Below are positions 1 through 64,000 of a stretch of 64,000 nucleotides of DNA, one piece after another. The notes under the pieces are model-generated. The model saw only the letters and a list, made by a program, of their open reading frames with translations. It had not been told where the DNA came from and ran no database searches. Both the position numbers and the translations under genes were made by a program. This stretch comes from a virus, in IMG/VR virus record IMGVR_UViG_3300025121_000776, positions 122,856 through 186,855 of that record. One strand, given 5' to 3'. Within the stretch, counting starts at the first letter, position 1. Every line of letters starts with the position of its first letter.

Positions 1-1
1 A

Positions 2-1003
2 GCTATTGCTGATTTTCCCCCAAAAGAAATTAACATAAGTGGAGGAGACCCATTAACTCTTCCAGCTGACCTTCATATTGAAATTTTAAGGATTTTAAAA
101 CAGTCAGAAATAGTCTGCAAAATTATTGTTAATCCAAAATCCATTAAAAACCCATTATCTGCAGCTTTTGAAATTGTTAAAATGTATGATTGGGCTGGAA
201 TTTCTATTAATACCCAAAAAGAATTACAAATCTTTGAAGATATCGCAGAAACTAAAGAATATGAAAATTACACCGTCATAACAAATTTTAACATTCAAAA
301 TCTTTATCAATTTGAAGAAATTGAAGCGTTTGTTAAAAAATATGATAAAATGTGGACAATTCAATTTACAGTTTATCAAGACAAAGATAATCCACTTGCT
401 TTATACCATCCAGATAATCAAATTGCTTTTGAATTATTACAACAAAAGGTTAATACAAGTTCAGCAAAAATAGTTCTATCAGACAATATAAGAAATGATA
501 TGCCTTGCGGTGCTGGATTTAGCTCTGTAGGCATCACATATGATGGTTATGTTATTCCATGTTTAAGTATGAGAAGTTGGAGGGATATTCAAAATTTATG
601 TGAAAAAGAAATATATCAAAATATTTTAAAAACTCCTTTTGAGGAAATTTGGCAAACATCTTTTATTAATGAAAGATTTTGTAAATTTGAATGTTGCAAA
701 GACATATGTCTCAATAAAACTCTCGAAATAAAAAGTTTTGAAAGAAAAGTATTTGAGATAACTCCAAAGTCTGAAGAAGAAAAAAAAGATTGGGAAAAAA
801 ACATTAATGAATTTTTAAAAAAAGTTAAAAAGGAAAATCCTCCATTTGATGCAGGGCAAGTTGTTATGTATGGGGTTATTTCTCCAAGAAATTTTCCAGG
901 TGGTGGCGGAGTTGTTATGTATGGGGTCATTTCTCCAAGAAACTACCCTCCCGATGACGACAATGGCGGCGGAATTGTTTTAATGTATGGTGTATTTAGG
1001 TAA
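2..1003 (+). CDS. Radical SAM/SPASM-domain protein (5'-truncated by window edge) with C-terminal tail of three MYG motifs
   Basis: Frame 2 is open from base 2 (AIADFPPKEINISGGDPL..., GGxP radical SAM motif). SPASM/twitch-like CGAG...GYVIPC and CKFECCKDIC. Tail reads VVMYGVISP, VVMYGVISP, VLMYGVFR. The CxxxCxxC motif would lie upstream of the window. Confidence 0.85.
   Translation, partial: AIADFPPKEINISGGDPLTLPADLHIEILRILKQSEIVCKIIVNPKSIKNPLSAAFEIVKMYDWAGISINTQKELQIFEDIAETKEYENYTVITNFNIQNLYQFEEIEAFVKKYDKMWTIQFTVYQDKDNPLALYHPDNQIAFELLQQKVNTSSAKIVLSDNIRNDMPCGAGFSSVGITYDGYVIPCLSMRSWRDIQNLCEKEIYQNILKTPFEEIWQTSFINERFCKFECCKDICLNKTLEIKSFERKVFEITPKSEEEKKDWEKNINEFLKKVKKENPPFDAGQVVMYGVISPRNFPGGGGVVMYGVISPRNYPPDDDNGGGIVLMYGVFR
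860..1000 (+). repeat. In-frame tandem repeat encoding VVMYGVISPRN x2 plus a degenerate third copy
   Basis: gttgttatgtatgggg(t/c)... units at 860-891 and 911-942 differ at one base; third ATGTATGGTGTA near 983. Confidence 0.95.
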
Positions 1004-1033
1004 TCTCTTTTCTTAATTGTTATATTTGTTTCT

Positions 1034-1061
1034 AAAAAATCCTCCAGTTGGAGGATTTTTT
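1034..1061. terminator. Intrinsic terminator, probably bidirectional
   Basis: aaaaaatcctcc-agtt-ggaggatttttt immediately after the radical SAM stop. Confidence 0.85.
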
Positions 1062-1090
1062 CTCTATTTATTGTATATGCATATACTGCT

Positions 1091-1255
1091 ATGGAAAATA
1101 AAATAGATAGAAAAACATGTGAAAGTTACTTGCAAAACATTAGAAATGGAAATAATTTCTATAACAAAGAAACAATAGATGATATGATTAAGTGTTACAT
1201 TGAAACCGAGGAATATGAGAAATGTAATGAACTAATAAAGATAAAAGAAAAATAG
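1091..1255 (+). CDS. Small protein (54 aa) with UvrB/UvrC-like coiled-coil motif
   Basis: Hand-translated MENKIDRK...IETEEYEKCNELIKIKEK; too short for the ORF track. Confidence 0.55.
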   Translation: MENKIDRKTCESYLQNIRNGNNFYNKETIDDMIKCYIETEEYEKCNELIKIKEK

Positions 1256-1773
1256 CTATGGAATATAAAAAAACTATTCGAAAATATATAAAAGAAGCTA
1301 TTGACGATTTACTGCCAGGTGAACTGACCCACTCACAACTTTATTGATGAATGGGCTTCTTTGACGTTTCTCAGACTCGTCTTATGACCGATGCCTCACC
1401 GCCTTTTTGTTTATCCTGCGAAGAATGTCCCTTATCCTCCACAGCAATGCTTTTTTGTTTTTTAGATTTTATAGCAAACAACAATTCGTTTGCCAACCAC
1501 AATATCTCAAAGAACTTTAAATTAAATATATTAAAATTTTATAAAAATATAAACACTTTTGTGAAACTATTTTAAAATAATTTCGTGTATTTGTAAAAGT
1601 AATGGCAACTTATCCAAGCCACACTTTGTGATGACTTGGTTTTTTTTGCTGAAAATTTTATAAATGGAGAAATTCCACAGAAAATAAAAGATTTATTAAA
1701 TTTGTCTTAGAGCTATAACATTTTTTAGTTTTTTTCGTATATGTTAAAAACATGTACAATTAAATCAAAAAAA

Positions 1774-2694
1774 ATGTCACAAGGAAATTCGCTAAAAGCT
1801 GTAGTTGTTGCATTATTTAGCAATGCATTTATCGCACTAATCAAATTTATAGTTGCATTTATAACTACCAGTGCCGCTATGATGGCTGAAGCGATTCACT
1901 CTACTGCAGATTGTATGAACCAAATATTTTTATTAATTGGGTCTAAGAGAACCAAAAAAGTAGCCAATGAGCAACATTCTTTCGGATATGGAAAAGAAGA
2001 ATATTTCTGGGGATTTATTGTTGCAACATTATTGTTCTTTGTTGGGGGTGGTTTTTCTATTTATGAAGGAATTCATAAGTTGTTTGTTCCAGAGCCAATT
2101 AAAAATGTTATGTTATCCTTTATCGTTTTAGGAATTGGAATAGTCTTAGAATTCAACTCGTTTAGAATTGCTTATAATCAATTTAAAATTAAAAATAATT
2201 CATCCTTTTACAAAGGACTCATTGAAGTGACCGATACAAATCTTTTGGTAATTTTACTTGAAGACTTTGCGGCATTACTTGGATTAATAGTTGTTTTAAT
2301 TACCACTATTTTAGCTTTTACAATAGCTCCTATATTTGATGCAATTGGTTCCATACTTGTGGGTGCAATTCTTATTTCAATCGCTTATATGCTCTCTAAT
2401 GAGCTCAGAAAATTAATTGTTGGAGAAAGCATTCCTAGAGAAATAAGAACTGATATAAAACACATCTGCTCACAGCATAATAAAATTGTTAAACATGTAA
2501 ATAAAATTCAAACAATGTTTATTGGCAGAGAAAAATTTGTTCTTCTTATATCTTTGGATGTTTATGATAATATTTTAGCATATGATGTAGAAAACATAAT
2601 TGAACACATAAAACTCGATATTATCAAAAAATATCCCAATGCTTCGGTTATTTATATTGAAGTAAAGGATATGATAAGAAATAATAAAATTTAA
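1774..2694 (+). CDS. Cation diffusion facilitator (CDF) family metal transporter
   Basis: Six hydrophobic segments; AEAIHSTAD, HSFGYGKEEYFW and EDFAALLG motifs; soluble C-terminal domain; start moved to MSQGN. Confidence 0.9.
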   Translation: MSQGNSLKAVVVALFSNAFIALIKFIVAFITTSAAMMAEAIHSTADCMNQIFLLIGSKRTKKVANEQHSFGYGKEEYFWGFIVATLLFFVGGGFSIYEGIHKLFVPEPIKNVMLSFIVLGIGIVLEFNSFRIAYNQFKIKNNSSFYKGLIEVTDTNLLVILLEDFAALLGLIVVLITTILAFTIAPIFDAIGSILVGAILISIAYMLSNELRKLIVGESIPREIRTDIKHICSQHNKIVKHVNKIQTMFIGREKFVLLISLDVYDNILAYDVENIIEHIKLDIIKKYPNASVIYIEVKDMIRNNKI

Positions 2695-2867
2695 TTGTAT
2701 GGGCTGGTACGGAAAAAATGACGATGATAATTATACTCCTCCTTTAAAACCAAAGGAAGATGAAAAATCACGCACACAACGATATCTTAACAAAGATGCC
2801 GAAGAAGAAAAAATTGAAGGTAATGACGATGTTAGATTAAAACCCGATTTTGATAAATAAAAACATT

Positions 2868-3167
2868 ATGAAACCACAAGACGAAATTAACGAACTTCAA
2901 GAGAAAATTAATTCTCTTAAACACAAAGTTGAAAATTGTCAGCATGACTTTCCTAAACCTGTTTATGACCCCGAAACTGTAAGTGAAGGTTATGGTTCAG
3001 TGCAAGATGGAAAAGGTTCAGACCCCCATTGGAGTTTTGCTGGATATCATGACGTACAAAAACCTAGATGGAGTAGAAAATGCAATTTGTGTGGAAAAGT
3101 TGAATACACGAACTCACAAAAAACTGTTGCCATAGAAACAAAAACAGAGCCCGATTTTGGAAAATGA
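2868..3167 (+). CDS. Hypothetical protein with CxH/CxxC motifs
   Basis: ORF track; overlaps the next start codon. Confidence 0.6.
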   Translation: MKPQDEINELQEKINSLKHKVENCQHDFPKPVYDPETVSEGYGSVQDGKGSDPHWSFAGYHDVQKPRWSRKCNLCGKVEYTNSQKTVAIETKTEPDFGK

Positions 3168-3757
3168 CAAAAGGAGTTAGAGTCGAAAATAAAAAAACTT
3201 TAAGATTAATCAGTGATTTAAGGTCTCTAAATATTTCTTTTTCGAAAATTGCCGAAATTTTAAACAGACAAGAAATTAGAACTATTTATGGAAAAAAATT
3301 TGACGAATCTTTGACTTTTACAAAGTATAAACAAGCAATGAAAGAAGAAAGAGAAAACGAAGTAATTCCAACCAAATGTATTGAGTGTCAATATTATCGT
3401 GAAATGATGTTTACTCCCTGGTGCGCTCATTACCATTGGAACTGGAAGCCTACATCCAATCTTCTTATTGTTACAAAAGAGAATAGAAACGGACCGCTCC
3501 CAGAAAAATGTCCCTTTGTTTTGACCGAGAATAAAACATTGGTCTATTTCGATATTCCAGAAAATGGAACTTTTATTCACTTAGATGAATTTATTAAGGG
3601 GGTTCACAATGGCACATTTACCGATGAAAACTGCACAGCATTCAAGTCTACAAGACAAAGAATAACTCATATACCTATTTGTCCCTCAGACGTTTTAAAA
3701 AAAGTATATAATTTATCACCGAGCTGTGTGATTTGGTTCCCGAAACAATTAACCTAA
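3164..3757 (+). CDS. Hypothetical protein, N-terminal HTH-like segment
   Basis: SFSKIAEILNRQEIRTIYGKKF resembles a recombinase-type HTH. Confidence 0.55.
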   Translation: MTKGVRVENKKTLRLISDLRSLNISFSKIAEILNRQEIRTIYGKKFDESLTFTKYKQAMKEERENEVIPTKCIECQYYREMMFTPWCAHYHWNWKPTSNLLIVTKENRNGPLPEKCPFVLTENKTLVYFDIPENGTFIHLDEFIKGVHNGTFTDENCTAFKSTRQRITHIPICPSDVLKKVYNLSPSCVIWFPKQLT

Positions 3758-3765
3758 AAATAATC

Positions 3766-4950
3766 ATGGAAGAAAAACAATTAATCGAAAAATTTAAAGT
3801 GGCAGGAATAGTTTCAATCAGAGACTTTCTTTTAGAAATGCAAGCAAAAGGCGAAAAAATAGCAAGAACAGAATCGGGAGACCCCTCATTCGATATCCCA
3901 GAAAATGTTAAAGTTGCAATCGAAAAAGCACTCAGAGAAAACAAAACTCACTACACCGCAGGTGCAGGAATAAATGAGCTTAGAGATGCCATCTACGAAA
4001 AAGTTAAATACGTTAATAAAATAAACATTAACTCAAGAAATAGTGTTATGGTTACTAATGGCGCTATGAATGCTTTATATACAATATTTCACGCTATAAA
4101 TAACAATGAAGGTGTTTCTATGTTAGTTCCTTCTCCTACTTGGACAGAAACCGCACAGAATATATCAGAAGTTGGGGGAACTCCAATATATTACAATTTT
4201 AATCCATTCTCAGATGCTCCCATAGATATTGATGAGTTAGAGGTTTTGTTTAAAATATACCCCAACATCAAAGCTATGGTGATTAATTCACCTCACAATC
4301 CTACTGGAAAAATTCTTGACCTTGCTATGATTCTTAAAGTCGTTGGTTTCTGCAAAGCACACGATATCTATTTAATATCAGATGAGGCTTATGAACATAT
4401 TATCTTTGATAATTTAAAGCATGTTAGTCCAGGACAATTAGACTATGATAAAATAATTTCCATTTTTTCATTCTCTAAATCCTATGCAATGTCTGGACTC
4501 AGATTGGGATGCGCCTGCACAAACGACCCAATAATCTTAAAAAGACTTTCTAAAATTATCCGTTGTACAATTAATGGGGTAAATTCTGTTACACAATGGG
4601 GGGGAGTATCTGCAATATTAGAAACTCCAAGTGAATACATTGAAAAGAATTTGGAAGAATATACAAAAAGAAGAGATGCAATCTATGAAGCTGCTTTAAA
4701 TAATAAATATCTTGAACCAGTTAAGCCAGAAGGGACTTTTTATCTATGGTGCAAAATCAAAAATGAATGGAAACCAGAAATCGTTGAAGATAGGGGTTGG
4801 CACATGATATTAAACCTTTTAAAGCTCGGTGCAGGAAGTGCTCCTGGTGAAGTGTTTGGTCCTGAAGGAAAAAATCATATTAGATTTTCCTTCTCATGTT
4901 CAATGGAAAATGTTTTGTTGGCTTCTGAATTACTGAATAAATTAGAATAA
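3766..4950 (+). CDS. PLP-dependent aminotransferase, class I/II (aspartate aminotransferase-like)
   Basis: GDPSF, YTAGAGINELR, INSPHNPTG, ISDEAYE, SFSKSYAMSGLRLG (PLP lysine), PGEVFG, HIRFSF. Confidence 0.92.
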   Translation: MEEKQLIEKFKVAGIVSIRDFLLEMQAKGEKIARTESGDPSFDIPENVKVAIEKALRENKTHYTAGAGINELRDAIYEKVKYVNKININSRNSVMVTNGAMNALYTIFHAINNNEGVSMLVPSPTWTETAQNISEVGGTPIYYNFNPFSDAPIDIDELEVLFKIYPNIKAMVINSPHNPTGKILDLAMILKVVGFCKAHDIYLISDEAYEHIIFDNLKHVSPGQLDYDKIISIFSFSKSYAMSGLRLGCACTNDPIILKRLSKIIRCTINGVNSVTQWGGVSAILETPSEYIEKNLEEYTKRRDAIYEAALNNKYLEPVKPEGTFYLWCKIKNEWKPEIVEDRGWHMILNLLKLGAGSAPGEVFGPEGKNHIRFSFSCSMENVLLASELLNKLE

Positions 4951-4952
4951 GT

Positions 4953-6072
4953 ATGGAAAAAAATAAAGCTAAATTATTTTACGAGCAAAAACAAAAAGAA
5001 CACTTCGAAAAACATGGTGTTTACTTCGATACTAATTCGAAGATGGGAGAAATTATTCAAGAGTTTCATGAACAAGAAATTAAAGAATGTGACACCGTTT
5101 ATGAATTTTTGTACAATAGTTGTATCCACGAAAGTGCTGCAGCAACCATGAGTATTCACCGCACTCAAAAGGGCGCTGAGATGGCCATGGAATTTCACAA
5201 GAGCGAAGCAAAGAAAGAGTGGGATGAATATAATAAACAATGCAAAGAGGCTGGTTTATCCACATTTGAATTTAAATTTGGAACACATGAATGGTGGGGA
5301 GTTCGACCCATAAAAATTTTAGAATAGAAACTTTTTTCATTTTTTCTCGTATAATATAGAAAATATACAACAATATGAAAATTTTAGAATCTTTTAGAAA
5401 TGGCTTTAAAGTTATTCCCCCTATCGCCTTTTTATGGAATGGAATTCTGTTTATTGCATTAGCGGCTTCGGCATTTATCAATACTGAAATAACTTTTACT
5501 GCTTATGCAATAATGTCAATGTTTGCTATTCCATTTATGTTTGAAGTACTGGAAAATAAAAAGTTCGTTCACCTTTGGATGCTTATAACTTTAACATTTT
5601 GGATTGTGTTTATCTCAGTTTCACTTACTGTTCTATTTTTTTTAATAGGTGAAACAGCCTTCTCAAAATTTAATAAAAAATTTAATAAAAAATTCTCCAA
5701 ACAATGAAACTTGTAAAAGAACCAGACAAGAAATTGTTTGAATATGCCTTTAAAAAAGAACGAAAATATACTTTTATTAATTTTAGGGGAAAACGACAAA
5801 CATATCACTTAGGTCATGAAGAATTATTATCAAATGGAAAATGTCCTATTTGCGATGTTCATTTAGTTGTTTGGCATGGAACTATAGATTCTGATATATC
5901 TTGTCCATCTTGTAATAGAAAAATTGAAAAAACAAAAGAATATAAATCTCTAAGAGAAAGTCTTAAAAATTCATTTTTTAATAGAGAACAAGAATTAAAA
6001 AAACTCAAGAAAAATTTAGAACGTGATAAAGCTCTTCTTAAGTTTATTGAAAATAAAGTAAATTCGTTTTAA
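4953..6072 (+). CDS. Three co-transcribed hypothetical proteins (4953-5327; 5375-5707 membrane; 5704-6072 Zn-ribbon)
   Basis: ORF track, tight spacing; last stop TAA forms the TAAC of an attC-like core. Confidence 0.65.
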
Positions 6073-6151
6073 CGATTGCGTGTAAAAACAGTGCGAAAAA
6101 TAGTTGATAAGTTAATTTGAAAACGAACATAAATTTTTAATATTTTACATT

Positions 6152-6496
6152 ATGAAAACACAAATAAAAAAAATTGCAAAATTAGAGGAAGAATATTTTG
6201 AATTGTACGAAAAGAAGTATGGCAAAGTAAAAATTGATAAAACTCAATATGAAAGACTAAATTTAAACGAAGGTGATTGGATATATTCCGATTATTTTAA
6301 AGAAGCCAATAAAGTAAAAAGAATACAGGGTGAATATATTGAGTTTTGCTTTGCAGAAAAGAATGGAATTAAAAGTGGCGTATTGAGTTTTGTTGAAAAC
6401 AAACAAGATACTGAAACACATAGATACGCAACGTTAAAGGAAATTGAAGCGAAATTAATAAAAGAAATTCAAAATATTAAAAATTTTCAACAATGA
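6152..6496 (+). CDS. Hypothetical protein lying inside an attC-like loop
   Basis: ORF track; flanked by the two arms of the 6070-6546 site. Confidence 0.7.
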   Translation: MKTQIKKIAKLEEEYFELYEKKYGKVKIDKTQYERLNLNEGDWIYSDYFKEANKVKRIQGEYIEFCFAEKNGIKSGVLSFVENKQDTETHRYATLKEIEAKLIKEIQNIKNFQQ

Positions 6497-6616
6497 ATTA
6501 TAATCGAAGCACTGAATTAGGCATGTTTTATAGCCAGTGTTATGCAGGCTTTAGCCCTTGCCGTTTTAATGATGCATAACGGGCACAGATAACAACAGTT
6601 TAAAACAAATTTAGAT

Positions 6617-6784
6617 ATGGAAAAAGAAACTAAAAAAATAGCAGAAAACATTGATAATGGCACTGAAAAATTATTGTTATCTGATGTTATCGGTAGTAAT
6701 TGGAACACTACTGATTATGTAAATCAAAAGGTAAAAAATATCATGTGGAATACTGATAGAAAAATTAAGAATTATTACCGATAA
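6617..6784 (+). CDS. Small cassette protein (55 aa) that starts in an attC loop
   Basis: Hand-translated MEKETKK...KLLLSDVIGS...NYYR; stop TAA lies in the core TAAC. Confidence 0.6.
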   Translation: MEKETKKIAENIDNGTEKLLLSDVIGSNWNTTDYVNQKVKNIMWNTDRKIKNYYR

Positions 6785-6891
6785 CTATTATATATCAGCA
6801 ATAATACCTATATTATAAAACATTCAGAGTCAACGCATAAGCATTGTGTTTTAAAGTGAATTTTTTCATTATATTTATTAAAAATTAGATA

Positions 6892-7593
6892 ATGAAAAAT
6901 AGAATTATATATGTTCTTATAGGTCCACCTGCCATCGGCAAATCCACCTGGATTAAAAACATGACAGACCCCGCAAATACCTTTGTTGTAAACAGAGATG
7001 AAATTGTAGAACAAGTGGCTGATTCTATTGGATTTACATACGATGATTTATATGTTTACCCACCAAATGATGCAGAGATAGGGAACATAGATGAAAAATA
7101 TGGGAAAGTTATAGCTTCACCAGAATATATATTTTGGAGCCCAACTGTTTTCGATAAAGTTTTACAGGCAAATAAAAGTATAAAAAACACCTTCTATCAA
7201 AAATTAGAAGATGCAAAAAACACAAATAAAAATGTTGTTATCGACCTTACTAATTTAAAAACAAATGAAAGATTAGATTGTCTCGATAGAGTCGGTCAGC
7301 CAGGAGATGTAAGAATTGCTGTTGTGTTTAAATTTATAAACAAAGAAAAAGTTATCAAAGCAGTAGCAAAAAAAAGAGCTGAAGCTACAAAAAGAATGGG
7401 TAAATCTAAAACTATTCCAGATTCAGCTTTTGATAGAATGATAAGCGGATACCAACCCCCAACTCCAGAAGAAAGATATGACAAAATAATTTATTCTGAT
7501 ACAATACCTCAACTTAAAAAATTAACTGGACTTAAAGAAGCAAAAAAAATTATCCGACAAATTATCAACGAAAAATTTAGTGAGCTATCATAG
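6892..7593 (+). CDS. P-loop kinase (AAA_33/polynucleotide kinase-like)
   Basis: Walker A GPPAIGKSTW, VNRDEIV, VVIDLTN. Confidence 0.75.
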   Translation: MKNRIIYVLIGPPAIGKSTWIKNMTDPANTFVVNRDEIVEQVADSIGFTYDDLYVYPPNDAEIGNIDEKYGKVIASPEYIFWSPTVFDKVLQANKSIKNTFYQKLEDAKNTNKNVVIDLTNLKTNERLDCLDRVGQPGDVRIAVVFKFINKEKVIKAVAKKRAEATKRMGKSKTIPDSAFDRMISGYQPPTPEERYDKIIYSDTIPQLKKLTGLKEAKKIIRQIINEKFSELS

Positions 7594-8008
7594 CTTTGTA
7601 TTTGTCATAATCAAATCCTTTAAATTTTGGGCTTTCACTATTATGACATTTTATACAAACTTCTTTTGTCGGCATTATTAATCCACTTGCTTTACTTTTT
7701 ATTTTATCTTTCATAATAACTGAAGATTTATAAATGCTTCCAGGACCATGACAACTCTCACAAGAAACTCCTTCAGCTTTTATATTTGCTGCGGTTGAAT
7801 GACATTTTACACATTTTGGATTAATTTTTTCAGCTTCACTTAATATACTCATTGTTTTTGAGTGTTTGCTAGATTCCCATTTTGCAAATTGAGCCCCCTT
7901 AGCTGGCGAATTATGACACATTTTACATTTGGCAGCACCAACATATTCCTGGCCATAAAAAATCAAGGAAATCAAAGATAAAACAGCAATAAAAAATAAC
8001 TTTTTCAT
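7577..8008 (-). CDS. Secreted tetraheme c-type cytochrome (c554-like)
   Basis: Signal peptide; four CxxCH motifs (CKMCH, CVKCH, CESCH, CIKCH); YVGAAKC and SCESCHGPGS. Confidence 0.88.
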   Translation of the reverse strand: MKKLFFIAVLSLISLIFYGQEYVGAAKCKMCHNSPAKGAQFAKWESSKHSKTMSILSEAEKINPKCVKCHSTAANIKAEGVSCESCHGPGSIYKSSVIMKDKIKSKASGLIMPTKEVCIKCHNSESPKFKGFDYDKYKAMIAH

Positions 8009-8055
8009 AAAAATATTTTTAGAGGTTTATATTATAAATCAAAAAATATGCCAAA

Positions 8056-8598
8056 CTATAATTTGTTAAAAAATTCCCTGTGAAAATCATCATAATCTTT
8101 ATCAGATAGTTTTACTATGGGATTTGCTTTTATTTCCAACGTCACATTTAAAGGGACATTTAATGTCTTTGCTGCAACATATCTATGGTGGCCATCTTCT
8201 AAGAAAAAATTATCTCCATCGAAACTTACATCAACTGGTTCTGATAAATTTATTTTCCTTGCCCAGTCAGTTTGTGGCATTCCCCTACGATAATACTCAT
8301 CTTGCTCAAATTTAGCCTGTGCCAAATCTTGTTTCCATTTTATTTTTAATTGATGTGGCATTAATTGTTTTACACTTTCTGGTGTAAAACCAAAGGCTGC
8401 CAAGTCAAGAGCATTATTGGAAAATCCACCGCCTCTTAAAAGTTCTTCTGAGCTATTAAATCTTTTAGCTTCATCAATCAGCATTTTCATGCCAATTAAT
8501 TTATTTCTTTCTAAATCTTCTGTGTTTGGAGTTATTTTTGATTTAACAACAATTCCAGAAAGTTCCTGTAGTCTTATTTTATATGATTCTGATAACAT
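8056..8598 (-). CDS. Protein with ParB/Srx-like C-terminal motif
   Basis: FLEDGHHRYVAA; N-terminal YKIRLQELSGI. Confidence 0.6.
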   Translation of the reverse strand: MLSESYKIRLQELSGIVVKSKITPNTEDLERNKLIGMKMLIDEAKRFNSSEELLRGGGFSNNALDLAAFGFTPESVKQLMPHQLKIKWKQDLAQAKFEQDEYYRRGMPQTDWARKINLSEPVDVSFDGDNFFLEDGHHRYVAAKTLNVPLNVTLEIKANPIVKLSDKDYDDFHREFFNKL

Positions 8599-9299
8599 TA
8601 TTCAGCTCTCCCCAAAACTCTATCAATTGTTCTGTGTCCAGCATAATCTGGATGCGTGGAACCCCATCCTTGAGGTGTTACTTTAAGCCCCCGTTTTTCT
8701 TTTTCTAAAGGAGAAATCATATGTTGTTTCCATTTCTCTTGATTTACTTTTTCGGCTTCTGGAGATAATTTTCCGTGAGTAAAATCTTTAAGAGGAATCA
8801 TATTGTCATCACCATTTTCATCTTGAGTAAAAATTTTCCAGGAACCGTCAATGTTTAAGTTTGGTACTTTAGAATTTAATTCTTCAATTAAATCAAGAAA
8901 TTTTTTTTCATCTGGTAATCTCCAAAATGCAATCAATTTACTGTTAAGCCAAATTCTACCATTATACTTGGTTCCAGTCATAATATCGTTTCTTGCGGTT
9001 TCCCAGATAACCTCCTTTATGTTTAGGGAATCATAATTTATAACTCCATATTTATCTTCAATTTTTTTTGCCAGTACACCAATTCTACCTGATAATTGAT
9101 TATCTATAAGGTCCCAATGTGTTTCTCTTAATTTTCCAATGTATAATTTATCCATGTAATAGAAAAAAGGCATAGCATCTTCATCATAAGACATATACTC
9201 TTTCTCAGCAAAAGAAAATCCATCTCCCACTTCAAAAAGAAGATTTATACTCTCACGTATCAACTTTCTTATTATTTTTTCGTATTCTTGCACAAACAA
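8598..9299 (-). CDS. Hypothetical, probable virion-associated protein
   Basis: N-terminal KIIRKLIRES motif shared with neighbours. Confidence 0.55.
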   Translation of the reverse strand: MFVQEYEKIIRKLIRESINLLFEVGDGFSFAEKEYMSYDEDAMPFFYYMDKLYIGKLRETHWDLIDNQLSGRIGVLAKKIEDKYGVINYDSLNIKEVIWETARNDIMTGTKYNGRIWLNSKLIAFWRLPDEKKFLDLIEELNSKVPNLNIDGSWKIFTQDENGDDNMIPLKDFTHGKLSPEAEKVNQEKWKQHMISPLEKEKRGLKVTPQGWGSTHPDYAGHRTIDRVLGRAE

Positions 9300-9415
9300 T
9301 TTTTCTTAATAAATATGCCAAAAAATTTGTTGAAAAAATATTTTCATTTTTTATAATCTTTCTTTGCTTTTTCGTAAAAAAGAATATATTTAATATTGAT
9401 AATTAAAACCCATAA

Positions 9416-10558
9416 ATGAACTCAGAGATTTCGGGAGACCCAGAGGTTGTCCCATTCGTAGGAAAAATAAATTTATTCAAAGAAAAGTATTTTTCCCAAG
9501 CTACAGATTTGGAATGGAATAACTGGAAATGGCAATTGCAACATGCAATCAAAACTACAGAAGAATTACAACATTTTATCAAACTTACAAAAGAAGAAAC
9601 AATCAAAACTGCTGGGCTTCCTCTTAAAATTACACCATATTATCTTAATTTGTTTTATAACAAAAAGCAAAATGACCCATTGAGAAAAACTATGGTGCCA
9701 ACTACTCATGAACTTATAGATAGTTTCGGAGAACAAATTGACCCTCTTGGAGAAAATCACGATTCCCCAATACCTGGATTGGTTCATAGATATCCAGATA
9801 GAGTTTTAATTCTTACCACAAATGTTTGCTCTGCCAATTGTAGATATTGCACCCGTTCTAGAATTATTGAAAACGATAATAGTGAGCACAAAAGTGTAAA
9901 TATCTATGCCATTATAAATTATATAAAGCAAAATAAACAAATTCGAGATGTTATTTTATCAGGGGGAGACCCACTTATAATGTCCGATGATAAACTTGAA
10001 TTCCTTTTAAAAGAACTTAGAAATATTGGGCATGTTGAAATGATTCGTATAGGTACTAAGGTACCCTTTGTTCTTCCTCAAAGAATTACAGATGACTTGG
10101 TGAATATGATAAAAAAGTATCACCCAGTGTTTATGAGCATTCACTCAACTCACCCCAACGAGATTACCCCAGAATCCAAAGCCGCCATCTTAAAATTGGC
10201 CGATGCAGGACTTGTATTGGGAAGTCAAACTGTTTTATTAAAGGAAATAAATGATAATACTGTAACTCTTAAAAATTTATTTCACGAACTTTTAAAACTT
10301 CGTGTCAGACCTCTATATTTATATCAATGCGACCCCATAAAAGGCTCAGCTCATTTTAAAACAAAAATTGATGACGGGCTTAATATTATAAAAGGGCTAA
10401 GAGGACATACCAGCAGCTACGCTATTCCGCAATTTGTTATTGATGCTCCTGGCGGGGGAGGGAAAATTCCGATTGTGCCAAATTCAGTTGTTTCGAAAGA
10501 TGAAAAATATATTTATCTTAAGAATTACGAAAACGAAGTATTTAAGTACCCACTATAA
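9416..10558 (+). CDS. kamA: KamA-family radical SAM enzyme (lysine 2,3-aminomutase-like)
   Basis: WNNWKWQL, DPLGE, GLVHRYPDRVL, CSANCRYCTR, LSGGDPL, YLYQCD, DAPGGGGKIP. Confidence 0.9.
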   Translation: MNSEISGDPEVVPFVGKINLFKEKYFSQATDLEWNNWKWQLQHAIKTTEELQHFIKLTKEETIKTAGLPLKITPYYLNLFYNKKQNDPLRKTMVPTTHELIDSFGEQIDPLGENHDSPIPGLVHRYPDRVLILTTNVCSANCRYCTRSRIIENDNSEHKSVNIYAIINYIKQNKQIRDVILSGGDPLIMSDDKLEFLLKELRNIGHVEMIRIGTKVPFVLPQRITDDLVNMIKKYHPVFMSIHSTHPNEITPESKAAILKLADAGLVLGSQTVLLKEINDNTVTLKNLFHELLKLRVRPLYLYQCDPIKGSAHFKTKIDDGLNIIKGLRGHTSSYAIPQFVIDAPGGGGKIPIVPNSVVSKDEKYIYLKNYENEVFKYPL

Positions 10559-10562
10559 AAAA

Positions 10563-11495
10563 CTAGATTTCTATGCTCATAATGATAACTTCATTTTCAA
10601 ATGTAATGTGCTTGCCATTATACTTTAAAAGAATATTCATTAGCTCTTTATTAGATAGGTTATATTTTTCATTAAAATCTTTCCCATAAGTAGAATCATA
10701 ATCTTTTAGATAAGCAATAAAACTTTTTTGGTTTTTTTCGTCATCTGCATGTATACTTGAAACATATAAATTAAATTGTTCTAAATCTTTCCTTAATCTC
10801 TCAAGAAAATCATTCAATGCTAAATTATCTGTTTTTATAGTTTCACCTTTATTAAAGTTTTTATTAAGCAATAAGCCAAATTTCTCATTAAGAATAGAGA
10901 GTTTCTTTTTAATATTTTTTTTCTCTTCTTCTAACACGGTTATCCTTTGAAGTTTTTTTACCTCTTCTTTTATAAAATTTTTTAGATTCATTATATGTTA
11001 ATTATCATCTGTGTTAAAATCTGGCTCTGGCGCTTCACGCTCCTCCCATTGTACATTAGCAACACGTTCAAACCATTTACCAATAATATTAGTTAATTTT
11101 GTATGTAATTCTGGTGATGGGTCTCCTTCATCTCCTTTTTCTATAAGAGATTTTTCGAAATATTGTACAACTTCTTCACCAACTTCCAAACCACCCAATA
11201 TGTTTAATAAAGAATCAGAAGCATAAGAATCTCCATCGTTTCCAATAGCTTTTATATAAAAAGTTTCTAAAGTATCACCATCTTCCTCTATTTCAAAATC
11301 ATCAAATTTTGGATAGTCATTTTCAACTTGATTCCAAGGAGCACTTGGGTCTGCATCTGCACCTGCAGGATAATCATAATTATTATACTCCTTTAAAAGT
11401 TTTAACTGATTTTCAATTTCATTTTTTTCACTTTCTAACAAAGTTTTCTTGTGAAGTTTTATTATTTCTTTGTTGATAAATTCCTTTATATTCAT
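10563..11495 (-). CDS. Two hypothetical proteins (10563-10991, 10998-11495) sharing an N-terminal MNxKxFIxxExxKL...LExEK motif
   Basis: The two N-termini align over about 36 aa. Confidence 0.65.
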
Positions 11496-11601
11496 ATTTT
11501 TATATTTTTAATAACTTAAGTCAGCGAATTCTTTTAAATTTATACAGAATTTCTAATAAATATCTAAAAATTTTTAAGTATTTATATGAAACGAAAATCG
11601 A

Positions 11602-12441
11602 ATGGACCCAACAGGAAAATTTATAGGATATCATTGCTCTGGTTCCGATATGGAGCCAACTGACTTTAAAGGCAGCACGGTTGGCTACGCCCCCTACTAC
11701 AATAATATTATCGTTAAATTACCAGAAGAACTTAAAATAAAAATTTATTCCGATATTGCCTATTTTAACCAATTAGCAGAAATTTCCGACTCCCCACAAA
11801 TAAATCTTAGAAATATTCCCAAAACTATGACATCTTCTTATGACGAAGATTTAATGAATGAATTAGGAGAAATTATAGACGATGTCATTGGGGGAATTAT
11901 TTTTGTTGACGAAAAAGAACCTAGAATAGAATTTGGAGCAGATTGCTATGAAGTTTTTATCAAAGGAAATAACTTCTTCTCAATTGATGATAAATTGAGC
12001 GGAGATATCCACCATTCAAAAATCTATGTATACTTCAAAGGAACACACCCAGTTCTAAAAAAAATCAAAGAACACTCTCTAGTGGCCGAAAATATAAGAA
12101 AATATATAAGAAAAGTTTTAAATGAAGAATTTAAAAAGAAGCTATTTAATTCTGAAGCAGACCGTGAACTATGGATTAAACTTAATGCTGAAAGACAAAT
12201 CGAATGGGAAAAAAATTTAACTTACTTTGACTCTGAATTACAAACACATAAACCCACATTGCAAGCATTAAACCCCAGAAGCATGGAAGAGGCATTAAGA
12301 ATATCAAGAAATCAATGTGAATATGATGAGAAAGAAGGTAAGCTTAGATATTCTTTAGAGGAATTACTCCTGCTTGACCAAAATGTTCTTGCAAAAATCG
12401 GCCAGAAAAGACATAAAGAAAAGAATGGATTAAAAAACTAG
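11602..12441 (+). CDS. Hypothetical protein with internal NIRKYIRKVLNEE motif
   Basis: ORF track. Confidence 0.65.
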   Translation: MDPTGKFIGYHCSGSDMEPTDFKGSTVGYAPYYNNIIVKLPEELKIKIYSDIAYFNQLAEISDSPQINLRNIPKTMTSSYDEDLMNELGEIIDDVIGGIIFVDEKEPRIEFGADCYEVFIKGNNFFSIDDKLSGDIHHSKIYVYFKGTHPVLKKIKEHSLVAENIRKYIRKVLNEEFKKKLFNSEADRELWIKLNAERQIEWEKNLTYFDSELQTHKPTLQALNPRSMEEALRISRNQCEYDEKEGKLRYSLEELLLLDQNVLAKIGQKRHKEKNGLKN

Positions 12442-12588
12442 TCCCGCCAAAATAAAAGTCCAAAGACCAAAGGTCTATTTCACAAAAAACAAAGTGTGAT
12501 AATTTTACAACTTATTTCTATAATTATGTAAACCTTTCCATTCTTTTTATTATCATGTTTGTGCTATATAAATTAAAAAAATATAAGT

Positions 12589-12924
12589 ATGAAAAAAAAC
12601 ACAAGTGAAGTTCTATTAGAAAATCCTGCAGAAAAAGGAAAGACCAGTCCAGCTGAAAAAATTAGAGTACAACGAATTAGAGTACAACGAATTAGAAATT
12701 ATCGTGATTTTTTTGGCTCCCCTATTCTTTTAGATTTTTCTACTCCCAGTGAGAGTGTGAAAACAGCTGCAGTCAAAATTTTAGATGAATTAGAAGAAAA
12801 AGCAAGGTTTGAAAGAAAGATGTCAAATCCTTACTATTCTTTTGCAAACACAAAAAAACGAGCAAGCAATTTAATCAAAAAAATCAGAACACATCCAATA
12901 GTGAAGTATCTTGGATTTCGATGA
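12589..12924 (+). CDS. Hypothetical protein with IRVQR x2 micro-repeat
   Basis: 15-bp attagagtacaacga tandem at about 12661-12696. Confidence 0.6.
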   Translation: MKKNTSEVLLENPAEKGKTSPAEKIRVQRIRVQRIRNYRDFFGSPILLDFSTPSESVKTAAVKILDELEEKARFERKMSNPYYSFANTKKRASNLIKKIRTHPIVKYLGFR

Positions 12925-13065
12925 TAGAAATTGTTTTTAAACTTTTTTCCGTGGCGAAAATTGTTTAACGCTCAAATAGAGGGAACATTCTGCTCCCTCT
13001 GTTTTTGTTTCATAAAATTTGGTTAATATAAAAAATCTTTATACCTTTACACAAAATTTTTTATT

Positions 13066-16000
13066 ATGCCAGCAAGAGAAATATTCTTTACATTTGATAC
13101 AAATGTCAAAGTAAACAAAGAAATTTTAGCACAATTTCAAGATGACTTTGAAATATTTTATAATGACGATAATGATAACGTTGAAAAAGCCCTTAGAGAA
13201 TTTAACTGCACAGAATTTAATAAAGAATTCTTCCAGGAATTTATAAAAACATTGAAAGGTTTTAATTGCGTAAGCAACGAATTCACTAGAGGAGGTATTA
13301 ACGGAAAACAAAAAGTCGTTGTAGATTTTATCAATGAAGCTTTATTAGACGAAACATCAACTCCCTTAACCACTCTCGGTATCAAATACCTCTACGATGA
13401 GTGGAATTACGAAGGCTGTGGCTCAGACGACCATTACTATTATACCTACACCGATGTTAAGAAAATGACCAAGAAGTATGTTAAAGAATTTAAGGCCGCT
13501 GCAGATAAATTAAGGGGTATGGGAGTTAAAGTTTCTTTTTCTATTGATGAACAATAAAATATAAATATATGCAAAAATTATCAGAATTTACAACATGGCT
13601 TAAGAACGAATACATATATTCTTCAGACGCAATAACGGGGATGGCTGAAGTATATGAAAAAGCCTATAGTTTAAGAGATTGCTATGAGTCAATTAAATGT
13701 GAAGAGAAAATAATAAATTCTTCTGAATGGAAAACATGGATGGAAGAAAGAGAAGCAGAATATAAAATACTTTCTGAAAAAAACAATACCCCCAGAATCA
13801 ACTCCAAATCATTTCTCAAACTTTTGCAAAATCACCCAAAGGGGAAAAAATATAAAATATATCAGCCAGACTCTCTCAAAGTTGCTTGTATATTAAATGA
13901 AGAAAAAGATTTTCTTTATTCAATAAATTGTGAAAATTTATTTTCTGAAAGATATGTAAAAATGAAATATTCATTCAATGCTGAAGGTGGGGCAAATTCT
14001 GGATACATGTTAAACAATAGTGATAGAAAAACAGATAAAAATGAAAAATACAAAAGCTTTTTTGATATTTTTTCAACATCAGATGTTGACCAAATATTTA
14101 ATGCCGTAGAATTGTTTGAAGAAGAGTATGTGGGACCAAGTACGGAAGCATATTTAAAATTTATAAAGGACGATTATATTGTTGAAAAACATTCTGATTG
14201 GGAAAAAAAATCTTTTAAAAGGCGATTTTACAATAATAAACACATGCTTCAAAAAGCTGAAAAATGGCTTACAGAAACTTATAAAGATAATCCAGACAAA
14301 ATACTGGAAGATTGCTTGGAACCAATGCTTAGAAAAATATATCTGAACTTAAAAAATAAATAATTATGCCAATATGTTATACCATGTTTACATTTAACAA
14401 TGAAATTGAAGTAAACGAAGAATTAGTAGAAAAAACAAAAAACCTGTTCGAAGAAGAAATTCTTGTTGAATATGAATACGAAGAAGTCTGTGTAGAGTTT
14501 TTACAAGAATATATTGCAGACCTTTCAATGTGCAAATCATGCAACCCTTATCCCTATAACGGAAGTAAAAGAGAATCGGCAATCGCAATGTTTCCCCATT
14601 GTCACGGAAATGATGAGTTGGGAAAAATCTTTGGCTTTAAAAAAATAAGCGATAAGTGGGAAAATGAAGGAGCTGAAGATTATTACTCTTACACATTTAT
14701 AGACAGAAAAACAGAAGAAGATAAACTTACAAAAGGATTAAAAAAAATAATTCAAGATTTAAGAAATCTTGGAAACTCAATAAGTATTGAAATTAACGGC
14801 CAAAAAATTTGAAATTTATTATGCATAAAGAAGACAGAATAAAAAATTATAATCCATACACCACAGAAAGTGCAAAGTTAGAAAAAAAATTATATGACAC
14901 TTTACTTGAGCTTACGTCATTTTCTTTTCATGATGCACTTATAGGTAAAAGTGCATTCGAAGAATATATTAAATATGTTGAAGATTGTATTGATATAAAA
15001 GAAATCCCAATCAAATATGGAGAATGGATTCACGAACAATCTTTTAAATATTACAAAGAATAATTATTTTAAAAACCAACTAATATGCAAAAAGTATTCT
15101 CATTAAAACCATCAGACCTCAAAAGTGTTCACGAACTTCAATCAATTCTTGATGATGGATATAAAGTGATTTATGTCACCGCCAATCACATTGCAATCGC
15201 AGGAGGAGGAGATTCCGTAAACACCTATTCTATAGAAGGTCATATAGTTTATATCTTGCAACAATGAGCCACTATCGTCTAAAAACAAAATATAACTCTG
15301 AAGGAGCTTATGGCAGTACAGAAGAACATGTTCTTTTCGCTCACCATAATCTGTCATGTGATTATGTAACATTCTATGATGAGAACGGAACCTGCATCAT
15401 GAGCATTCCAGATACAATAGATAATAATCTCCTGGACGCAATTAATAAACTCTATGCCCCCTTTGAAAAAGATTCAAAAATAATTGAAGGAGTTGAAACA
15501 ATGACCAAAGAAGATAGAGAAAAATGTGGACTTTAATATAAAATATGAACCTAAATATAAAATATGAACCTAAATATAAAATATGAACCTATTACAAATT
15601 ATAATTCCATATAGTGGAGAAGGACCTGGAATAGAATTAAAGAGCTTCTTTATTTTTTCTTTTATCTTTTTTGCCATTTTTTATGCAATACGAATTTTTT
15701 CCTTCCTTATTAAGAAGAAGAAAAATAAATTATTATGTGGAGATACTTTTTTTAAGTATGTTATAGCAGATACCGATATAGTATCATTCTTTTTTGTTGT
15801 AATAACATCTTCCTGTATACTTTACTGGCTTATAGAACTTTTTAACACAATAATCAAATGATAACAATAATTTTTATAATCTTAATCTCATTAATAGCTG
15901 CACTAGTTATTGATAAATTCAAAAAACCAAAAAAAAGGGGATGGGCAAAATCAGATGGAAAAAATTATGTTCCAGCAAAAATTTGTAAACTTATCGCCAG

Positions 16001-16347
16001 AAGAAAAGGAATCATTCTTGTATAAAGGTTGAAATTCTGGCAAAAAAAATTAGAAAAAATTTTTTGACTGATGCTGCTAAAGAAAAACTTAAATTAATTC
16101 TTATCCCTGTATGAACGATATAACTCAATTAAAAGAATGTCCCCATTGTAAATTTAATCTAGACGATGGAGATATATACGAAGTTCTTAGGGGACACGAA
16201 TCTTATAAAAAATATTCTGATGAAGAAGTAAAACAATTCGCTGGACATTATGGATGGACAGAAACAAACAGAATACATGGCTCTAAGTTAATTGGAGTTG
16301 ACTTGAAATATATGTGCCCGAATTGCAATATGCCAGTAATGGCTTAA
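13066..16347 (+). CDS. Run of hypothetical proteins (13066-13557, 13569-14363, 14366-14812, 14809-15063, 15085-15267, 15264-15536, 15583-15861, 16111-16347)
   Basis: ORF track, co-oriented with tight spacing; TATACCTTTA host-type promoter near 13040; 13066 and 14366 are paralogues. Confidence 0.65.
15534..15591 (+). repeat. 19-bp tandem repeat x3 containing the start codon region
   Basis: taaatataaaatatgaacc repeated; the last copy supplies the ATG of 15583-15861. Confidence 0.9.
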
Positions 16348-16484
16348 ATTCTGATAAAAAAATGGGGGGAAAATTTTTTACCAAGCTGTTTTTAAACCAA
16401 ACGAAGAGTTATAACTAATTGATAGTCAATATATAAAGGTGGAAAACGTTGAAAATTTTGGGATAAAAAAATTGTGCATGGTTC

Positions 16485-16641
16485 GGGACGGGGGTCATTT
16501 AGGGGGTCTAAATAGTGCTTATTAAGGGTACGAAGGGGGCTAATTAGGGGGTCTATTTAAGCCCCAGCCCCACAGTAAACCCCTTATTTAAGCCCCTTAT
16601 TTCTTAAGGAGTCTATTGGGTATATGGGGAGTGGTCGGGGG
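16485..16641. other. G-run then C-run non-coding block at the boundary of the promoter array
   Basis: Six G3-G5 runs at 16485-16551, then four C4 runs at 16562-16596; tagggggtcta x2; tatttaagcccc x2. Confidence 0.7.
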
Positions 16642-16935
16642 TTTGTTTTTTATATTTTCTAATATGTTTTTATATTCTAATAACAAACTGTCATAAAAAG
16701 GCTCATTAATTCCTTTCATTTTATTTAATAAGGTTGCTATTCCGCAGGTGGCGGGGGTTTCAGTACCATTTCTTAATCCTATAAATTTACCTCTTATCTT
16801 TTTTTCTAATATATCAAACATAATAAAGTTTTTATGGTTTATAAATGTATAAAGAATAAAAAGAATAAAAGGGGAAATTTTAGGTTTACCCCTTTTTTTA
16901 AAAAGTTTCTTTATATTCGCATAACCAATAAAAAA

Positions 16936-17502
16936 ATGTATATGCAAAATTCAGATTTATTCAACTTGATTAACAAATTCAACTTTAGTGGCGTTTCTTT
17001 TGTATCTTTAAAGAATTATCGTTCTGATAAAAGTGATAACACCGAAGTTGCCGATATTCTTATTAACGTAGGTATTTCTTACGAAAAATTAAAAGCTGAT
17101 GACCTTGAAGTTTTACAAGCTACAAAAAGAAGTATTGGCTCATTTGTTACTGAAAATTTTGGAATAGCAATACTTGAACAAGCTATTGATGAAAAAATAC
17201 AGTCAATTTTAAAACCAAACGAAAATCGTAGCAATGGGCAAAAAGACGCTTTTGTTATTCTTAACAATGGAATGAAATATTGCCCAAACACAGACAGTTT
17301 AATTATTAATGGTTCAGTTGTAAGAAAAACTGTAATTGTAAAAGGCGAATTTAAAGAAGTAAAAAGTAAACCTTTGACTTTAGCAAAAAAACACCTTGAC
17401 AAAGCACTTGACCTTAAACTTGCAAAATTAAGATATTACAAACTAAGCAACTTAGGTGCAATAAAAGTAAGCGGGGACACAATCGAAATAACAAAAAGAT
17501 AA
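16936..17502 (+). CDS. Hypothetical protein, first gene of the promoter array
   Basis: Start reassigned to the ATG downstream of the class-1 promoter. Confidence 0.7.
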   Translation: MYMQNSDLFNLINKFNFSGVSFVSLKNYRSDKSDNTEVADILINVGISYEKLKADDLEVLQATKRSIGSFVTENFGIAILEQAIDEKIQSILKPNENRSNGQKDAFVILNNGMKYCPNTDSLIINGSVVRKTVIVKGEFKEVKSKPLTLAKKHLDKALDLKLAKLRYYKLSNLGAIKVSGDTIEITKR

Positions 17503-17864
17503 TAAAATAAAAAAGAAAAAGGGACTGAAAAGTTCCCTTTTTTGTTTATATATTGCTTTATAATAAACGTTCCTATAATAATAAAAGGTTTCCCTATCTT
17601 AATTTTTAAATGCTTTAAAACGCTTTAAAACGAGTTTCCCCTTTTCTCTCCCTTTTTCTTTATAACAACATTAGAAGTTAAACAATAAACAATAAACAAA
17701 TGAAGAGTATGAAGAAATTATAAAGAAATTTATTTAAAAATAAATTTCTCCCCCACTCAAAAGGTGGGGGCTAACTGAATTTATAAACTTTCCCTATGAC
17801 ACAAGATTCCCCCTTTTTCTCAATCTTTTCTTTATATGTTTATAACCAATAAAAACATAAAACA

Positions 17865-20800
17865 ATGAATTATTTAAAAATTGTAATTAACGAAACGGCT
17901 TGTAACAGTCCAAAAGTATCAGACGATACTCATGTTTTTAATCAAATAGTTGAAAAGAAAAAAACCATTGAAGAAGTTGAGGAATTTCTAAAAGACCGTT
18001 ACGGCAAAGTAATAAGCAAAAAACACAGAGAAAAAAGAGGAGTTTTTGTTGATGATAAAAACGGACAAGCAAAAAGAGTGGGATTTCTTTTTTCTTTTTG
18101 GAACAAAGATTGGTCGCATAATTCAAAAAGTTGGTTTCAAACTGATTGGATTGAAATAATGAAAGTTGAAGAACAAGTAGTATTAATATAAAAAGATAAG
18201 GGGATTTTCCCCTTTTTTTTATTTTGTTTCTTTATATGTTTATAACTAAAATTAAAAGTCATGAAAAAAGTAACAAAAACTTTAAAAGAAAGAGGCGACA
18301 TAAAACCCGCTACAACTTTAAAAAACGTCTTCAAGAAAGAAGCAATTGTAAGTGCTAATGACGCATTTGAATTGGGATTAGCTTTACAAAGCTTATTAGA
18401 CCACGAAACTGAGTTTTCAAACACAGGAGTTTCTGTAAGTAAAATAACAGAAGCAATTGATTTTGTTAAAAGTAATATTCAGCAAGATATTTTTGCATAG
18501 TTTCCCCTTTTTTTTCTTTAATTTCTTTATATTATTATGATAATAACAATTTGGTTTACATTATTTAAACTTTTGAAAGAAAACAAAAGGCTTTTAAAAG
18601 AAGACAAAAAGATTGACAGTATTGCTGTTGAATTGATTAAAAAACACAAAGAAGTAGAAACTGTTTAAAAGAAACAATTATGCAGACGAAAATTAGAGGC
18701 AGTACAATTTTAAGTGCTTAAAGTAAAAAAGCAAAAGAAATTTTACAAAACAAATTTAAAAAATCTAATTATGCCGAAAAATAAAGGTTCGCCAAGATAA
18801 CAAAATATCTTTATATGTTTATAACCAATAAAGTCAAATACAAAATACAATTTAGACTTGAAAACCCCTCTCACAAAGGGGTTTTGCATTTCCCCTTTTC
18901 TTTGTAAATTTCTTTATATGTTTATAACCAATAAAACAAATCAAAATGGCAAAAGACAAATTATCAAAAGGACAAAGAAATTTTGTAAACAAATTTATTA
19001 ATTCTGATGGCAAACTTTCAGAAGAAAAAATGGTAAAAAGGAACAATCGTTTTTCTGGCGAAGAAGCCGAATTAAATGAAGTTGCTGCAGAATGTTTTGA
19101 CTTTGTAATGAAAGTTGAAGACGGTTTAAACAGAAGAAGTGAAGCTATTTTAAAAGCTATCCACCCCGACCTTAAACTTTCAAACGCAGTGCAAAAGTTT
19201 GATATGGCTCGTATGACTGTTTTAGCCTTTGATTCTGAAGCTTACATGACTTTATTAGATTAAAAGAAAGGGGAGTTTCCCCTTTTCTCTCCCTTTTTCT
19301 TTATATGTTTATATAACCAATAAAACCAAATCAAATGCCAAATCAAGTAGCTCAAATAATCAGACAACAACTTTATGCAGGTGGACGTATTAAAGTTTTC
19401 ACTTGGGGTGCTAATGCTTGGAGGGCAGGAGAAAATTTTTTACATTTTAGAGTTACAGGGAAGTTATTTCGTGGGGTTGTTAGAATAACTTTAAACTCAA
19501 TGGATTTATACGATATAAAACTAATGAAAGTAAGCGGCGAAGTTGTAAAAGAAATAAATGGAATTTACAACGACCAACTTACTGATGTAATTGATAACGC
19601 AATTGAAAGAGTTCCCGAATATAAATTTTAAAAACTGGGGGTTTCCCTTTTTTCTACAAATTTCTTTATATGTTTATAACCAAAAATTAAAAACCAATGA
19701 TGATAATTTTATTCAGAGAAAGCAGAAGAGTATTAACTCTTAAAGAGTACAATGAAAGTCGCACAGTGTTAGGAGTTTTAAGCGGTAAAGAATACAGACG
19801 ACAAAGGCGTAAAGATAAAAGAAAATAGTTTTTTCAATTGCATGTTTTCATTTTTTGATGTTAAAATTGGTTAAAGGGGAAAATGGACATTCCCCTTTTT
19901 CTTTTTTATTTCTTTATATGTTTATAACCAACAAACCAAAGATTATGGCAAAGAAGAAAAAAAACAAAAAAGAAGTCTCCCTTGATGATTATATAAAAGC
20001 TAATCGTAGGGGTTCACGTGAAGCTGAATTAGAATTCGCAAATGGTTTCAGAGCCGTACACAAAACTCATAAAAGCAAAAAAACTTATGCAAGAAAAGGC
20101 AAACACAAAGAGGTTTTTGCATAGAGGAAGTCTCCCCCTTTTCTCAGAATATTTCTTTATATGTTTATAAACCAATAAAATTATGGAAAAATCATCCAAA
20201 AAAAGCGAAAACAAATGCACTAATACAACATTAGTTTCTGGACTTGTTACGGTTTTAAAAACACCCATAACAGAAAGGTATTGTAAAGTTGGCGACATAG
20301 CAACATTAGATATGAAAAATAAACAAATTAGATGTGGCGGTGCTTGGTTTAATTTTGATGAACGTTGGACTGTTCAATCTTGCAACTACAAATTGTTATT
20401 AGATACTTTTAAACAATCCCCTTTTTTCTTTTAAAGTTTCTTTATATAATAAAAAATATTATGGCAGGACATTTTCCACTTAGTAAAATTGATGAACCTC
20501 GAATATTTAGATTGGTCGATAAAATCAAAAATTTAATTATTTCAAATGGTTCAGTTATTAAAGACTTTGAAAAATTCAAAATTACAGTTGGAAAAAATTC
20601 TGTTTATGAAATAATGAAACTCTCAAAAGATTATGTTGAAAATCCTATAAAAGAATTTGCATTTAATGTTGGAAAATTTTCTCTTGAAAGTATTACTGAT
20701 GAACATCCTTCGCTTACAAAAAATATTAGTCTTGAATGTCATTTTCTAATAACTGAAAAAACAGTTATTAAAAAAATTATTATAAAAGATATATTTTGGG

Positions 20801-23800
20801 TAGCTTAATTCCCCTTTTCTCTATAAGTTTCTTTATATGTTTGTAACCAACAAATTAAAAATTATGAAAATTATATTACAATATACTTGCGTTGCTTATT
20901 ATACCAATAATACTAAAAAGACTTTAATTTGTAAAGCTGACTTTGAAAATTTCAACTTATCATTAAACAACTTTAATGAAAAAGTTATTGATTGGAACAG
21001 ACAAGGACAAAACATGAAACAAATACAAAGCAAAGTAACTCCAATTTTGGGCTATGATTATTTCACAACTCCCGAACAACATATTGAAAATATGCGAATA
21101 ACTAAAACTAAACAATATCCAATTTCAACAGCACCTAAAATTACTTGCCCCAACTGTAATTTTAAATTTTAACAATATTCCCCCTTTTCTCCCCAGATTT
21201 CTTTATAAAAACAAAACAAAAAAGATTATGACAATAGCAATTTACATAGTGATTTCAATAATATCTTTTTGTTTAGGATATTATTTCTGTAAAAAAAGAT
21301 ACAATGTAAAAGGACTTATTAGACTTGCAGATTGTCAAGCTGATTTTATTGCAGGGGATATAACAAGAGAAAGAGCTTTAGAAATAATAAATGAAATTGA
21401 AAAATAACATATTGACAGGAAAGATTTAGTTTATTGGTTTGAAGAAGGGGGCTTGATTCCCCCTTTTTCATTTTGTTTTCTTTATATTCATAATTCAATT
21501 AAATAAATAAAAGCGATGGATGAAATTATAAAAGAAGCACTTATTAATTATTATAAAAATACTGATAATATTGATAAGTATGGGCAATTAAACATTTTCT
21601 ATATGCAAGCTTTTTATTTTATTAAGGATGAACTTTTGAGAAATAAAGTAATTGAGTTCATAAAAGAAGGAAAAAGTAAATTAGTAAAATTTCAAACTTA
21701 TGGTGGTAGATTTGGAGTTTATGAAGCAATTGCTATAATTGACAACAAACTTAATAGCGAGCTATCAATTGCTCTACGTTCAAATGAAACTTACAAAGAA
21801 AAAATGAGACATTGATAAACTTCCCCTTTTCTTTACAAATTTCTTTATATGTTTATAAATCAAAAAAGCTTAAAATGAAAACAATTATAATAAACTACAA
21901 AGATTTTGTTGAAAGCATGAATGACAACAAAAGAGTTGAGAAAGTTTTAACAGCTTTGCAGACTGCAAAAGTAGAGGAACAGAACCCAAACATGATTATT
22001 GTAAACTACTCAGACGAGGGCTACGCTTTGTTTAATGTTATAAAGATAGAAAACGAAATGAGATATGTACAGTCAAATGGAACGGCTGCATAAACTCTCC
22101 CCCTTTTCTTTGGGGTTTTCTTTATATGTTTATAACCAATAAAAAACTAAAGTCATGAATGAAGTATCAAATGAAAAATTTAAAATAGAATTTTATAGTT
22201 CAGAAGGTGACAGTCGTACATGGGATAACCTTACAAAAATGGTTTGTTGTCATGGCAAATACCGTTTAGGGGATAAGCATGATTATAATAGTAATGACTT
22301 TGATTCATGGGAAGATTTTAAAAAAGCTATTATTAAAAACGAAAAGGCTGTAATTATTAAACCGCTTTACATATACGACCATGGCGGTATAACTATTGCT
22401 ACTTCTCCATTTTCTTGCAGATGGGATAGTGGACAAGTTGGGTTTGTTTTTGTGACAAGAGAAACAATGTTAAAAGAATATGGTATTAAAAGAATAACCA
22501 AAAAGTATATTGAACAAGCAACCAAAGTATTAGGTGGTGAAGTTGAAACATACAAACAAGAAGTTGAAGGTGACGTTTGGGGTTTTAATTCTGAAAATCT
22601 TGAAACTGGCGAAACTGATAGTTGCGGAGGATTTTATGGAAGTGATTTTTGGGCAAATGGAATGACAGACCATATAAATGATGAAATAATTGAAGGTTTA
22701 AGAAGTGAATTAGAAGCTGAATTTGGAAAAGAGAAAAAATAAAGGAGGGGGAATTCCCCCTTTTCTCAGAATATTTCTTTATATAAACATAACCAATAAA
22801 AAACCAAAGTTATGAATATAGTAATAGTTGATAATTTTAAAACCGATGTAATGTTCAGAAAAGATATTACAAAAGATTTCAAAGGTACAATATTTGCAGT
22901 ATTTCCTCACGAAGTTGATAATTACAGAGGGGATATTATGACCTATCAACACGTAGGACAGCATAGTTCTGGGGATTATCAAGTTTGTTTACAACAATCA
23001 AAACCAGCAACCGTAGAAGAAAGTGCAGACTTAAAACGTGAAATGGAAGGCTTAGGATATGATTTAAACATAGTTCGCAGACAGAATCGAGATAAATACT
23101 TAAAAGAGTACAAAAGGGTTAATAAGGCTTAAAAAGAGCTGAGGGGAATTTTCCCCTTTTTTTGATTTATTTCTTTATATAATTATAATCAACAAATAAA
23201 AATTATGGCTTATTATATTACAATTTACAAACAAAAAAAATGTGGTGATAAGTTTAAAGTTAAAGCAAACGTAAAATTTGTGAAACAAGTTGTTCGTAAC
23301 CCCTTTAGTGAATACGGAAGGATTGCAACTGAAAACTTTATGAAACTATTTTCAGCAAGTCTTAATGAACCTGTGAAACTTTCAAAAAAGACGATTGAAA
23401 AAGCAATTGAAAATTACTCAAAACAAGCAAGTGATTTTAGGTGCTATAATTCAAAGTTTTTACCAATACTAAAAACAAGCAGTATTTTCAATTTTCTTAA
23501 TCGAATAAAATACGATTATTACATTGTGGGAAATTAATTTCCCCTTTTTTTGATTTATTTCTTTATATAATAAAATAAGAAGCCATGATAAAAGTAACAG
23601 CTACAGGAACACAAGAGTTTGAGATGATTAATGCAAAACTTGATAAACTTCCTTTTTTAATTCGTGAACAGATTGAGAGTGCTGAGAAAGCCCCTACGCA
23701 TGACGGAATTATTTGTAAGCTTAAAAGTTCTAAAATTAATGACCAAAACATTTGTCTACCAAAATCAGGCGTCCAACAAATTCTTGAAAGTGATAGAATA

Positions 23801-24962
23801 ATAACAATCATAATTGATAATTATGCCTTTATTTTTAAAATTCAAAGATTTGAACAAAATATTTCTTTTATGTTTAATCAATAATTCTCCCCCTTTTTCT
23901 TTTTGGTTTCTTTATATGTTTATAAAACCAATAACCATGAAAAATAATATCAAAAAAAACAGAATACTTTTTATTGAGGGTGCAAAGAAAATAATTGCAA
24001 ATTTGGGTGCAAAAATTATAAGTTTACCTACTTTTGCATGTGAAAATACAAAGTACTTATTAAAGACAAAAACAAATGTTTTAAACATTATTCTATATGA
24101 GGAAAATCATCAAGAATTTCTTTATTCAGTATTTTGCAGATTTGAAACCCCTTGCAAAGAAGCAAACAATCAACATTCGGGAAAGCATAATTTTCATCTT
24201 GCAAGTAAACTCCCTATACCCGAAATATTAAAAGAATTAGAAAATCACTTAAAAAATGCAATTGAAGTTTAAGGGGAACTCTCCCCCTTTTTCTTTTTAT
24301 TTTCTTTATATAAATAAAAATAAACGAATATGAGAAACATTTTTAATACCATAGTAACAACCAAAAGACACAGAGAAATTGGTTATTGTGAATCTTCAGA
24401 TTTTGGCAAAATTGAACTTATTGCTTTAGAATCAAGTGAAAAGGAATTAATTGTTTCCTTTAATGATTATAAAGATAAAAAAGAGTTTATTGCTTTTGAA
24501 GGTCATGCTTACGCAAAAGTAAATAAAAGCTCTTATTTTGGTGGAATGTCAAGAGAAGAAGAAGGAAGTTGGGCGAAAAAGCAAGGCAAGTTTTCAGAAA
24601 GAACTGCAATCAAATTACTTTTAGAATTAAGGAAACGATTTGAAAACACGTTTTCAAATGTTAGTTCTGCAAAATATATTCTAATTGATAGAACTCTTTA
24701 TGTTCAATATTGTAAACTCAAAGACCTTGCAATTACAGTTTGCGGAAACATGTTGTTTGCTCATTGGATAAGCATTAATATTGAATGTCATGAAGGTAAA
24801 GAAAATATAAAGCTTAATAAAAGCAATTTTGAAAAGATTGTTAAAGCACAATATGAAAGATGGAAACAGGGCAACCCCAAAACCAAAAGTATTGATGGTC
24901 ATACTCACAGTTGTTTCTCAAAACCAACTAATGTAAAATGGGGTGAAAAGTTTGTTGCTTAA
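17865..24962 (+). CDS. About 18 small monocistronic hypothetical genes (e.g. 17865-18191, 18261-18500, 18946-19263, 19335-19631, 20461-20808, 22155-22742, 22812-23132, 23585-23884, 24330-24962)
   Basis: ORF track; each preceded by the class-1 motif. Several track ORFs are over-extended 5' through the promoter. Confidence 0.7.
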
Positions 24963-25021
24963 TTTTCCCCTTTTCTCCCTACTTTTCTTTATATCTTCAT
25001 AACCAATAAATTTAAAAAGCC

Positions 25022-25358
25022 ATGAAAACAATAAACAAAATTATTACCAAAGTTGATACAAGTCGAGGTGCACCAATAATTCCGTCATGCGTAGGGGCTT
25101 TCTCAGCACTCTCAATCTGTTCACGAATTTTTATCAAGTTTTGCATTAATCATCTCAAACTCTTGTGTTCCTGTGGGCAGGAGTAATGTTGGAACTGAGA
25201 AAGACGCAAAAGGCAAAAGAATTTTTGATTGTGCTGTACCAATGAGTTCAGACGGTGCATACGATTCTAAAGGAGCATATTTTGGAATTGGAAGACAATT
25301 AAGGGTTAAATATACAAAAGATTTAACTTTTATAAAGTTTTATAGAAGGGGAGAATAA
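25022..25358 (+). pseudogene. GAPMGR-type small gene interrupted by a 97-bp inverted insertion
   Basis: Removing 25078-25174 restores ...SRGAP-M-GRSNVG...; the insert is the reverse complement of 23603-23710 lacking 11 bp. Confidence 0.8.
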
Positions 25359-25416
25359 TTCCCCTTTTTTTAAAACTTTTTCTTTATATCTTTATAACCA
25401 ATAAAAATCTAAAACC

Positions 25417-28400
25417 ATGAGTACAGAATGGAAATTTGTAATAATATTAGGGTTCATAATAACCATTTTGTGTATAGTTTTCGGAGGTTTTCAAGGTATT
25501 ATTGACGCTGTAAAAGATATAATTGCTTTTGTAATGTTTTGGGGGTTTATTGCTCTTATTATTGCAGGTCTTTACTTTTTACTAAAAAGATTTGAAAAAA
25601 ACAAAAAAGAATAATTAATGTATAATTGCTATAACGAAGCTGTTATTTATCTTAGAGATAAATTAGGCACAAAAGAAGTTCATCATGGTTTTGTTACAAA
25701 AGAAGTAAAACAACATAGAATTGATAAAACTTATAAAGATGAAAAGATTAAGCCAAATTCAGATGAAGCCATAATTGACTGTTTATTAAAACAATATTAT
25801 TTTGGGATTGACGCAAAGAAAGAATTGTTTTATAAATTACAAAGCTTGGGTGTAAAAACTTTAATAAATTAAAAATAACATTATGGAAATGTATAACTTA
25901 GAACGTGAAAGGTTTGAAACTCCCGAAGAAAGAAAAATAAGACTTGGACTTGTAAAGCACAAACAAACTTGTGAAAAAAACCGAAGAAAAAGAAAAGCAA
26001 AGAGAAAAAAATAATTCCCCCTTTTTTTCTCAAATTTCTTTATATGTTTATATAACCAATAAAAACAAAAAAAATGGAACACAAAATAAAAAAACCAAAA
26101 GGAACTTTTTATTCTGATTATGTAATTGAAAACGGAAAGTGTTATGCAATTTTTGAAACTGTTGATAACAGGGTGCATAAAACACTTGTTTGCAATACTA
26201 AAAAGAAAAATTCAGATTGGAGGACTTTTAAAATAAAAGAAACAAAAAAATTGTTAAAAATAAATCTTTTTGACAGAGAAAAACTTAAGTTAGAATCAAA
26301 TCAGTATATTCCTTATGAAGGAAAACGGTTGCCAAGTGGAATGCCAGCGTGTGCAACATATTACTACTTTGTAAATTCAGAGGGTAAAACAGTTGATAAA
26401 GTAACTTTAAAACCTTACAAAGGCAAACAAATGAACCGTTATGCTATGAAGTCGAAAACAGAAGCAAAAGCATATTTAGAAGTTATAAACAAGGGGGTTT
26501 AACTCTCCCCCTTTTTTATTTTTGTTTCTTTATATAATTGTAACCAAAAAATAAAATTATGGCAAATACAAAAAAATGGGATAAACATTTACAACCTATC
26601 ATTGATGATTTTAATGAGGGTGGCAATGAAGCTTTAGATGGCGATGATGTTGATTTCTTGGTTAAAATCATTAAACTTAAACTTAATTTTATGCAAGGCA
26701 ATTTAACACAAAAGGAATACGACACAAAACTTGCTCGTTTAAAATGGAAATACAGTTAAATAAGGGGGTTTCCCCTTTTTTAAAACTTTTTCTTTATATG
26801 TTTATAACCAATAAAAACAAATGTCTTATGAATTTCAATAACAAACATTTTAAAACTCGCACTCTTAAAGTAGAAGTTGGGGACAATACAAGAACTTACA
26901 CAATTGCAGACGAAAGTTTGTTGCAAGAAATTAATAGTGTAACCACTTCAGAAGCTCAATTAAAAGGAACAAATATTGATGAACAAATTTATTTTTATGT
27001 TGATAAAGGACAATTAGAGCTTCCAGCAAAAGAAATTTGCGAAAAGCATTTAGACGTTCCAATGAAATTTGTTGAAGAAATATTTTAAACTATTATAAAA
27101 ACCATGAAAAAATTCAGTATAAGACTAAAAGAAATGTATGCAGAAGCAGAGGCAAGACTTTCTACTCTTATTGATGAAAATGGAACTGAAAGTAAACATT
27201 CCAGCAATAAAAGTCTTAAAATCAAAAAAGATGATTTAAAATATAATTTATCGGGAGGTCGTTATTTAACTGAAATTAAAAAAGTAAGTAAATTCACTGA
27301 CGAAATTGAATTAGTTGATAATGGCGGATATACTTATAATTGTTCAGTGATGGATTCTGACAATTTCTTCGAGGTAGTTGATTATTTATTTGAAACTTAT
27401 TAACTCACCCCTTTTTTTTTAAAAGTTCTTTATATAACCAGGTATTGGAGACAAAATCAGAACCAAACGGAGTTTTCCTGGTAAAGTTTAATTATAGACT
27501 GGATGTAAAAAAAGGTATAATAAAAATATTTAAAGATTCGGTTTTTTCATGGTTTATATTGGTTAATAAAGGGGAGCTGGTTACTCCCCTTCTTCTTTCT
27601 CCCCCTTTTCTCCCCAGATTTCTTTATATGTTTATAAACAAAAAATCATGCAACCATTACAAACAAGTCAAGAAATTGTAAGCACTTTTAGTCAATTGTC
27701 AAAAAGAGAAACCAAAGATGCTTTTATATTTCATTTAATTGGTAGTCCTGTAACATTCAGATATGTTAAAAAAGATTTTACTTTACAAACTATTACTTTT
27801 GGGCAAATAGTATGTAAACAAACTGTTTGCAAACCTTTAAGCTTTCAAGACTTTTTGCTTGTGGCACATGAAACATTTAATATAGTTATAAAAAGAAATT
27901 TTGGCGATAACTAACAATGAGCAAAATAAAAGATAAATATAATAAAAACAAAAACGCAAAGGTCGGGGAAACTTGCACCTGCCCAAGTTGCAACACTTCT
28001 TTTGTAAAAGAAAGTTATCAGCAAGTTTTCTGTAAAAGCAAAGGGGGTACAATTTGCAAAGATAAATACTGGAATACCGTAACACCAAGTAAAAGAAATA
28101 ATACAACAAGAATAAGCCCAGCCAATAAAGCTTTTAAAGAAAGTGATAGGGGTAAAGAGATTATAAACCAAAAATTGTGGGGTATGAGTGCCCCAAATAT
28201 AGTTGGTGGTTCGGGGGTAATTTCGGGTATAACAAGTGAAGGCTATAGAATAATGGACGGCACAGCTTACGATGAATTTGATGACGCAATTTATGATGTT
28301 TAATTCTCCCCCTTTTTTTTATTCAGTTTCTTTATACAATAAAAAAACAAAACAACATGAAAAAGTTTTTTAAAAATTTACTTGCCAATTTACTTGATTG

Positions 28401-29088
28401 GCAGTTTATCCCCAAAGTAGGGGACAAAGTAAAAGTTGCGGTTGGATTTTGCTCTTATGAAAATGAAGGGATTGTATCAAGTGTGTATAAAGATAAACAA
28501 GGGGGCTATTGTTGGATTGACCAATTTAGCCCTAAAGGGAAATATATAAGAAGTTTTACTGCTTCATTTAGCTATTGTGTGTTTAAGTTTCTTTAATTCC
28601 CCCTTTTTTCTCAAACTTTCTTTATATATTCATAATCAAAAAAACAATTTAATATGATAATAACAATTGATACACATTATTGTTCAAGAGAAGAACTACA
28701 AGAACTGAAAGATTACTTAAGTAATAACTCTTGGGACTTCAAAACAAATGAAGTAAAAGAAGAAAAAGAAGTACTTCATGTATTGGGCGAAAATTCAATT
28801 AATGGAATTAAAATAAAAGAAAGAATTTTTCAAGAAGAATTATTTGAGTACAAAATAATTGACAGAAAAGAGTTTATTGATGAATTGATTCGTTGGATTG
28901 GAGAAGCAAAAAGTACTGATAAAGTTCTAATGAAGCAAGATTTGGAATTGCTTATGAATACAACTGATGACTTTATGTTTAGCTCTATTTCAACTAATGA
29001 GTATGTAGGAAAAGAAGATTCCAATTTTGATGAATTATGTGAGGAATTATTAAAGTTAAATAAAGAGACAAAAAAGGGGAAAAAATAA
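25417..29088 (+). CDS. About 11 small hypothetical genes in promoter modules
   Basis: ORF track (25417, 25618, 26074, 26559, 26826, 27104, 27648, 27917 with CxxC motifs, 28357, 28654). Confidence 0.65.
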
Positions 29089-29166
29089 TTCCCCCCCTTT
29101 TTCTCAGCTTTTTCTTTATATGTTTATAACCAGAATAAGTTTTTTTCGTATAAAAAAATAAATGCT

Positions 29167-30075
29167 ATGACAAAAAAAAATCCTTTAGATGATTTTTATA
29201 AACTCAATTCATTAATTTCTCCAAACGGAATAAATGGATTTATGGGCGGTTTATTTGCTCATATGGAAAAAAGCGAAAGACGGCAAAGAAATGCTTTTGC
29301 AGGTATTACGTCCAATGAAGAAGGACTTTTTGGGGTTGAAGGTAAAATTCCTTTTGAATATGTTAATATTGAATTTAAAAACAAAATATACGAATGCCTT
29401 TTAAATTGCAATAAAACTCACGAATTTGATGTTTATGACAAGGATTGTAATTTACTTTTCCAAGCTGATAAATTTGATAACTTAAAAGAGGGAATGTTCG
29501 CTGTAAGAATTGGCGAAAGAAAAAATAATGATTATGATTATGCTATTTACAACGGCTCAAAAAGAGTTTCTGACTTTAATTTTAGAGTTGGGGGTTTAAG
29601 CTCTGGATTTGAAGGGCAATTTTGCGAAATATTATACAGACATCCAACACAAGAAAAATATTTATCTACACACGTTGTAATAAACAAAGAGGGCGAAATT
29701 ATACTTAAAGCTGAGGGAAGTTATTCAGATTATATTTCTATTCACAAAAACATTGCTTTTAATGGCAAAAAGGTTTTTAACCTTTTGACAAGAGAATTAA
29801 TTTGTGAACAAACATACAGTTCAGATTCAACCATTAAAATAAAAGATGAAGTTTTTGTAAAAGTAGGCGATAACGCTGTTTACAAAATAAATAAATATTC
29901 TGGCGAATTTGAAATTTTCGGTACTCTCCCCGAACCTAAGAAAGAAGTTGTTTATACTCCACCAGTTCCAAAAGAAAAAGTGGTTGTTCTCCCCAAACAA
30001 CAAAGAAATGAAATTTGTCGTTGTGGGAGCAATAAGAAAGTTAAACATTGTAATTGCAAAAATAATGGAGGATAA
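29167..30075 (+). CDS. Hypothetical protein with C-terminal SEC-C-like Zn motif
   Basis: QRNEICRCGSNKKVKHC. Confidence 0.7.
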   Translation: MTKKNPLDDFYKLNSLISPNGINGFMGGLFAHMEKSERRQRNAFAGITSNEEGLFGVEGKIPFEYVNIEFKNKIYECLLNCNKTHEFDVYDKDCNLLFQADKFDNLKEGMFAVRIGERKNNDYDYAIYNGSKRVSDFNFRVGGLSSGFEGQFCEILYRHPTQEKYLSTHVVINKEGEIILKAEGSYSDYISIHKNIAFNGKKVFNLLTRELICEQTYSSDSTIKIKDEVFVKVGDNAVYKINKYSGEFEIFGTLPEPKKEVVYTPPVPKEKVVVLPKQQRNEICRCGSNKKVKHCNCKNNGG

Positions 30076-33000
30076 CAATATACAAAACAACGAAGTCTCC
30101 CCCGAAAAGAAAAAAGGAATGACCATTGGGATTATTGGAGATGGTGGACTTATTGGAGCTAAGCACGCTTTAGCTATGGCTCAAAAAGATATTGGCACTC
30201 TTGTTAAAACTGAAATTCCCGAAATAGTATCTAAACTTGCTTTAAAAATGGCAGACAAAGGTGTCATTATCATTGTTGGAGCAACCGATACTGAACCTTC
30301 TTATAAAATTGAAAATGGCGTTGCAAGTGTTTTTGATGGCAAAGTTGTTACAGATTCAGAGGGCAAAAGAATTGTTTTAGATGATTCCAAATATGATAAA
30401 CAATTGCCTTTAAGTCTTTTTGAAAGAGACTCTCCCTCATTAGTTTCAAAAGCTGAGCTTTTAAATGAAATGATTCCCTCGATGGAAATGTTTGATGGCA
30501 CACCAAATAAATTAAGTTTAATAAGAAATCTTAAGCTCTCCCCCGAACAAATAGATTACTTTATGTTTGCACCACCTCAAAGGTTGGAGGGGGAAAAACA
30601 TGATGATTATAAAAGACGACAAATGTTAAATAAATTATTAATTAAATATAGGGGTTTATATTAATTCCCCCCTTTTTAAAAAAGTTTCTTTATATAAACA
30701 TGAAAGAATTTTTAAGAAAATGGATTGAAGCTCAACTTGTAACTTTTAAAGGATGTGAACATCTTTTTTTAAAAACTATAGAGAAAGCTAATTACGGAAA
30801 ATTTGCAAGTAAAGACTTTACGATAAAAACACGAATTACTTTGCAAAACAAAGACCATGATTTAATTAGGTTTATTGTTCCGTGTTTTTATACACTTACT
30901 GAAATTAAAAATGCTTTAAAAAATGGATACGAACTGTATTGGGATTTTAAAGGCAGAAATTCAGTAAGCAATTCTGAAATAACATTAAAGAAAATAAAAA
31001 CTAAGTAATTCCCCCTTTTTAAATATAATTTCTTTATATAAACAAAAAGCCATGAAAGCAATAGTAAAAGTCAAAAAAGGAAGTGTATATAGCAATTTCA
31101 ATGGATTAACTTTTGAAGTTGAAGAAATTAATTCCACTTTTGTTCGTTTAGATATTAATGGAATTTCTACTGATTTTTTATATACCGAAGTAATTATGTA
31201 GATTATTCAAAAAGAATATCAAAAAGCTTTTGATAATTATAATTTCAATGGAGATAGTACTGTTATTAGACTACAAACTTATGCTACAAAAAACACTATT
31301 TTTTTAGACAAACCTGAATATAATTGTCCTGCATAATTCCCCCTTTTTCTCATAAATTTCTTTATATCAATGAATCAAAAATTACAATTATGCAAATTAT
31401 AACAAGAGATGAAGACGGAGTAATTATTATGACATGTTCAACTGAAATGGCAAAAGTCCTTTTTTTATCCAGAGTAAGAAAATCAGTAACCCAATTCGTT
31501 AATAACAACAAAGAGGTTAAAGCAGTTTTTTCAAAAACTTTTACCTTTAACGACTTAGCAACTTTTTCAAAAGATTCCCGCTTGATAAATATTTTAGCAA
31601 TGAATTATATTTTTGGATTTACAGCTGTAAGTGTAAAAGAAAACATAGGTGGATTTGATAGCCAAACAAATTTGCTTAATAGCTGATTTCCCCTTTTCTC
31701 AAAAAGTTTCTTTATATTAATATAACCAAAAACAAAGGCAATGTCAAAAGTATTCCCAAATTCGATAATTAAATATGATGAATTACCCACAATAAACGGG
31801 GAATTAATTGAATCTATTTTCGCTTATAAATGGAAAGAAAACTATTATAAAGCAGGAGATTGTCCAACAGGAGAAAAACCAGACTTTTTTCTTTGTCAAT
31901 CATATTTTAGATGTCACACCCCCCATTATAGCAGAAGAGTAAGAACATTACCCGAAGTTTTTCAAAAACTTCTGTTAAACGCAGATGGAACTTATAAAGG
32001 TCGTTATTTATCATATAGGACAAGATGTTCGGGAAATGGGGGATTTGTTGATGAATCTATATCTTTAAATGGCGATGGTAAACATGTCGCTTATTACAGA
32101 GGAAGTAATGATGAAATGGGAATACTGGAAAAATCAGAAATAGCACAATTAATGATTTTTACTCTTAACAAAAAGTACAAATGCGAAGAAGTCGGAGATT
32201 ATGAATTTACTCCAAATCCCTGTACGCATTTAAGAAATGAAGGTGGTTTGTTTTATCCTGATGTAGCTTGTAGTGGGTGGCGTTGGATGCATGGAATGCC
32301 CTATGTTTCCAATAATTATCCAAAAAGAGAAAACATAAGAGTTTTTAATGAATACTTAAATGCTCACATGTACTTGCAAAAAGTTAATTCTGTTGAAGTG
32401 GGGGACGAAGATTTATTAACTGTTGACTTCCCTTTTCAAGACGATAAAAGAGGAGATTTATTTTGTAATCCATCACGTTGGAATGATACAAGAAATAACG
32501 AATTAATTCGTTATAAAATATTACACAAAAAACGTGAAAAAAATGTTTTTGAAGTTGGTGCTTGCTATAATGGTGAAGTGCAATTTAAAAAAGAAATGTA
32601 TGGAGATTCATTTTATAAAATAGTAAGCATTATTTTCATAGACTAAACTCTCCCCCTTTTTTCTTTCAGTTTCTTTATATGTTTATAAATCAATAAAATT
32701 TTTCAATTATGGGCGGATTCACTCAAATAAAGCTAAAAGATGTTTCTATTCAGAACATCGAAAAACAAAATGCAATTTTGGATATTCACAAAGTACCAAA
32801 AAAATATCGTTTTAAATCTTTAGAAACAGTACAAATAATCGAGTATGAATATTTTAAAAGAGGGCTTGGTACTTTTCATGAAAGTCAATTCCCCAAAGAC
32901 AAAATAAAATCTTTAGCAGATTTTAAAAAGTATTGGAATCCAAAAGCAATAGGAGAAATATTTTGTGCTTATTCTGGAACATTGCAATTTGATTGTTATT

Positions 33001-34096
33001 TTGGCAGAACTTCAAAAAGTGCTATGCGAAAAATTGGCAAATACCTTGCTGAAAATATTAATGAAATAAGAGAAGTTGACGGTTCATTTTCAACCTTTTT
33101 AGAAAGAGGAACAACAAAAGCAGAAGTAAAAATAATTACAGAAAGCGGTTTGAAAATTTAACAAGGGGGATTTTCCCCCTTTTTTATTTCCTTTTCTTTA
33201 TATCAATATAACCAAAAACTTATAATATGAGCTATACTCTCTTTTATGACAAACAATTCATCAAAGTAAAAAAAGATGAAAAAACAGTATTTGTACCAAT
33301 GATTTATGGCGGTTCAAACAATTGCTATGAAGTTGGTAAAGGTGGCAGAAGTGGCAGACGTGAAAGAGATTGGTTTGTTTTAAAGTTTATTCTTAATGGT
33401 AAAATTGCAGGTACACTCGAAGAAATGTTAGAAAAAGCAGAGGCTGAAAAAGTAGAACTAATTGAAAGAAATAAAGATGATGACAACAAATATTCAGATG
33501 ACCGCTTTGGTTGGTTTTCTTCTCTTTCTTTGGGTGGTGGGTGCAAAGTCACTTTTGGACAATATAAAGGTGTTTTTATAACAGGGTGCAAAAAAGCTCT
33601 TACAGTAGAAGAATTAAAAGAGTTTGGCGTAGGTGTTTATATTTCAACATATCTTTACGAAGATAGCAAAAAAGAAGCTCTTAAGCAAGCAGGAAAAGAA
33701 ATGAAATATGTTGAAATTAACTCTTCAGATGAACTTTTAACAAAATTTGAAGAAACAGAAAAATACTATGAGGGCACAGGGGTTTCTGTTTACTTAAAAA
33801 TTGATGCCTTTGAACATCAAATGAAAAGAATACGTAAAGCAAAATTCCCCACAACAAAAAAAGTAAAACAACTTGTTGAAGTTGATAAATACTTTGTAAT
33901 TAGAGTTGAACATTGTGGATATTTTCATAGTGCAATGAGAAATGGTTTTAGACACACTCCCTATTCAGATTCGGCAAAAGGTTTTATTACAGAAAAAGAA
34001 GCTGAGAAGTATTTAAAGAAATTTAAACAAAGAAATTCAAGAATAGCAAGTATTGAACTTGTGAATGAAAAAAATCGAATATTAACTTTGGTTTAA
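30062..34096 (+). CDS. Hypothetical proteins (about 30062-30664, 30700-31008, 31390-31686, 31741-32646, 32709-33161, 33227-34096)
   Basis: ORF track plus class-1 promoters. Confidence 0.65.
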
Positions 34097-34163
34097 AGGG
34101 GACAACTCTCCCCCTTTTTTAATTCCTTTTCTTTATAGTTACATAACCAAAAAAACAAATAAA

Positions 34164-34931
34164 ATGAATTTACTAAAATTAGGCACAGGAAACGCAAAGT
34201 TAAAAAATGATATTGCTATAGTGGACCTCCCAGCTGGTTTTACGTGTCCTTATTCTAAAGACTGCGGGGATAAGGTGGACCCAGTGACTGGCAAATTAAT
34301 TAAAAATCCAAAAGCAAAATTTCGTTGTTTCGCTGCAACCAGTGAGCTAATTTCCGCAGCTGCAAGACGTAAAAGGTGGCACAATTTTAATCTAATTAAA
34401 GAATGCAAAAGCTCAAAAGAAATTGCAGATTTAATTATAAATTCACTTAATGCAAACAAATTCACAAAAGCAGCTCCAAAGGTTCGCATTCATTCAAGCG
34501 GTGACTTTTTTAATCAGAAATATTTTAATGCTTGGTTGCTTGTTGCAAATGCAATGCCCGAAAAAACGTTTTATGCTTATACAAAGAGTTTAAAATTTTG
34601 GGTTGCACAATTGAATAATATACCCGCAAACTTTCATCTTATCGCTTCTAAAGGGGGTAAAAATGATAGTTTAATCGAAAAACACAATCTTAAAAACGTA
34701 GAAATAGTTTTTTCACTTAATGAAGCAATTGAAAAGGGCTTAGAAATTGACCACGATGATAGTCATTGCTATAATAAAGATGTAAAAAAGTTTGCCCTAC
34801 TTTTACATGGGACCCAGCCAAAAAACAGCTTAGCCTCCGTAGCCATTCAAAAATTAAGAAAAGAAGGAATTATGGGATACCAGAGGGGCGTTGTCGGTGC
34901 TGGTAGAATTGAAAAAACAAAAGCAGCATAA
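34164..34931 (+). CDS. Phage Gp88-like protein
   Basis: DLPAGFTCP, CFAA, VRIHSSGDF, FYAYTK pattern recognised from memory of the family. Confidence 0.7.
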   Translation: MNLLKLGTGNAKLKNDIAIVDLPAGFTCPYSKDCGDKVDPVTGKLIKNPKAKFRCFAATSELISAAARRKRWHNFNLIKECKSSKEIADLIINSLNANKFTKAAPKVRIHSSGDFFNQKYFNAWLLVANAMPEKTFYAYTKSLKFWVAQLNNIPANFHLIASKGGKNDSLIEKHNLKNVEIVFSLNEAIEKGLEIDHDDSHCYNKDVKKFALLLHGTQPKNSLASVAIQKLRKEGIMGYQRGVVGAGRIEKTKAA

Positions 34932-35579
34932 AAATGAGTTGGGGGGATGAGGAAACTCTCCCCCTTTTTAAATAAAGTTTCTTTATATAAACAAACAATA
35001 AAATTATGAATAATAGACTTAAAATCGGTGACGTTGTAAATTGGAAAGGCTCTTGGGGTACTGAACCCGAAGCAAAGGCTAAAGTTGAAAACATTGAAAT
35101 CTGTGCTCAAAACAGCAAAGATGGAAAAGAAGTAAAATCAGTTGCATGGGATACAATTACCAACGATAAAAGACGAGTAATTGTCACTCTTGATAATGGT
35201 CATTGGGCTTATGGAAATCAAATTTCTCCTATTAAATAAAAACAATTATGAAAAAATCATTCAGAAAATTCAAAGAAGGAACAGAAGTGAAAACTACAGT
35301 TTTTATGTCAACCGAAGATATTGGAGGAGATGAAAATATTGAAGTTAGTACAACTGGAATTGTATTTGCTGAACCAAGTGACAGCGAAGAATTGGTTGGA
35401 GTAAATATTAACGGCTCACTTAATTATCTTCCCCAATTTGTTTTAGAGGTTTCCTCAGAAGAAAAATAAACAGAAAGAGAAACTCTCCCCCTTTTTTATA
35501 AAAGTTTCTTTATATAATTATAAAACTTCTTAAACAAAAATTCGTATAACATAGTATTAATCTTTAAATTTAAAAACTT

Positions 35580-36191
35580 ATGAAAAAATTAATTCTTTAT
35601 ATTTGTTTAATGATGATTTCGTTAAATATACTTTCACAAACTGATTCAATAATTTTTGCATCTATAACAGGAAATTATTCAATTAAGTGTAAGATAATTA
35701 GAGTGGGAAGTGATAGAATATATTATAAATATTATAATAATTCTGATACTTTAAAATATGGTATTGTAAAAAGTGGAACGGCATTTTTAAACACTATAAC
35801 TGAATATAAAAGTGATAATATTTGGCATATAGGAGCATTTATTGAAAAAGAACAAAATACAATAATTGTAAACAATATTTTATCAGATAATGCAAAATAT
35901 AATATTAAAACCGATACACTTCAAAGTATAATGCTAATAACATCTAAACTTGAAAATAAGTTGCAATGTATTCAATATAATCTTTTAAAATGCAATCAAA
36001 CATATACCACAGGTGTTGAATGTATAATAGTTGGAATATTATTTAACGTAATTGGAGGCATAGCTATGGTTTATGATGAATTGACGCCAGCTTATACATT
36101 AATGGGGACGGGTGGTATTTTAACAGTTATTGGGGGAATTACAATAATAAGTAGTCACAAATATATTGGAGAAGCAGGAAGTTGTAAGTAA
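35580..36191 (+). CDS. Secreted/membrane protein (signal peptide, two C-terminal TM helices)
   Basis: MKKLILYICLMM...; hydrophobic C-terminus; preceded by both class-1 and class-2 promoters. Confidence 0.65.
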   Translation: MKKLILYICLMMISLNILSQTDSIIFASITGNYSIKCKIIRVGSDRIYYKYYNNSDTLKYGIVKSGTAFLNTITEYKSDNIWHIGAFIEKEQNTIIVNNILSDNAKYNIKTDTLQSIMLITSKLENKLQCIQYNLLKCNQTYTTGVECIIVGILFNVIGGIAMVYDELTPAYTLMGTGGILTVIGGITIISSHKYIGEAGSCK

Positions 36192-36656
36192 ATGGTAATC
36201 TATCCCCCAGTCAAAACTAAGAGGACTGCAGAATGAAGTTATTATTCAAATAGCTTGTTTTTTAGAGGGTAGTTGGGAAGGATAACTCTCCCCCTTTTCT
36301 TCTTAAGTTTCTTTATATAATCAAATAATAAATAATCAATATCATGAAAAAATTAACATTCCAATTACAAGACTTAGACGGCGAAAGTATGGGATTACTT
36401 CAAACCGAAATGAGTTCCAGCATTATTCAAAAAGAGTGGACAGCCTACATTAATTCCGAAACCGATGATATGGGAATTGAAGAATTTATTACTCAAATGA
36501 AAGCTAAATATCCTAAGTTCATATTTAAACGTTTTTTTATTGACAAAGAGATTAGTGCATAAACAAACTTCTCCCCCAACTTCTCCCCAGCCAAAACTGT
36601 ATTAAAATATATAGATTTGGCGGGGTTTGTTTGTTGTAACTATCTAAATATCAATG

Positions 36657-36731
36657 TACTACGGAGGGGATTCGAACCCCCACTAACTTCGGTGAAAGCG
36701 AAGTGGCTTATTCCAATTTGCCAACCGTAGT
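36657..36731 (-). tRNA. tRNA-Glu(TTC)
   Basis: Acceptor ACTACGG/CCGTAGT, anticodon arm CTTCG-CTTTCAC-CGAAG, T-arm GGGGG-TTCGAAT-CCCCT. Confidence 0.9.
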
Positions 36732-36909
36732 ATGTAAAATGCAAAAAGGTGAGATACTTTTGTATCCCACCTCTTGGTTTAGCTCCGAATTAATTTTTAC
36801 ATAATCTTAGCAGGGACACAATTTCTCATGAACTCCTCGCTTTCCTCGATGTTAAAATTAACTCTCATTTCTTTTTATCTTTTTTTTGTAGTCGTAACTA
36901 CTTGATTTG

Positions 36910-36984
36910 TAGCGGGGGTGAGACTCGAACTCACGTTGTTCGGATTATGAGACCGAGCTGGAACCACCTCCAGACGACCCCGCA
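36910..36984 (-). tRNA. tRNA-Met(CAT), initiator-like 1:72 mismatch
   Basis: T-GCGGGG/CCCCGC-T acceptor, TCGGT-CTCATAA-TCCGA, GTGAG-TTCGAGT-CTCAC. Confidence 0.88.
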
Positions 36985-37106
36985 ATATATTTTAAATAGT
37001 CAAATTTTTTTAAAAATCAAAAAACAGGGTAAAATTTTTAAAAGTTTGGTCTGGAAATTCTAAATTTTCGATGTAACTCTTAATGTCGCCACTGTTATTT
37101 TCTAAC

Positions 37107-37139
37107 TTATACGCAAACTTATGACAAAAGTTTCAAAAA
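37107..37139 (-). promoter_or_regulatory. Class-2 (ECF-type) promoter for the tRNA unit
   Basis: Minus strand reads TGAAAC-ttttgtcataagtttg(16)-CGTATAA. Confidence 0.7.
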
Positions 37140-37280
37140 ACCAAATGTTTTTTAATTTATTTTTATTTTACCTTTGTAATTGTTTAACTGTGACCCGATT
37201 CTTGATTTGCGAACTGCAAATCCCCCTTTTTCTTTCCAGTTTCTTTATATGTTTATATTAACCAATTAAATTTTATAATC

Positions 37281-39638
37281 ATGGGAGCAAAAATTTTTAG
37301 TTTACCAAGTACTTTAAAAGTGCCAGAATATGATTTTAAAAATCCTGCACAATACCAAAAAGACGAAACAAAGTTTTTCGAAGATTTAAAAGCATTGCTT
37401 CTTAAACGAAAGAACGAAGAGGGCGTTGGAGAAATTATCAAATTTCAAGTTGCTGATAGTTATGCAGTTTACGCAGTAGCTTCAATGAAGCCTTTGGAAT
37501 TAATACATATTCCTATTATGGATGCTTGGGAATTTGAATACGCCCACCGTCTTACTGCAAAAGATGTAAAAGAAAAAATCAAAATTCAAAAAGCTTTAGA
37601 TAAATTGTTTACAAAAAAGGAGGAAAAATAATTCCCCCTTTTTTCACAAAGTTTCTTTATATAAACAAAAACATTATGAAAGTAGCAAAATTAGTAACAG
37701 TATCATTGACAACAAGAGTTGTCGTAGAAGATAACGCAGATGATGAAACAATCATGGAAACTGCAAAGCCTCAGTTGGTGGATAAAATAATGAATGAATC
37801 TTTGGAAAATGTTGAAGTTATTATTGATGATACCACATTCCCATATGGCTCTTTTGAAGAAGAAAAATAACCAACCTTAAATTTTATAATCATGAAAAAC
37901 TCAGAAAAGAACCTGTTAGTAATTCAAAATTTCATTTTACACATTACGCACAGTTCAATTCCTTCAGATGGAATTGATGAAAACTTTAAGAAACAAATTA
38001 CGTTTACACCAGAAGAATTATATCAAATGGCTGATGAATATATTGAAGAAGACCACGTTGATGGTAAAGAAAATCCCGATGATGATAAAGAAGAATAAAT
38101 TTCCCCCCTTTTTTAAAATAATTTCTTTATAAATTCGTAACCAAAAAACAATTTTATTATGGCAGAAGAAAAATTAAAAAAATTAGCCCTAAAAATTACA
38201 TTAAAAAATGTAAAACAAGGCTTTGGACATGACCTCGCAGGTTTATACTGTGACGTTTTCATGGATGGTAAAAAAGTTTGTTATCTTAATGACGATGGAT
38301 GGGGAGGGGAAGTAGAAATCGCTTACGCATCCGATGATGCCCAAAAGAAATTTGAAAAATTTCTCGTTGATAACAAAGTAGCACAGCTTATGTTTGATGA
38401 TGGATGGGGATTTATGAAGTCAGTTGATAAAATTGATTTGCATACACAAGCAGAAAGTATTATTAATTTAGCTGTAAATGTTATTGAGCAAAATAAATTC
38501 CAAAAGAAAATTGAAAAAGAATGCTTAACAGGGATTGTGTTTGGAACTGATACAAGTTATAGAACAATTACTTATAAACTTCCCCTCAAAGCTATTATAA
38601 AAATTTATAAAACAAAGGGGATAGACGTAATTCAAAATGCTTATGATAGAGCGAAATCTGAACTTAAAGCAGGGGAAAGAATTTTTAATACAAACCTCGA
38701 AGAACTAGATATTAAATTATAAAAAGGGGAACTCTCCCCCTTTTTTTATAAAGTTTCTTTATATAATAAATTAAAAACTTAAAATTATGGGACAAAGACA
38801 TCAAATTTACATTCGTATAGTAAATCCTTTAAAGAACAAAAAACTTTCTGGTGAAATTGGAAATGAGAAAGACAAAAAAGAGGCTGAGCTTTATTTTGGT
38901 AAAGGCAAGTTTTCTATTATTCCTTTTCATCACCAGTGGTTGTATGGTACAACAGCTGTAGGAATGCTTGTAAAAATTTTAAAAGAGGCAAAAAGAGCCA
39001 AAGGAGACAACCACCCTTTCTCTCCAGAGCTTTCTGAAGTTCCTTATTCAGAAGAACGTAATAAACTAAGGGGATTTGGGTTAATAGAGCTTATTCAAGC
39101 TATGCTTTCTATTACAGATTTAGAAGTGTCTTTAATTGGTGGGCGTTTTAAATTAGAACACTTGACTTATATTGGTGATGAGCATTTTGATTATGAGAAA
39201 GAAAAAGTAGATACCCGAATGGTAAATCATCAACATTATTGTAATATGGGCGATAATAATGACGGTGTTATGATTGTTGACATTCCTTCAATGAAATACT
39301 GCTTCATGAATATTGATAAACAGGAAAAAAGAAAAGATGGTAGAGGTCGTTCAAATAAGTTGCCTCAACTTAAACCTGTAAGTGCTATGGATTATCAATT
39401 GGCTTACTATCCTGTGGTTGAAAAAGAATTATCAAAATTCTACCTTGAACAAAATAAAACTCCCCAAATTCTAAAAGAACATGCTTCAATGGCAAAACGT
39501 CTTGAAAAGATTGTAGGTAAATTTGATGTACTCTCCCTTGCAGAGGTTCAAGCAATTTTTCCTCGAACTTACAAGGCTTTTGAAAAAGAAAAAACAGAAG
39601 CAAATGCAAAAAAATTAGTAACTGGAATTAAAAAATAA
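37281..39638 (+). CDS. Hypothetical proteins (37281-37631, 37676-37870, 37892-38098, 38159-38722, 38787-39638)
   Basis: ORF track plus class-1 promoters. Confidence 0.7.
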
Positions 39639-39710
39639 AGATAGGGGGAACTCTCCCCCTTTTTTTATATATTTTTCTTTATATGTTTAAATAATTAAAA
39701 CTTCATAAAA

Positions 39711-40529
39711 ATGGAAAAAATTAAAGCAGAACGACTAAAAAGAGCGGGGGAAGTAAACCTTGTACCCTTTGACCAAATTTTTATTAATGATTCAATAAAT
39801 AATGGTAGAATTGAATTTGGTGATATTGAAGAGTTGGCTATTAGCATAAGAGAAATTGGCCTTAAAATTCCTATCTTGGTTAAAAAAGTAAGAAACGAAG
39901 AAAGATATGCTGTAATGCAAGGTAAAAGAAGATTTAAAGCAATTTCACTACTTGTTTCACAGGAAGTAGATTTCCCTTTTGTTAAATGTATCGCCGCCCC
40001 AGTAACATATTCTCTTGAAAACAATTTGTTTGACCAAATTGTTATGAATGACGGAAAGCCTTATACTAATCTAGAACAAGGGATTGTATTTGCTCAATTG
40101 GTTGACAGAGGTTATTCTGTAACAGACATTTCTACAAAGACAGGAAAAAGTCAAACTCATATAACAAATTGCATTGAAATTTCAAGCTTGCCAAAAAAAG
40201 TAAGAGACCTTATTGTTGCTGGTTCAGTATCTGGTCTTACTGCAGTCGAACTTTCAAAAGTTGTTGATAATGAAGATGAACTTGTTGTTCAATTGGAAAA
40301 AGCGGTTGAAACAGCTCCTGTTGCCTCTGATGGAAAAAAGAAAAAGGTTACAAAGAAAAACATCAAACAACTTGCAAATGTATCTACTTTAAAGAAGCTG
40401 GAAGAAGTTAAAAAAATTATTGCAGAAGCTGAGGGAGTTGATGTAAATCTGGTAGCATTCTTTAATAAATTGGTTTCTCGACTTAAAGCAGGAGGAACAG
40501 TAGAAAATTTGGTAGAATTATTTAAATAG
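39711..40529 (+). CDS. ParB/RepB/Spo0J-like protein with HTH
   Basis: IEELAISIREIGLKIPILV, GKRRFKA, DISTKTGKSQTHITN. Confidence 0.85.
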   Translation: MEKIKAERLKRAGEVNLVPFDQIFINDSINNGRIEFGDIEELAISIREIGLKIPILVKKVRNEERYAVMQGKRRFKAISLLVSQEVDFPFVKCIAAPVTYSLENNLFDQIVMNDGKPYTNLEQGIVFAQLVDRGYSVTDISTKTGKSQTHITNCIEISSLPKKVRDLIVAGSVSGLTAVELSKVVDNEDELVVQLEKAVETAPVASDGKKKKVTKKNIKQLANVSTLKKLEEVKKIIAEAEGVDVNLVAFFNKLVSRLKAGGTVENLVELFK

Positions 40530-40588
40530 AAAAAAAAAGGGGAACTCTCCCCCTTTTTTAAACTTTTTCTTTATAAATAAAAAAGACA

Positions 40589-41575
40589 ATGGAAAATTTA
40601 AACCTGAATTCATATGACCACATCATTGTGGCTTTCTCTGGGGGAAAAGATTCCGTTGCATCTTTTTTATATCTGTTAGACCATGGGGTTCCAAAAGATA
40701 AAATAGAGCTATGGCACCACTGTGTTGACGGCAAAGAGGGTTCTACTATGATGGACTGGGCTTGTACTGAAGATTATTGCAGAAAATTTGCACAGGCCTT
40801 TGGCGTAAAGATTTTCTTCTCTTGGAAAGAAGGGGGCTTTGAGCGGGAGATGCTCCGTCAGAATCAAAGAACAGCCCCAAATCATTTCGAATATTTAAAT
40901 GATGACAATATCATTGAATGCGGAGTTTCTGGAGGAGTGAATGGCCAAGAAAGCACAAGAAGAAAATTTCCTCAAGTCTCCCCAGATTTAAGAGTGAGAT
41001 GGTGCTCAGCTTATTTAAAAATTGATGTTTGTACAGCTGCAATTACGAACCAGTCCAGATTCATTGGAAAAAGAACACTGGTGGTGACAGGTGAAAGAGC
41101 TCAAGAAAGTAAAGCCCGCTCCAAATATAAAATATTCGAACCAGACAGAGCCGATAATAGAAACGGCAAAAGAATACAGCGCTTAGTTGACCACCTGCGT
41201 CCAGTGCACCAGTTCCTGGAACAGGATGTTTGGGATATGCTTAAAAAACATCTAGTTAATCCACATCCAGCATATAGATTGGGATGGGGACGCCTTTCCT
41301 GCATAGCATGCATTTTTGGTTCTAATAATCAATGGGCTTCTTTAAATAAATTGAATCCGCTGCAGGCTGAAAAAATTTCGAACTATGAAAATGAATTCGG
41401 CGTCACAATTAAAAGAAAACAAACAGTTCATGAATCTATAGCAAAAGGTACCCCTTATAAAATGGATTCTGAAACAATGAAACAAGGACTCTCTCTTGAG
41501 TACTATCAATCTATCATTGTTGATGAATGGACTCTCCCCAGTGGAGCTTTCGCTGAAAGTGATGGTCCTGTTTAA
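40589..41575 (+). CDS. Phosphoadenosine phosphosulfate reductase-family protein
   Basis: PP-loop AFSGGKDS, RWCSAYLK, TGERAQES, HPAYRLGWGRLSCIAC. Confidence 0.85.
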   Translation: MENLNLNSYDHIIVAFSGGKDSVASFLYLLDHGVPKDKIELWHHCVDGKEGSTMMDWACTEDYCRKFAQAFGVKIFFSWKEGGFEREMLRQNQRTAPNHFEYLNDDNIIECGVSGGVNGQESTRRKFPQVSPDLRVRWCSAYLKIDVCTAAITNQSRFIGKRTLVVTGERAQESKARSKYKIFEPDRADNRNGKRIQRLVDHLRPVHQFLEQDVWDMLKKHLVNPHPAYRLGWGRLSCIACIFGSNNQWASLNKLNPLQAEKISNYENEFGVTIKRKQTVHESIAKGTPYKMDSETMKQGLSLEYYQSIIVDEWTLPSGAFAESDGPV

Positions 41576-41663
41576 AAGTTGTTCATAAAAATTTCTTTTA
41601 TATAGTTGTTAATTCAAAAATTATATTTACATTTGCCCACTAAAAACTTTTAAATATAAAAAT

Positions 41664-42461
41664 ATGAGTTACAAATTCACTGGATTTTTTAAATTAAACA
41701 AAAGGTTGGATGAAGCAACCTTTCTCTTTCTTAAAGACTTATCTTCTACACGTAGAATGTCAAGAAATGTGGACGCCGCATTTGGTGTCGAGGGGGAATT
41801 TTATGTTCATGGAAATGAATATGATTCTAATATAATTGATAGGAACAGCTCCCCAAAGACTCAACCTGGATTGCACTGTGACTGGGTTCCTACAAAAGAT
41901 TATACTGGAATTGAGTGGAATGGAACAGAAAAAACATATCAACCTGTTGAGTGGATTGAATATATCATAAGTAGAGTTCTCTCCCCAAGAGGCTATGTTC
42001 TTGATGGTGAAGTTGAATATTGGAATACTAATTATCATAATGACAGTAGCTATATAGAAATTTGTGATAACGTTGTTAATGGGAAAAGACTTATAACAGA
42101 TTATTCAATTAATAAACTTCTCCCCATTAGAGGAACATTTCTCCCCAAGTCGAAAAGTCTCCCTCGAATTAATAGAGTATCTACATCCAGGGGTGGAGCT
42201 TCAGTGGTAACAAAAACCCGCAAGCAAACTGTAAAAGAACAAAGAGAAGAACAAGAAAGAAAACTTCTTGCTCAAATACAATTACTCGAAGACCAGTTAA
42301 AAGAAAAAGATAAAGAAATTAAAAGAGTAGCTGCTGTGGCAGAATTTCCAAGAAAAAAACTTACTGTACAGGAAATTATGCTAGAGAAATTGAGAGGTGA
42401 TGCACAATTTGGGGGAACTCTGGATGACTTTAAAAAATTCTTAAAGAATCTATTGGATTAA
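41664..42461 (+). CDS. Conserved-looking phage hypothetical protein
   Basis: QPGLHCDW, IEWNGTEK; TACATTTG host-type promoter near 41627. Confidence 0.65.
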   Translation: MSYKFTGFFKLNKRLDEATFLFLKDLSSTRRMSRNVDAAFGVEGEFYVHGNEYDSNIIDRNSSPKTQPGLHCDWVPTKDYTGIEWNGTEKTYQPVEWIEYIISRVLSPRGYVLDGEVEYWNTNYHNDSSYIEICDNVVNGKRLITDYSINKLLPIRGTFLPKSKSLPRINRVSTSRGGASVVTKTRKQTVKEQREEQERKLLAQIQLLEDQLKEKDKEIKRVAAVAEFPRKKLTVQEIMLEKLRGDAQFGGTLDDFKKFLKNLLD

Positions 42462-42526
42462 GCTTGGGAAATTTCCCCCTTTTTTCTGAAAGTTTCTTTA
42501 TAAGAATAGAACAAAATAAAAACAAA

Positions 42527-43147
42527 ATGGGAAAAATATTAAGTAAAAGTGCAACAACCGATTTAGAATTGGTTAAAGTAATTAAAACTGCAAAAGAAAG
42601 AGACGTAGAAAGAGCTTTTAATGAATTGTTTAAGAAATACCATGACTCAATGTTGTTTCATTTTAGAGGATTCATTAACGATGAAGAAGTAGCACAAGAA
42701 CTAGTTAATGAGGCTTTTGTAAAAGTAAGCAAAAAAATTTCCACATACCGCCCAGAAGATGGTGTATTCAGCACTTGGTTGTTTAAAATGACTAAGAACC
42801 TTTTCATTGACAGATTAAGAAAAAAGAGAGAAGAAGCAATTTCTCTTTCTGATTTAGCTATCTCTGACGGTGAAAATAATTTAATTGAGTACGACCTAAA
42901 AAGTGATGACAATACTCCAGAAGCAGAAATGCTTTTAGATGAAAGAAATGAAATGATTGGAAGAATCATTAATTCAATGAATAGACCTGTTCTTAAAAAG
43001 GTTATTAAATTGAGATATTTCGAGGGAATGTCATATGAAGAAATTACTAATGAAACTGGACTTCCAGAAGGAACTGTAAAAGCTTTTCTTTTTAGAGCAA
43101 GACAAGAACTTAAAAAGAAATTTAAACAAGCAAACATTAGATTATAA
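42527..43147 (+). CDS. RNA polymerase sigma factor, ECF subfamily
   Basis: Region 2 AQELVNEAFVK...FSTWLFKMTKNLFIDRLRK; region 4 LRYFEGMSYEEI...GTVKAFLFRARQEL. Confidence 0.92.
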   Translation: MGKILSKSATTDLELVKVIKTAKERDVERAFNELFKKYHDSMLFHFRGFINDEEVAQELVNEAFVKVSKKISTYRPEDGVFSTWLFKMTKNLFIDRLRKKREEAISLSDLAISDGENNLIEYDLKSDDNTPEAEMLLDERNEMIGRIINSMNRPVLKKVIKLRYFEGMSYEEITNETGLPEGTVKAFLFRARQELKKKFKQANIRL

Positions 43148-43698
43148 TATCCTTGATATATGTTAGAAAATTTCCTATATTTATTTATAGGAAATTTTTT
43201 ATTTAATACATATGATAAATTTAACACCACAACAAAAAAAAGAGTATTTACTACAGAAATATGTAAAACGTGAATACAAGGTAGAAGACATTGACGCTTG
43301 TAAAAAATATGTTGTTTACTTTAATCCTTCCATCGAGAAGGTAAAAGAGTGGCAAATGATTTGTGTAACTTCTTCATTAGAAGAAGCTAGAAAAGAAATT
43401 GCATGGAAACTTCACAGTACTAAGTTTAATGATATGGATATTGTTTTAGACCACGATAAAAATTTCTCTACGTATCGTAATGAATTATTGAACGTTAACG
43501 AGCAAGGTTTGGTCTATGAGCCAACAGATAAAGATATTACTCATGATTATAATTCTTCTGGGAATATGTTACAAGTAATTGCAAATTCAGCTCCTCCAGC
43601 CAATAACAATGCGTATCGTGGATTAGCTTACTATACAAATTTTTCCATAGATTATAAGGGTTTTTACAAAATTGAAGAGATATTTGAAATATAAAATT

Positions 43699-43839
43699 AT
43701 GAAAGAAAAAAAAGAATACGACAAAATAACTATTACACTTCCACCAAGAATATTAAAAAAACTTGAGGAAGGTAATTATAATAGGTCTAAGCTTATAGAT
43801 GATTTGCTAACAAAATATTTCAAGGAAAACGAAAAATAA
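43699..43839 (+). CDS. Small ribbon-helix-helix-like protein (type A)
   Basis: Hand-translated ITITLPPRILKKLEEGNYNRSKLIDDLLTKYF; paralogue of 51797-52066. Confidence 0.7.
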   Translation: MKEKKEYDKITITLPPRILKKLEEGNYNRSKLIDDLLTKYFKENEK

Positions 43840-43902
43840 TTGCCACACTGGTCATGTTTTTATTTTTTTTCTCATATTTATAATAAACACAAATTATAAA
43901 TT

Positions 43903-44061
43903 ATGGGACGTAAAAAATTAACACCAGAAGAAAAGAGAGATAATCTCTCTATTTCCATTTCCAAACAGAATAATAAAAAATTCGAGGAACTTGGGATTAA
44001 AAACAAGTCAAAATTAATTGAATGGCTTTTGGATAATCATTTTGACAAATTTAAAGAATAA
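43903..44061 (+). CDS. Small ribbon-helix-helix-like protein (type B)
   Basis: Hand-translated MGRKK...LSISISK...NKSKLIEWLL; stop abuts the nuclease ATG. Confidence 0.7.
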   Translation: MGRKKLTPEEKRDNLSISISKQNNKKFEELGIKNKSKLIEWLLDNHFDKFKE

Positions 44062-45597
44062 ATGATTGTGAAAAAAATGACAACAGATGAATTTAAAAAT
44101 AAAGCAATTTTAATTCATGGAGATAAATACGATTATTCTAAAACAACTTATTTAAACGAAAGAACAAAATTAACTATTTCTTGTAAAAAACATGGAAATT
44201 TTTCTCAATTACCCAAGGGGCATTTAAGAGGATTTGGATGTCCAATTTGTTCTAATGTAGTAACAACTACGCAAGGTTTTATAGAACATTCAAATGAAAT
44301 CCACTCAAATAAATATGGATACTCAAAAACCGTTTTTATAGACTCAAGAACTAATGTAATTATAATTTGCAAAGAACATGGTGATTTTGTTCAAAAACCA
44401 AGAGTACACCTTTCTGGGTGTGGTTGTCAAAAGTGCGGAATTAATAAATCTGAAAGTATTCGTAAAAAAGCAATAGAAAAAAGAAAAATTACATTTGATA
44501 AATTTATTAATAGAGCTAATGATAAACACAATAATAAATATAAATATTATACAACTGATATTAAAAATATAAATCAGAAAATAAAAATAAACTGTTCTAT
44601 TCATGGAGACTTTAATCAAAAAATTAATGACCATCTCAATAATGGTTCTGGTTGTCCTAAGTGTTATAATGAAAGAAGAGGTAATTCTACAAGGAAAACA
44701 AATAGCCAATTCATAAAAGAAGCAAAAAAAGTTCATAAAAATAAATATAATTATGAAAAAACAATTTACCAAAGTGCTCATAAAAAAATAATAATAGTTT
44801 GTCCAATTCATGGTTTATTTTTTCAAACACCATCTAGACATTTACGAGGAGATGGATGCCCAAAATGCTGTTTTAAAAATGTTTCTTCTGAGCAATTTAT
44901 AAACAAAGCAAATAAAGTACACAAAAACAAATATAATTATTCTTTAGTAAATTATACTAATAATATTAATAAAGTAATAATAATTTGTCCTATTCATGGA
45001 GAATTTAAACAATCTCCAGCAGCTCATTTAAATAATCAAGGATGTGCTAAATGTGGTAAACAAAAAGGTATTGACAAAAAAAGAATTACATTTAATTCTT
45101 TTAAAATTCGTGGAACAAAAATTCACAATAATAAATATACCTATACTGAAAAATATATAAACTCACACAAAGATAAAGTAGAAATAAATTGTCCAATACA
45201 TGGTAATTTCGTGCAAAATGTAATGTCTCACCTACAAGGAGCTGGATGTCCATTTTGTAAGGCGTCAAAAGGAGAATTAAAAATTAAAGAATATTTTGAT
45301 AAAAATAAAATCAATTTTATTAAACAAAAAACATTTCAAAATTGCAAAAACATTAAAGTGCTCCCATTTGATTTTTATTTGCCAGACTATAATGTATGTA
45401 TAGAGTTTGATGGTATTCAACATTTTAAAATTATTGACTGTTGGGGCGGAGAAAAGAATTTATTAGAAACAAAAAATAGAGATTCCATTAAAACAGAATA
45501 CTGCAAACAAAATAATATTCCCCTACTTCGAATTAAGTATAATGAAAAGATAGAAGAAAAATTAGAGAACTTTTTAAAAGAACATAAAGTAATATAA
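44062..45597 (+). CDS. DUF723-type Zn-repeat protein with C-terminal PD-(D/E)xK/Vsr-like nuclease (putative homing endonuclease)
   Basis: Six CxxHGxFxQ...HLxGxGCxxC repeats; LPFDFYLPDYNVCIEFDGIQHF. Confidence 0.85.
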   Translation: MIVKKMTTDEFKNKAILIHGDKYDYSKTTYLNERTKLTISCKKHGNFSQLPKGHLRGFGCPICSNVVTTTQGFIEHSNEIHSNKYGYSKTVFIDSRTNVIIICKEHGDFVQKPRVHLSGCGCQKCGINKSESIRKKAIEKRKITFDKFINRANDKHNNKYKYYTTDIKNINQKIKINCSIHGDFNQKINDHLNNGSGCPKCYNERRGNSTRKTNSQFIKEAKKVHKNKYNYEKTIYQSAHKKIIIVCPIHGLFFQTPSRHLRGDGCPKCCFKNVSSEQFINKANKVHKNKYNYSLVNYTNNINKVIIICPIHGEFKQSPAAHLNNQGCAKCGKQKGIDKKRITFNSFKIRGTKIHNNKYTYTEKYINSHKDKVEINCPIHGNFVQNVMSHLQGAGCPFCKASKGELKIKEYFDKNKINFIKQKTFQNCKNIKVLPFDFYLPDYNVCIEFDGIQHFKIIDCWGGEKNLLETKNRDSIKTEYCKQNNIPLLRIKYNEKIEEKLENFLKEHKVI

Positions 45598-45670
45598 GAA
45601 CCAAGGGGAAAAATTAAATTCCCCCTTTTTTTTTAAAGTTTCTTTATATGTTTAAATAAAGGATAAAAAC

Positions 45671-46156
45671 ATGGAACCTATAAAAATTTCAAAACGTGCA
45701 AGAATAGCAATCATCATTATTGCCTCTTTGCTTTTTTTCATAATGCTTGAATCTTGTACCAAGGAGCCATCAGCTCACGTGGACATAACCAGATTCCAAC
45801 AATCAAGTTATCCACATACGGGATACATTGATACATTAGGGGTGTTTCATGATTTTTATACAGATTCTTTAAATAATCCCCATAGTACCACAGTTAACAT
45901 TGGGGGGATTACATATCCAATTATTTCTCAGCCAGAATTTGGATTAATTGATTTACATTTTGAAATTTATAACAATGGATATTATACCATTGATGATTAT
46001 AAAATATTATTTACCGCTCTATTAGAAGATGGAACTTATGTTGAAGAAGAATATTGGGGCACCAACTTAAATGAAGTGGGTCATGGAGAAATGGATATTG
46101 AGACAGGGGGAAAGAGAGCCGTAGAAGTTGTAGTAACAAATTTAGATTTATATTAA
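45671..46156 (+). CDS. Putative lipoprotein
   Basis: Hydrophobic N-terminus ending LESC. Confidence 0.55.
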   Translation: MEPIKISKRARIAIIIIASLLFFIMLESCTKEPSAHVDITRFQQSSYPHTGYIDTLGVFHDFYTDSLNNPHSTTVNIGGITYPIISQPEFGLIDLHFEIYNNGYYTIDDYKILFTALLEDGTYVEEEYWGTNLNEVGHGEMDIETGGKRAVEVVVTNLDLY

Positions 46157-46209
46157 TATTTTGAAACAAATATAAAAAGAAATTCGTATAAGAAAGAGGA
46201 GGTGATGTT

Positions 46210-47118
46210 ATGAAGAGTACAAATTATAATAAAGTAAAAAAAGTAAACGTTTCCACAATAAAAACTGGAAATGCGAACTTTGATGATTTTTTAAGTAGCG
46301 GAGGGGGATTCGTTGTTGGAAGCGCTATTTTTCTTACAGGTACAGCAGGTGCAGGAAAAACCACCCTTTCAGTTGTTCTTCAGAAAATGCTCGCCAAATA
46401 TAAATCATCTTTATATTCAAGAGAAATGAGTTCGGCCAGTGTTATTGCACAAGTAAATAAAAGATATCCTGTTAAACATAATAATGCATTTATTGCTGAT
46501 GGGGATGATTGTAAACATATTGACGACTATATAAAAGAACTTGATGAAATTAAGCCAGCTGTTGTAATTATTGATTCATTACAAGTAATTGCTATGGTTG
46601 ATTGTGGAGATACCCCCAAAGAAGAATTTATGTTTAATGTAATTCAAAAATTAAGAAATTGGGCAGATAAAAATCACGCCGTCCTTATTGTAATCGGTCA
46701 CGTTAATAAAGATGGAAGTTTTGAGGGAAAAAATACAATTGAACATATGTTTGATGCACATCTGAGAATGATTTATGATGAGAAAGCTGATTCAAGAACA
46801 TTATCATGGACAAAAAATAGAAAAGGTCCATCAAGCAAAAAATTGTTTTATGAATTTGGCGATGGAGTTATGAATTTCTACACCCCACAGCAACATGAAA
46901 AAATAAAGAATAAAAAAGGATTTGAAGATTTTCTTACTTCAGCTGTGGTAGACTTCTTAAAGTCGTTGGATAAAACCGCTCCAAACTATAAAAAGTTTAA
47001 AACTGAAATATCGTCTTTGTGTGATGATATATTTGCAATGAATATATCCATTATCCAGAAGATTTCAAAGTATATCGCTTCTGTAAATGAAACTGCTGAA
47101 AAATATAATTTAAAATAA
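46210..47118 (+). CDS. RadA/Sms-like RecA-fold ATPase
   Basis: GTAGAGKTT, IIDSLQ, GHVNKDGSFEGKNTIEHMFDAHL. Confidence 0.82.
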   Translation: MKSTNYNKVKKVNVSTIKTGNANFDDFLSSGGGFVVGSAIFLTGTAGAGKTTLSVVLQKMLAKYKSSLYSREMSSASVIAQVNKRYPVKHNNAFIADGDDCKHIDDYIKELDEIKPAVVIIDSLQVIAMVDCGDTPKEEFMFNVIQKLRNWADKNHAVLIVIGHVNKDGSFEGKNTIEHMFDAHLRMIYDEKADSRTLSWTKNRKGPSSKKLFYEFGDGVMNFYTPQQHEKIKNKKGFEDFLTSAVVDFLKSLDKTAPNYKKFKTEISSLCDDIFAMNISIIQKISKYIASVNETAEKYNLK

Positions 47119-47454
47119 TTATGACAAAAGAGGCCAAGGGGGAATTTTAATTCTCCTTTTTTTTTCATATTTACTGATAAATTAACCCCCAGTAAAAATA
47201 TGAATGCAAAAGAAACCTTTAAAGAAATGTTGAGTCTTTGTTATGAAGAAGAAGATTTTATAGAATTACATAAAGAACTTGTATCGCTGGCAGCATCAAC
47301 AAAAAAAAGTAGAGACTATGAAAAAGGTATGGAAGACGTTCTTACAACAATCCCCCTCTTCTCAGATGGATTTCCTTCAGATGTTTTTTCAACCATTGAA
47401 AATTTATACCAGGAATTTATTGAAAATGAATAAAAAAATTTGTACATTTGTAGT

Positions 47455-48012
47455 ATGAAAAAAATTGGTTTTAGTTTTATCTCACAATTAATCTTTGGGC
47501 TTGCAGGAGCTGGCCTTATGATTGGGGGTGCTATTATGTCTGTAGCATCTTTTTTAACTTCAGAAATATCCTTGTTTCATGGCGTAGTTCTTATCTCATT
47601 GGGAATTATCATACTCTGTTGTGTTAAATTATATTTTACTTTTCTCGAAACAATAAATATAGCCGCAGATGGTATTGAAAAAATAACAAATGCTACAGAA
47701 AATTATAAAAGCAATAACGGTAGAATCTATCGCCCCCAAGATTATTTTGCAACACCAGATGTACATCATATCACCATTGATGAAAATACACCCCCAGATG
47801 AAATACAAAAAATAAAAGAAAATTTCCCAGATATTGCAGATAGCATTGACAATTTAGTCGGATTGGCAAAAAACATAAAACAAACAGAAAGCCCCCCACT
47901 TTATATAAAAATGATGTCTATGTCCCAACTTGAAAAAGAATTAAAAGAAGCTGTTGCCGCAGAAAATTACGAAAGAGCTACAGCTATAAGAAATGAAATA
48001 AAAAGCAGGTAA
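47455..48012 (+). CDS. Membrane protein with C-terminal UvrB/UvrC motif
   Basis: Two TM helices; LEKELKEAVAAENYERATAIRNEI. Confidence 0.7.
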   Translation: MKKIGFSFISQLIFGLAGAGLMIGGAIMSVASFLTSEISLFHGVVLISLGIIILCCVKLYFTFLETINIAADGIEKITNATENYKSNNGRIYRPQDYFATPDVHHITIDENTPPDEIQKIKENFPDIADSIDNLVGLAKNIKQTESPPLYIKMMSMSQLEKELKEAVAAENYERATAIRNEIKSR

Positions 48013-48994
48013 AATTGAAACTTTTTGTTTTTTATTTCGTATAATATAGCCTCATACACTCATTTTAATTAAAGTGCTCTTAAATGCTTGGCTTTAATTA
48101 AAATATACAGAAATTCCCCAGAATGAAAGTTTTGGGGGATTTTACCCCTTTTTTAAAAAAGTTTCTTTATATGTTTAAATAAAAAAATATGGAAGATATA
48201 ATCGTATTGTCAAAAGGTGAGTCTATAAAATTTCTGGATTATACAATAAAGAACAGCCTTAATAATGATGGTTTGGTTCTTTTTAAAGATTCTAAAGATG
48301 GAGGTAAACTTCATGAATGTCACTTGGGAAATTATGGAATAGGAACTCAAGAAAATATTGACTTTTGCAAAAAAGATGCCATTCTACATTTTATGATTGC
48401 AAGGCCAGATGTTTTTGCTGAGACATTGGTTCGCAAAATGAGAAAATTAAACAGCGGTTCAATGCATGAATTCTATGCTCTCAAAGAAGCTTGTTTTAAA
48501 GAAAGCATTGAGCTTCCCAAAGAAATTACAGCAAGCAATGATATGAATGCAATGATTTTATTTAAAGGCCAATCCCTCGCTGAAGAGCCTAAAAAAGAAG
48601 TGGTTTTATTTTCAGAAGATTATATAAAACAACTTGAACATAATTTTAATATTCTCGTAGATAATCTTAAAAAATTAAATAAAAATGAATAAGAAAAAAT
48701 TGTATCTTATCTTAACCTACACCTTTGCAGCTATCGGAATAATCTTGGTGATTATTTCTGATATTATTTCAAATCACACCCTATTCTTAATAGCCACTGG
48801 ATTTATAGCTTTTGAGTATTTCTTCTTTGCAGCAATGCTCTGGCAAATTGAAAAGCAACTCTATGAATGTATAGAATGTGGAACAAAATACCAATTACAT
48901 GAATTGATAATGTCTGATAATGGTTGGGACTACACATACAGTTGTAAAAACTGTGGAGATATTATGGAAAGTAATGGTAAGTATTATTGGTAAA

Positions 48995-49477
48995 ATGAAG
49001 CAGGTCTCCAGAAAAACTAGAAATGGGGGAACCATCATTTCAGATTTTATCGCAGAGGATACCTCTCCCCATATAAAATCCCTGGGAGCTGCCATCCTTC
49101 TCCGTGAAGAATTGCGCCTCCAGGACGTAGATTTCCTTGCAGATGGGGGCTTAGCTATGTGGTTAGAGTTTCGTGAAATTTATCTTAAGAAAGTTCTGGC
49201 CAAAGAAGGAGATTTGGTCTGTGTCTATTGCGGAAAACCCCACCTGGAAATTGGGGGAAGAACCCCCGCAGAACTACAACTTAATAATAAGAATAAAAAT
49301 CTGGCCACCATTGACCATATTATTCCGCTATCAAGCGAGGGGGAAAAATATAATGAAGATAACCTCTGTGTCGCCTGTAAGAAATGTAATGGAAAAAAAG
49401 GAGCCAAATCTGTAACCGCTTTTATAGCCCCCAAAACTAAAGCAAAATATAGAATTCCCGTATATGCTTTTGTATAA
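48995..49477 (+). CDS. HNH endonuclease
   Basis: CVYCG, TIDHIIP, NLCVACKKCNGKKG. Confidence 0.85.
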   Translation: MKQVSRKTRNGGTIISDFIAEDTSPHIKSLGAAILLREELRLQDVDFLADGGLAMWLEFREIYLKKVLAKEGDLVCVYCGKPHLEIGGRTPAELQLNNKNKNLATIDHIIPLSSEGEKYNEDNLCVACKKCNGKKGAKSVTAFIAPKTKAKYRIPVYAFV

Positions 49478-50763
49478 TTTAAAATATTTTATCTTAAAGT
49501 TGTAACCTTTTTAAATTTATTGCGTATAACTAAGAGAAAAGGTATTTAGCCATAAATACTGTTTTTATTTTATTAAGAAGCTCCAAGACTTGTCCCCCTG
49601 GAGCTTCTTCGTTTTTGTGGCTCACTTATAGTTAATATATGAGCCAGAAACAAACAAACCTTGAGCTTATAACTAATATATTATCTATTTTCGTACACCT
49701 CTCCCCAAATCCCCCTGTGACTTTTTAAAATTTCAGTATTTGTTTTTTGTATAGATAAACGAATGTTTTTCGATTATCTGTACTTTTATATAAAGAAACT
49801 TCTTGAAAAAAGGGGGATATTTTCAGTAACAAAAAAAGTAACTTCTCCCCAAAATTTACGTATAATATAGTTTAAGGGGAATTCCCCACAAACTTATTTT
49901 AAAAAATATTTTATAACATTAAACAAAAGTAATTATGAGATGGTAATTAAAGATTAAGTTTTTCATCAGCGAAAGCAGGCTCCCCCTGGATGAAGAAATT
50001 CTTTTGGTGGGGGCTTATCTGCATTCGTAATTATTGGGGGTGAAAAACCCCCCAGCTAAACTATAACTTTTTTTATATAAAAAGTGACTAGTTTTTGAAA
50101 GGCAAGTTACGCCCCAGAAACTTTATATAAAATAGTATTAAAAATATATAATTTTAGAAAGGTTTTTGTAACCCCCTGGGATTACATCTGAGTAGAGTTA
50201 GAATGGGGGGAAAACTTATGCCCCACATCTTACCACCAGAAAATATTTATTTAATACTTTTGAATTTAAAAATACGTGTGCCACTGAAAAAATGTAATAG
50301 AAAATATAATAAGTTGTCTAAAATTTAAAAAAATAGGGGGTGAATAGGATGGAGACTGAGGGGCACACAAAATTCAAACCCTCCCGATTCGAAAAAATAA
50401 CCTTCATAGAAAAGCCATTTATTTCTAACTTTACATTTATCCCCCTCGCTAAAAATCAGTTAGTTGCATTTTTAAAAGACGAAAAAGTGGGACATTGTGG
50501 GATAAAGTAGGAGACTTTTTCATGCTCAAAAACGGGTAACTCTCCCCCCAATTAAATACGCAATATCTCCCCAGAAATACACCCTCATTTGCACCCCAAT
50601 TACTCCCTCAATTACTCCCTCATTTTTTGTAACAATTAAGGTATAAATAAATTTCATATTTTGTCGCATAAATCGCAAACATCTGCGACAGAAATTTTAC
50701 ACTTCTCCCTGAAAGTCTGCGGGATTAAATAGGATAGTTTAGCGGAGGGGGTCTGGCGGATTT
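49478..50763. other. 1.3-kb non-coding region at the convergent strand switch
   Basis: No ORF of 60 aa or more; several hairpins; two class-2 promoters (49501, 49837). Confidence 0.75.
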
Positions 50764-51531
50764 TTATACATGGAAACTCTCCCCACAATCATACAATTTT
50801 AAAAGTGGTAATTCTCCCTTATTCCAATCTACTTTATCTCTTTTGACTACTTGGTTAATATAACTATCTAAAGGCTGTAGATTGGTGTAGTGATTCAGCC
50901 GTATAATATCTTCTAGTGTTTTGGCTGAAGCCATTGGAATTATATGGTCAATTTGCCAATGAATTTTTGGAGTTCCTGTATATGTTCCATGATTATTCCA
51001 ATTCATCCATTCTTCAAATTGATTTTCTATATACAGTTTAAATTCTTCAAAAGTACAACCAAGTATATTTTCTGTTCTCCCATTTTTTTTGTATCCCCTG
51101 TTTTTAAGTACCTGATATATTATACCTCTTATTTTATGTGTAATTTTATATAAGGGGTCAGATTTAAATTTTTGATTGCGTTTAAAATTCCTATCACTTT
51201 TATTTATTGGATGATTTATTCGATATTGTCTACTACATTCTTTTAATTTTTCTTTATTTTGCTCATTCCATTTTTTAGAACTTTTGTTTTCTTTTTCTTT
51301 ATTTTTTAAATACTCTTCTCTACGTTTTTCTTTATTGTATACAGGTTTATGTTTTTTTTGATATTCCTTTAACTTTTCTATATTATTTTCTCTCCACTTT
51401 TTCTTTTGCTCTTTATATTCGCCACTTCTACAATCTTTACAAATATATTGAAGTCCGTCTTTGTTTTTTTTATTTTTACCAAATTTTACAAGTGGTTTTG
51501 GAGTTTTACATTTACTACATATTTTTCCCAT
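50764..51531 (-). CDS. HNH-type endonuclease with N-terminal Zn-ribbon
   Basis: CSKCK...CKDC; WQIDHIIPM...LNHYTNLQPL. Confidence 0.8.
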   Translation of the reverse strand: MGKICSKCKTPKPLVKFGKNKKNKDGLQYICKDCRSGEYKEQKKKWRENNIEKLKEYQKKHKPVYNKEKRREEYLKNKEKENKSSKKWNEQNKEKLKECSRQYRINHPINKSDRNFKRNQKFKSDPLYKITHKIRGIIYQVLKNRGYKKNGRTENILGCTFEEFKLYIENQFEEWMNWNNHGTYTGTPKIHWQIDHIIPMASAKTLEDIIRLNHYTNLQPLDSYINQVVKRDKVDWNKGELPLLKLYDCGESFHV

Positions 51532-51532
51532 T

Positions 51533-51697
51533 TCAAACTCCTTTCTTATTAAGTTCGAAATGTTCCTTTAGGAGCCACTCAATAAGTTTAGACTTATTGG
51601 ATATACCAAACTCTTCAAAGTAATTGTAATTGGTCTTAGAGATTGTAATAGACAGTCTGTCTTTCTTTTTTTCTTGTACAACTTTCTTTCTTCCCAT
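51533..51697 (-). CDS. Small RHH-like protein (type B paralogue)
   Basis: Hand-translated MGRKKVVQ...LSITISK...NKSKLIEWLL; the ORF track shows a different frame here. Confidence 0.7.
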   Translation of the reverse strand: MGRKKVVQEKKKDRLSITISKTNYNYFEEFGISNKSKLIEWLLKEHFELNKKGV

Positions 51698-51796
51698 AGC
51701 TTTATGATTTTTATGTTTATCATAAATAGGAAGAAAAAAATAAAAATCATATCAACATGAAAAATATATTTATATAGACCTTCGGTCTTGGGCTTT

Positions 51797-52066
51797 TTAT
51801 TCTTCTGGGGACTTTTCTTCTTTATGTAAAGAAGTGGGAGAATCTGAAATTAATCTCTTTGCAGTTTTTGATAAGATTTCATAATCTTTCCCTTCCATAG
51901 GAGTTCCCCCAAATGGACATGTGGAAACACTTTGAATTTTTACTTGTGGTGCAAAGTATTTTGTCAAGAGGTCATCAATTAACTTTGACTTGTTATAATG
52001 GCCATCCTCCAGTTTTTGTAAAATTTCTGGAGAAAGCGAGATTGTTATTGATTCCTGGGGTTCCAT
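51797..52066 (-). CDS. RHH-like protein (type A paralogue)
   Basis: ITISLSPEILQKLEDGHYNKSKLIDDLLTKYF. Confidence 0.7.
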   Translation of the reverse strand: MEPQESITISLSPEILQKLEDGHYNKSKLIDDLLTKYFAPQVKIQSVSTCPFGGTPMEGKDYEILSKTAKRLISDSPTSLHKEEKSPEE

Positions 52067-52327
52067 TTTAACGCTCTATTCTGGAATTAATAATTTCTGA
52101 AGCATATTTTTTTTCATATTCAGAAAATTCTTTGTGGACTAAAACTTTGTTTTTCAATTCATTTAATTGAGTAATACGCAAACTCACAGGTGTATCATTA
52201 ATATACTTATCTAAGTCAGCCCCAAAACCTTCAATTAAACTAAACTGATTTTGATATCCTAAAATTTTGTCTATTATGTAATCTGTATCCATAATTTGAT
52301 TTTTATAAAATTGCATTAGTGCAATTC

Positions 52328-52368
52328 TATGCAAAATTACAAAAAAGTTTCATTAAAAGCAAGAAATT
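52328..52368 (-). promoter_or_regulatory. Bacteroidota-type TAnnTTTG promoter, duplicated at 63461-63501
   Basis: Minus strand TTGC...TAATTTTGC; about 40-bp near-identical copy; similar -7 boxes near 41627, 47445, 54705, 56290, 63537. Confidence 0.7.
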
Positions 52369-53208
52369 TTTAATATATTTTCTTAGAGACCTTCGGTCTT
52401 TGGCCTTTTTATTTCTATAGTGGAACAATTATTTTTAAGCCGACTCTATCAACCTTAATAATGACGAAGTTTCAATATCGTAATAAATATGATGTGTTGC
52501 TCCATATGAACCACCAGAGCCATAATAAGCCATCCAGCGAGGGCTATCGTCATTATCTCTACTATAGAACAGTTCAAGTGGACTTTTGCCATGTTGCTTT
52601 GTAAAATAGTCCCATGCTTTTCTTGCATTACCTCTCAATGGTCTTTCAGTGTATACTTTCATATATCAACAACTGCTTATTTTAATTATTATACGAAACT
52701 TTCCCCATATAAGTTTCATTTCTCTATGGGGGATTTTGGCTATTATAATCCTAATATTTTTTTAATTATTTCATTAGTTGCCTCCAATAAATCTTCTAAT
52801 GGTTTTATTTGAGCTTCATCGTGGCATTTTAAAATTTCCTGTGCAACTCTTTGTCGATATCCCATGTGTTGATATAAACCTGGCATTGTTCTGTTCGCAT
52901 CAAACCCCGCAGCTATACGTAGGTTGTTTAATTTTTCTTCCATTGATTGTTCCATGTTGTTTATTTTTAATTACAATGCTATAAATGACCTCCAGGTAAT
53001 ATTGGGATATTGTTTTTCAAACGTTGCAATTGCTAATTCGTTATTTTTTTCAGAAACTTCTACAATTTGAAATTGCATTTTTCCAAACTTATCTTTGTAG
53101 AAGAATTTATATTGTACAGTTAACATTTTTTTCATCATTACTGGAGTAATTTAAATTGAGTTATACAAATCATCTTGTTTTCCATATGTATGACATAACT
53201 TCATTAGA

Positions 53209-54225
53209 TTAATCGTATTCGTTAAAGTTCTCTCCTATTAAGGCAAAAATTGCATCATCACTTAAACCATCTAAAAAATGAAAATCAGTATTCTCTGTAA
53301 GTTTATTTTTTGTTAAATGATTTACAACGCCCTTAGCATCTTTAAATAATTCATCTGCATTCTTTCTAAATTGATTTGCCCAGAATTGAAAAAACTTTTC
53401 TGGGTTGGTAGAATAATGGACGTTGTCTTCTTCAAGGTTTTTTTTAATTATTTCTTGAGTTAATAATTGATTGAAATATTTTACAAACTGTTTCTTTTCG
53501 TCTATGGAAATTGAAGATAAATCGTTTAAGACAAATTTATACATTCTTTGAAAATCTTTAAATGGAGCCATCTCTCCAAGTTTAATAATCATTTCATCTT
53601 TTGACAATCCTTTTAGCTTTCTGGACTCTATGTGTAGCATGTGAATCCTTGCGTTTCTCTCCTCTGGCAAATTAAGGTAAAACACATCCATAAATTCCTT
53701 TAGTAAAGGATTGCTGTTTATAAACCCTGGATAACTTAATTTCAACCTTCTATATACGGAATTTAAAATTTTTGTTTTACTCTTTTTATTCAATCTTATG
53801 GCAGCATCAAAAACATGGTGTAATTCATGGGCAAAAACATCCTGTATTTGTTCTGATAAATCTATTTTAAAGTCCCAATTATATATTTTTATATCTATGC
53901 TAGAATCATATTTAATTACATTATCAACTGTTTTCTGAAATACTTTGCCTGTGAATGCCCCAGAAACATAGTTTTCTTTATACTCTTTGTTATGCTTATA
54001 ATTATATACACATACAGCCAATTCGTTTATTAAAATATTGTTTGATAAATCGAAATTATAAGCGGCATTGCAAAACCAGTTTACTTTTTGTGCGTCATTA
54101 ACAAACTCATCTATGTTGGTTTTTATTTTATTCATAAAAAATTTAGATAAATTTTTGGAAATTTCTTCTATTTCTATTACAGCGTGAACCTCTTCATGTA
54201 TTATTTTTCTAATTTTATCTTTCAT
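53209..54225 (-). CDS. Hypothetical protein with HExxH zincin-like motif, probable virion protein
   Basis: FAHELHH; N-terminal KIRKIIHEEV. Confidence 0.55.
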   Translation of the reverse strand: MKDKIRKIIHEEVHAVIEIEEISKNLSKFFMNKIKTNIDEFVNDAQKVNWFCNAAYNFDLSNNILINELAVCVYNYKHNKEYKENYVSGAFTGKVFQKTVDNVIKYDSSIDIKIYNWDFKIDLSEQIQDVFAHELHHVFDAAIRLNKKSKTKILNSVYRRLKLSYPGFINSNPLLKEFMDVFYLNLPEERNARIHMLHIESRKLKGLSKDEMIIKLGEMAPFKDFQRMYKFVLNDLSSISIDEKKQFVKYFNQLLTQEIIKKNLEEDNVHYSTNPEKFFQFWANQFRKNADELFKDAKGVVNHLTKNKLTENTDFHFLDGLSDDAIFALIGENFNEYD

Positions 54226-54797
54226 TTTAAATTTATTTTTATTTATAAAAACGAAAAAAACGCTTTTTAAACCGTTCTTATTTTTCAGTGTCTAATCCTT
54301 GTGTGGTCATATAATTGTTTTTTTTGTTATTGTTTGGAATTATATCTTATTTTAATTGATTATATAATGATTTTTCTACTCCTTCTTTTCCATGCAATTT
54401 CACAGCATTATCCATTGTTAGTTTAAATAGTGTTTCTCTATTTTTAAAAGAATCTCTCAAATGGGATGACTGTGTTATAAGGGCAATTAATATTCCTTGC
54501 GGAAGAGATTTATTCGTTGCTGTTAAAAATATTTGGTCACAACATTCTATATTTTCTTGACTTGGAACATCTAATAAATCCCACATCATTTCAATTGTTT
54601 TAGAAATTGATGTATATTTTTTCCCTTCGCCAATCAAATGTTCTATTTCTAAAAAAAAATCTTCTGCAAATGATTGATTATTCATATAATTGTTTTTATT
54701 ATATGCAAAGGTATAAAAAGTTTTGATAAAAACAAAAATCCCCACAGCTTTTATTTATTGTGGGGATTTTCTTATACTAATAATGATACTATAATTA

Positions 54798-56234
54798 TTA
54801 TTTTTCAAACCATTTATAATTGTCAACTACTTCTATTATCCAATCACCATTACCTTCAAGTTCTTTGGCCTTAACTTCATCAGTAGTTACAACAGTTTCC
54901 CCAACTAACCCAGGTTTAGGAGTACACACAAAAGTTTTTGAGTTGACATTTTCTAATTCAGCAATACATTTATCAAGATATTCTTGGCCAGAGGGATTTA
55001 ATCCTGTTTTCAATTTTCTAAGTTTCTCTGATAAAGTAAGTTTATTAAGATTATCGATAATTATATAATCTGGAAATTCTTCGGTTGAGTTGTTTAGTTC
55101 AGTAATACATTTGTCAAGATAATCTTGATTTGCGGCTGGTCTGCCAGATTTCAATTGCTCAAATATTTCAGATAAATTAAATTTTGAAGGTGAATTCATT
55201 ATTTCTCTGTATCTTTCAGCTCTTTGTTGCCCAATGGATTTTTTGCTTGGAAATTTACCAATCTGTGTTAAATAATTGCCAGATAATTTAAAATCATTTG
55301 CTTGGCTCCATTCAGTAGTAACAATAATTTTTCCATCTGTACCAGTACTTGTTAAAACATAACATTCATCAGCTTCTAATGGGCGCAATGTTCCTTCATC
55401 ACAAACAGGTTCTAGTTCTTGGAACTCACACCATCTTCCGTGTCCTTTGGGAATTTTTGGGAAATTACATACAATAACATCATGAATTTTATCAGTAAAC
55501 CATATCATATAACTATTAGTTGGTTTATTGAAGGCTATTACTTTTCCCTCTTTATTTAAAGCTGGTGGATAATCTCCTCCTATACATTTCACCATTGAAT
55601 CGGTTTCGAACACCTGTTCAATTTGGCAAAAGTCTTCAACGCAAACACTATCTATATCGTATACTGTAGTATAATCGACATCCATTTCAGCATTTGGGTC
55701 TGACGGGCTTGATACTGGGACATGCAAATCGTACCTAACCTTGCTTTTTGTAAATTTAACTGCTTTAACAAGGCAATGCTCAATTTTATTCCCATTAAAG
55801 AAATTTAAATTTACCATTTCATCAATTGCATATCTGGAAGGATAAAGCGTATGAAGCTTTTTTGGAATTCCGCCCATATAATTGGTACATGACCAATTGA
55901 GAGTGTTATCTAATTTAGAATCTTCAACAACTTCTTCGTTGTAAATTGCAAATCTAATATGCCCTTCAAAGAGGCTTGTTTTGGAAATATACAAATGAGT
56001 AAATTTTCCATACGTATCTTCAAGTTTTTTAAATCCTTCGAGAGAAATGATGCTTAAATCTAAACTTCTGTAAGGAGAATTTTCTTTGGTAATTCTACCT
56101 TCTTTGTCAATAGAAACAGGACACCAGTTTACATACTCTACTTTAACTCCGTTTTCTACAAATTTTTGAATTTGTTCTTCAATTTGTTTTTTTATTGGTT
56201 TTTTCATGCTGTTCTTTGGCTGCCTATACGCCAA
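54798..56234 (-). CDS. Large hypothetical protein with internal duplication
   Basis: QDYLDKCITEL and QEYLDKCIAEL; flanked by near-identical terminators at 54733 and 56335. Confidence 0.65.
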   Translation of the reverse strand: MAYRQPKNSMKKPIKKQIEEQIQKFVENGVKVEYVNWCPVSIDKEGRITKENSPYRSLDLSIISLEGFKKLEDTYGKFTHLYISKTSLFEGHIRFAIYNEEVVEDSKLDNTLNWSCTNYMGGIPKKLHTLYPSRYAIDEMVNLNFFNGNKIEHCLVKAVKFTKSKVRYDLHVPVSSPSDPNAEMDVDYTTVYDIDSVCVEDFCQIEQVFETDSMVKCIGGDYPPALNKEGKVIAFNKPTNSYMIWFTDKIHDVIVCNFPKIPKGHGRWCEFQELEPVCDEGTLRPLEADECYVLTSTGTDGKIIVTTEWSQANDFKLSGNYLTQIGKFPSKKSIGQQRAERYREIMNSPSKFNLSEIFEQLKSGRPAANQDYLDKCITELNNSTEEFPDYIIIDNLNKLTLSEKLRKLKTGLNPSGQEYLDKCIAELENVNSKTFVCTPKPGLVGETVVTTDEVKAKELEGNGDWIIEVVDNYKWFEK

Positions 56235-57549
56235 AAGGTTTTAGTTAATGGTTTGTTTTTGTCAGTTGCCTTTACACTAACAGGTAAAGCAAAGATATAA
56301 AATAATTCTGAGAAAGTCAAGTTTTTAGCAAAAATAAAAATCCCACAGCTTTTATTTATTGTGGGGATGAATCATGTTCCAAGGCAGAGCCTTTTGTATT
56401 AAATTCACTTTAGAGTTAGCAGTAATAATTTTATCTTGCCGCCACACCTGAGTTTTTAACAATAGGGTTTTCAACAAAATCTTTTATGTTATCACCCAAA
56501 CACATAAGTTGTACTGCCATTAAATCACCATCAATGTTTTCGTTTGAAATTGCTATGATTTTTTCACACACTTTTTTTAAGTTGTCAAAATTTTCTGTTG
56601 TAAATGTTTTCATTTTATTTATGTTTTTTATATTTACGAGTATCCCACGCTCAAAAAGGATAAATTTACATACTGCTAATAAAGTGTAAAAAACATTAAA
56701 ACGATTTTTTACACCCAACCGTTAAAAATGTTTTCATATTGACCTTTGGCTTTTTTTTAACTAAATAATGCATTTACTCCCAAAAACATTAAACAACATA
56801 AAAATATTAAACAGGCAATTGCCAGCCAGCAGATTATTCCATATAAGCTTGACATTAATTGTTCTATCCAGTCTTCATCAAATGTGTTTAAAACTGAATT
56901 TCCCATGAAGTAAGCTCCTCCAAAAAATACTATAATTGCTAGTGTAGTAAAAAATGTTATCATAATTTTTGGTTTTTGTTTAATTTTAAATCATTTATCA
57001 AATCAGGAAGCCCTTCTTGTGAGATAAAATCTAAACGACTTTTTAGTTGAGCAACCTCTTTTTTTATGTTTATTTCTTTTTCGCAACAAACGCATTTCAT
57101 TGGGATAACCTTAATTGTAGTTGAAGTTGGTTTGCTCCTATGTTTGAAACTTTTGTGAATTTTTTTAGTTATTTTCATCTTCATTTTATTGGTTATACGA
57201 AATTCTCGCCCAAATGTTTTAAATAGTTCAATTTTTGTTCACAAATTCCGTAGCAATTGGTCTTTTTCATGATAAAACTATTTAATTATCAATTGTTTAA
57301 AAACACTTGTTGATATATAGGAGTTATGTGCCATTTTGCTGTCATTCAAGCCCTTTAACAACTCCACATGCACCCGTGCATATGTAATTTCGGGCTTTCA
57401 TTCCTTAAACGCAAAACGTGCCCCTCGCTCAAAAATCCCAACACACCACATAACATGGGCTTATGGCTATATTGTCTGTGTTTCATCTTTAGTTTCATTG
57501 GTTAATAATAAAAAAGAAAAGCCAACCCTCGTCAGCTTTTCAAGCTGTT

Positions 57550-57918
57550 TTATTTTACTTCTGACCATATATTCATGGCTACATAAGGAGTTCCTCTGTA
57601 TAATACAGTTATAAACTCTGATTTATCCCATGTGCTAACACAACTGAAATATTCTAACATATATGGCTCTGATATTATTTCTACTATTTCACCAGTTTTT
57701 CCGCTAAATCCTGCTAAATTTGATTTTTCGCCTGTTAAAAGATTTTTTTGTTGTGAGTTATCGCATAATATAACTTTTTTCCCAATTATACTATTTCTTC
57801 TATCTCCATATTTAGGCACAAAACATTGAGGAAATAATACTTCTAATACTTTTTTAGCTTCCGTAGAAGATTCTGATGCTAAAATTACTTTTTCTCTTAA
57901 AACTTCTAATTTTTCCAT
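57550..57918 (-). CDS. Hypothetical protein nested inside an attC-like loop
   Basis: Start MEKLEV; lies between stem arms at 57457 and 58002. Confidence 0.7.
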   Translation of the reverse strand: MEKLEVLREKVILASESSTEAKKVLEVLFPQCFVPKYGDRRNSIIGKKVILCDNSQQKNLLTGEKSNLAGFSGKTGEIVEIISEPYMLEYFSCVSTWDKSEFITVLYRGTPYVAMNIWSEVK

Positions 57919-58019
57919 TTTTTTAGTTTTTAATTTATTTTTAAAAATCCACCTTATTTTTCTTTTTTTACTCAGTTTTTCAATCAATATTTCGTTAATA
58001 CAGCCATAAGCCCCGTTCG

Positions 58020-59083
58020 TTAGCCACAATTAAAAGAGATTGCAGCTTCCATTCTATTGTATAAGTCTTCGCTAATCACAGGGTCATCCCAAGCACCAGC
58101 AGTAATGCTAAAAATCTCTTTTAACAGTTCGCTGTGCTGGCTAACAACAGATAAACGCAACTTTAATTTTTCGTTTTCTGCTTTTAATTTAGCTATTTCG
58201 TCTTGTAATTCTTCTTCGTATCCAAACATAATTTTGTTATTTAAAAATTAAAACTTCGTTTATCTGCAACCGTTATACACAATTTAATTTTTAGGAAGTT
58301 TGTATTCAACAATCATCCCACCATTTTCAGTGTGTGTTACTTTGGTTTCTATATCAGGATGGTGTGGGCATTGAAGTGGTTCTTCCAATCCACGTTCTTG
58401 TTTTTTGTGCCATCTAATAGATTCTGCTCGTGCATCATCAATTGTTGAATACAAACCGTGTTTAACAAGCGATTTTGCGTAATTTTCTACTTTTTCGTTA
58501 TTCATATATTTTGTGTTTTAAATTAAAAATTAAACTGTGTATAACAGCAAATATAAGAAATAAATTTTAAATTATCTAATTTTTTATAGGTAAAATTTAC
58601 TTCTCATATTTGCAAACGTTATAAGTAATAAAACAAAAATTATGATTGTTTATTTTCTTCTCTTTTCAATTCATCAGAAATCATAGTATTGATACATTCA
58701 CCAATCCATTTAATATTATCATCACCTATTTGCACTCTGTTTTTCAAATCATTTAAGATTTCTTCTTTTCTTTTTTCTAATTCTTGTTTTGTTGTTTTCA
58801 TAATTTCATTTATTTAATTTGTATAATTTTTGTTTTACATACTTATAACAACAAATAAAACACATTAAAACGATGTTTTATTTGCAGCCGTTAGGCATAA
58901 TAAAAATTATTGCCCACGCACAATTTTACGCTCATCTATTTCAGCAAAATCAGTTTCCGTATAACATGACCTGCCAATAAACCATTTTTTGTTTTCATAT
59001 TCTGCAACTGTCCATTTTCCTGGTTCTTTTGCCCATGTTATTGCAAATGTTTTTACCCAATAAAATCCGTTTTTCCTTTTCAT
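58020..59083 (-). CDS. Four small cassette genes (58020-58229, 58284-58505, 58640-58801, 58907-59083)
   Basis: One ORF per cassette; the last two were hand-translated (53 and 58 aa). Confidence 0.7.
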
Positions 59084-59339
59084 AAAAATAATTTTTACAG
59101 ATGCCTAACATGCAATATAAAACATACCTGTCGTGCATCTTTGATTAATACTATGTTTATTAATATCGTCATTCTAATTTAGTTCTGTGTTGGCACGTTT
59201 CATACACGCAACCGTTATAACCAATACCACATACCGAAAGCAATCACCATAATTACAATGATTACAATGATACATATCGCCAACCGTTAGCTGCAATTTA
59301 ATTTTAATTTGCCACCGCTCTTTGAATTTTTCAAACCCA

Positions 59340-59753
59340 TTAGAATTTTTTACCTCCATATTTAAATCCTCTTGTTTCATTGTATGCCATTTTTAATTTA
59401 ATATGGTTTTCAATATCAATATTTAATTTACCACATAAATCAAGCAATCTAATTATTGAATCAGCGATTTCATCTTCAAAAGAGTCTTTTATTTTTTCTT
59501 CGAATAACAATTTAAATTTAATATTATCTTTTTCACAACAAGGTATATCAGAATTGACATAATATAAAGTTTCATTTAAAACAGGTGTCAAATCAGCATA
59601 CTTATCTTTCCTAAATGCCTCAAATGCCTCTGATATTTCAGAATGAATTAACGCAATCCTTAAAGGTACATCATTATTGTCAAATCCAGCACTTACAACA
59701 AATTTATTAAATTGTTTACTTAATAAATTCAAACCTTTTACATTGTATTCCAT
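59340..59753 (-). CDS. MazG-like nucleotide pyrophosphohydrolase
   Basis: ALIHSEISEAFEAFRK, DEIADSIIRLLD, KMAYNETR...YGGKKF. Confidence 0.8.
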   Translation of the reverse strand: MEYNVKGLNLLSKQFNKFVVSAGFDNNDVPLRIALIHSEISEAFEAFRKDKYADLTPVLNETLYYVNSDIPCCEKDNIKFKLLFEEKIKDSFEDEIADSIIRLLDLCGKLNIDIENHIKLKMAYNETRGFKYGGKKF

Positions 59754-59764
59754 TTTTTATATTG

Positions 59765-62628
59765 TTAAATTAATACTAAAAATCCACCTAAATTAAACAG
59801 ACCCCACGCACAACCCAACGCACTAATCACACCACAAACCACAGCAATACTACCAAATAATTTATATCGGTTTATCGTTTTATTATCTTTACAAACAACT
59901 CCACACACACGCATTTCTGGTGGTCTAATTATCACTTTACTTTTATCAATTATTGGTTCAATCATATTTATAACATCGTGTATATTCAAGTTTGCATCAG
60001 CATTTGTGCATAATTCAAAGTTCCCATAAGCAAACCTGAAATATGCAAGCAACTGTTATTAAACAATTATTTTGAAAGTTCTTTTATATTTATTGAATTC
60101 AGGTTCATTGCCAAATTTTTCTTCCATTAAATTATTCAATCTAACTGGATTCACGTCATACGTAATTGGTATTAAATTCCATAATTTAGAACATCGTTCT
60201 CTTGTCTGTGTCAATGTTAGTTTATTCTCTTCTAATTCTTTAATGAGAATTGTTTGTTCAATTTCGTATTTTTCTAAATTTGTTTCTGTTTTCATATTTG
60301 TACTTTTTTAACTAAACCATAATAACAAATATATAACAAAAAAATTGAAATAAAAAAATTTCATAATATATTTGTAACCGTTAGCAATCAGTTATTGGTT
60401 TTGCTTTTATATTACAGGTTTCATCTAAACAGTGCATTCCCTTAAAATTACAAGAGTCTTGCACTCTGTAAGGACACCCAGCAACCGACACCCCAACGCT
60501 TGGAATTGCTATCGCTACAGGTATAGCAAATAAATTTACTAAGTCCCATCGTAATTTTCCGCATATTTCCCCTGTTAATTTTATGTAATCAAGATTGTCG
60601 TTATCAATTTTTACATCACTTAATAATAAGTGTACTTCTTGTTCTGTCATATTTATCAATTTATTAGTTATTAATCCGTAAAATTCTGCGGCTCGTTAGC
60701 GTTCAGTTTGCTTGAAGTCGCTAATATTATCACCATGTCCACATGTACAGCAAATAACCTGTATATCTTTCGTTTTACACTTAGGGCAAACCACAACGCT
60801 AACATCGTGTATAGGTAATAATTTTAAAAAAAGTTCTTCCAATTCAGTAGCAACGCTCGGCGCATCTGCTGCATCGCATTCAACGTCTTTTCTTGGTATC
60901 TTACTTACCACTTTATATATTTGTTCCCAAACCTCGCTTCTTTGCATTTTGTTACTTTGTTCCATTTTATTTAGTTTATCTGTTAATACTTTTTAAAATT
61001 ACATACTATACACAAGTCCATTATATGTAATTTAATTATCCTCCGATTTAACTCTACTACTTATTCCAATATTGTGTCCCGCAATTGGATTCCAACCTAT
61101 TTTAGAATATGAGCCATCGTCTATTTCAACAGTTGCCAAGCCTGTTTCATTATCATATTCTATTACTTTACCTACTACTGTTTCTTTTACATTCACATTT
61201 TTACCAACTAAATTTAGCAAATTCTTTTCTAATTGTACTGTCATTTTCATATTCTAAATTTTAAGGTTTTTTATTTCAAATTAATTTGTTTGGTCTTTTT
61301 AATGTAATTTCATTAATAATATTTTTATCAGTTACTTCAATTAACTTATCAAATTCAACATAATCAAAATATGTTGAACCTTTTTCGTGTTCGCAGAAAA
61401 AACAACCGCTACTTGTCCCAAATGTATTCCACTCGTGATAATAATCACCATCACACTTTACAACTAATTTATTCTCAAATTTTCCTATTATTTCCATATC
61501 AATATTTTTTAGTTTATAATTATTTTATACAAAGATACTAATTTAATTCGATATAATCAATATTCACAACGCTATTTTTAAAAACTTTTTGCTAGTGTTC
61601 CAATTAAGCACTTGTGTAAGCAATAGTTGTATTTGCAACCGTTATGTTTAATTAGATTATTGTTTTGAATTTTTTATTTCTAAACCGTTTTCTTTAAGAA
61701 TTTTTATAACTTCATACCAATCATATTCCATTGGTGGTGTAAAATTACAATCTATACTTAATTTTCCCACATCAGACATTTTCCCACTTTTTTGTCTTGG
61801 TTCGCAAACAAAAATTTCACCTTCATAATAAAGTTTCAAGTGTGGAAAAATTCTTTCCAAACGTTCTACTAAAATTCTTAATTCACTATCCATATATTTT
61901 TATTTTTATTTGTAGAACAATAATTTAACTAAAACGACAATATATTTGCAACCGTTAGTACTCATTTAAAGAGCGGATGTACTCGTCTAATTTCTTTTCC
62001 TCTTCAATGTGCTTAGGTATTGCCAACGAAGCACATTTTCCACAGATATAGTAATCTACTTCACAACCACACTCATCATTTGTATATCCTGCCGCATAAC
62101 TACCTTGCTGCGGGTTATCACAACAGTCACAAGTATCATCAAATTCGCACCTCACATAATATTTCTCAATTTCTTCCTGAGTAAATAAAACGGGTGCTAA
62201 CACAGTATTAGCATTATTGCTTGTGGGTTTTTGTACTTTATTTTTCATATTAAAATTTGTGTTAAGTTAAACTTTTCTGTTTCAAATTAAAGGCAACAAA
62301 TGCCAATACTTCACCGTTATATTTAATTTTAAGAATGTTTTGGTTTTTCATCAGTTAAATACTGAAATTTTTCATTTCCAAATCTATCTTTAATCATAAC
62401 TTTTCCATCAACATCTATCTCGCCAAAGGTTAATTTATTGTTGTAATAAGTTGATGTATATATTTTTTTATCTTCATCATTTCCGTGACGACATTCTACA
62501 CGACTTGTCCCATCATCCCACAATAAAATTCCAATGGTATATGAACAATTTGGAAATCGTTGTAGAATATCATTTTTAACTAAGTCTATTTGTTTCTGTA
62601 TTTTTTTCATTTGTACTGTCATTTTCAT
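59765..62628 (-). CDS. Small cassette genes (59765-, 60059-60295, 60381-60659, 60696-60965, 61032-61250, 61276-61497, 61657-61893, 61955-62248, 62329-62628)
   Basis: ORF track; boundaries coincide with attC-like cores. Confidence 0.7.
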
Positions 62629-62703
62629 ATTCTAAATTTTAAGGTTTTGTTTCAAATTAATTTCTTTTAACGTAATTAAATGTGTTCGTTGGGTGCAATT
62701 GAA

Positions 62704-63495
62704 CTACCACCATAATGACATAAAAATTTTTGGAAATTTGTCTAATCCTTCACTCAATTGCTTTTTTTCTTCTTTGGTAAAGATGCAACTGCCGTTATCT
62801 CTTGCAGCTAATTCCATTGCTTTTAAAAAGCAATCTATATCATTTACCAATTCTTCATCACGTTTTAAAAAATCATTCGCAATTTCTTGATACCTCTTTA
62901 ATCTTGGGATAATAAAATTTGCCATAGTATCTCTCAATGACCATGTTTCGCTATCATCAAAACCTCTTTCCAGTCTCTGCTTTTTAAAATCAACTTCCCT
63001 TTTATCGTCTTTGTCAGTAAGGGAAAAGCAAATGTTTGGAATGCCCAAATGCTTATAATCACATTCATTACATTCAACACCATTCCAATGTAATGGGCAA
63101 TGCTGTGGTTTTTCAAAGTCGCAAACCAGATTTGTAACATCACCTAAATTTGCATTGTCAGTGGTTTCAATTGTAGGTTCTTCCAAACCCCCTACGTTAT
63201 CTGCTATCATCATAGCAAAATTGCATACATCTGCGCACTCTAATGCAATTTCTTTCGGGCTTAATCTTTGTAATATCGCATCATATAATTCATCAGCTTC
63301 TTCAAGCATTCTCTTACGTAGCCATTCCACACTGCAATTATCCCATTTTCGTCCTATGCCATCTGCATTCATCACTTTACAATCCTTGTGTTTGTTTTTA
63401 TCTAATTTATATTGCATTAATTTTGCAATATTTACTATTTGTTCCATAATGGTTAATTTATATGCAAAATTATAAAAAAATTTCATTAAAAGCAA
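62704..63495 (-). CDS. Two-part protein: N-terminal MazG-like/dNTP diphosphohydrolase domain fused to an unrelated C-terminal module
   Basis: WLRKRMLEEADEL...LECADVCNFAMMIAD; attC-like half-site at 63135 in mid-gene. Start probably MEQIVN. Confidence 0.6.
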   Translation of the reverse strand: MLLMKFFYNFAYKLTIMEQIVNIAKLMQYKLDKNKHKDCKVMNADGIGRKWDNCSVEWLRKRMLEEADELYDAILQRLSPKEIALECADVCNFAMMIADNVGGLEEPTIETTDNANLGDVTNLVCDFEKPQHCPLHWNGVECNECDYKHLGIPNICFSLTDKDDKREVDFKKQRLERGFDDSETWSLRDTMANFIIPRLKRYQEIANDFLKRDEELVNDIDCFLKAMELAARDNGSCIFTKEEKKQLSEGLDKFPKIFMSLWW

Positions 63496-64000
63496 GAAAT
63501 TCTCACAAATACTTGATTAATTAAAAAATTATAAATATCTTTGCGCATTAAATACATAAAATTATGGTTCTGAGTAAAAAACACGGTTTAAATATTTCTG
63601 ATGATGCTAAATTATTAAAACTTGCATCTGAATCTTTTAGTGATGGTGATTTTATATGTCCAGAGTGTGGAGAAACGATATTTGAATATATATCTGACAC
63701 ACATGTTGAATGTGATACGTGTGGGCATGTGTTATTAAATACGTATAAAAATTTTTAAATTAATTGGCTTCGCCTTTGGCCTTTTTTATAGAAAGTATTT
63801 AATTTTTATTAGGTTTCCAATTTTTTATAATATTTGTAAAATATTTACTATCTTCACTATTAACAAAATTATACATTCCATTATTTGTCATTAAACCATC
63901 TTCTACAAGTTCATTTGCTAAATCTATTTTTTTAAGATGTTCTTTTTTTGTCAATCCTTCGTGACGTGATTTGGCGCACATTTCTGCAAATTTTTCTATT

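Follow-up and report, generated by a model that had tools for sequence, protein, structure and literature searches.

A large groundwater phage appears to encode, in one polypeptide, a radical SAM enzyme of the splicease-related branch, a helix that would serve for docking and three hydrophobic-Tyr-Gly-Val cores. Spliceases excise tyramine at X-Y-G sites, and we read the phage gene as a natural single-polypeptide fusion of splicease and precursor, phage-borne and spliceotide-like, a reading that we hold at a probability of roughly 55%. That the enzyme turns on the tyrosine motifs of its own tail, or on those of a sister molecule, seems to us probable from the sequence comparisons below; the identity of the reaction is a separate and less certain matter.

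A radical SAM/SPASM gene with a repeated tail

The window, that is, the whole 64,000-nt stretch of DNA analysed (G000:C1:122856-186855), belongs to a linear virus record of 186,855 bp with a G+C content of 29.6% and an estimated completeness of 57%. The virus originates from groundwater metagenomes and is present in three samples of two studies; none of the listed sequencing runs that hold it is an RNA dataset. A baseplate wedge PHROG in the record identifies a tailed phage, and relatives carry a gp44 clamp loader, in agreement with an earlier reading of the sequence alone (hereafter the sequence-only reading) that had called the gene phage-encoded. Because of the baseplate wedge PHROG, a giant-virus origin was rejected.

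The missing 5' end of the gene comprises 137 nt upstream of the window, with the first 46 residues at L001:1364-1501, and the complete gene (L001:1364-2503) encodes a protein of 379 aa (P0001). Its recovery supplied the CxxxCxxC motif looked for there, CFNNCSYC, which lies upstream of the window and gives C19, C23 and C26. An RRE domain had been thought possible in the same place; there is none, as the radical SAM core begins at residue ~10 with no N-terminal domain before it. The protein matches Pfam Radical_SAM (1.4e-9) and SPASM (1e-5), each above the gathering score. Features are listed in Table 1.

Table 1. Positions in the window of the gene, its domains and the elements of its tail.
Feature	Position	Strand	Remarks
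Radical SAM/SPASM gene, in-window part	2..1003	+	residues 47-379 plus stop; ORF open at 5' end
SPASM/twitch-like auxiliary-cluster region	506..709	+	residues 215-282; Pfam SPASM, conserved columns
Charged helix	773..835	+	residues 304-324, between SPASM region and motifs; AF2 block pLDDT 92 and 87
Duplication	859..942	+	33-nt direct repeat 859-891 / 910-942, 51-nt spacing, 97% identical
Motif copy 1, VVMYGV	860..877	+	residues 333-338; Y336 invariant in 136-sequence alignment
Motif copy 2, VVMYGV	911..928	+	residues 350-355; Y353 kept in at least 90% of alignment sequences
Motif copy 3, VLMYGV	977..994	+	residues 372-377; stop two residues later
Terminator-like hairpin	1034..1061 (L001 2534-2561)	.	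palindromic, 12-bp stem, A and T runs flanking, 31 nt past stop

The tail reads VVMYGVISPRNFPGGGG-VVMYGVISPRNYPPDDDNGGG-IVLMYGVFR, and the three MYG motifs that had been placed on the enzyme's C-terminus (VVMYGV, VVMYGV and VLMYGV) are all read in the complete 379-aa protein. The recent DNA duplication proposed for the tail is also there: the direct repeat spans copies 1 and 2, and its units match at 32 of 33 nt, the sole difference being synonymous. The hairpin, with its T run, lies where a terminator had been predicted after the gene, and it is the only terminator-like site within L001 1200-2800. Rfam returned sub-threshold leader-like matches on window positions 1000-1800, which are due to the terminator hairpin. 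The ORF, with its tail motifs and duplication, is genuine.

Kinship with the spliceases

No specific family for P0001 was found in PHROGs, Pfam or NCBIfam, the best NCBIfam matches scoring 25-35 bits. The type I splicease model TIGR04103, whose cut-off is 725 bits, gave 32.2 bits and covered no more than residues 9-89; it matched 67 of 80 phage family members (best E 5.4e-11), while the most frequent NCBIfam match was TIGR04133 (79/80 members, best E 2.9e-15). In control genomes (E. coli, B. subtilis and others) TIGR04103 had sub-cut-off matches in 12 of 14 and none over the cut-off, so that ordinary radical SAM enzymes score at the same level and the P0001 score is background. By this curated model the phage enzyme lies outside the PlpX family proper (TIGR04103). 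Identity with PqqE or MftC was rejected (TIGR02109, 25 bits vs a cut-off of 381; TIGR03962, 18 vs 265), and true PqqE (L162/L176) scored 24 bits with the phage-family HMM. Membership of the maturases of three-residue cyclophanes (triceptides) was likewise dismissed, as the enzyme lacks an N-terminal RRE and no such family appeared among the NCBIfam matches.

Genuine spliceases were reached through a 16S primer pattern that led to cyanobacterial genomes. TIGR04103 was then run on 401 genomes of the phylum, and 21 had matches over the cut-off; 20 loci were read. The 20 enzymes scored 805-861 bits, measure 416-437 aa and stand beside Nif11-type precursors, which confirms TIGR04103 as the type I splicease family. 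Back-translation of the PlpA3-like tag AVAAMYGVVFP into a DNA pattern led to no match in genome contigs.

Profile comparison places the phage enzymes nearer to this group than to other SPASM proteins. With hhalign the phage family aligned to the spliceases over 251 columns at 23% identity (probability 98.7, E 2.5e-16). The phage-family HMM gave the spliceases 46-56 bits, a true TIGR03913 enzyme 43 bits, the TIGR03913 relative L188 76 bits and nine unnamed radical SAM/SPASM proteins of low-GC genomes 74-89 bits, whereas 13 other SPASM enzymes from five genomes, true PqqE included, reached at most 26 bits and the best of all solved structures 28.7 bits. The splicease HMM likewise separated the TIGR03913 and unnamed relatives (164-441 bits) from the 13 other SPASM enzymes (at most 144); phage members scored 11-47 bits with it, below some unrelated SPASM enzymes.

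Residue signatures follow the same division. The pair WEIT..C...C..CGS and W(Q/T)IQxT is common to the phage family, the 20 spliceases, the nine unnamed relatives and two TIGR03913-type enzymes, and occurs in none of the 13 other SPASM enzymes. Within the phage family W13, E14, T16, G27, S28, W164, Q167 and T169 are invariant or nearly so, and none of the 136 aligned sequences departs from the radical SAM residues C19, C23, C26 and S59-G60-G61. A quick IQ-TREE search united the phage enzymes (28), the relatives (9) and the spliceases (7) in one group with an SH-aLRT of 91, a moderate support; the outgroups were few and included no TIGR04133 member. The three groups are mutually unresolved within this clade, and the phage stem is long (1.31). 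The placement proposed as a check on the sequence-only reading thus did not set the phage enzyme outside the splicease branch. Taken with moderate support, these comparisons assign it to a splicease-related SPASM branch that holds the spliceases, TIGR03913 and the unnamed relatives. The description 'splicease-like' therefore holds for signatures, HMM preference and tree branch but not for membership of TIGR04103 (32 vs 725 bits).

The SPASM region departs from that of the spliceases. A full SPASM domain has seven cysteines and two auxiliary clusters. P0001 scores 26.1 bits with Pfam SPASM against a gathering score of 21.5, and its conserved cysteines are C215, C233, C277, C278 and C282, C273 being variable in the family. 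The phage pattern is (C)x3CCx3C, as against Cx2Cx5Cx3C...C in spliceases and canonical members, and because it is truncated the auxiliary-cluster chemistry of the phage enzyme may differ from that of spliceases. The twitch domain of BtrN, which holds one cluster, is a weak match to the phage profile.

Residues 1-290 and the helix are confidently placed in an AF2 model (mean pLDDT 86.7). Among solved structures Foldseek put PqqE first (TM 0.47), then CteB, SuiB and SkfB, then MoaA and viperins, all with TM ~0.5; on this model the nearest folds are mostly peptide maturases. The charged leader- or linker-like helix of the sequence-only reading was upheld as a helix (residues 304-324, block pLDDT 87-92) but not in a leader role, and its DW(K/E)K..EE motif is conserved in near relatives only. 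In the tail, the blocks of motif 1 average pLDDT 58-66, and motifs 2 and 3 lie mostly below 50. Judged from pLDDT blocks without coordinates, a docked motif strand is not evident in the AF2 monomer. A predicted complex of core (1-325) and tail (326-379), run without controls, gave a score of 0.14 and a mark of 0.32 and speaks neither for nor against docking.

The tyrosine motif in phages and in cellular relatives

P0001 has 190 representative relatives (50%-identity clusters, E below 1e-30), and a second database added 110 close clusters. Their contigs, of up to 455 kb, were phage-like in 6/6 contexts inspected; a tblastn search of GenBank phages (INPHARED) gave no match to the phage enzyme. 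If its function is as we suppose, more than 190 clusters at no more than 50% identity would stand for a widespread and so far unrecognised phage function.

The tails of these relatives are unalignable outside the motif, yet 180 of 184 carry one to six Y[GA] sites, at a density of 2.7 per 100 aa compared with 0.17 in the enzyme bodies, a 16-fold enrichment. The expectation that homologues would conserve the tail was thus borne out, in the form hydrophobic-Y-[G/A]-V. The family logo is [V/T/I][M/Y/V/I][V/M/L/A]-Y-[G60/A39]-V81 (percentages at -3: V41, T20, I13; at -2: M21, Y12, V11, I11; at -1: V32, M23, L14, A13; Y at 0; at +1: G60, A39; at +2: V81). Among motifs defined by their context, 251/252 have the Tyr, 251/256 a Gly or Ala and 251/280 the Val. 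The conserved unit proposed earlier, YG, therefore survives in its tyrosine, but 39% of family motifs are Y-A and not Y-G. Motifs are mostly spaced 10-13 aa apart, and the first site lies ~45 residues past the last Cys motif. A reading of the motif as a glycyl-radical site (RVxGY) was set aside, because Gly never precedes the Tyr, that position being V, M, L or A.

Two members are exceptions in appearance only, because their tails persist beyond the interruption: in P0031 an IS605-type element (TnpB, Y1 TnpA) interrupts the gene, the tail ORF continuing at L007:6124-6517, and in P0073 the tail comes after an in-frame TAA. Five others (P0158, P0184, P0189, P0214 and P0216) have an N-terminal extension that bears a further copy of the motif (residues 2-10). 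These N-terminal copies correspond to four changes on a 178-member tree, at least three of them forced by well-supported branches, and since they exist we regard the motif as a portable linear element and not as part of a folded C-terminal domain.

The substrates of true spliceases bear much the same motif. In 40 splicease cores (for example QAMYGVVISDN) the percentages are L67 and M15 at -1, Y100 at 0, G97 at +1, V80 at +2 and V60 and I30 at +3. Because Val stands at +2 in 80% of them, X-Y-G-V, and not only X-Y-G, is on these alignments common to splicease cores and phage tails (QVVMYGVISPRN); GAVAAGYGVVFPG is among the splice tags in the literature (PMC10533398).

Cellular members of the branch also have such sites next door. 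At a TIGR03913 locus two adjoining paralogues carry PLYAA and PLYAV directly before SGDL, and the neighbour of L188 (P0222, 232 aa) has many YG/YA sites and a C-terminal TMLYAV. Repeat proteins adjoin the enzyme in four of eight unnamed loci, with VTKYGAN x3 beside L191, VMKYGAN x4 and KPLYAAH x4 beside L192, six mixed Y-G/Y-A motifs beside L193 and four KYG[FY]P-type motifs beside L195. As these neighbours carry Y-A sites, Y-A is associated with cellular enzymes of the branch as well. On this comparison the TIGR03913 'GDL' loci, and a number of unnamed ones in cellular genomes, are likely spliceotide-type systems.

Probable action on the tail and comparison with known systems

If the tail is the enzyme's own substrate, the reaction may be that of the spliceases, with net loss of a tyramine equivalent (C8H9NO, -135 Da), to which we would give not quite an even chance. 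No route to ribosomal alpha-keto-beta-amino acids is known other than the spliceases. Such residues can serve as a warhead against proteases and as a bioorthogonal handle (PMC10533398, PMC11626197), and spliceotides are known as protease inhibitors (PMC11626197). It is a speculation, and an improbable one, that ketoamides borne on the protein capture serine, cysteine or threonine proteases of the infected host. The release of ketoamide peptides that the sequence-only reading envisaged would likewise be conjecture. At similarly long odds, the fusion might be a single-turnover 'pro-inhibitor' of hundreds of large-phage lineages, its alpha-ketoamide warheads held on disordered termini and trapping Lon/Clp-type or defence proteases. 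Were this so, phages would have a counter-measure of a new class, and a radical SAM enzyme and its precursor would for the first time be seen joined by nature in one polypeptide. Genes for a protease or an exporter were not found alongside the phage enzyme.

Several observations were counted against the fusion reading. A stoichiometric, self-modifying enzyme is unusual; the splicease HMM scores low on phage members, the phage branch is long and the SPASM cysteines are truncated; Y-A makes up 39% of motifs, set against the published X-Y-G; and the AF2 motifs have pLDDT of 66 or less. The accessible literature yielded no published data on Y-A sites.

Some of these features would suit an enzyme that modifies its tail by other chemistry. 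It might crosslink Tyr to Val by a C-C bond across the three residues Y-[G/A]-V (giving a triceptide-like cyclophane), act as a Tyr C-alpha/C-beta lyase, or epimerise the hydrophobic residues. Triceptide enzymes follow an omega-X-X crosslink rule, and the aromatic-small-beta-branched order of the phage motif (Y, G/A, V81) fits it too. The phage clade is long-branched with an altered SPASM Cys pattern, and Y-A is frequent in it while type I splicease cores have G in 97%. Yet within the branch only spliceases have been characterised (PMC11414181, PMC11626197, PMC10533398), and their cores also have Val at +2 (80%) with no known crosslink. The N-terminal RRE of 3-residue cyclophane enzymes is absent, and cyclophane and epimerase families are not among the better NCBIfam matches. 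We consider such chemistry unlikely, though it is the strongest of the alternatives.

Somewhat less likely again is that the tyrosine motifs are not turned over at all and serve for tethered docking, as an autoinhibitory pseudo-substrate or for self-association, the true substrate being a host protein or another phage protein. As the record is only 57% complete, a separate substrate could be encoded in the remainder of the phage genome or by the host; disorder is predicted for the tails, short motifs present in several copies at one or the other end would also suit binding modules, and a self-consuming catalyst is uneconomical. What is present of the phage genome argues otherwise. Motif matches number five across the record (70,368 aa of ORFs), three of them in the P0001 tail, and no second ORF with more than one such motif exists in its 186,855 bp. 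The 54-aa ORF downstream lacks the motif, in keeping with the earlier statement that no separate precursor follows the gene, and a search for stand-alone short peptides with the tail words returned only the window's own fragment. Four other phage contexts revealed no conserved neighbour gene that might be a partner (the 162-aa ORF upstream of P0001 is unrelated to the 157-aa ORF upstream of P0007). Moreover, Tyr in 251/252 motifs, never replaced by Phe or Trp, would be unusual for a pure binding motif, and the same motif occurs in the separate substrate proteins of true spliceases and cellular relatives.

That the repeats are a neutral low-complexity expansion or a gene-calling artefact is hardly credible: copies 1 and 2 do stem from a very recent duplication, but the motif is conserved family-wide, in more than 190 clusters (at most 50% identity) with otherwise unalignable tails, and stands 16-fold above the level of the enzyme bodies, which contradicts neutral expansion.

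The fusion of splicease and precursor, which we prefer to these alternatives, has its closest counterparts in the spliceases themselves, whose types were reportedly defined by Scott et al. in Chem in 2022. Like the phage enzyme, the spliceases (PlpX/PlpY/PlpA, PcpX, RhaX/RhaA, RcsX, RasX) combine a radical SAM domain with a SPASM-type domain, share the WEIT..CxxxCxxCGS, WQIQxT and RF signatures and have a hydrophobic-Y-G-V substrate motif that is often multicopy. They differ in that the phage enzyme and its cores form one polypeptide, with neither a Nif11/NHLP leader nor a Y protein, and in that the -2/-3 positions are hydrophobic in the phage motif and Q-P in splicease cores; the phage form occurs on phage contigs only and is known here from sequence alone. 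Neither Pfam nor the neighbouring genes showed a PlpY-like gene or an RRE domain to go with the phage enzyme. If our reading is right, the substrate rule widens from X-Y-G to X-Y-[G/A]-V. A review (PMC10849128) describes a 2022 survey as spanning 189 bacterial genera in which YG-rich neighbours accompany radical SAM enzymes, with 27 pairs confirmed. Our literature search, which covered that survey through the review, returned no paper on a fused or phage-borne form of splicease.

TIGR03913 and the unnamed relatives (L187, L188, L191-L195) share branch and signatures with the phage enzyme and have both Y-G and Y-A substrates; unlike it, they reside in cellular genomes, with separate substrate genes and the canonical Cx2Cx5Cx3C. 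For the architecture, a precedent is found in the borosin fusions (OphMA-type) of fungi and bacteria, in which a methyltransferase carries a C-terminal core peptide and modifies itself, enzyme and core being one polypeptide as in the phage. Their fold and chemistry are those of a SAM-dependent N-methyltransferase, and an actual borosin-type fusion was rejected for the phage protein, whose domain is radical SAM/SPASM and not alpha-N-methyltransferase; the fused architecture alone is in common.

The nearest parallel to the helix is man-made. Richter et al. (2024) attached a helix that activates the enzyme at the C-terminus of PlpX and RhaX (PlpXY fusion, RhaX-A-leader), the same place as that of the phage helix 304-324, and found that cores were accepted N-terminally, C-terminally or internally (PMC11414181). 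The free placement of cores fits the N-terminal motif copies found here. In their constructs the core sat on a separate target protein, whereas the phage would have joined enzyme, helix and core in ~330-430 residues with no partner genes, which, if true, would be the simplest such system. The resemblance of the phage fusion to these hand-built constructs of 2024 (PMC11414181) gives it an interest for protein engineering.

Interrupted family members

One phage homologue of P0001, the radical SAM/SPASM enzyme whose C-terminal tail carries three MYG motifs, is a natural 'split' form of the family enzyme and its tail. In this protein, P0031, an IS605-type element sits exactly where the SPASM domain meets the linker, with an antisense TnpB, a Y1 TnpA and then a Dam methylase gene. 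The enzyme part is intact as a 299-aa ORF, and the tail, which has two Y-G sites, forms a separate ORF of 131 aa that starts at an ATG of its own. A second homologue, P0073, has an in-frame TAA inside an A-rich run between enzyme and tail, beyond which the frame is unchanged and continues to VMVYGI; this stop may reflect read-through, a nonsense mutation or an error in sequencing.

Features of the loci discussed (L numbers denote loci; negative window positions lie upstream of the window start)
Feature	Position	Detail
P0031 locus with IS605-type insertion	L007:3001-6517	NCBI assembly GCA_036681025.1
P0073 enzyme/tail junction with in-frame TAA	L008:2117-2240	
Co-directional run and repeated motif region	L003:8189-13900 (window -4667 to 1044)	
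G+C island	window 1301-1450	46% G+C, against ~25-30% in surroundings
Cation-diffusion-facilitator transporter gene	window 1741-2694	Cation_efflux, 6.7e-38
Class I/II aminotransferase gene	window 3733-4950	1.9e-47
Proteins adjoining TIGR03913 or TIGR03913-like enzymes	L187:152-1222 and L188:643-1341	
Repeat protein	L191:6898-7337	VTKYGANIGC x3
Repeat protein	L192:5138-5974	VMKYGAN and KPLYAAH, x4 each
Repeat protein	L193:5077-5976	six mixed sites
Repeat protein	L195:5696-6319	four KYG[FY]P-type sites

Surroundings of the P0001 gene

The motif TTCGTATA occurs three times in the 14.5 kb searched, against 0.36 expected, and one copy lies 5' of a co-directional run encoding an isochorismatase-like protein, a vWA protein, a PP2C protein, a kinase, a 162-aa ORF and P0001. 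Because this run terminates at a hairpin, the P0001 gene may close a unit of six genes. In the relative at L004 this linkage is not preserved. Shortly 3' of the P0001 gene lie the transporter and aminotransferase genes, both of auxiliary type in phage. The G+C island, between a 54-aa ORF and the cation-efflux gene, is part of a stretch where all ORFs are short, and it gave no match in Rfam.

Cellular relatives

In the proteins that adjoin the true TIGR03913 maturase ('GDL motif'), PLYAA or PLYAV stands 8-9 residues ahead of SGDL, and P0222, which adjoins a TIGR03913-like enzyme, has about eight X-Y-G/X-Y-A sites; the sets at L187 and L188 look like putative spliceotide-type pairs. In small low-GC genomes from the sampled cyanobacterial phylum, unnamed radical SAM/SPASM genes adjoin tandem-repeat proteins (L191, L192, L193 and L195), making these candidate new splicease-substrate pairs.

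Termini of family members

An extra motif copy stands immediately after the start codon in P0158, P0184, P0189, P0214 and P0216 (for example MTILYGV and MSSIMYAV), with a linker of ~40-60 residues between it and the radical SAM core. At the other end, P0015 and P0026 both finish in ..DDLPF; other family tails mostly have low-complexity ends rich in Lys, Asp, Glu and Thr. Bacterial SSB has an acidic C-terminal tip, ..DDDIPF, which the ends of the P0015 and P0026 tails resemble.

Follow-up and report, generated by a model that had tools for sequence, protein, structure and literature searches.

The described systems closest to the locus reported here are integrons, especially sedentary chromosomal integrons and CALINs (clusters of attC sites without an integrase), and the PeSL (promoter-early stem-loop) motifs of T4-type phages. 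PeSLs are conserved stem-loops located between small variable, mostly ORFan genes, in hyperplastic regions with single-gene gain, loss and reshuffling; they are direct repeats acting through homology, without a dedicated recombinase (PMC2839356, PMC4122927), and they lack an attI, junctions exact to the core and complementary flanks bracketing the genes. Integrase-less attC clusters in lytic phages, including a Polaribacter phage, were reported by Qi et al. (2023); these groups of 2-4 sites came from searches with classical attC models and were read as bacterial integron components, the paper describing neither a recombinase specific to phages nor an attI nor cassettes in reversed orientation (PMC9892861).

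The window (the whole stretch of phage DNA that was analysed, 64,000 nt) contains about 15 small swappable gene cassettes in one row in a large phage, with a cargo made up almost entirely of ORFans. Judging from its sequence, this region is very probably a phage-borne, integron-like platform of gene cassettes that is now without its recombinase, and its carrier belongs to a phage family using a simpler, Xer-type recombinase. No paper on such a system was found in the literature. A preliminary description had proposed an integron-like array in which the + strand is the attC top strand and the genes are inverted relative to classical cassettes, and the present analysis supports it. Features shared with integrons are a tyrosine recombinase gene beside an attI-like site at the end of a one-directional array, imperfect hairpin sites with AAC/GTT cores, crossover at the GTT core, cassette starts complementary to their own R'' side, a better-folding strand that is the bottom strand relative to the recombinase gene, attC families repeated inside an array (as in sedentary chromosomal integrons with homogeneous attC families), mostly ORFan cargo, and the existence of integrase-less arrays.

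Organisation of the array

Features of the window are given below (coordinates, strand where assigned, description).

56415..57196 (+): cassette-like units beyond the recombinase remnant; GTTAGCAGTA (56415) and TACTGCTAAT (56671) flank gene 56431..56613; the 48-nt hairpin site 56677-56724, a variant with TAAT in place of TAAC (96% match to L103, 86% to L106), is followed by genes 56757..56963 and 56960..57184, as far as GTTA 57193
57190..57270 (-): remnant of a tyrosine recombinase gene, ATG at 57270, about 19 recognisable codons (MKKTNCYGICEQKLNYL...)
57304..57326 (+): attI-like site, CACTTGTTGATATATAGGA-GTTA, aligning with the conserved ..GGTGTTGATATATnATA-GTTA element of intact platforms; the first cassette begins after GTTA 57323-57326
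57324..58022 (+): cassette 1, flanks GTTATGTG / CACATAAC (57447-57454)
57451-58022 (+): its attC-like TAAC-hairpin-GTTA site, 17-nt arms 57457-57473 / 57997-58013
57550..57918 (-): its gene, 122 aa, within the 523-nt loop of the site
58020..58275 (+): cassette 2, flanks GTTAGCCA / TGGCTAAC
58142-58275 (+): its attC-like TAAC-hairpin-GTTA site, 25-bp stem
58020..58229 (-): its gene, 69 aa, starting in the loop and with the core TTA as stop
58273..58621 (+): cassette 3, flanks GTTATACACAATTT / AAACTGTGTATAAC, complementarity reaching 22 nt at 95% (pair 58272/58545)
58542-58621 (+): its attC-like TAAC-hairpin-GTTA site, 23-bp stem
58284..58505 (-): its gene, 73 aa
58619..58893 (+): cassette 4, flanks GTTATAAGTA / TACTTATAAC
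58846-58893 (+): its attC-like TAAC-hairpin-GTTA site, 48 nt, conserved loop CATTAAAACGA
58640..58801 (-): its gene, 53 aa
58891..59220 (+): cassette 5, flanks GTTAGGCAT / ATGCCTAAC
59106-59220 (+): its site, ending GCAACC-GTTA, of a family occurring twice in L039
58907..59083 (-): its gene, 58 aa
59221..60058 (+): eroded stretch, flanks non-complementary, weak site 59971-60058, and an extra AACC-GTTA core at 59285 without a hairpin; its DNA resembles the MazG gene of Cellulophaga phage phi14:2
59340..59753 and 59765..59965: genes of the eroded stretch, 137 aa (MazG-like) and 66 aa
60056..60383 (+): cassette with the attC-like TAAC-hairpin-GTTA site 60323-60383, only 3 complementary bases beyond GTTA
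60059..60295 (-): its gene, 78 aa
60381..61025 (+): two units with decayed sites
60381..60650: gene, 89 aa, bounded by GTTA 60380 and GTTA 60667; 93% identity to L001 stops just past the latter
60696..60965: gene, 89 aa, flanks GTTAGCGTT / AACGCTAAC (60795); arms of 24 nt (60807-60830 / 60990-61013) surround its 5' half
61026..62319 (+): distal units, genes 61032..61250, 61276..61497, 61657..61893 and 61955..62248; GCAACC-GTTA cores at 61635-61644 and 61948-61957, the latter without its 5' hairpin arm; TAAC-hairpin-GTTA site 62198-62319 surrounding the start of gene 61955..62248
62320..63486 (+): last units, sequence read directly, genes 62329..62628 (99 aa) and 62704..63486 (260 aa) with no Pfam match; degenerate site TAAC..GTTG at about 62668-62690
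63487-63563: divergent intergenic region at the array end

The five cassettes closest to attI have intact sites and the distal cassettes are eroded, the sites past about 60.7 kb being degenerate. Since, in addition, the recombinase gene is reduced to a remnant, the array is considered as integrase-less and partly eroded. Both the attI-like site and the recombinase 5' remnant had been overlooked in the preliminary description, which took 57323 for an ordinary attC core (it is instead the attI junction). The erosion of the distal half of the array is a further correction to it.

After the recognisable codons of the remnant come a gap of 16 nt, compared with intact genes, and a stop; the other ~235 codons of the recombinase gene are absent. 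Positions 57270-57214 match residues 1-21 at 63-68% identity (tblastn, 68 family recombinases), and the remnant DNA aligns with L135, L140, L145 and L152, and with L031 at E=3e-9 (blastn). Outside the remnant, no tyrosine recombinase was found in the 187-kb fragment (~57% of the genome), which has no PF00589 match anywhere, nor was a recombinase found in the array-bearing complete 362-kb genome G002 or in LR756500.1; arrays therefore persist without the enzyme. As only a remnant of the gene is present in the window, mobility today would require a recombinase acting in trans, which might come from a co-infecting relative or be encoded in the 43% of the genome that is not sequenced.

Core pairs and attC-like sites

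The nine complementary core pairs of the preliminary description are all present at the coordinates given there and lie far above chance, the 7-nt pair 60055/60320 taken by itself being at chance level. In the 186,855-nt genome, 1,714 GTTA...TAAC pairs are spaced by 40-600 nt; only 21 of them have at least 4 further complementary bases, and 7 of these 21 fall within 57.3-60.8 kb (1.9% of the genome). Likewise, 7 of the 11 genome occurrences of AACCGTTA fall within 56.7-62.0 kb. Complementarity was also measured on 83 adjacent site pairs from 17 arrays, comparing the 6 nt after GTTA with the 6 nt before the next TAAC: at least 5 of 6 positions were complementary in 62 of the 83, against 4.4% of non-adjacent pairs and 3/112 for both flanks of the same site. 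Cassette starts pair with their own R'' side, as for crossover at the G|TT of R'. Sequence alone places this crossover within GTTA. Flanks of the type GTTATAAGTA / TACTTATAAC surround unrelated genes and adjoin different hairpins, which a simple R' crossover alone does not explain.

Each intact unit is bracketed by an inverted repeat of 10-22 nt, as would also be the case if each gene were an invertible or transposon-like unit with its own terminal inverted repeats (GTTA-X / X'-TAAC). This explanation is extremely unlikely: genes are uniformly oriented, sites of the related arrays examined lie 435 on one strand and 23 on the other, polymorphisms at GTTA are insertions and replacements rather than inversions, and outside the core the repeats vary between units, so that they offer no common transposase site. 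On the + (non-coding) strand a cassette reads TTA-X...gene (reversed)...X'-TAAC-n-hairpin-nnnn-G, so that every gene comes with an attC-like hairpin of its own, located 5' of it. X and X' are the two sides of a longer stem, expected to form once the cassette is excised as a circle. On the model of integrons, the recombinase would act by single-strand chemistry on the folded minus (bottom) strand, with a cut at TAA|C (G|TTA on the top strand), and circular cassette intermediates would be inserted at attI and excised or reshuffled between attC sites.

The recurring TAAC...GTTA hairpin sites were recovered in the form TAAC-N0-2-stem-loop-stem-N4-6-GTTA, and compared with the attC architecture (R''-L''-loop-L'-R') they possess the TAAC/GTTA cores, the hairpin and the strand asymmetry. 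Sites are asymmetric (spacers of 4 nt and 1 nt, fixed G.T wobbles), and the interruption between cores and hairpin is a 3-nt bulge in computed folds. The 48-nt sites form a family of 65 members whose stems covary; an Rfam search of the sites gave no match. The hairpin 58542-58621 (folding z-score -6.6, minus strand) recurs in at least 10 other contexts at 83-93% identity, ending at TAAC and GTTA; in 10 copies elsewhere, the right flanks are all different and the left flank is common to 6, as predicted by crossover at R'. Four genes, ending at 58020, 60381, 60696 and 61955, use the core TTA as stop codon, in agreement with what had been noted. Some genes begin inside a hairpin loop or sit entirely within it.

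Stem mismatches had been described as G.T wobbles on the minus strand, which is the coding strand, and this was borne out in both stem types: the hairpin stems of 393 unique sites contain 497 A.C mismatches vs 83 G.T on the top strand, and at X-stem position 7 an A.C, hence a G.T wobble on the minus strand, was found in 164/203 cases. The claim of a better-folding bottom strand holds at 58142, 58542, 58846 and 59106 but not at 60323, 62198 and 56675 (equal or slightly worse). Several window sites fold poorly, and neither strand of site 59106-59220 outperforms shuffled sequence; a clear strand bias emerges only from the family-wide counts. Since the strand that folds is at the same time the sense strand of the mRNA, RNA structure could account for part of the G.U-compatible bias.

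The recombinase family and its attI-like site

Linkage was assessed on 71 non-identical loci (related phage contigs) found with the recombinase protein. The upstream side of the recombinase (335 kb) contains 320 sites and the other side (417 kb) only 7, and a site was found within 2.5 kb in 55 of the 56 loci having at least 1.5 kb of upstream sequence; five homologues with less than 40% identity had one site in total, four having none. In the family platform, the recombinase gene stands at one array end and shares its direction of transcription with the cassettes. Such platforms are carried by phages of Bacteroidota-type hosts, with many contigs longer than 100 kb. Intact platforms possess a conserved attI-like element, ..TTGATATATnATA-GTTA, which precedes the recombinase start codon by 45-90 nt, and cassettes insert there, the arrays diverging directly after it. 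This hairpin-less site is analogous to known attI sites, not homologous to them in sequence.

The intact family gene encodes a 260-270-aa Xer/IntI-like tyrosine recombinase (268 aa quoted) with PF00589 and PF13495; the motifs GLR, HxLRH and C-terminal IYTH, read by eye, are expected to carry the catalytic residues. XerA, XerD and IntI models score about equally and no curated cut-off is passed: TIGR02249 gives 151 bits (cut-off 265) in two separate stretches, XerA 184 (220), XerD 156 (330) and XerC 150 (335). Among solved structures the closest relative is XerA (4a8e); the alignment with IntI4 (2a3v) does not go beyond residue 181. An assignment as a Xer recombinase (XerC/D/A) was rejected, with scores below the curated cut-offs and a cassette array, not a dif site, as context. 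The IntI-specific I2 insertion is absent from the enzyme, and with it the domain considered to be needed in IntI to recognise folded attC, which counts against the integron-like reading; the platform is therefore not a classical integron. Of the IntI-like tyrosine recombinase proposed earlier as driver, the tyrosine recombinase stands, through array linkage and the attI-like site, and the IntI type does not, the enzyme being short and Xer-like; the expected IntI with I2 was thus absent from the family, and the phage's own fragment had no PF00589 match.

These data bear on whether the window is a classical CALIN, captured from or served by a host IntI. AAC/GTT cores and hairpin sites would fit such an origin, as would GTTAGGC at 58890 (GTTRRRY consensus), and CALINs are known in a virulent Polaribacter phage, some phage attC sites having been recombined by IntI1 (PMC9892861). 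This origin is nevertheless very unlikely: the enzyme linked in 71 loci is not IntI, the window itself has a Xer-like gene remnant, the genes point the opposite way, running toward the recombinase and preceded by the hairpin, some of them starting in or lying wholly within its loop, the spacers are asymmetric (1 vs 4 nt) with two fixed G.T wobbles, and the bulge of 3 nt replaces single extrahelical bases. The scheme of promoterless cassettes reading towards attC and expressed from Pc was also rejected, since every ORF is encoded on the other strand and has the hairpin in front of it.

We tentatively propose, at slightly less than an even chance, that in phages a minimal Xer-like recombinase without the IntI insertion recombines folded single-stranded hairpins in the manner of integrons, and that the 5' hairpin doubles as the promoter or leader of the gene, so that each cassette would be self-expressing. 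If so, integron chemistry would either have been invented here a second time or be represented in an ancestral form, with cassettes traded as self-expressing units among large phages of Bacteroidota-type hosts.

Natural events at the GTTA core

Natural insertion, replacement and duplication of cassettes are observed exactly at GTTA. In L145, L146 and L148, the recombinase 5' ends are 100% identical and the sequences differ from the base right after the attI GTTA; L146 corresponds to L148 plus one cassette (GTTA-TGTACA...TGTACA-TAAC-hairpin-AACC-GTTA), a 0.8-kb difference inserted after the attI GTTA. The same pattern was found in L151/152, L161/162 and L164/165; between L145 and L147 the divergence starts at the following GTTA. 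A cassette that follows attI in L124 follows an attC in L123, the two copies being identical starting with the base after GTTA. The attI and attC sequences inspected have little in common beyond GTTA, which argues against homologous recombination and also against classical double-strand exchange, which requires a 6-8 bp overlap. The crossover at the GTT(A) core and the cassette gain and reordering among relatives anticipated in the preliminary description are supported by these insertion polymorphisms.

The same events weigh on the reading of the hairpins as RNA-level regulatory modules only (a promoter with a terminator, stems for RNase III-type processing, or pairing of the 5' and 3' ends to protect each small mRNA), with shuffling by homologous recombination between repeats. 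The sense strand does fold better, with many G.U-compatible positions, and the 3' arm of some hairpins (58542-58621, 60323-60383) fits TAnnTTTG, the -7 box of Bacteroidota promoters, at a constant distance from GTTA; however, TTTG occurs at -6 to -3 in only about half of the family's sites. Hairpins are also kept between variable genes, like PeSLs (PMC2839356, PMC4122927), and one breakpoint lies within a gene. What this reading leaves unaccounted for is the strict one-sided linkage of the tyrosine recombinase, the hairpin-less attI-like site, and junctions exactly after GTTA between partners otherwise sharing little. It is quite unlikely as the whole story; a regulatory role may well coexist with recombination. 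PeSL-type regulatory cassettes were rejected on the little that attI/attC junctions share beyond GTTA and on the linkage in 55/56 informative loci.

The breakpoint in question lies within the coding region of gene 60381..60650 (comparison with L001), and ordinary recombination therefore also acts here. In the same comparison, cassette 4 is placed between the hairpin 58542-58621 and GTTAGGCAT, and the pieces shared by the window and LR756500.1 are in scrambled order.

Inverted gene cassettes and their hairpin sites

The window makes up the final 64 kb of a linear phage fragment from IMG/VR that measures 186,855 nt (completeness estimate 57%) and whose closest database relative is LR756500.1, a 462-kb uncultured phage. 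Between 56.4 and 63.5 kb it carries about 20 small genes, every one on the minus strand, and intergenic sites that read X'-TAAC-n-[stem-loop-stem]-nnnn-GTTA-X on the plus strand (X and X' being the complementary flanks that bracket a cassette) and TAA-C-GGTT-GCAAAT... on the coding strand. All nine of the complementary core pairs reported in the preliminary description of an integron-like attC array were found where it had placed them, and the array is confirmed as an observation. The pair flanking gene 58284..58505 shows 95% complementarity over 22 nt. GTTA...TAAC pairs no more than 600 nt apart with at least four further complementary bases number 21 genome-wide, seven of them within 3.5 kb (57.3-60.8 kb), and 7 of the 11 genome copies of AACCGTTA lie in 56.7-62.0 kb. 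Searched window-wide with 3 mismatches allowed, the motif TAACGGTTGCAAA was uninformative (42 matches vs 31 expected); its signal is confined to matches with 0-1 mismatch, all inside 58.2-62.0 kb. An Rfam search of 55.5-64 kb returned no match. Several genes start or lie within hairpin loops:

Genes within hairpin loops (window coordinates)
58020..58229, minus strand: gene starting inside hairpin loop
60696..60965, minus strand: gene starting inside hairpin loop
61955..62248, minus strand: gene starting inside hairpin loop
57550..57918, minus strand: whole gene enclosed by a loop whose closing arms are 17 nt long

An IMG/VR scan with ATTTGCAACCGTTA yielded many arrays of like kind, and LR756500.1 also has one. 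A custom site finder was run on 17 arrays, giving 83 adjacent site pairs. The 6 nt after GTTA and the 6 nt before the next TAAC were complementary at 5 or more of the 6 positions in 62 of these pairs, against 4.4% of non-adjacent pairs in the identical test, while both flanks of one site were complementary in 3/112. A chance origin of the core pairs is ruled out by this adjacency test and the genome-wide pair count. The flank pattern is the one expected if crossover takes place at a single core of each hairpin site, for every unit would then start with the sequence that pairs with its opposite end.

Individual hairpins also fall into families by sequence: that at 58542-58621 is found at 83-93% identity in at least 10 other places, with identity ending at TAAC and GTTA, different right flanks in 10 of 10 copies and one left flank common to six. 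Flanks of the type GTTATAAGTA / TACTTATAAC occur around unrelated genes and next to five or more kinds of hairpin, which suggests that exchange also happens on the TAAC side or inside the flanks. Window and LR756500.1 share pieces in scrambled order.

In the top-strand hairpin stems of 393 unique sites, A.C mismatches outnumber G.T (497 vs 83), and at flank stem position 7 an A.C mismatch occurs in 164 of the 203 pairs; on the minus strand both become G.T wobbles. The base after TAAC is G (95%) and that before GTTA is T (97%), a combination that can form a second fixed wobble and leaves a 3-nt bulge; computed folds show this wobble closure with bulge on the minus strand. Within a 48-nt site family (loop CATTAAAACGA, 65 members), stems covary and pairing is kept. 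With respect to the recombinase gene, the strand that folds is the bottom one, an arrangement shared with integrons. Since this strand also has the sense of the mRNA, the hairpins may have a role as RNA.

A short tyrosine recombinase and its attI-like site

No PF00589 match was found in the window's 187-kb fragment; two array-bearing contigs have one directly beside the array. The recombinases of this family (268-271 aa, PF00589 + PF13495) scored 184 bits with the XerA model, 156 with XerD and 151 with the integron integrase, all below curated cut-offs, the last match being split in two. Their best solved relative is XerA (4a8e), and the alignment to IntI4 (2a3v) stops at residue 181, which indicates that the IntI-specific insertion is absent. 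An IMG/VR search with the recombinase protein gave 80 loci, and counts were restricted to the 71 that were non-identical and had at least 45% identity. In these, 320 sites occur in 335 kb on the recombinase-upstream side and 7 in 417 kb on the other, with 23 sites on the wrong strand; a site lies within 2.5 kb of the gene in 55 of the 56 loci with sufficient upstream sequence. Among the five homologues with identity under 40% there is one site in total, four of them being without any. Homologues at 37-40% identity are present in cultured flavobacterial phages (Polaribacter phage Freya_1 to _10 and Cellulophaga phage Ingeline).

A conserved element, ..TTGATATATnATA-GTTA, precedes the recombinase start by 45-90 nt; it lacks a hairpin, and its GTTA leads directly into a typical cassette flank. 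Related contigs with 100% identical recombinase 5' ends split at the base after this attI-like GTTA (L145/L146/L148, L151/152, L161/162 and L164/165); for L145 and L147 the split comes one GTTA further on. L146 differs from L148 by a single additional 0.8-kb unit at attI (GTTA-TGTACA...TGTACA-TAAC-hairpin-AACC-GTTA), and a cassette that follows attI in L124 follows an attC in L123, the two copies being identical from the base next to GTTA. Such insertions at GTTA fix the composition of the cassette: the hairpin moves with the gene, on the gene's 5' side. The partners have little sequence in common outside GTTA, which excludes homologous recombination as the principal process and, by inference, also a double-strand exchange needing a 6-8 bp overlap. 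Three Freya isolates (Freya_10, _1 and _6; L202-L204) are 99.6-100% identical in the recombinase region and carry different small genes (0.4-4 kb) directly upstream of it; identity resumes past ..AAC|ACCCCTATAAC, with the junction after AAC. The comparison of arrays among related phages, proposed as a check in the preliminary description, located cassette gain and differences exactly at GTTA cores.

Inversions or transposons fail as an account of the units, whose orientation is uniform. A purely regulatory reading, in which the hairpins are promoters, terminators or RNase III-type stems shuffled like PeSLs (promoter-early stem-loop motifs of T4-type phages), retains some support but is demoted. 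Some hairpins carry TATATTTG at a fixed distance from GTTA, a match to the Bacteroidota -7 box of the literature; family-wide, conservation is limited to TATA at -10 to -7, with TTTG next in about half of the sites, and the family logo shows no TTG box fixed in position at -33. This reading leaves the recombinase linkage, the attI-like site and the core-exact junctions unexplained.

The window itself retains traces of the recombinase locus:

Recombinase locus in the window
57304-57326: attI-like site
57190-57270, minus strand: recombinase gene remnant, adjoining the attI-like site
56415-57196, minus strand: three cassette-like genes beyond the remnant

The remnant product (MKKTNCYGICEQKLNYL...) has 63-68% identity to family residues 1-21; compared with intact genes it has a 16-nt gap and stops early, the other ~235 codons being missing. 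Position 57323, taken at first for an ordinary core, is instead the attI junction, as it falls in the attI-like site next to this remnant. It is unlikely that the array is a classical integron on which a host IntI acts, given that the enzyme linked to the arrays is not an IntI, that the genes are inverted and that the stub of a Xer-like gene sits in the window. The integron-like interpretation is supported for the array with two amendments: the linked enzyme is not an IntI, and the recombinase is deleted here. The five attI-proximal cassettes (57324-59220) have intact flanks and sites, and arms, cores or complementarity are lost in sites further from attI. Together, stub and decaying sites show how integrase-less arrays arise.

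One contig (IMGVR_UViG_3300042879_005260, loci L016 and L024) has arrays on both sides of the recombinase in one phage: besides the upstream array, a dense 19-site array starts ~5.7 kb downstream of the gene.

Cargo and relation to known systems

The window cargo consists nearly entirely of ORFans. A Pfam search of 20 window proteins gave sub-threshold matches only (coiled-coil noise and a MazG-like match, the sole lead). Homologues of the cassette proteins were almost absent by tblastn against ~200 related loci, and hence no window cassette was found again elsewhere between clean junctions; the evidence for cassette mobility comes from relatives of the window phage.

Integrons are the textbook device capturing genes singly. 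They are considered to need the domain specific to IntI and to belong to bacteria (and, as found recently, to archaea). The phage arrays follow the same logic with reversed cassettes and a shorter enzyme, in large phages of lytic type. They provide a concrete mechanism for the building and turnover of small ORFan early-gene blocks in phages that infect Bacteroidota-type hosts, many of which have very large phage genomes, as well as a natural test of the protein features truly required to recombine folded hairpins; the compact enzyme and its sites might serve as a tool. Small CALINs (attC clusters without integrase) were found with classical attC models in virulent phages, a Polaribacter phage among them (Qi et al. 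2023, PMC9892861), and PeSLs are described in PMC2839356 and PMC4122927; a literature search for the recombinase-array system returned only these papers and no description of it. Reference 43 of a 2026 jumbo-phage review concerns transduced genomic islands, a different subject.

Further features of the window

The 469-aa ORF 54798..56207, considered as a candidate enzyme, was rejected: it has no Pfam family and is unlike the 478-aa ORF beside the LR756500.1 array. Between it and the first cassette-like unit, a stem-loop at 56330-56370 (CCCACAGC-TTTTATTTAT-TGTGGGG) may be a terminator marking the edge of the variable region.

A second mini-array of two cassettes, with plus-strand genes and thus opposite to the main array, occupies 6071-6800. 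It comprises TAAC-GATT-stem around gene 6152..6496, GTTATGCA/TGCATAAC, the site 6577-6689 and flanks GTTATCGGTA/TACCGATAAC around gene 6617..6784, and ends in TAAC-TATTATATAT, the coding-strand form of the attI-like motif. It is not followed by a recombinase, the next gene (6892..7593) encoding a P-loop protein.

A 5' leader with first codons (TTAATTTGAAA..CCTTAAAATTTAGAAT-ATGAAAATGACAGTACAA, giving MKMTVQ) is duplicated at 61241-61290 and 62610-62660, heading the otherwise different genes 61032..61250 and 62329..62628. The segment 60517-60673, that is the leader and 5' half of gene 60381..60650, is 93% identical to LR756500.1 (L001 10309-10465); the 3' half is unrelated, placing a recombination breakpoint within a cassette gene, and at the other end identity stops just past a hairpin-less GTTA (60667). 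Finally, a GTTA-X / X'-TAAC inverted repeat encloses just the 3'-terminal third of a small Cys-rich ORF in both phages (L001 9070-9166, 16 nt and perfect; window 60695-60803, 9 nt), the repeat sequences being unlike between the two.

What the first reader, a model, noticed from the sequence alone, without database searches (positions are those of the whole stretch)
57447..58026. Whole genes nested inside the loop of an attC-like hairpin
Seen: arms GGGCTTATGGCT(57457) and AGCCATAAGCCC(58002) form a perfect 12-bp inverted repeat with correct core spacing, but lie about 530 bp apart and enclose the complete 57550-57918 ORF. The same occurs at 6070-6546 around ORF 6152-6496. Other loops hold the start codon and N-terminal codons (58138-58275, 60795-61027, 62193-62322), so the stem is translated as LSVVS, IHDVS, NTVLAPV or LLSDVIG. 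Established: classical attC sites are about 55-141 bp with non-coding loops. Inference: the variable loop serves as cargo and translation-start space, which is an unusual cassette architecture.
Basis: partly seen in the sequence, partly recalled or inferred. Interest (0 to 1): 0.8.

Follow-up and report, generated by a model that had tools for sequence, protein, structure and literature searches.

The report
Genes nested inside phage attC-like hairpins
In a huge phage genome, small genes are separated by hairpin-forming sites that look like integron recombination sites. In some of these sites a whole gene, or the start of one, lies inside the hairpin loop, and the same layout recurs in over a hundred related phage contigs, so it is real and appears undescribed.

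Summary
The 12-bp inverted repeat is real (57457-57468 / 58002-58013). On the gene-sense (minus) strand it extends to 17 bp with one G.T. Its geometry matches the neighbouring short hairpins: TAAC, 5-nt spacer, stem ... stem, 2-nt spacer, GTTA. It encloses a complete 122-codon orphan gene with its own terminator.

The site belongs to a hairpin family found in over 100 mostly huge-phage contigs (about 480 sites).
- The +3 spacer asymmetry is specific to the family.
- The flank after each GTTA pairs with the flank before the next TAAC, as in integron cassettes.
- Near-identical gene bodies sit between different hairpins, with breaks exactly at the cores.
- Stem mismatches are G.T on the sense strand by 8-18 to 1.
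- Long sites holding whole ORFs (51-220 aa) occur 10 times, against 0-1 for control geometries.
- Two thirds of the 96-140-nt sites hold a start codon that reads through the 3' arm, with GTT as valine.

The second cited example (6070-6546) is a decayed relative. No tyrosine, serine or HUH recombinase is consistently phage-encoded. The sites also depart from canonical attC: no single extrahelical bases, both cores exchange, and the coding strand is the one that folds.

Verdict: a real, new variant of attC-like cassette sites. Recombination itself is inferred, not shown.

The parts
57451..58022 (-). Long attC-like site (572 nt): TAAC core, 5-nt spacer, 17-nt arm, 523-nt loop, 17-nt arm, 2-nt spacer, GTTA core (read on the minus strand)
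   Evidence: the arms pair in the ssDNA MFE and centroid folds
57997..58013 (-). 5' arm of the long site (sense strand). It is followed upstream by the spacer 58014-58018 and the core TAAC 58019-58022, which also supplies the stop codon of ORF 58020-58229
57457..57473 (-). 3' arm of the long site; spacer 57455-57456; core GTTA 57451-57454
   Evidence: the single mismatch is G.T on the minus strand
57550..57918 (-). Complete 122-aa ORF nested in the loop; an orphan
   Evidence: the only database match is itself; no Pfam or PHROG family; the atlas search is uninformative
57516..57541 (-). Intrinsic-terminator-like hairpin plus T-run directly after the nested ORF. It lies inside the loop, upstream of the 3' arm
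   Evidence: the only such site on the minus strand in 56300-62700
58142..58275 (-). 134-nt site whose loop holds the start codon (58229) of ORF 58020-58229. Its 3' arm and GTTA core are translated as ..LSVVS..
   Evidence: (I8)
58020..58229 (-). 69-aa ORF that starts in the loop of site 58142-58275 and ends in the TAAC core of the long site
58542..58621 (-). 80-nt site with a non-coding loop
   Evidence: (I13); has a homologue in the huge phage LR756500.1
58846..58893 (-). Site of the 48-nt class
58272..58293 (.). One half of a 22-nt inverted repeat (partner 58524-58545) that brackets ORF 58284-58505. It consists of the GTTA core of one site plus its flank, pairing with the flank plus TAAC core of the next site (cassette-type signature)
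   Evidence: I9; shown to be general
60800..61023 (-). 224-nt site with a variant 5' core (TAAT) and 24-nt arms (60807-60830 / 60990-61013). Its loop holds the start (60965) of ORF 60696-60965; the stem is translated as ..IHDVS..
   Evidence: (I16)
62198..62319 (-). 122-nt site; its loop holds the start (62248) of ORF 61955-62248; translated as ..NTVLAPV..
60320..60383 (-). Short site with a 10-bp stem and a variant 3' core (ATTA)
61530..61644 (-). Half-site: TAAC core, spacer, 5' arm and subterminal motif homologous to the long site of L156. No 3' arm was found
56678..56724 (-). Relative of the 48-nt class with a 10-bp stem and a decayed 3' core
   Evidence: (D3)
6577..6689 (+). 113-nt site on the plus strand (the gene strand here). 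Its loop holds the start codon 6617; translated as ..LLSDVIG..
6070..6542 (+). Decayed long site around ORF 6152-6496: core TAAC at 6070, and a 5' arm and subterminal motif homologous to the long family, but only a 6-bp residual pairing with the 3' side

Best explanation
Site 57451-58022 is a genuine member of a family of folded-hairpin, attC-like sites. These sites delimit exchangeable gene modules in a clade of huge phages; this phage is about 540 kb and comes from groundwater.

**Anatomy.** Each site reads, on the gene-sense strand, TAAC, a spacer of k+3 nt that starts with G, a stem of variable sequence, a loop, the return stem, a spacer of k nt, then GTTA.

**Proposed mechanism (inferred).**
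- When the sense strand is single-stranded, the arms pair, and the AAC/GTT cores pair with their flanks.
- A structure-specific recombinase then exchanges strands at the cores. It could be a host integron-type integrase or an unidentified phage enzyme.
- Because only the cores, spacers and stem are constrained, the loop is free sequence.

**How the family uses the loop.**
- Often it holds the start codon and a 20-35-residue N-terminal leader that reads in frame through the 3' arm and GTT (Val).
- In about a dozen cases, including this one, it holds a whole self-contained gene.
- Such cargo is physically locked to its site and would move with it.

**Shown versus inferred.** Shown here: the geometry, the recurrence, the cassette-type flank signature, the breakpoints at the cores, and the strand bias of wobble pairs. 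Inferred: that an enzyme acts on the fold, which enzyme it is, and that loops of 0.25-0.9 kb still allow the reaction.
For: **Family-specific geometry.** 218 + 164 sites have a spacer asymmetry of exactly 3, against 0-9 for asymmetries of 0, 1, 2 and 5 in either direction, and 40 for asymmetry 4, in 2.0 Mb of viral loci.

**Cassette signature.** The 6 nt after GTTA match the complement of the 6 nt before the next TAAC at a mean of 4.9 of 6, and 77% score at least 5 of 6. The same comparison with a site's own, previous or random flanks gives 2.3. These flank stems run 5-22 nt.

**Breakpoints at the cores.** Gene bodies of 91-100% identity lie between different hairpins. Homology ends within the 4-5 shared core letters.

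**Selection for pairing on the sense strand.**
- Stem mismatches are G.T 430 times against A.C 54 times.
- In the flank stems the counts are 180 against 10.
- Compensatory double changes are seen, for example between L243 and L348.
- AAC is followed by G in 96% of sites, as at the cleaved R' box of attC bottom strands (PMC2727003).

**Long sites.**
- 10 have the right geometry against 0-1 for each control geometry.
- Each of 10 of the 12 unique long sites holds a complete ORF.
- L150, L156 and L223 share arms but carry unrelated cargo, with homology ending at the cores.
- In the window site the distal arms pair in the MFE and centroid folds. The nested gene has its own terminator before the 3' arm, so the arms are unlikely to act within that gene's own transcript.

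**Start in loop.** 92 of 138 sites of 96-140 nt, with GTT in frame in 77 of 97 frames.

**Precedent.** attC clusters without an integrase occur in phages, and five of six tested sites were recombined by IntI1 (PMC9892861).
Against: - No recombinase of a known hairpin- or site-specific type is consistently encoded. PF00589 is absent from this record, from LR756500.1 and from 3 of 4 near-complete relatives. PF00239 occurs in only one relative, and PF01797 in none.
- The extra bases lie on the arm next to AAC-G, not on the opposite arm as in attC (PMC2727003).
- Both cores act as exchange points, not one.
- The folded strand is the coding strand, so an RNA role would explain the wobble bias equally well.
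- Folding across 0.25-0.9 kb is expected to be inefficient. Large terminal structures lower the chance of a recombinogenic fold (PMC5371416).
- Two relatives in this same window have lost their arms: 6070-6546 and 61530-61644. Long sites may therefore decay.
- No excised circle or population variant was seen. The three assemblies found are essentially identical (99.96-100%), and read-level data could not be obtained.
Confidence: 0.6

Rival explanations
1. The hairpins and the flank stems are RNA structures in polycistronic sense transcripts. They would serve as processing, stability or translation-control elements that bracket each ORF or its start. Module exchange at the cores would then be a by-product of recombination at the only conserved letters.
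For: - The strand that tolerates wobble pairs is the coding strand (430:54 and 180:10).
- Bodies code on that strand 228 to 19.
- Start codons sit in loops, and coding sequence forms the 3' arm, as expected for translational control.
- The sense strand of site 58136-58280 folds better as RNA than its complement (-26.6 against -20.4 kcal/mol).
Against: - Exchange between different hairpin classes happens within a shared stretch of at most 5 nt, in bodies that are 100% identical. This is not expected from homologous recombination.
- In the long site a terminator lies between the nested ORF and the 3' arm. The arms would therefore share a transcript only by read-through.
- The AAC-G and GTT cores, and the pairing of a flank with the next site's flank, match DNA cassette sites (PMC2727003).
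Confidence: 0.2
2. The long site is a dead relic. An ordinary short hairpin site had a gene inserted into its loop by illegitimate recombination, and the arms are complementary only because they have not yet decayed.
For: - Decayed relatives lie in the same window: 6070-6546 keeps only 6 bp of pairing, and 61530-61644 has no 3' arm.
- Long loops should fold poorly (PMC5371416).
Against: - Long sites are 10-fold enriched over control geometries.
- L150, L156 and L223 keep 15-17 of 16-18 arm pairs around unrelated cargo.
- No short version of those arms was found in 356 loci.
- The only mismatch in each of these stems is G.T on the sense strand.
- The window site's flanks still pair with its neighbours' flanks at 4 of 6 plus the core.
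Confidence: 0.13
3. PeSL-type mobile regulatory cassettes, as in T4-type phages. Conserved promoter-plus-terminator hairpins would be shuffled by homologous recombination between copies.
For: - The phage has T4-like modules: baseplate wedge, SbcC-like nuclease and RNA ligase.
- Small orphan genes are separated by repeated hairpins.
- PeSLs are known to mediate modular shuffling and mini-circles (PMC2839356, PMC4122927).
Against: - Sigma-70-type promoters are not enriched (31 found against 38.8 expected), and none of the sites is followed by a T-run terminator.
- The stems vary in sequence while the geometry is fixed.
- Breakpoints lie in a shared stretch of at most 5 nt.
- The pairing of each flank with the next site's flank has no counterpart in PeSLs.
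Confidence: 0.05
4. Chance inverted repeat in A+T-rich DNA.
For: Perfect 12-mer inverted pairs within 600 nt are common here (24 expected in shuffles).
Against: - A pair with at least 6 G/C is expected 0.15 times.
- The pairing extends to 17 bp with the family's cores and 5/2 spacers.
- Control geometries give no pair of at least 13 matches in 102 arrays.
Confidence: 0.02

Closest known systems
Integron attC sites, and clusters of attC sites lacking an integrase (CALIN), including those reported in phage genomes (Qi et al. 2023, PMC9892861; Bouvier et al. 2009, PMC2727003)
   Same: - Inverted AAC...GTT cores at the boundaries.
- G after the AAC.
- An imperfect palindrome of conserved structure but variable sequence, with an unpaired spacer and a variable terminal loop.
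- Short classes of 48-138 nt.
- The sequence beyond GTT pairs with the next site's flank.
- Arrays of small orphan genes.
- No integrase nearby, as in a CALIN.
   Different: - A 3-4-nt asymmetry in the spacer replaces single extrahelical bases, and it lies on the arm that carries AAC-G.
- Both cores are exchange points.
- The strand selected for folding is the coding strand.
- Loops carry start codons in frame, or whole genes (229-898 nt against 56-141 nt for attC).
- The family is spread over more than 100 viral contigs. It was not found in 401 sampled Bacteroidia genomes.
PeSL (promoter-early stem-loop) mobile regulatory cassettes of T4-type phages (PMC2839356, PMC4122927)
   Same: Repeated hairpin elements between small non-essential genes in plastic regions of large myovirus genomes. 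They are associated with modular gene shuffling.
   Different: - PeSLs are conserved in sequence and combine a sigma-70 promoter with a terminator. They recombine by homology.
- The sites here have variable stems, fixed core geometry, no promoter or terminator signal, and breakpoints within a few letters.
Single-strand hairpin elements handled by HUH enzymes (IS200/IS605 ends, REP/RAYT); comparison from general knowledge
   Same: A tetranucleotide next to a structure-specific hairpin on one preferred strand, with the single-stranded form implied.
   Different: - No Y1 HUH transposase in five phage records.
- The cores here are inverted copies that pair with each other.
- The elements alternate with gene bodies rather than forming the ends of one element.

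Membership tests
Integron attC site (CALIN if no intI) | Conserved AAC and GTT triplets as inverted cores at the two boundaries | tested here: met
   All catalogued sites were selected on TAAC/GTTA. The enrichment over control geometries shows that the cores go with the fold.
Integron attC site (CALIN if no intI) | Imperfect palindrome with a paired core box, an unpaired central spacer, a stem and a variable terminal structure; structure conserved, sequence not | tested here: met
   Stems differ in sequence while the spacing is fixed. A compensatory change is seen.
Integron attC site (CALIN if no intI) | Two or three single extrahelical bases on the R''-L'' arm, including a conserved G in L'' (PMC2727003) | tested here: not met
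   The asymmetry is a block of 3 (sometimes 4) nt in the spacer directly after AAC-G. That places it on the arm that would be R'-L' if the sense strand is the folded strand.
Integron attC site (CALIN if no intI) | [quoted passage not shown] | tested here: met
   G at +1 in 96% of 394 unique sites on the sense strand.
Integron attC site (CALIN if no intI) | Length about 56-141 bp (PMC5371416) | tested here: not met
   The site in question is 572 nt, and other long sites are 229-898 nt. The short classes (48-138 nt) do fit.
Integron attC site (CALIN if no intI) | Chimeric sites: the sequence beyond the crossover belongs to the next cassette and pairs with that cassette's own inverse core | tested here: met
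   Match to the next site's flank is 4.9 of 6, against 2.3 of 6 for the site's own, previous or random flanks, over 298 pairs.
Integron attC site (CALIN if no intI) | A single crossover point per site, so that each ORF stays linked to one attC | tested here: not met
   The same body is found with a different downstream hairpin and, in other pairs, with a different upstream hairpin.
Integron attC site (CALIN if no intI) | The folded, recombined strand is the non-coding strand, and the ORF lies upstream of its attC | tested here: not met
   The wobble bias marks the coding strand. Bodies code on it 228 to 19. ORFs start in or just after sites.
Integron attC site (CALIN if no intI) | Recombined by an integron integrase | not testable with these tools
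   There is no intI in the phage records. The host is unknown.
PeSL regulatory cassette | Sigma-70-like early promoter joined to a stem-loop terminator | tested here: not met
   Promoter-like sites number 31 against 38.8 expected. No site has a T-run terminator.
PeSL regulatory cassette | Exchange by homologous recombination between near-identical copies | tested here: inconclusive
   Many exchanges join different hairpin classes that share at most 5 nt. The highly conserved 48-nt class could also recombine by homology.
HUH (Y1) hairpin elements | A cognate Y1 transposase or RAYT in the genome | tested here: not met
   PF01797 is absent from five phage records.

The most novel reading that the evidence does not exclude
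A clade of huge phages runs its own integrase-independent cassette system. Sense-strand hairpin sites with mirrored asymmetry would be cut at both AAC/GTT cores by an unidentified phage enzyme. This would shuffle gene bodies, swap N-terminal leader peptides in frame at a Val codon rebuilt across the crossover, and carry whole genes inside the site's loop.
Probability: 0.25. Interest if true: 0.85.

Novelty: new variant of a known kind. Interest (0 to 1): 0.68.

Why it matters
Integron-type sites are thought of as short non-coding hairpins that follow a gene.

In this family the loop is routinely coding, and it can hold a whole gene. This would mean:
- The structural rules for such sites are looser than assumed.
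- Current tools would miss these cassettes.
- Huge phages have a dedicated way to exchange small accessory genes and perhaps protein N-termini.

The family also offers a natural series of loop lengths (11 nt to 0.9 kb) on one site design. That series could be used to test how far apart the arms of a folded recombination site can be.

Tried and rejected
- **15-mer scan of bacterial genomes.** It returned mostly chance hits. Only three short loci carried arrays: L053, plus two contigs (L071, L115) of one MAG labelled Methanolobus. These contigs are probably phage DNA in the bin.
- **Relaxed site scan of the window** (variant cores, wobble scoring). It gave mainly noise and was dropped.
It did not fold as proposed, either as DNA or as RNA.
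- **Nested ORF.** Its only database match is itself. The other assemblies of this phage are essentially identical, so they show no variation.
- **Function of cassette ORFs.** Pfam, PHROGs and the atlas gave nothing for the cassette ORFs tested, except a MazG-like pyrophosphatase at 59340-59753.
- **Orientation.** I first took the downstream hairpin as the ORF's own attC, the canonical orientation. The breakpoints and the wobble bias do not fit that reading.
Full report
**Setting.** The window is the last 64 kb of a 186,855-bp IMG/VR virus record of about 30% G+C. The same phage occurs as a 540,462-bp contig in a groundwater metagenome and in two shorter assemblies. All are essentially identical over the region (99.96-100%). 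Large ORFs elsewhere in the record match the baseplate wedge, an SbcC-like nuclease, a helicase and an RNA ligase. From about 50.7 kb to the end of the window the genes lie on the minus strand.

**The observation.**
- Read on the minus strand, the site is TAAC (58022-58019), a 5-nt spacer, a 17-nt arm, a 523-nt loop, the return arm with one G.T pair, a 2-nt spacer, and GTTA (57454-57451).
- The short hairpins next to it have the same plan: 58142-58275 and 62198-62319 with the same 5/2 spacers, 58542-58621 and 58846-58893 with 4/1.
- The loop contains a 122-codon ORF (57550-57918), immediately followed by the only intrinsic-terminator-like hairpin on that strand in 6.4 kb (57541-57516).
- As single-stranded DNA, the distal arms pair in both the minimum-energy and the centroid structure.
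- A plain 12-mer inverted pair within 600 nt is not rare in this composition (24 expected). A G+C-rich one is rare: 0.15 expected, 1 found.

The three start-in-loop sites and a fourth on the plus strand at 6577-6689 are as described, and the four peptides are correct. The second long example, 6070-6546, keeps only a 6-bp pairing, although its 5' part is homologous to long sites elsewhere.

**A large family.**
Many of the contigs are 100-465 kb.
- The huge phage LR756500.1 carries homologous sites.
- In 2.0 Mb of these loci, hairpins closed by TAAC and GTTA have a 5' spacer exactly 3 nt longer than the 3' spacer in 218 + 164 cases. Asymmetries of 0, 1, 2 and 5 in either direction give 0-9 cases, and an asymmetry of 4 gives 40.
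- I catalogued 482 sites in 102 arrays, with size classes near 48, 79, 88 and 115-127 nt.
- AAC is followed by G in 96% of sites, and GTTA is preceded by T in 98%.
- The gene bodies between sites code on the same strand in 228 of 247 cases.
- The 29-mer was not found, allowing up to 3 mismatches, in 401 sampled Bacteroidia genomes.

**Evidence for exchange at the cores.**
- The six bases after GTTA of one site are complementary to the six before TAAC of the next site: mean 4.9 of 6, with 77% at 5 or more. They are not complementary to the site's own or the previous flank (2.3, the same as random). These flank stems extend 5-22 nt. In the window the clearest case is 58272-58293 with 58524-58545.
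- This is the pattern that integron cassettes show, because the sequence beyond the crossover belongs to the next cassette (PMC2727003).
- Eleven pairs of bodies at 91-100% identity lie in different contexts. The downstream hairpin is of another class in six pairs. The upstream hairpin is of another class in two pairs and clearly diverged in others. Homology stops within the shared four or five core letters. So both cores behave as exchange points, unlike the single point of attC.

**Which strand folds.**
- Mismatches inside stems are G.T on the sense strand 430 times and A.C 54 times. In the flank stems the counts are 180 and 10.
- Base composition would give about 1.4 to 1, so pairing is selected on the sense strand.
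- The G after AAC and the purine excess match the bottom strand of attC (PMC2727003, PMC5371416).
- The extra spacer bases, however, lie on the arm next to AAC-G, opposite to the extrahelical bases of attC.
- The coding strand is the folded one, so an RNA role cannot be excluded.

**Loops as coding space.**
- Of 138 unique sites of 96-140 nt, 92 contain an ATG that opens a frame of at least 40 codons running through the 3' arm and GTTA. GTT is a codon in 77 of 97 such frames.
- This gives recurrent leaders that end in motifs such as NLNISDV followed by S, I, M or R.
- L243 and L348 carry the same body (99.5% identical) behind different leaders, joined at ..ISDV|SGS... Their inner stems differ by a compensatory double change.

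**Long sites.**
- Twelve unique long sites of 229-1483 nt have arms without a nearby partner and contain no complete short site inside. Ten of them hold a complete ORF of 51-220 aa.
- With the correct asymmetry there are 10 such sites. Each wrong asymmetry gives 0-1, and none of those reaches 13 matches.
- Their ORFs are unrelated to each other.
- L150, L156 and L223 share 16-18-nt arms and subterminal motifs but sit between different flanks and carry different cargo. Homology ends at the cores.
- The window's long site shares the subterminal motif but has entirely different arms that are still complementary.

**Enzymes.**
- No integron integrase or other tyrosine recombinase is found in this record, in LR756500.1, or in three of four relatives that are 96-100% complete. 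The fourth has only partial matches.
- Serine recombinases occur in one relative only, and Y1 HUH transposases in none.
- Sigma-70-type promoters are not enriched, and the sites are not T-run terminators. This argues against the PeSL model of T4-type phages (PMC2839356, PMC4122927).

**Reading.** The finding is real. It is one instance of a general property of a phage-borne, attC-like site family. Clusters of attC sites in phages are known, though as small sets of two to four canonical-looking sites (PMC9892861). I found no report of attC sites in jumbo phages. I know of no report of coding loops or of genes inside a site, but I did not search for one. The mechanism is inferred from sequence patterns only: folding of the sense strand and exchange at both cores by a host integrase or an unknown phage enzyme. 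The main rival is an RNA-level function of the same folds. The internal terminator in the long site speaks against that rival for this site, but it is not excluded for the family.

Noticed in passing
L138:4008-4055 and over 120 IMG/VR contigs: The 48-nt site class has a 29-nt core that is identical letter for letter in more than 120 viral contigs, many of them 100-465 kb. That is an unusual degree of conservation for an intergenic hairpin.
   Followed up: partly
L243 and L348; window 58142-58229: Leader peptides encoded in the loops fall into a few families (for example ..ENLNISDV.., MKI.VKITDEAGN.., MIK..I.KLK.LR.Y). They join the body at a Val codon that spans the putative G|TT crossover, so an exchange there would swap N-termini in frame.
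   Followed up: partly
L357:1-9447 (beyond the window's end at 64000): The 540-kb contig continues past the end of this record. The run of small genes there includes several GNAT acetyltransferases, a nitroreductase and an APH-family kinase.
   Followed up: no
L071 and L115 (both in genome G006, a MAG labelled Methanolobus): Two short contigs of one archaeal MAG consist almost wholly of these site arrays (6 and 10 sites). This is probably phage DNA binned with the MAG, but a host link was not examined.
   Followed up: no
window 6542-6577: The GTTA core at 6539-6542 and the TAAC core at 6577-6580 are separated by only about 34 nt, and their flanks pair over 8 nt. This is a module body with no gene in it.
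   Followed up: no
L150 (minus strand) and L223 long sites: The two nested ORFs share about their first 20 residues (85% identical) and their flanking arms. After that they diverge into unrelated proteins of 220 and 181 aa.
   Followed up: partly
window 57920-57990 and 59760-59795; L150, L223: Two motifs recur upstream of nested or loop-started ORFs: TTGATTGAAA(A/C)AC and GGTGGATTTTTA. They may be the cassettes' own expression signals.
   Followed up: no
window 59340-59753 (minus strand): The only cassette gene with a recognisable family is a MazG-like pyrophosphatase (PHROG 3301, E = 2e-25). Its DNA also resembles that of Cellulophaga phage phi14:2.
   Followed up: no
G004:C1:13645-14702: A 465-kb relative has two partial Phage_integrase matches about 800 nt apart in separate frames. 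This could be a split or decayed tyrosine recombinase.
   Followed up: no
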